From positions 1 through 6,021 of IMG/VR virus record IMGVR_UViG_3300045988_004527: a stretch of 6,021 nucleotides of DNA; one strand, written 5' to 3'. This document shows, piece after piece, positions 1 to 6,021 of this stretch. Position 1 is the stretch's first letter; each line of letters opens with the position of its first letter. The notes under the pieces were generated by a model. That model did no database searches. It saw nothing but the letters and a program-made list of their open reading frames with translations, and was not told the origin of the DNA. A program made the translations under genes and the position numbers. The DNA comes from a virus.

Positions 1-55
1 AATAATCACAACACTATGTGTACAGAGTTGTACAATGAGTTTAAGCGTAGCGAAA
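1..55. repeat. Terminal 55-nt exact duplicate of 5967-6021; circular-genome assembly overlap giving a unit length of 5,966 nt
   Basis: Base-by-base comparison shows 1-55 (aataatcacaacactatgtg...gcgtagcgaaa) is identical to 5967-6021. An ORF reads through the junction without interruption. 55 is a common de Bruijn k-mer length. Confidence 0.9.
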
Positions 56-142
56 AACAATAACAACGCTAGTCAAAAAACCGAACAAACGTCAACATCA
101 AGTATTGACAGTACAAAAATTAATATTAATCCTAAAAAGTAA
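1..142 (+). CDS. 3' part of a junction-spanning 67-aa ORF (start ATG 5905, in frame from base 2, stop TAA 140-142); small lipoprotein-like or membrane protein
   Basis: After circularisation, 5905..6021 plus 56..142 translates to MKITGNQWVEIIRAISTAIIAIITTLCVQSCTMSLSVAKNNNNASQKTEQTSTSSIDSTKININPKK. It is on the same strand and has the same A-rich codon style as its neighbours, and it fills the gap between the 5902 stop and the 149 start. The linear ORF track misses it because it is split. Confidence 0.6.
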   Translation, partial: IITTLCVQSCTMSLSVAKNNNNASQKTEQTSTSSIDSTKININPKK

Positions 143-148
143 AAAAAT

Positions 149-391
149 ATGGAAAAATTATCAGAAGCATTTGTTATAAGACCAACTAACCAAGAAGGGA
201 ATGAATATATGATTACAATCGGAAATCACCTTGCAACAAGGGAAAAATTCCCTACAAGAGAAGCAGCTGAAAAAAGAATCAATCAAACTGATTGGGATCT
301 AGTTGCAGCAATGGTATACGCAATTAAAGAGGCGGATGAATTTGAAAAAAAATTGAAATCAGTAAAAAAATCAATTAATACGGAAAAATAA
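149..391 (+). CDS. Hypothetical small protein (80 aa), function unknown
   Basis: ATG-initiated ORF 6 nt after the upstream stop. Its TAA stop is joined to the VP1 start through the TAATTATG junction. No motif I recognise. Confidence 0.6.
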   Translation: MEKLSEAFVIRPTNQEGNEYMITIGNHLATREKFPTREAAEKRINQTDWDLVAAMVYAIKEADEFEKKLKSVKKSINTEK

Positions 392-393
392 TT

Positions 394-2343
394 ATGGGAA
401 TAGAAAAAAATATTGGTAAAAATACCATAGGTGACAATAATAAAATGAAAGTATACATGCATGACTATAATATGTCAACGCATGATTTAAGTACAATTAC
501 AAGAACATCAATGAGTCCAGGTACACTCGTACCAACAATGAAACTACTTGTACAAAAAGGAGATGTTATCGATATTGATATAGAATCAAATGTATTAACG
601 CATCCAACAGTAGGACCACTATTCGGGAGCTTCAAACTAGAAAACCATCTATATTTTGGAGCATTAAGATTGTACAACAGTTGGCTACACAACAACCGAA
701 CAAAAATCGGATTAGACATGAGCCAAATCAAGCTACCTCTATTAGGATGCACAATAAATAAAACATACGACCAACCAACAACCGAAAATCAATGGACACA
801 AATAAATCCTAGCTGCTTACTAGCATACCTAGGGATAAAAGGTTACGGATCCATAGCATCTAAAACAACAACAAAAGATATATACAAAAATGCAGTACCA
901 ATACTAATGTATTACGATATATTCAAAAACTACTATGCAAACACGCAAGAAAACAAATTTTATATTATCGGAAATACTGAAGAACTAATAGTAACAATCA
1001 ACGGAAAAAGGGTAAATCCAAATGCAATTCAAAGTAACGAAGGTAGAATAAACAACACAGGAATAATAGCCGTAAGTCCAAAAACAATAAAACAAAACGA
1101 ACTACAATTCAAAGTTGCAAAAAATTCAACAACAGGACAAAGTGAAATACTTACACCGGAAAATATAGGTACATGGAAAATATCAGGAGAAATAATAACA
1201 ATAACAACGAACAATGTCCCAGAAGGAGAAACATGGTATATTCGAAGTATACAAACAATAAACAGAACAACTTTGGAATCAATTCCGCTAGAAAATATCG
1301 ATACAATGAGAGATTCAATATTACGAGTAGCGGGAAACACAGCATTTAATATATCAAAAGCTAATGGAGAAAATATACCACCTTTTACAAATTTTGGAAA
1401 AAGGAAACCAGTAAACAACAAACTAAATACAACCGACCCACAGTACGGCTTATGCCTAAAAACTTACAACAGCGACCTATTCCAAAACTGGATCAACACA
1501 GAATGGGTCGAAGGCGTACAAGGAGTAAATGAAATCTCCGCAGTAGACGTATCAGACGGCAAGCTATCTATGGACGCACTAAATTTATCACAAAAAGTCT
1601 ACAATATGCTAAACAGAATTGTGGTAAGTGGAGGAACATACAGAGACTGGCTAGAAACTGTATACACAGGAAGTAACTACTTCGAAAGATGCGAAACACC
1701 AATATTCGAAGGAGGAACAAGCCAAGAAATTGTATTCCAAGAAGTTATCAGTAACTCTGCGTCAGAAGACGAACCATTAGGAACACTTGCAGGTAGAGGT
1801 ATAACAACAAGCAAGCAAAGGGGTGGACACATTAAAATCAAGGTAACAGAACCGGGGTATATTATGTGCATAACATCTATTACGCCAAGAATCGATTACT
1901 CACAAGGAAACGACTGGGATATGGAACTAAAAACTATGGATGACTTACATAAACCAGCACTCGACGGAATCGGATACCAAGACAGTATCAACGGTGAAAG
2001 GGCCTGGTGGGCAGATTATTGGAATGAAAAACCAAATATCAACCAAACATCCGTAGGTAAAACAGTGGCATGGATCAATTACATGACAAATGTAAACCGA
2101 ACATTCGGGAACTTTGCAACAGGAATGAATGAGGAGTTCATGGTACTAAACAGGCAATATAGTCCAAAAATAAACAGTGACGGACATCTCGATATCGAAG
2201 ATTTAACAACCTATATAGACCCTGTAAAATATAACTACATATTTGCAGATACAAACCTAGACGCTATGAACTTTTGGACACAAATTAAATTTGACATTAG
2301 AGCAAGACGTCTCATCAGTGCAAAACAAATTCCTAACTTATAA
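394..2343 (+). CDS. VP1: Microviridae major capsid protein VP1 (phiX174 F homologue), 649 aa, with a large internal insertion
   Basis: Family motifs are present in the expected order. HDLSTITRTSMSPGTLVPT...GDVIDIDIES matches phiX F HDLSHLGFLAG...GDSFEMD. YYDIFKNYYAN matches YLNIYNNYF. YGLCLKTYNSDLFQNW matches YGFRCCHLKNIW. SGGTYRDWLETVY...TPIFEGG matches the gokushovirus RY.E.i..FG...RPEYLGG pattern. GTLAGRG is present, and the C-terminal FWTQIKFDIRARR matches WNSQVKFNVTVYR. Confidence 0.95.
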   Translation: MGIEKNIGKNTIGDNNKMKVYMHDYNMSTHDLSTITRTSMSPGTLVPTMKLLVQKGDVIDIDIESNVLTHPTVGPLFGSFKLENHLYFGALRLYNSWLHNNRTKIGLDMSQIKLPLLGCTINKTYDQPTTENQWTQINPSCLLAYLGIKGYGSIASKTTTKDIYKNAVPILMYYDIFKNYYANTQENKFYIIGNTEELIVTINGKRVNPNAIQSNEGRINNTGIIAVSPKTIKQNELQFKVAKNSTTGQSEILTPENIGTWKISGEIITITTNNVPEGETWYIRSIQTINRTTLESIPLENIDTMRDSILRVAGNTAFNISKANGENIPPFTNFGKRKPVNNKLNTTDPQYGLCLKTYNSDLFQNWINTEWVEGVQGVNEISAVDVSDGKLSMDALNLSQKVYNMLNRIVVSGGTYRDWLETVYTGSNYFERCETPIFEGGTSQEIVFQEVISNSASEDEPLGTLAGRGITTSKQRGGHIKIKVTEPGYIMCITSITPRIDYSQGNDWDMELKTMDDLHKPALDGIGYQDSINGERAWWADYWNEKPNINQTSVGKTVAWINYMTNVNRTFGNFATGMNEEFMVLNRQYSPKINSDGHLDIEDLTTYIDPVKYNYIFADTNLDAMNFWTQIKFDIRARRLISAKQIPNL

Positions 2344-2357
2344 AAATTACAACAATT

Positions 2358-2666
2358 ATGAAACATTCAAGATCAATACCGAATAACGGGAGACTACAAA
2401 GTGTAGAAATATACGAAGGAGAATCCATTGAAGAAAAAGTAGCAAGAATCGTTCAAACAAAAGAGCCGATCACCGACACAGCGCCAATTATCTATACAGA
2501 AAAAAAGGACGGAGTACTACCAGCATACAACATCCGGACAGATAGGTTTGATTTAGCAATTGATGCATACGATAAAATCGACATGGAAAGAATTGCAAAA
2601 AAGAACCAAATCACAGCAGAAGATGTACCAATAAAAACAGAAGGAGGGAGTCCAAGTGAAAACTAA
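2358..2666 (+). CDS. Hypothetical acidic 102-aa protein; possible internal scaffolding (VP3-like) protein by position and composition only
   Basis: ATG ORF 14 nt after the VP1 stop. It is hydrophilic and acidic with a DGVLPAYNIRTDRFDLAIDA segment that loosely recalls the G..d...p.r..D.AE pattern of gokushovirus VP3. The functional call is weak. Confidence 0.65.
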   Translation: MKHSRSIPNNGRLQSVEIYEGESIEEKVARIVQTKEPITDTAPIIYTEKKDGVLPAYNIRTDRFDLAIDAYDKIDMERIAKKNQITAEDVPIKTEGGSPSEN

Positions 2667-2670
2667 ACTG

Positions 2671-2694
2671 TTAACTAGCGAAAACTCGCGTTAA
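2671..2694 (+). other. Stem-loop immediately after the ORF102 stop (TTAAC-ta-GCGA / aaac / TCGC-GTTAA)
   Basis: Hand-paired as 2671-2675 with 2690-2694 and 2678-2681 with 2686-2689, with a 2-nt bulge (2676-2677) and a 4-nt loop. There is no downstream T-run, so it is not a classical intrinsic terminator. Confidence 0.5.
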
Positions 2695-2716
2695 GCCTTG
2701 TAGTGCACCTAGTACG

Positions 2717-2775
2717 CAAAGCAACAAAAGTCATAAAAAAAAGGGTGGAGGGTGGGAGTTTTGTTTAAAGCTTTG
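2717..2775 (+). other. Interrupted 13-bp stem enclosing an A8 tract and a G-run cluster (GGGTGGAGGGTGGGAG, 2743-2758)
   Basis: CAAAGC (2717-2722) pairs with GCTTTG (2770-2775). AACAAAA (2723-2729) pairs with TTTTGTT (2759-2765). There is a 4-nt bulge at 2766-2769. The loop carries G runs of 3, 2, 3 and 3. Confidence 0.45.
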
Positions 2776-2868
2776 ACTAAAGGTACGCACGTACAATATA
2801 TTATCAAGTAATTAGAAAGACGCTTTATAAAAAAAGCGCGAAAATTGTAAAATTAAATTATTTAAAAT

Positions 2869-3897
2869 ATGATAGGATCCATAATAGGAGCAGGCATAGG
2901 ACTAGCCGGAAGCATACTAGGTCGAAAACAACAAAACGAAGACCAAAGAGAAATGATGGAGCTTCAAGCGAAACTAAACCAACAACAAGCCCAATACAAT
3001 CAAGGATTAGCAAAAGACATGTGGAATTATACCTCATTTCCAAACCAAGTCAGAAAGATGAAAGCAGCAGGTCTAAATCCGGCACTACTTTACGGAATGG
3101 GAGGACAAGGAGGAAGCACGACAGGAGCAGGTCAAGCAAGTGGGGTAGGACTAAGTGACGCAAAAGGAATGCAAACAGGTATAGCCATCCAAGGAATGGG
3201 ACTAGAACTCGCAAATCTGGCAAGTCAAATAGATTTAAATAAATCGCAAGCCGAAAAAAATAAAGCAGAAGCAGAAAAAACAGCAGGCGTAGATACAGAA
3301 GCACAAAAAGCTACCATTGACAACCTAATAGCGCAGACTTCAAATGAAAAAACAAAAAAAGGTCTCATCTTAGGACAAATCAGAGTTGCAGATGCAGAAG
3401 AGGAACTCAAACGAAATACTGCCGATTGGACTAAAACCAAAGCCGATGAAACACGCTGGAACATCAAGAGCCTACAAAAGGGAATTGATAAACTAACTGA
3501 AGAAATCAACGGAATGAAACTCGACAACGAGTTAAAAGAACGAACAATCGACAATAAAGTAAGAGAAAGCTCGTTAACACTTCAAAACCTGATGGCTGAA
3601 ATATTACTCAAAGGAAGCCAACAAAAAGTTAATGAAGAGCAAGCAAAAGCAATTCCAGCAGAAATCCTACAAGGATGGGAAAAACTTGTTAAAGAAGGAA
3701 AAGCGCTCATTAACCAAAGAGAACAGATGGAAGCCTATGTACAGGACGTAATAAACAGATACGAACTAGGCAAAAAGGGACTAGACATCGAAGAACAGAA
3801 GCTCGTCAAAGACATTGTACTAGGAATGCTTGAAATAGCTTCAAAAGGAGCAGGGGCAGCAATAGGAGCAAAAGTAGGTAAAACAGGTTTTCAATAA
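2869..3897 (+). CDS. VP2: Microviridae DNA pilot / minor capsid protein VP2 (phiX174 H analogue), 342 aa
   Basis: Gly-rich hydrophobic N-terminus MIGSIIGAGIGLAGSILG. The hallmark VP2 motif NQVRKMKAAGLNPALLYG is followed by a Gly-rich linker. A long charged heptad-like helical region (about aa 110-330) is consistent with a coiled-coil tube. A second Gly-rich C-terminal patch KGAGAAIGAKVG is present. Confidence 0.85.
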   Translation: MIGSIIGAGIGLAGSILGRKQQNEDQREMMELQAKLNQQQAQYNQGLAKDMWNYTSFPNQVRKMKAAGLNPALLYGMGGQGGSTTGAGQASGVGLSDAKGMQTGIAIQGMGLELANLASQIDLNKSQAEKNKAEAEKTAGVDTEAQKATIDNLIAQTSNEKTKKGLILGQIRVADAEEELKRNTADWTKTKADETRWNIKSLQKGIDKLTEEINGMKLDNELKERTIDNKVRESSLTLQNLMAEILLKGSQQKVNEEQAKAIPAEILQGWEKLVKEGKALINQREQMEAYVQDVINRYELGKKGLDIEEQKLVKDIVLGMLEIASKGAGAAIGAKVGKTGFQ

Positions 3898-3899
3898 TT

Positions 3900-4898
3900 A
3901 TGTGTCTATATCCTAAACTCATACTAAACCGGAGGTATCTACCAAACAAAAAAAATGGTGGAGTGCCTCCGGCATGTCCAGACGAAAGACTAAGATATGT
4001 AACAGCAGCATGCGGAGACTGTCTGGAATGCAGGCAACAAAAGCAAAGAGCATGGAAAGTTAGAATGAATGAGGAACTAAGACAAGAGCCAAATGCATAT
4101 TTCCTTACACTAACAATTACAGATGAACACTACGCAATATTAAAAAATAAATACAATTTAGAAAATGATAATGATATAGCAACGAAAGCAATAAGATTAT
4201 GTTTAGAAAGAGTACGAAAGCAAACAGGTAAATCCGTAAAACATTGGTTTATCACAGAATTAGGACACGAGAAAACAGAAAGATTGCATCTACACGGGAT
4301 AGTATGGGGACTAGGAAGCGGAGAAAAGATTACAAATAATTGGAAATACGGAATCACATTCACAGGTTTTTTTGTAAATGAAAAAACAATAAATTACATT
4401 ACTAAATATATGCTAAAAGTAGATGTAGACCATAAAAATTTCAGAGGAAAAGTATTATGTTCCGCAGGACTAGGCAAGGGATATACAGAAAGGGCAGATG
4501 CTCAAAACCACAAATACAAAAAGGGTGAAACAAATGAAAGATACAGAACAAGAACAGGTATAAAGCTTAATCTACCAATATATTACAGAAACAAATTATT
4601 TACAGAAGATGAAAGAGAATTAATATTCCTTGATAAAATAGAAAAAGGAATCATTTATGTAATGGGGCAACCTGTACATAGAGATGATGAAGAATATTAT
4701 TTACAACTATTAGAAGAAGGAAGAAAAACAGAACAAAGACTATATGGAGAAAGGAGAAAAGATTGGGAAAAAATACAATATTTAAACAGATTAAGGAGAC
4801 AAAAGAAAAAACAAGACAAAGATTTGCAAGAATTAGAAATGTATTGGGCAATAAATCAGGCAAAAAAATATACATCATTAGACGAAAGTCCATTTTAA
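3900..4898 (+). CDS. VP4: Rolling-circle replication initiation protein VP4 (phiX174 A homologue; HUH endonuclease), 332 aa
   Basis: N-terminal MCLYPK, then the Cys cluster CGDCLECRQQKQRAWKVR. RCR motif 1 is YFLTLTI. The HUH motif is RLHLHGIVW (His codons from 4287). The catalytic Tyr motif is YITKYMLK (Tyr codons 4395-4397 and 4407-4409). Confidence 0.93.
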   Translation: MCLYPKLILNRRYLPNKKNGGVPPACPDERLRYVTAACGDCLECRQQKQRAWKVRMNEELRQEPNAYFLTLTITDEHYAILKNKYNLENDNDIATKAIRLCLERVRKQTGKSVKHWFITELGHEKTERLHLHGIVWGLGSGEKITNNWKYGITFTGFFVNEKTINYITKYMLKVDVDHKNFRGKVLCSAGLGKGYTERADAQNHKYKKGETNERYRTRTGIKLNLPIYYRNKLFTEDERELIFLDKIEKGIIYVMGQPVHRDDEEYYLQLLEEGRKTEQRLYGERRKDWEKIQYLNRLRRQKKKQDKDLQELEMYWAINQAKKYTSLDESPF

Positions 4899-4922
4899 GG
4901 GCTATATTAATAATTATATTTT
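4899..4922 (+). promoter_or_regulatory. AT-rich segment with a phiX174-origin-like core; candidate + strand nick site (ori) for VP4
   Basis: ATATTAATAA (4904-4913) is an exact 10-mer of the phiX174 gene A protein origin CAACTTG/ATATTAATAACACTATAGACCAC as I recall it. The 22-nt AT-only core is clamped by GGGC (left) and GGGCGTCCGGGCGGGC (right). It starts 1 nt after the VP4 stop. Confidence 0.35.
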
Positions 4923-5221
4923 GGGCGTCCGGGCGGGCTTTACGGCTCAAACATATTTCCGCTTCGCTCCAATACTCGCCTTCAATCCCTGACGCACGCA
5001 ACAAAGTTGCTATTAATTTGCGCTCCGCGCAGAATTTAGGGGTATATAGGGAAGGATGGACAGTGAAAGAGTAAAGGACAGTTTCCTAAGGAACAGTTTT
5101 ATATGAGGGCGTGCACCCGGCAAAAGCCGTGGTGTGCGCCTTCGGCGATATCAAGGAGCTAGACGCTAAGGAGGGCTACGCGCCCTCTATTGCTCCATCG
5201 GCGCTCAAACGGCGCGCATCC
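4921..5221 (+). other. GC-rich, hairpin-dense non-coding island; candidate complementary-strand origin, 3' UTR structure or structured ncRNA
   Basis: Hand count gives 161 G+C in 300 nt. No convincing ORF is present. Hairpins found are 4998-5010, 5015-5036, 5105-5143 (17 pairs, 3 of them G-T/U wobbles), 5170-5188 and 5201-5217. Confidence 0.6.
5058..5099 (+). repeat. Three iteron-like direct repeats: GGACAGT (5058-5064), GGACAGT (5076-5082) and GGAACAGT (5090-5097)
   Basis: Read directly. Copies 2 and 3 extend to AAGGACAGTTT and AAGGAACAGTTT. They lie in a purine-rich tract between the two hairpin clusters. Confidence 0.5.
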
Positions 5222-5253
5222 TTACTATGCAGTATGTTAAATAAATGTTAAAA
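5211..5253 (+). promoter_or_regulatory. dif-like / XerD-arm-like motif with a tandem second half-site; candidate attP for host XerCD
   Basis: GTATGTTAAAT (5232-5242) matches the E. coli dif XerD arm TTATGTTAAAT at 10 of 11 positions. GGCGCGCATCC (5211-5221) matches the XerC arm GGTGCGCATAA at 8 of 11. The spacer is 10 nt rather than 6. A second partial arm AAATGTTAAAA lies at 5243-5253. Confidence 0.3.
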
Positions 5254-5265
5254 GTAACAAGAAAA

Positions 5266-5296
5266 TTTGCAGAATCAAAAAAAACACGTATATTTG
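5266..5296 (+). promoter_or_regulatory. Bacteroidetes-type sigma-A promoter: -33 TTTG (5266-5269), 19-nt spacer, -7 TATATTTG (5289-5296)
   Basis: Exact match to the published Bacteroides/Flavobacterium consensus TTTG-N19-TAnnTTTG. It is the only such match I found near a gene start. It lies about 28 nt upstream of the ATG at 5324, which also has an AGGAGG at 5313-5318. Confidence 0.6.
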
Positions 5297-5323
5297 CAAT
5301 GTAATAAAAACAAGGAGGTAAAT

Positions 5324-5458
5324 ATGATACAAGAAGAATTAAAAGAACTTGAAAACTTACTTTGGAAATCACTAGAGTGTGCAAAAGAATTAAACAAAAA
5401 AGAATTAAAATCAGTAATAGAAGTATTAACATTATTAATCATTAAAATCAATAAATAA
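5324..5458 (+). CDS. Hypothetical 44-aa helical protein, first gene after the promoter
   Basis: I prefer the internal ATG at 5324 (MIQEELKELENLL...) over the track start at 5267, because 5267-5296 is occupied by the promoter and AGGAGG sits 5 nt upstream of 5324. Its stop is joined to the next start by TAATTATG. Confidence 0.5.
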   Translation: MIQEELKELENLLWKSLECAKELNKKELKSVIEVLTLLIIKINK

Positions 5459-5460
5459 TT

Positions 5461-5700
5461 ATGGCAGCAACAAAATTTAGCGTAATCACAACAGGTGATA
5501 AACCATCATTTCACATCTGTGTTAAAGAACTACCAGGAGTACACACCTACAAAGTAGCAGTAACAGTAGCAAAAGCACTCACGCAAGAAATTGAAGGAGA
5601 GCAAATAATAGCAGTAGTAGAATCATGGAAATTATATCCTAACGAAAATGAAAAAACCAAAAAGAAAGACAAAATGGATGATACTGAACAAGGAATTTAA
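5461..5700 (+). CDS. Hypothetical 79-aa protein
   Basis: ATG ORF coupled to the upstream stop through the TAATTATG junction. No recognisable motif. Lys-rich acidic tail. Confidence 0.6.
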   Translation: MAATKFSVITTGDKPSFHICVKELPGVHTYKVAVTVAKALTQEIEGEQIIAVVESWKLYPNENEKTKKKDKMDDTEQGI

Positions 5701-5902
5701 TACATTCAAGGCGTTCAAAGCATTCGCTTGGTATAATTTATTACCGGGAGAAGTAACAATAGGGGTCGAATTATTCGAAGATACGATTTACAAAGAATAT
5801 AAACTAACTAAAAAAGAAAGGAGGTTAATAATAGAAAAAACTTATGACATGTGGGAAGAACACCTACAACAATTAGAAAATTTACAACTTAAATTATTTT
5901 AA
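5648..5902 (+). CDS. Hypothetical 84-aa protein with a basic N-terminus (MKKPKRKTKW); alternative start ATG 5678 gives 74 aa
   Basis: The ORF overlaps the previous gene by 53 nt (23 nt if it starts at 5678). Out-of-frame overlaps are common in Microviridae. The start codon is uncertain. Confidence 0.5.
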   Translation: MKKPKRKTKWMILNKEFNTFKAFKAFAWYNLLPGEVTIGVELFEDTIYKEYKLTKKERRLIIEKTYDMWEEHLQQLENLQLKLF

Positions 5903-5904
5903 AC

Positions 5905-6021
5905 ATGAAAATTACAGGTAATCAATGGGTAGAAATTATCCGAGCAATCTCAACGGCAATCATAGCAATAATCACAACACTATGTGTACAGAGTTGTACA
6001 ATGAGTTTAAGCGTAGCGAAA
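5905..6021 (+). CDS. 5' part of the junction-spanning 67-aa lipoprotein-like ORF (continues at base 56 of the unit, stop 140-142)
   Basis: ATG 5905-5907 lies 2 nt after the previous stop. The N-terminus has a charged n-region, the hydrophobic core AISTAIIAIITTL, then VQSC (a lipobox-like Cys), followed by a polar Asn/Ser/Thr-rich tail. Confidence 0.6.
   Translation, partial: MKITGNQWVEIIRAISTAIIAIITTLCVQSCTMSLSVAK
5967..6021. repeat. Second copy of the 55-nt terminal overlap (identical to 1-55)
   Basis: Exact identity checked by eye. Confidence 0.9.

Follow-up and report, generated by a model that had tools for sequence, protein, structure and literature searches.

The GC-rich island at 4921-5220 of the window, the whole 6,021-nt stretch of virus DNA analysed here, is two separable, conserved, folded, non-coding modules termed part A (~4923-5033) and part B (~5040-5225). 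Sequence comparison indicates that these non-coding modules are exchanged among unrelated gut microviruses. Parts A and B recur at 80-96% nucleotide identity in >100 independent microvirus assemblies, and among the carriers are phages in which any resemblance of the capsid and Rep to those of the window is slight or undetectable.

The first-pass annotation had described one GC-rich, CpG-dense hairpin island without a credible ORF. A recount gives the same 161 G+C in 300 nt (53.7%) compared with 34.5% in the remainder of the genome, and 26 CpG dinucleotides with an observed/expected ratio of 1.21 compared with 0.82 elsewhere. No credible ORF covering the island region was found, and all of the listed hairpins lie where that annotation had placed them. 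The island stands as a conserved, non-coding, structured element, but it is not a single unit; it consists of two independently mobile modules that are not universal. The proposed closing helix between 4986-4990 and 5048-5052 would bridge part A and part B, and it cannot be a conserved feature because the two modules occur separately in other genomes. The features of the island and its spacer are:

4898-4907: direct repeat copy 1, AGGGCTATAT, imperfect, flanking part A (read from the sequence)
4923-5033, + strand: part A, a mobile GC-rich module with hairpins at 4998-5010 and 5020-5030, a closing helix and a variable inner region
4986-4990 and 5048-5052: TCCCT and AGGGA, the putative helix bridging the modules; both strings are present
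4998-5010: hairpin GCAAC/AAA/GTTGC in part A (read from the sequence)
5015-5036: hairpin AATTTGCGCTCCGCGCAGAATT (read from the sequence)
5038-5047: direct repeat copy 2, AGGGGTATAT, at the junction of part A and part B (read from the sequence)
5043-5110, + strand: part B 5' domain, defined by conserved alignment columns
5105-5143: 39-nt hairpin with T5130 bulged and G.T pairs 5107.5141, 5112.5136 and 5113.5135
5111-5137, + strand: hairpin P_A, with basal stem GTGCACC/GGTGTGC, distal stem CGGC/GCCG, loop AAAA and T5130 bulged
5138-5146, + strand: small hairpin P_B (GCC-TTC-GGC), identified by covariation
5146-5161, + strand: unpaired, invariant 16-mer CGATATCAAGGAGCTA of part B, consensus CGATATCAAGGNGCTA
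5171-5187, + strand: hairpin P_C (GAGGGC-TACGC-GCCCTC), inside 5170-5188, with pairing kept across subtypes
5201-5217, + strand: hairpin P_D (GCGC, 9-nt loop TCAAACGGC, GCGC), in type-1 copies only
5234-5252, + strand: a pair of ATGTTAAA repeats with 11-nt spacing, in the stretch that separates island and promoter
5266-5296, + strand: Bacteroidetes-type promoter TTTG-N19-TATATTTG for the small ORFs and the capsid gene

The 5' domain of part B carries a conserved TAYA..GGGA boundary motif and a purine-rich tract of repeated AAGGA(N)CAG units that read CTGTCC(T)T on the - strand. There are five AAGGA motifs in part B, and no consistent helix was found in the alignments of 5043-5110. Compensatory changes among homologues, the evidence by which the first-pass annotation had proposed to judge the fold, are present in three part B hairpins and were formally tested for two, P_A and P_B. 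For these two hairpins the covariation score is 0.254, and shuffles give 0.089 (0/500); the share of paired cells is 88% and falls to 28-52% when the partners are slid. In the 75 distinct sequences, 97.6% of P_A cells are paired and both sides change at 7 of the 12 pairs. The tandem T.G/G.T pairs of P_A (5112.5136 and 5113.5135) are retained in 69 and 74 of the 75; on the - strand, P_A has a conserved 2x2 C.A/A.C internal loop and a bulged A. The middle pair of P_B covaries (C:G 55, G:C 13, A:U 7), and 98.7% of its cells are paired. The sequence of the 17-pair hairpin proposed earlier for 5105-5143 is present as described, but its lower third (GAGGGC with GCCTTC, 5105-5110/5138-5143) competes with the covariation-backed hairpin at 5138-5146.

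P_C and P_D were counted on type-specific alignments because the covariance model did not realign the P_C of type-1 copies. The P_C stem varies by subtype with pairing kept (GGGACG..CGTCC, GGGAGCTT..AAGCTCC, CTAGGGC..GCCCTAG), and in 27 type-1 sequences the outer pair of P_D is G:C in 16 and C:G in 10 and the inner pair is C:G in 11 and T:A in 16. The 16-mer is unique within the window, where 0 matches are expected by chance, and only A, T or G is present at its ambiguous position. Its invariance among ~70 sequences partly follows from its use as the search seed for the roughly 70 collected microvirus sequences. A CRISPR spacer in one contig (L027) matches the 16-mer. Candidate long-range helices (ACCU/AGGU, GCGATA/TATTGC or TGTCGC, AAGGAT/ATCCTT) were dropped because uncompensated changes outnumbered compensated ones or the partners lie in covariation-supported local hairpins. 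A brute-force search for column-pair covariation over the alignments was too noisy for use.

Both strands were folded with RNA and DNA parameters and compared with dinucleotide shuffles. The + strand of the whole island (4900-5260) folds better than its shuffles with RNA (z = -2.61, 0/100 shuffles) and DNA parameters (z = -2.51), and the - strand gives an RNA z = -0.86. The signal is stronger at 5100-5225, where the + strand has z = -4.51 (RNA) and -3.37 (DNA) and the - strand has z = -2.40 and -2.11, respectively, and the RNA z of the + strand at 5040-5150 is -3.84. Part A alone (4921-5036) folds no better than shuffles on either strand (z from -0.8 to +0.1). The folding signal of the island stems from part B, and a fold beyond shuffled controls, one of the checks named in the first-pass annotation, is found for the whole island and part B but not for part A alone.

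Part A is ~80-96% identical over its full length in 49 microvirus contigs. Its closing helix pairs GCGTC (4925-4929) with GACGC (4991-4995), and its second hairpin is GCGC-TCC-GCGC (5020-5030). Compensatory changes are seen between copies (CTTT..CAAT and CTAT..CTAT; GCGC/GCGC and GCGT/ACGC); one part A helix was mis-specified in the pair counting and is left out of the results. The two imperfect direct repeats bracket part A, and the final base of the Rep stop codon (TAA, 4896-4898) falls within the first copy. A relative with a 98.8% identical Rep (L066) runs directly from ...TTTTAAGGGC into ATATAGGGAAGG and is without exactly the segment between the two repeats. This relative and another (L015), both with a Rep about 99% identical to that of the window, are missing all or most of part A. 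The sense strand of part A follows Rep in the window, and in the lineage with T-rich coding strands the complement of part A sits between a phage-sense promoter, read by eye, and the start of a gene. A role embedded in the mRNA is inconsistent for part A because its placement relative to promoter and genes differs between the T-rich lineage and the window.

Part B identity is 80-90% between phages for which tblastn detects no match of VP1 and Rep to those of the window. In close relatives of the window the modules are absent, or the spacer is occupied by different GC-rich modules. Part B is missing in four of them (L133-L136); other GC-rich modules occupy the spacer in three (L134-L136), and the fourth, Dulem virus 201 (L133), has merely 28 nt at the island position. 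A search of 185,579 species genomes with the 16-mer pattern returned 2 matches, in Acidobacteria and Pseudomonadota, which is about the number estimated by chance. A metagenome scan with part A returned only microvirus contigs and one microvirus prophage (L153). The first-pass annotation had raised the possibility of host chromosomal DNA joined in a chimeric assembly. The island is not host DNA or a chimera: it is present in >100 independent assemblies, matches in the genome collection are at chance level, and the modules are absent from bacterial genomes except for the one microvirus prophage. No description of this element was found in the literature.

In both orientation classes the last gene ends on one side of the cassette and the main promoter lies on the other. 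In the window the spacer is bounded downstream by the promoter at 5266-5296, which we assign from the Bacteroides promoter consensus. The + strand of the window contains just three TAnnTTTG boxes, that of this promoter (5289-5296) among them, and same-orientation genomes keep this box at +123 to +250 from the 16-mer. The ATGTTAAA repeats lie outside the mobile modules, are also found in relatives with other modules, for example mar45 (GTATGTTAAAACAATGTTAAAT), and are probably a double-stranded DNA protein-binding site.

In every carrier contig, 66/66 for part B and 49/49 for part A, the A-rich genome strand is the one that holds the module in its sense direction, although the module is antisense to the genes in 10 part B carriers and 40 of the 49 part A carriers. 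Module orientation thus tracks the compositional strand asymmetry of the genome in 115/115 carriers, a count that represents perhaps 5-6 independent transfers (chance roughly 0.02-0.06) and not 115 independent events. The strand lock holds despite opposite gene orientation because the synonymous-site A/T bias is reversed between lineages. Four-fold sites on the coding strand of the window lineage have A = 0.69 and T = 0.14, a bias opposite to that of phiX174, Chp2 and SpV4; phiMH2K is another microvirus with an A-rich coding strand. Four part B subtypes are common to the A-rich-coding and T-rich-coding lineages, which indicates repeated transfers that all kept the strand rule. The strand lock suggests a DNA-replication signal such as a complementary-strand origin, not host DNA or an ordinary gene. 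The first-pass annotation had likened the island to such an origin, and the comparison holds in that the modules likewise appear to be tied to one DNA strand.

Sporadic non-Watson-Crick pairs in the supported helices, counted outside the two conserved wobble positions of P_A, are A.C in 21/21 cases and G.T in 0 on the + strand, and this 21:0 ratio exceeds only slightly the one expected from mutation bias alone (about 6.6:1, P about 0.05). A.C mismatches on the + strand are mild G.T wobbles on the T-rich (-) strand. The G.T pairs of the long hairpin had been read as a sign of a + strand fold, but they do not show that the + strand of the window is packaged; if T-richness marks the packaged strand, then the packaged strand would be the - strand. 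It is possible, though unlikely, that the window lineage packages the strand complementary to its mRNAs, with the island as a horizontally exchanged, host-specific complementary-strand origin cassette. Cassettes would then be antisense in T-rich-coding and sense in A-rich-coding lineages because they would always lie on the same virion polarity. The premise of complement packaging comes from synonymous-site composition only, and we know of no precedent for it in the Microviridae.

Our preferred explanation, offered tentatively, is that the island consists of auxiliary, exchangeable, host-dependent single-strand (complementary-strand) origin cassettes, probably read on the T-rich strand, which is the complement of the + strand of the window. 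On entry of the circular ssDNA, the GC-rich hairpins would stay folded while the AT-rich remainder is coated by the host single-strand binding protein. The folded cluster and the unpaired 16-mer would mark the start of the complementary strand for the host priming machinery, which may be primase, a primosome or RNA polymerase. We infer this priming function, the host factor and the identity of the packaged strand from sequence. The origin reading would require that the window lineage packages the complement of its mRNAs, the premise noted above. The orientation would be fixed relative to the packaged strand and not to the genes, and the cassette would be open to gain, loss or replacement by other hairpin modules in the same spacer. 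Movement between unrelated phages that share hosts would be expected because the signal would depend only on host factors.

The single-strand origins of rolling-circle plasmids (ssoA, ssoT, ssoU and ssoW) are non-coding, structured, 150-300 nt long and functional in one orientation relative to the displaced strand. They depend on host RNA polymerase or primase and not on the plasmid Rep, are dispensable, and are interchangeable cassettes among unrelated replicons, which may carry two. The island resembles them in modularity, horizontal exchange, dispensability and strand lock, and differs in having no sequence relationship to them, in its Bacteroidetes hosts and in being carried by a virus. 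Comparison with known ssi and sso consensus sequences established no match. On the - strand, type-1 copies alone contain the CS-6 hexamer TAGCGT (complement of ACGCTA, 5163-5168), which sits in an unpaired linker instead of a terminal loop, and a given 6-mer is expected by chance in about 400 nt ~1 in 10 times.

In the phiX174 n' (PriA) site, the G4 primase origin and the M13 minus origin, a cluster of intergenic hairpins on the packaged strand keeps its fold under SSB and attracts the priming enzymes of the host. In G4 the template has an unstructured CTG start site with the hairpins on its 5' side, and the - strand of the island similarly has hairpins followed by a 3' pyrimidine tract with repeated CTGTCC units. 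Unlike the island, these origins are fixed and lineage-specific and are not mobile cassettes across protein-unrelated phages. The M13 comparison does not extend to the stems of the island, which show no mimic of the Bacteroidetes promoter (-33 TTTG / -7 TAnnTTTG). Of the 23 genomes scanned, most have no TAnnTTTG on either strand of the part B core. The window has none there either, its closest boxes being the one at 5289 (+) and an antisense-strand box at -198, which falls inside part A. Reekeekee- and roodoodooviruses have intergenic hairpins with compensatory changes and nucleotide conservation above the surrounding genome, which are tentatively linked to negative-strand initiation (PMC9865509). 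These are likewise conserved microvirus intergenic hairpins with compensatory substitutions, but they are single hairpins of 13-64 nt within one clade (PMC9865509), and the island has two multi-hairpin modules of ~110 and ~185 nt in distant lineages and both gene orientations.

The main rival, also raised by the first-pass annotation, is possible but unlikely: a structured ncRNA read in the module sense (the + strand of the window), either as self-contained genes for small RNAs or as a structured tail at the 3' end of the Rep transcript, in which the tandem G.U pairs and the 16-mer might be protein- or RNA-binding sites, for example for host-factor manipulation or counter-defence. Two counter-points to the origin reading speak for it. 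The + strand folds better than the - strand (z = -4.5 and -2.4 at 5100-5225), well beyond shuffles there and at 5040-5150, and the conserved tandem U.G/G.U, a typical RNA feature, is kept against mutation pressure toward A-U. A third counter-point is that part A is not thermodynamically unusual by itself. Both orientations relative to the genes suit a self-contained gene. Multi-hairpin folds with conserved unpaired motifs are also found in ColE1 RNA II and CsrB/RsmW-type sponges, and a primer of the RNA II kind would, by its nature, be the complement of the packaged strand.

The island differs from these structured RNAs in having no significant match to an Rfam family. A search of the whole window against Rfam 15 with E up to 10 gave no match in the island, and on 4890-5300 the best scores, RsmW at 15.5 bits (gathering 52, E = 2.4) and U6 at 12.6 bits, are not near the gathering threshold; the weak RsmW match is due to GGA-in-loop patterns. 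No tRNA or tmRNA was found with ARAGORN. A canonical TAnnTTTG is absent upstream on the module sense strand in 12/12 opposite-orientation part B genomes. Part A of the T-rich lineage has in its own sense a near-consensus TTG-N20-TtTATTTG upstream and GGGAAAATACTTTTCCC plus TTTT downstream, although by-eye near-consensus promoter matches are too common in AT-rich DNA to count, and three part A copies swap the terminator-like hairpin for one without a T-run. Part B is followed by a hairpin and a T-run in two genomes (L025 and L046). The ncRNA reading offers no explanation for the fixed orientation of the modules relative to the strand asymmetry of the genome, and the bias of mismatches to A.C over G.U is the opposite of the usual in selected RNA helices.

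It is improbable that the island is a 3' end signal of the genome-length transcript, acting as a terminator, insulator or 3' stabiliser before the main promoter. The island does sit between Rep and the 5266-5296 promoter in the window and in all same-orientation genomes, and its stable hairpins could block 3' exonucleases. The terminator that the first-pass annotation had suggested did not emerge from a terminator scan, which was no better than shuffles: the sole match to a GC-rich stem with a T-run is the weak 5-pair hairpin at 4998-5010 with the tail TATTAATTTG, at shuffle level. The module is antisense to the transcripts in the 10 part B and 40 part A genomes noted above, which have a separate bidirectional terminator, and Dulem virus 201 copes with its 28 nt.

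Quite improbable is selfish or recombinational DNA, either miniature elements mobilised by IS200/IS605-type transposases or Xer attachment sites. The modules are mobile, patchy and hairpin-rich, the 10-nt repeats flank part A with its precise absence in L066, and ssDNA transposition would likewise fix orientation relative to the single-stranded form; Bacteroidetes microviruses also integrate at dif-like sites (PMC3091885). Against this, the part B motif is at chance level in the species genomes, with no multiple chromosomal copies as expected of a host-mobilised PATE or MITE, and part A is limited to microvirus contigs and the prophage. The att core of that prophage, TAATGATTATTCCC, lies in the promoter spacer at ~3848-3870 and 10460-10480, and part A is internal at 7384-7480, about 3 kb away. 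A dif-like resemblance at 5210-5241 of the window has a 10-nt spacer instead of 6 nt. That a cargo amounting to 5% of a 6-kb genome keeps 80-96% identity speaks for selection.

It is highly improbable that part B is the viral-strand origin with the 16-mer as the Rep nick site (G/ATAT), such that its inversion would flip the packaged strand: the invariant unpaired CGATATC resembles the nick regions of phiX174 (CTTG/ATATTAAT) and pC194 and a cassette with both origins would explain the strand lock, but its distribution relative to Rep speaks against it, since part B is common to phages without detectable Rep similarity by tblastn, relatives with about 50% identical Rep are without part B, GATATC is nowhere in L133 and L135, and no part B motif is common to all genomes examined.

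To our knowledge, the start of the complementary strand in most microviruses is not known outside phiX174 and G4, and no replication signal is defined for Bacteroidetes gut microviruses. The island provides a concrete candidate signal, a 185-nt module with an invariant 16-mer and covariation-backed hairpins. Non-coding signals pass between microvirus lineages with no recognisable proteins in common, and the module is a target of host CRISPR spacers. The reversed synonymous A/T bias and the strand lock raise the question of which strand is packaged. If the window lineage does package the complement of its mRNAs, it would be a negative-sense lineage of Microviridae in which cassette orientation reveals the virion strand, and a packaged strand that proves unconventional would change a textbook property of the family.

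The window is terminally redundant (1-55/5967-6021, with positions 10-55 repeated at 5976-6021), so the microvirus genome that it represents is circular and 5,966 nt long. All genes are on the + strand, and the island fills the spacer from the Rep stop codon to the promoter.

394-2343, + strand, capsid gene
2869-3897, + strand, pilot protein gene
3900-4898, + strand, Rep gene (stop codon 4896-4898)
several small ORFs, + strand
5234-5252, two ATGTTAAA repeats 11 nt apart, just 5' of the canonical Bacteroidetes promoter
5266-5296, Bacteroidetes-type promoter, TTTG-N19-TATATTTG

The ATGTTAAA repeats and the promoter are both kept in relatives with other spacer modules, and the repeats look like a candidate regulator binding site. 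Several short palindromes and a G-run, GGGTGGAGGGTGGGAG (2743-2758), are found in a second noncoding region (2667-2868) between a 102-aa ORF and the pilot gene. The four annotated relatives, Dulem virus 201 among them, have a 160-190-nt intergenic gap at the equivalent position, which may be the site of a more universal cis signal.

The G+C content of 4921-5220 is 161/300 nt (53.7%) compared to 34.5% for the remaining genome, and the CpG observed/expected ratio is 1.21 versus 0.82 elsewhere. This recount agrees with the GC-rich, CpG-dense island of the first-pass annotation, and the hairpins it listed are all present at the positions given, G·T pairs and bulged T5130 included. Compared to dinucleotide shuffles, the + strand of the whole island is more stable (RNA z = -2.61, DNA z = -2.51) and the - strand folds no better (z = -0.86). 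The surplus stability lies in 5040-5225 (for 5100-5225, z = -4.5 for + strand RNA and -2.4 for the - strand), and the fold of 4921-5036 is unremarkable on either strand.

In BLAST searches of phage records, each half of the island hit a different set of microviruses; the island is two modules. Part A (~4923-5033) has full-length identity of ~80-96% in 49 contigs. Part B (~5040-5225), searched with the 16-mer CGATATCAAGGNGCTA (5146-5161) as seed, occurs in ~70 distinct microvirus sequences with two 3' subtypes. With a covariance model built from the collected part B sequences, the window reaches 139.9 bits; the model has no match in genomes with part A only or in four close relatives. The majority of carriers have one module only, so the closing helix suggested for 4986-4990/5048-5052, which spans both, is not a conserved feature. 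The L136 genome (bajarodmic virus 670) has GGTGCTAGAACGGGACGTTGCCCGTTC...CTATTC at 4690-4745, similar to the part B arrangement GGTGCTAGACGCTAAGG-hairpin-CTATTGC; this segment lacks CGATATC, is undetected by the covariance model, and may be a distant third subtype. A 10,976-nt metagenome contig (L166) has two differing part B copies (3077-3242 and 9031-9197) and probably represents a chimera or concatemer assembled from two related microviruses.

Part B has four hairpins; P_A and P_B were evaluated in a model-based alignment of 75 distinct sequences, P_C and P_D in type-specific alignments.

5111-5137, P_A, 97.6% paired, both-sided changes in 7/12 pairs
5138-5146, P_B, middle pair C:G in 55, G:C in 13 and A:U in 7
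5171-5187, P_C, compensatory changes
5201-5217, P_D, compensatory changes

Overall covariation for P_A and P_B is 0.254 compared to 0.089 in shuffles (0/500), and slid-partner controls pair in merely 28-52% of cells. Compensatory changes are also seen in the part A hairpins. Within the 5' third of part B, a purine-rich stretch in which AAGGA(N)CAG units recur, no consistent helix was found. P_B occupies bases that the first-pass annotation assigned to the foot of a 17-pair hairpin. The long hairpin is present in the window and its P_A portion covaries, but the foot competes with P_B and cannot form in relatives such as L001, so it is P_A plus an alternative extension.

The modules behave as accessory elements. 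Two genomes with Rep ~99% identical to the window's differ in part A: L015 retains only its last 42 nt, and L066 lacks it exactly between the copies of an imperfect direct repeat (AGGGSTATAT; AGGGCTATAT, 4898-4907, and AGGGGTATAT, 5038-5047), which suggests gain or loss through recombination at the repeat. Among the four relatives without part B, L134-L136 have different GC-rich hairpin modules in the equivalent spacer and Dulem virus 201 has a spacer of merely 28 nt, making the spacer a slot for interchangeable structured modules. A CRISPR array in L027 (IMGVR_UViG_3300008060_000094, 7053-9310; ~29 repeats of 47 nt, 30-nt spacers) contains a spacer, GCCTCTGGCGATATCAAGGTGCTAACGCTC, that exactly matches the part B core of L046; thus, hosts target the conserved noncoding module.

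The evidence for which strand folds is mixed. The + strand fold is stabler, and its tandem U·G/G·U is retained in 69 and 74 of the 75 sequences against mutation pressure toward A-U. The remaining non-Watson-Crick pairs in supported + strand helices are 21 A·C and 0 G·T; the A·C pairs are mild G·T wobbles on the T-rich strand, and mutation bias alone expects ~6.6:1, so 21:0 has P ~0.05. P_A still folds on the T-rich strand, with a 2x2 C·A/A·C internal loop and a bulged A.

The module is antisense to all genes in 10 part B and 40 part A carriers, which at first seemed at odds with a role on the packaged strand. Nucleotide bias at four-fold degenerate sites was calculated for the window, L016, L025, L038, L046, L064, L073, L079, L100, L115, L122-L161 and L189-L192. 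Coding strands have A 0.56-0.69 and T 0.09-0.22 in the window lineage (window, A = 0.69, T = 0.14) and T 0.56-0.74 and A 0.10-0.22 in antisense-module lineages. Because the bias is reversed, the A-rich genome strand is the module's sense strand in 66/66 part B and 49/49 part A contigs. The two lineage kinds share four part B subtypes (L001/L016, L007/L010, L110/L004 and type 2/L073), indicating that several independent transfers obeyed the strand rule. Since carriers are related, the chance of this strand lock is not 2^-115 but roughly 0.02-0.06.

We tentatively read the modules as a DNA-level, strand-locked, host-dependent signal, a possible rather than an established role. This reading accounts for the strand lock, the mobility among phages with unrelated proteins, the dispensability and replacement by other modules, and the position between last gene and promoter in both orientation classes. 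The closest known parallels in behavior are rolling-circle plasmid single-strand origins and the complementary-strand origins of phiX174, G4 and M13, the latter being the origin type proposed in the first-pass annotation; conserved hairpins in other microvirus clades are tentatively read likewise (PMC9865509). A serious rival, which we rate as somewhat less likely, is a structured noncoding RNA, which is supported by the tandem G·U, by the greater stability of the + strand fold and, in the T-rich lineage, by promoter-like and terminator-like sequences flanking part A. No canonical promoter for a module-sense RNA was found in opposite-orientation genomes, and in one lineage part A is the complement of a leader, in the other a 3' tail, making any mRNA-embedded role for it inconsistent; a DNA-level signal accounts for both. 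A Rep nick site was rejected: part B is common to phages whose Rep and capsid lack a tblastn match to the window's, and relatives with ~50% identical Rep lack part B, some without any GATATC. Part A occurs only in microvirus contigs and one 14.8-kb contig (L153), a microvirus prophage (3760-10480) whose gyrA, TPR, Usp and BatD flanks identify the host as a Bacteroidetes bacterium. The prophage is bounded by a direct repeat, TAATGATTATTCCC (att core), located between the -33 and -7 elements, so integration would split the main phage promoter; this agrees with the integration at dif-like sites reported for such phages (PMC3091885), and the duplicated core lies far from part A, which eliminates attP. 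A 3' terminator found no support in a scan of the island, with no signal above shuffles. A known RNA family was rejected by empty Rfam and ARAGORN searches of the island, and host DNA by a search of 185,579 species genomes that gave two part B motif matches, about the number estimated for chance.

The island is genuine and of more interest than one hairpin cluster would be, and the function proposed in the first-pass annotation is partly supported. The coding strands of other Bacteroidetes microvirus lineages, phiX174 (0.57), Chp2 (0.51) and SpV4 (0.66) are T-rich at four-fold sites (T 0.51-0.74), and that of phiMH2K is A-rich (0.45). The T-rich coding strand is the packaged strand of phiX174, and we take it to be so in Chp2 and SpV4. 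In ssDNA phages, the T bias is ascribed to cytosine deamination while the DNA is single-stranded (PMC3278643). By this rule, T-rich-coding lineages are conventional and the window lineage, judged by composition, would carry the complement of its mRNAs in the virion, making packaging of the + strand, and with it that part of the complementary-strand origin proposal, doubtful. Given the reversed A/T bias, the noncoding strand may be the one packaged in some microviruses.
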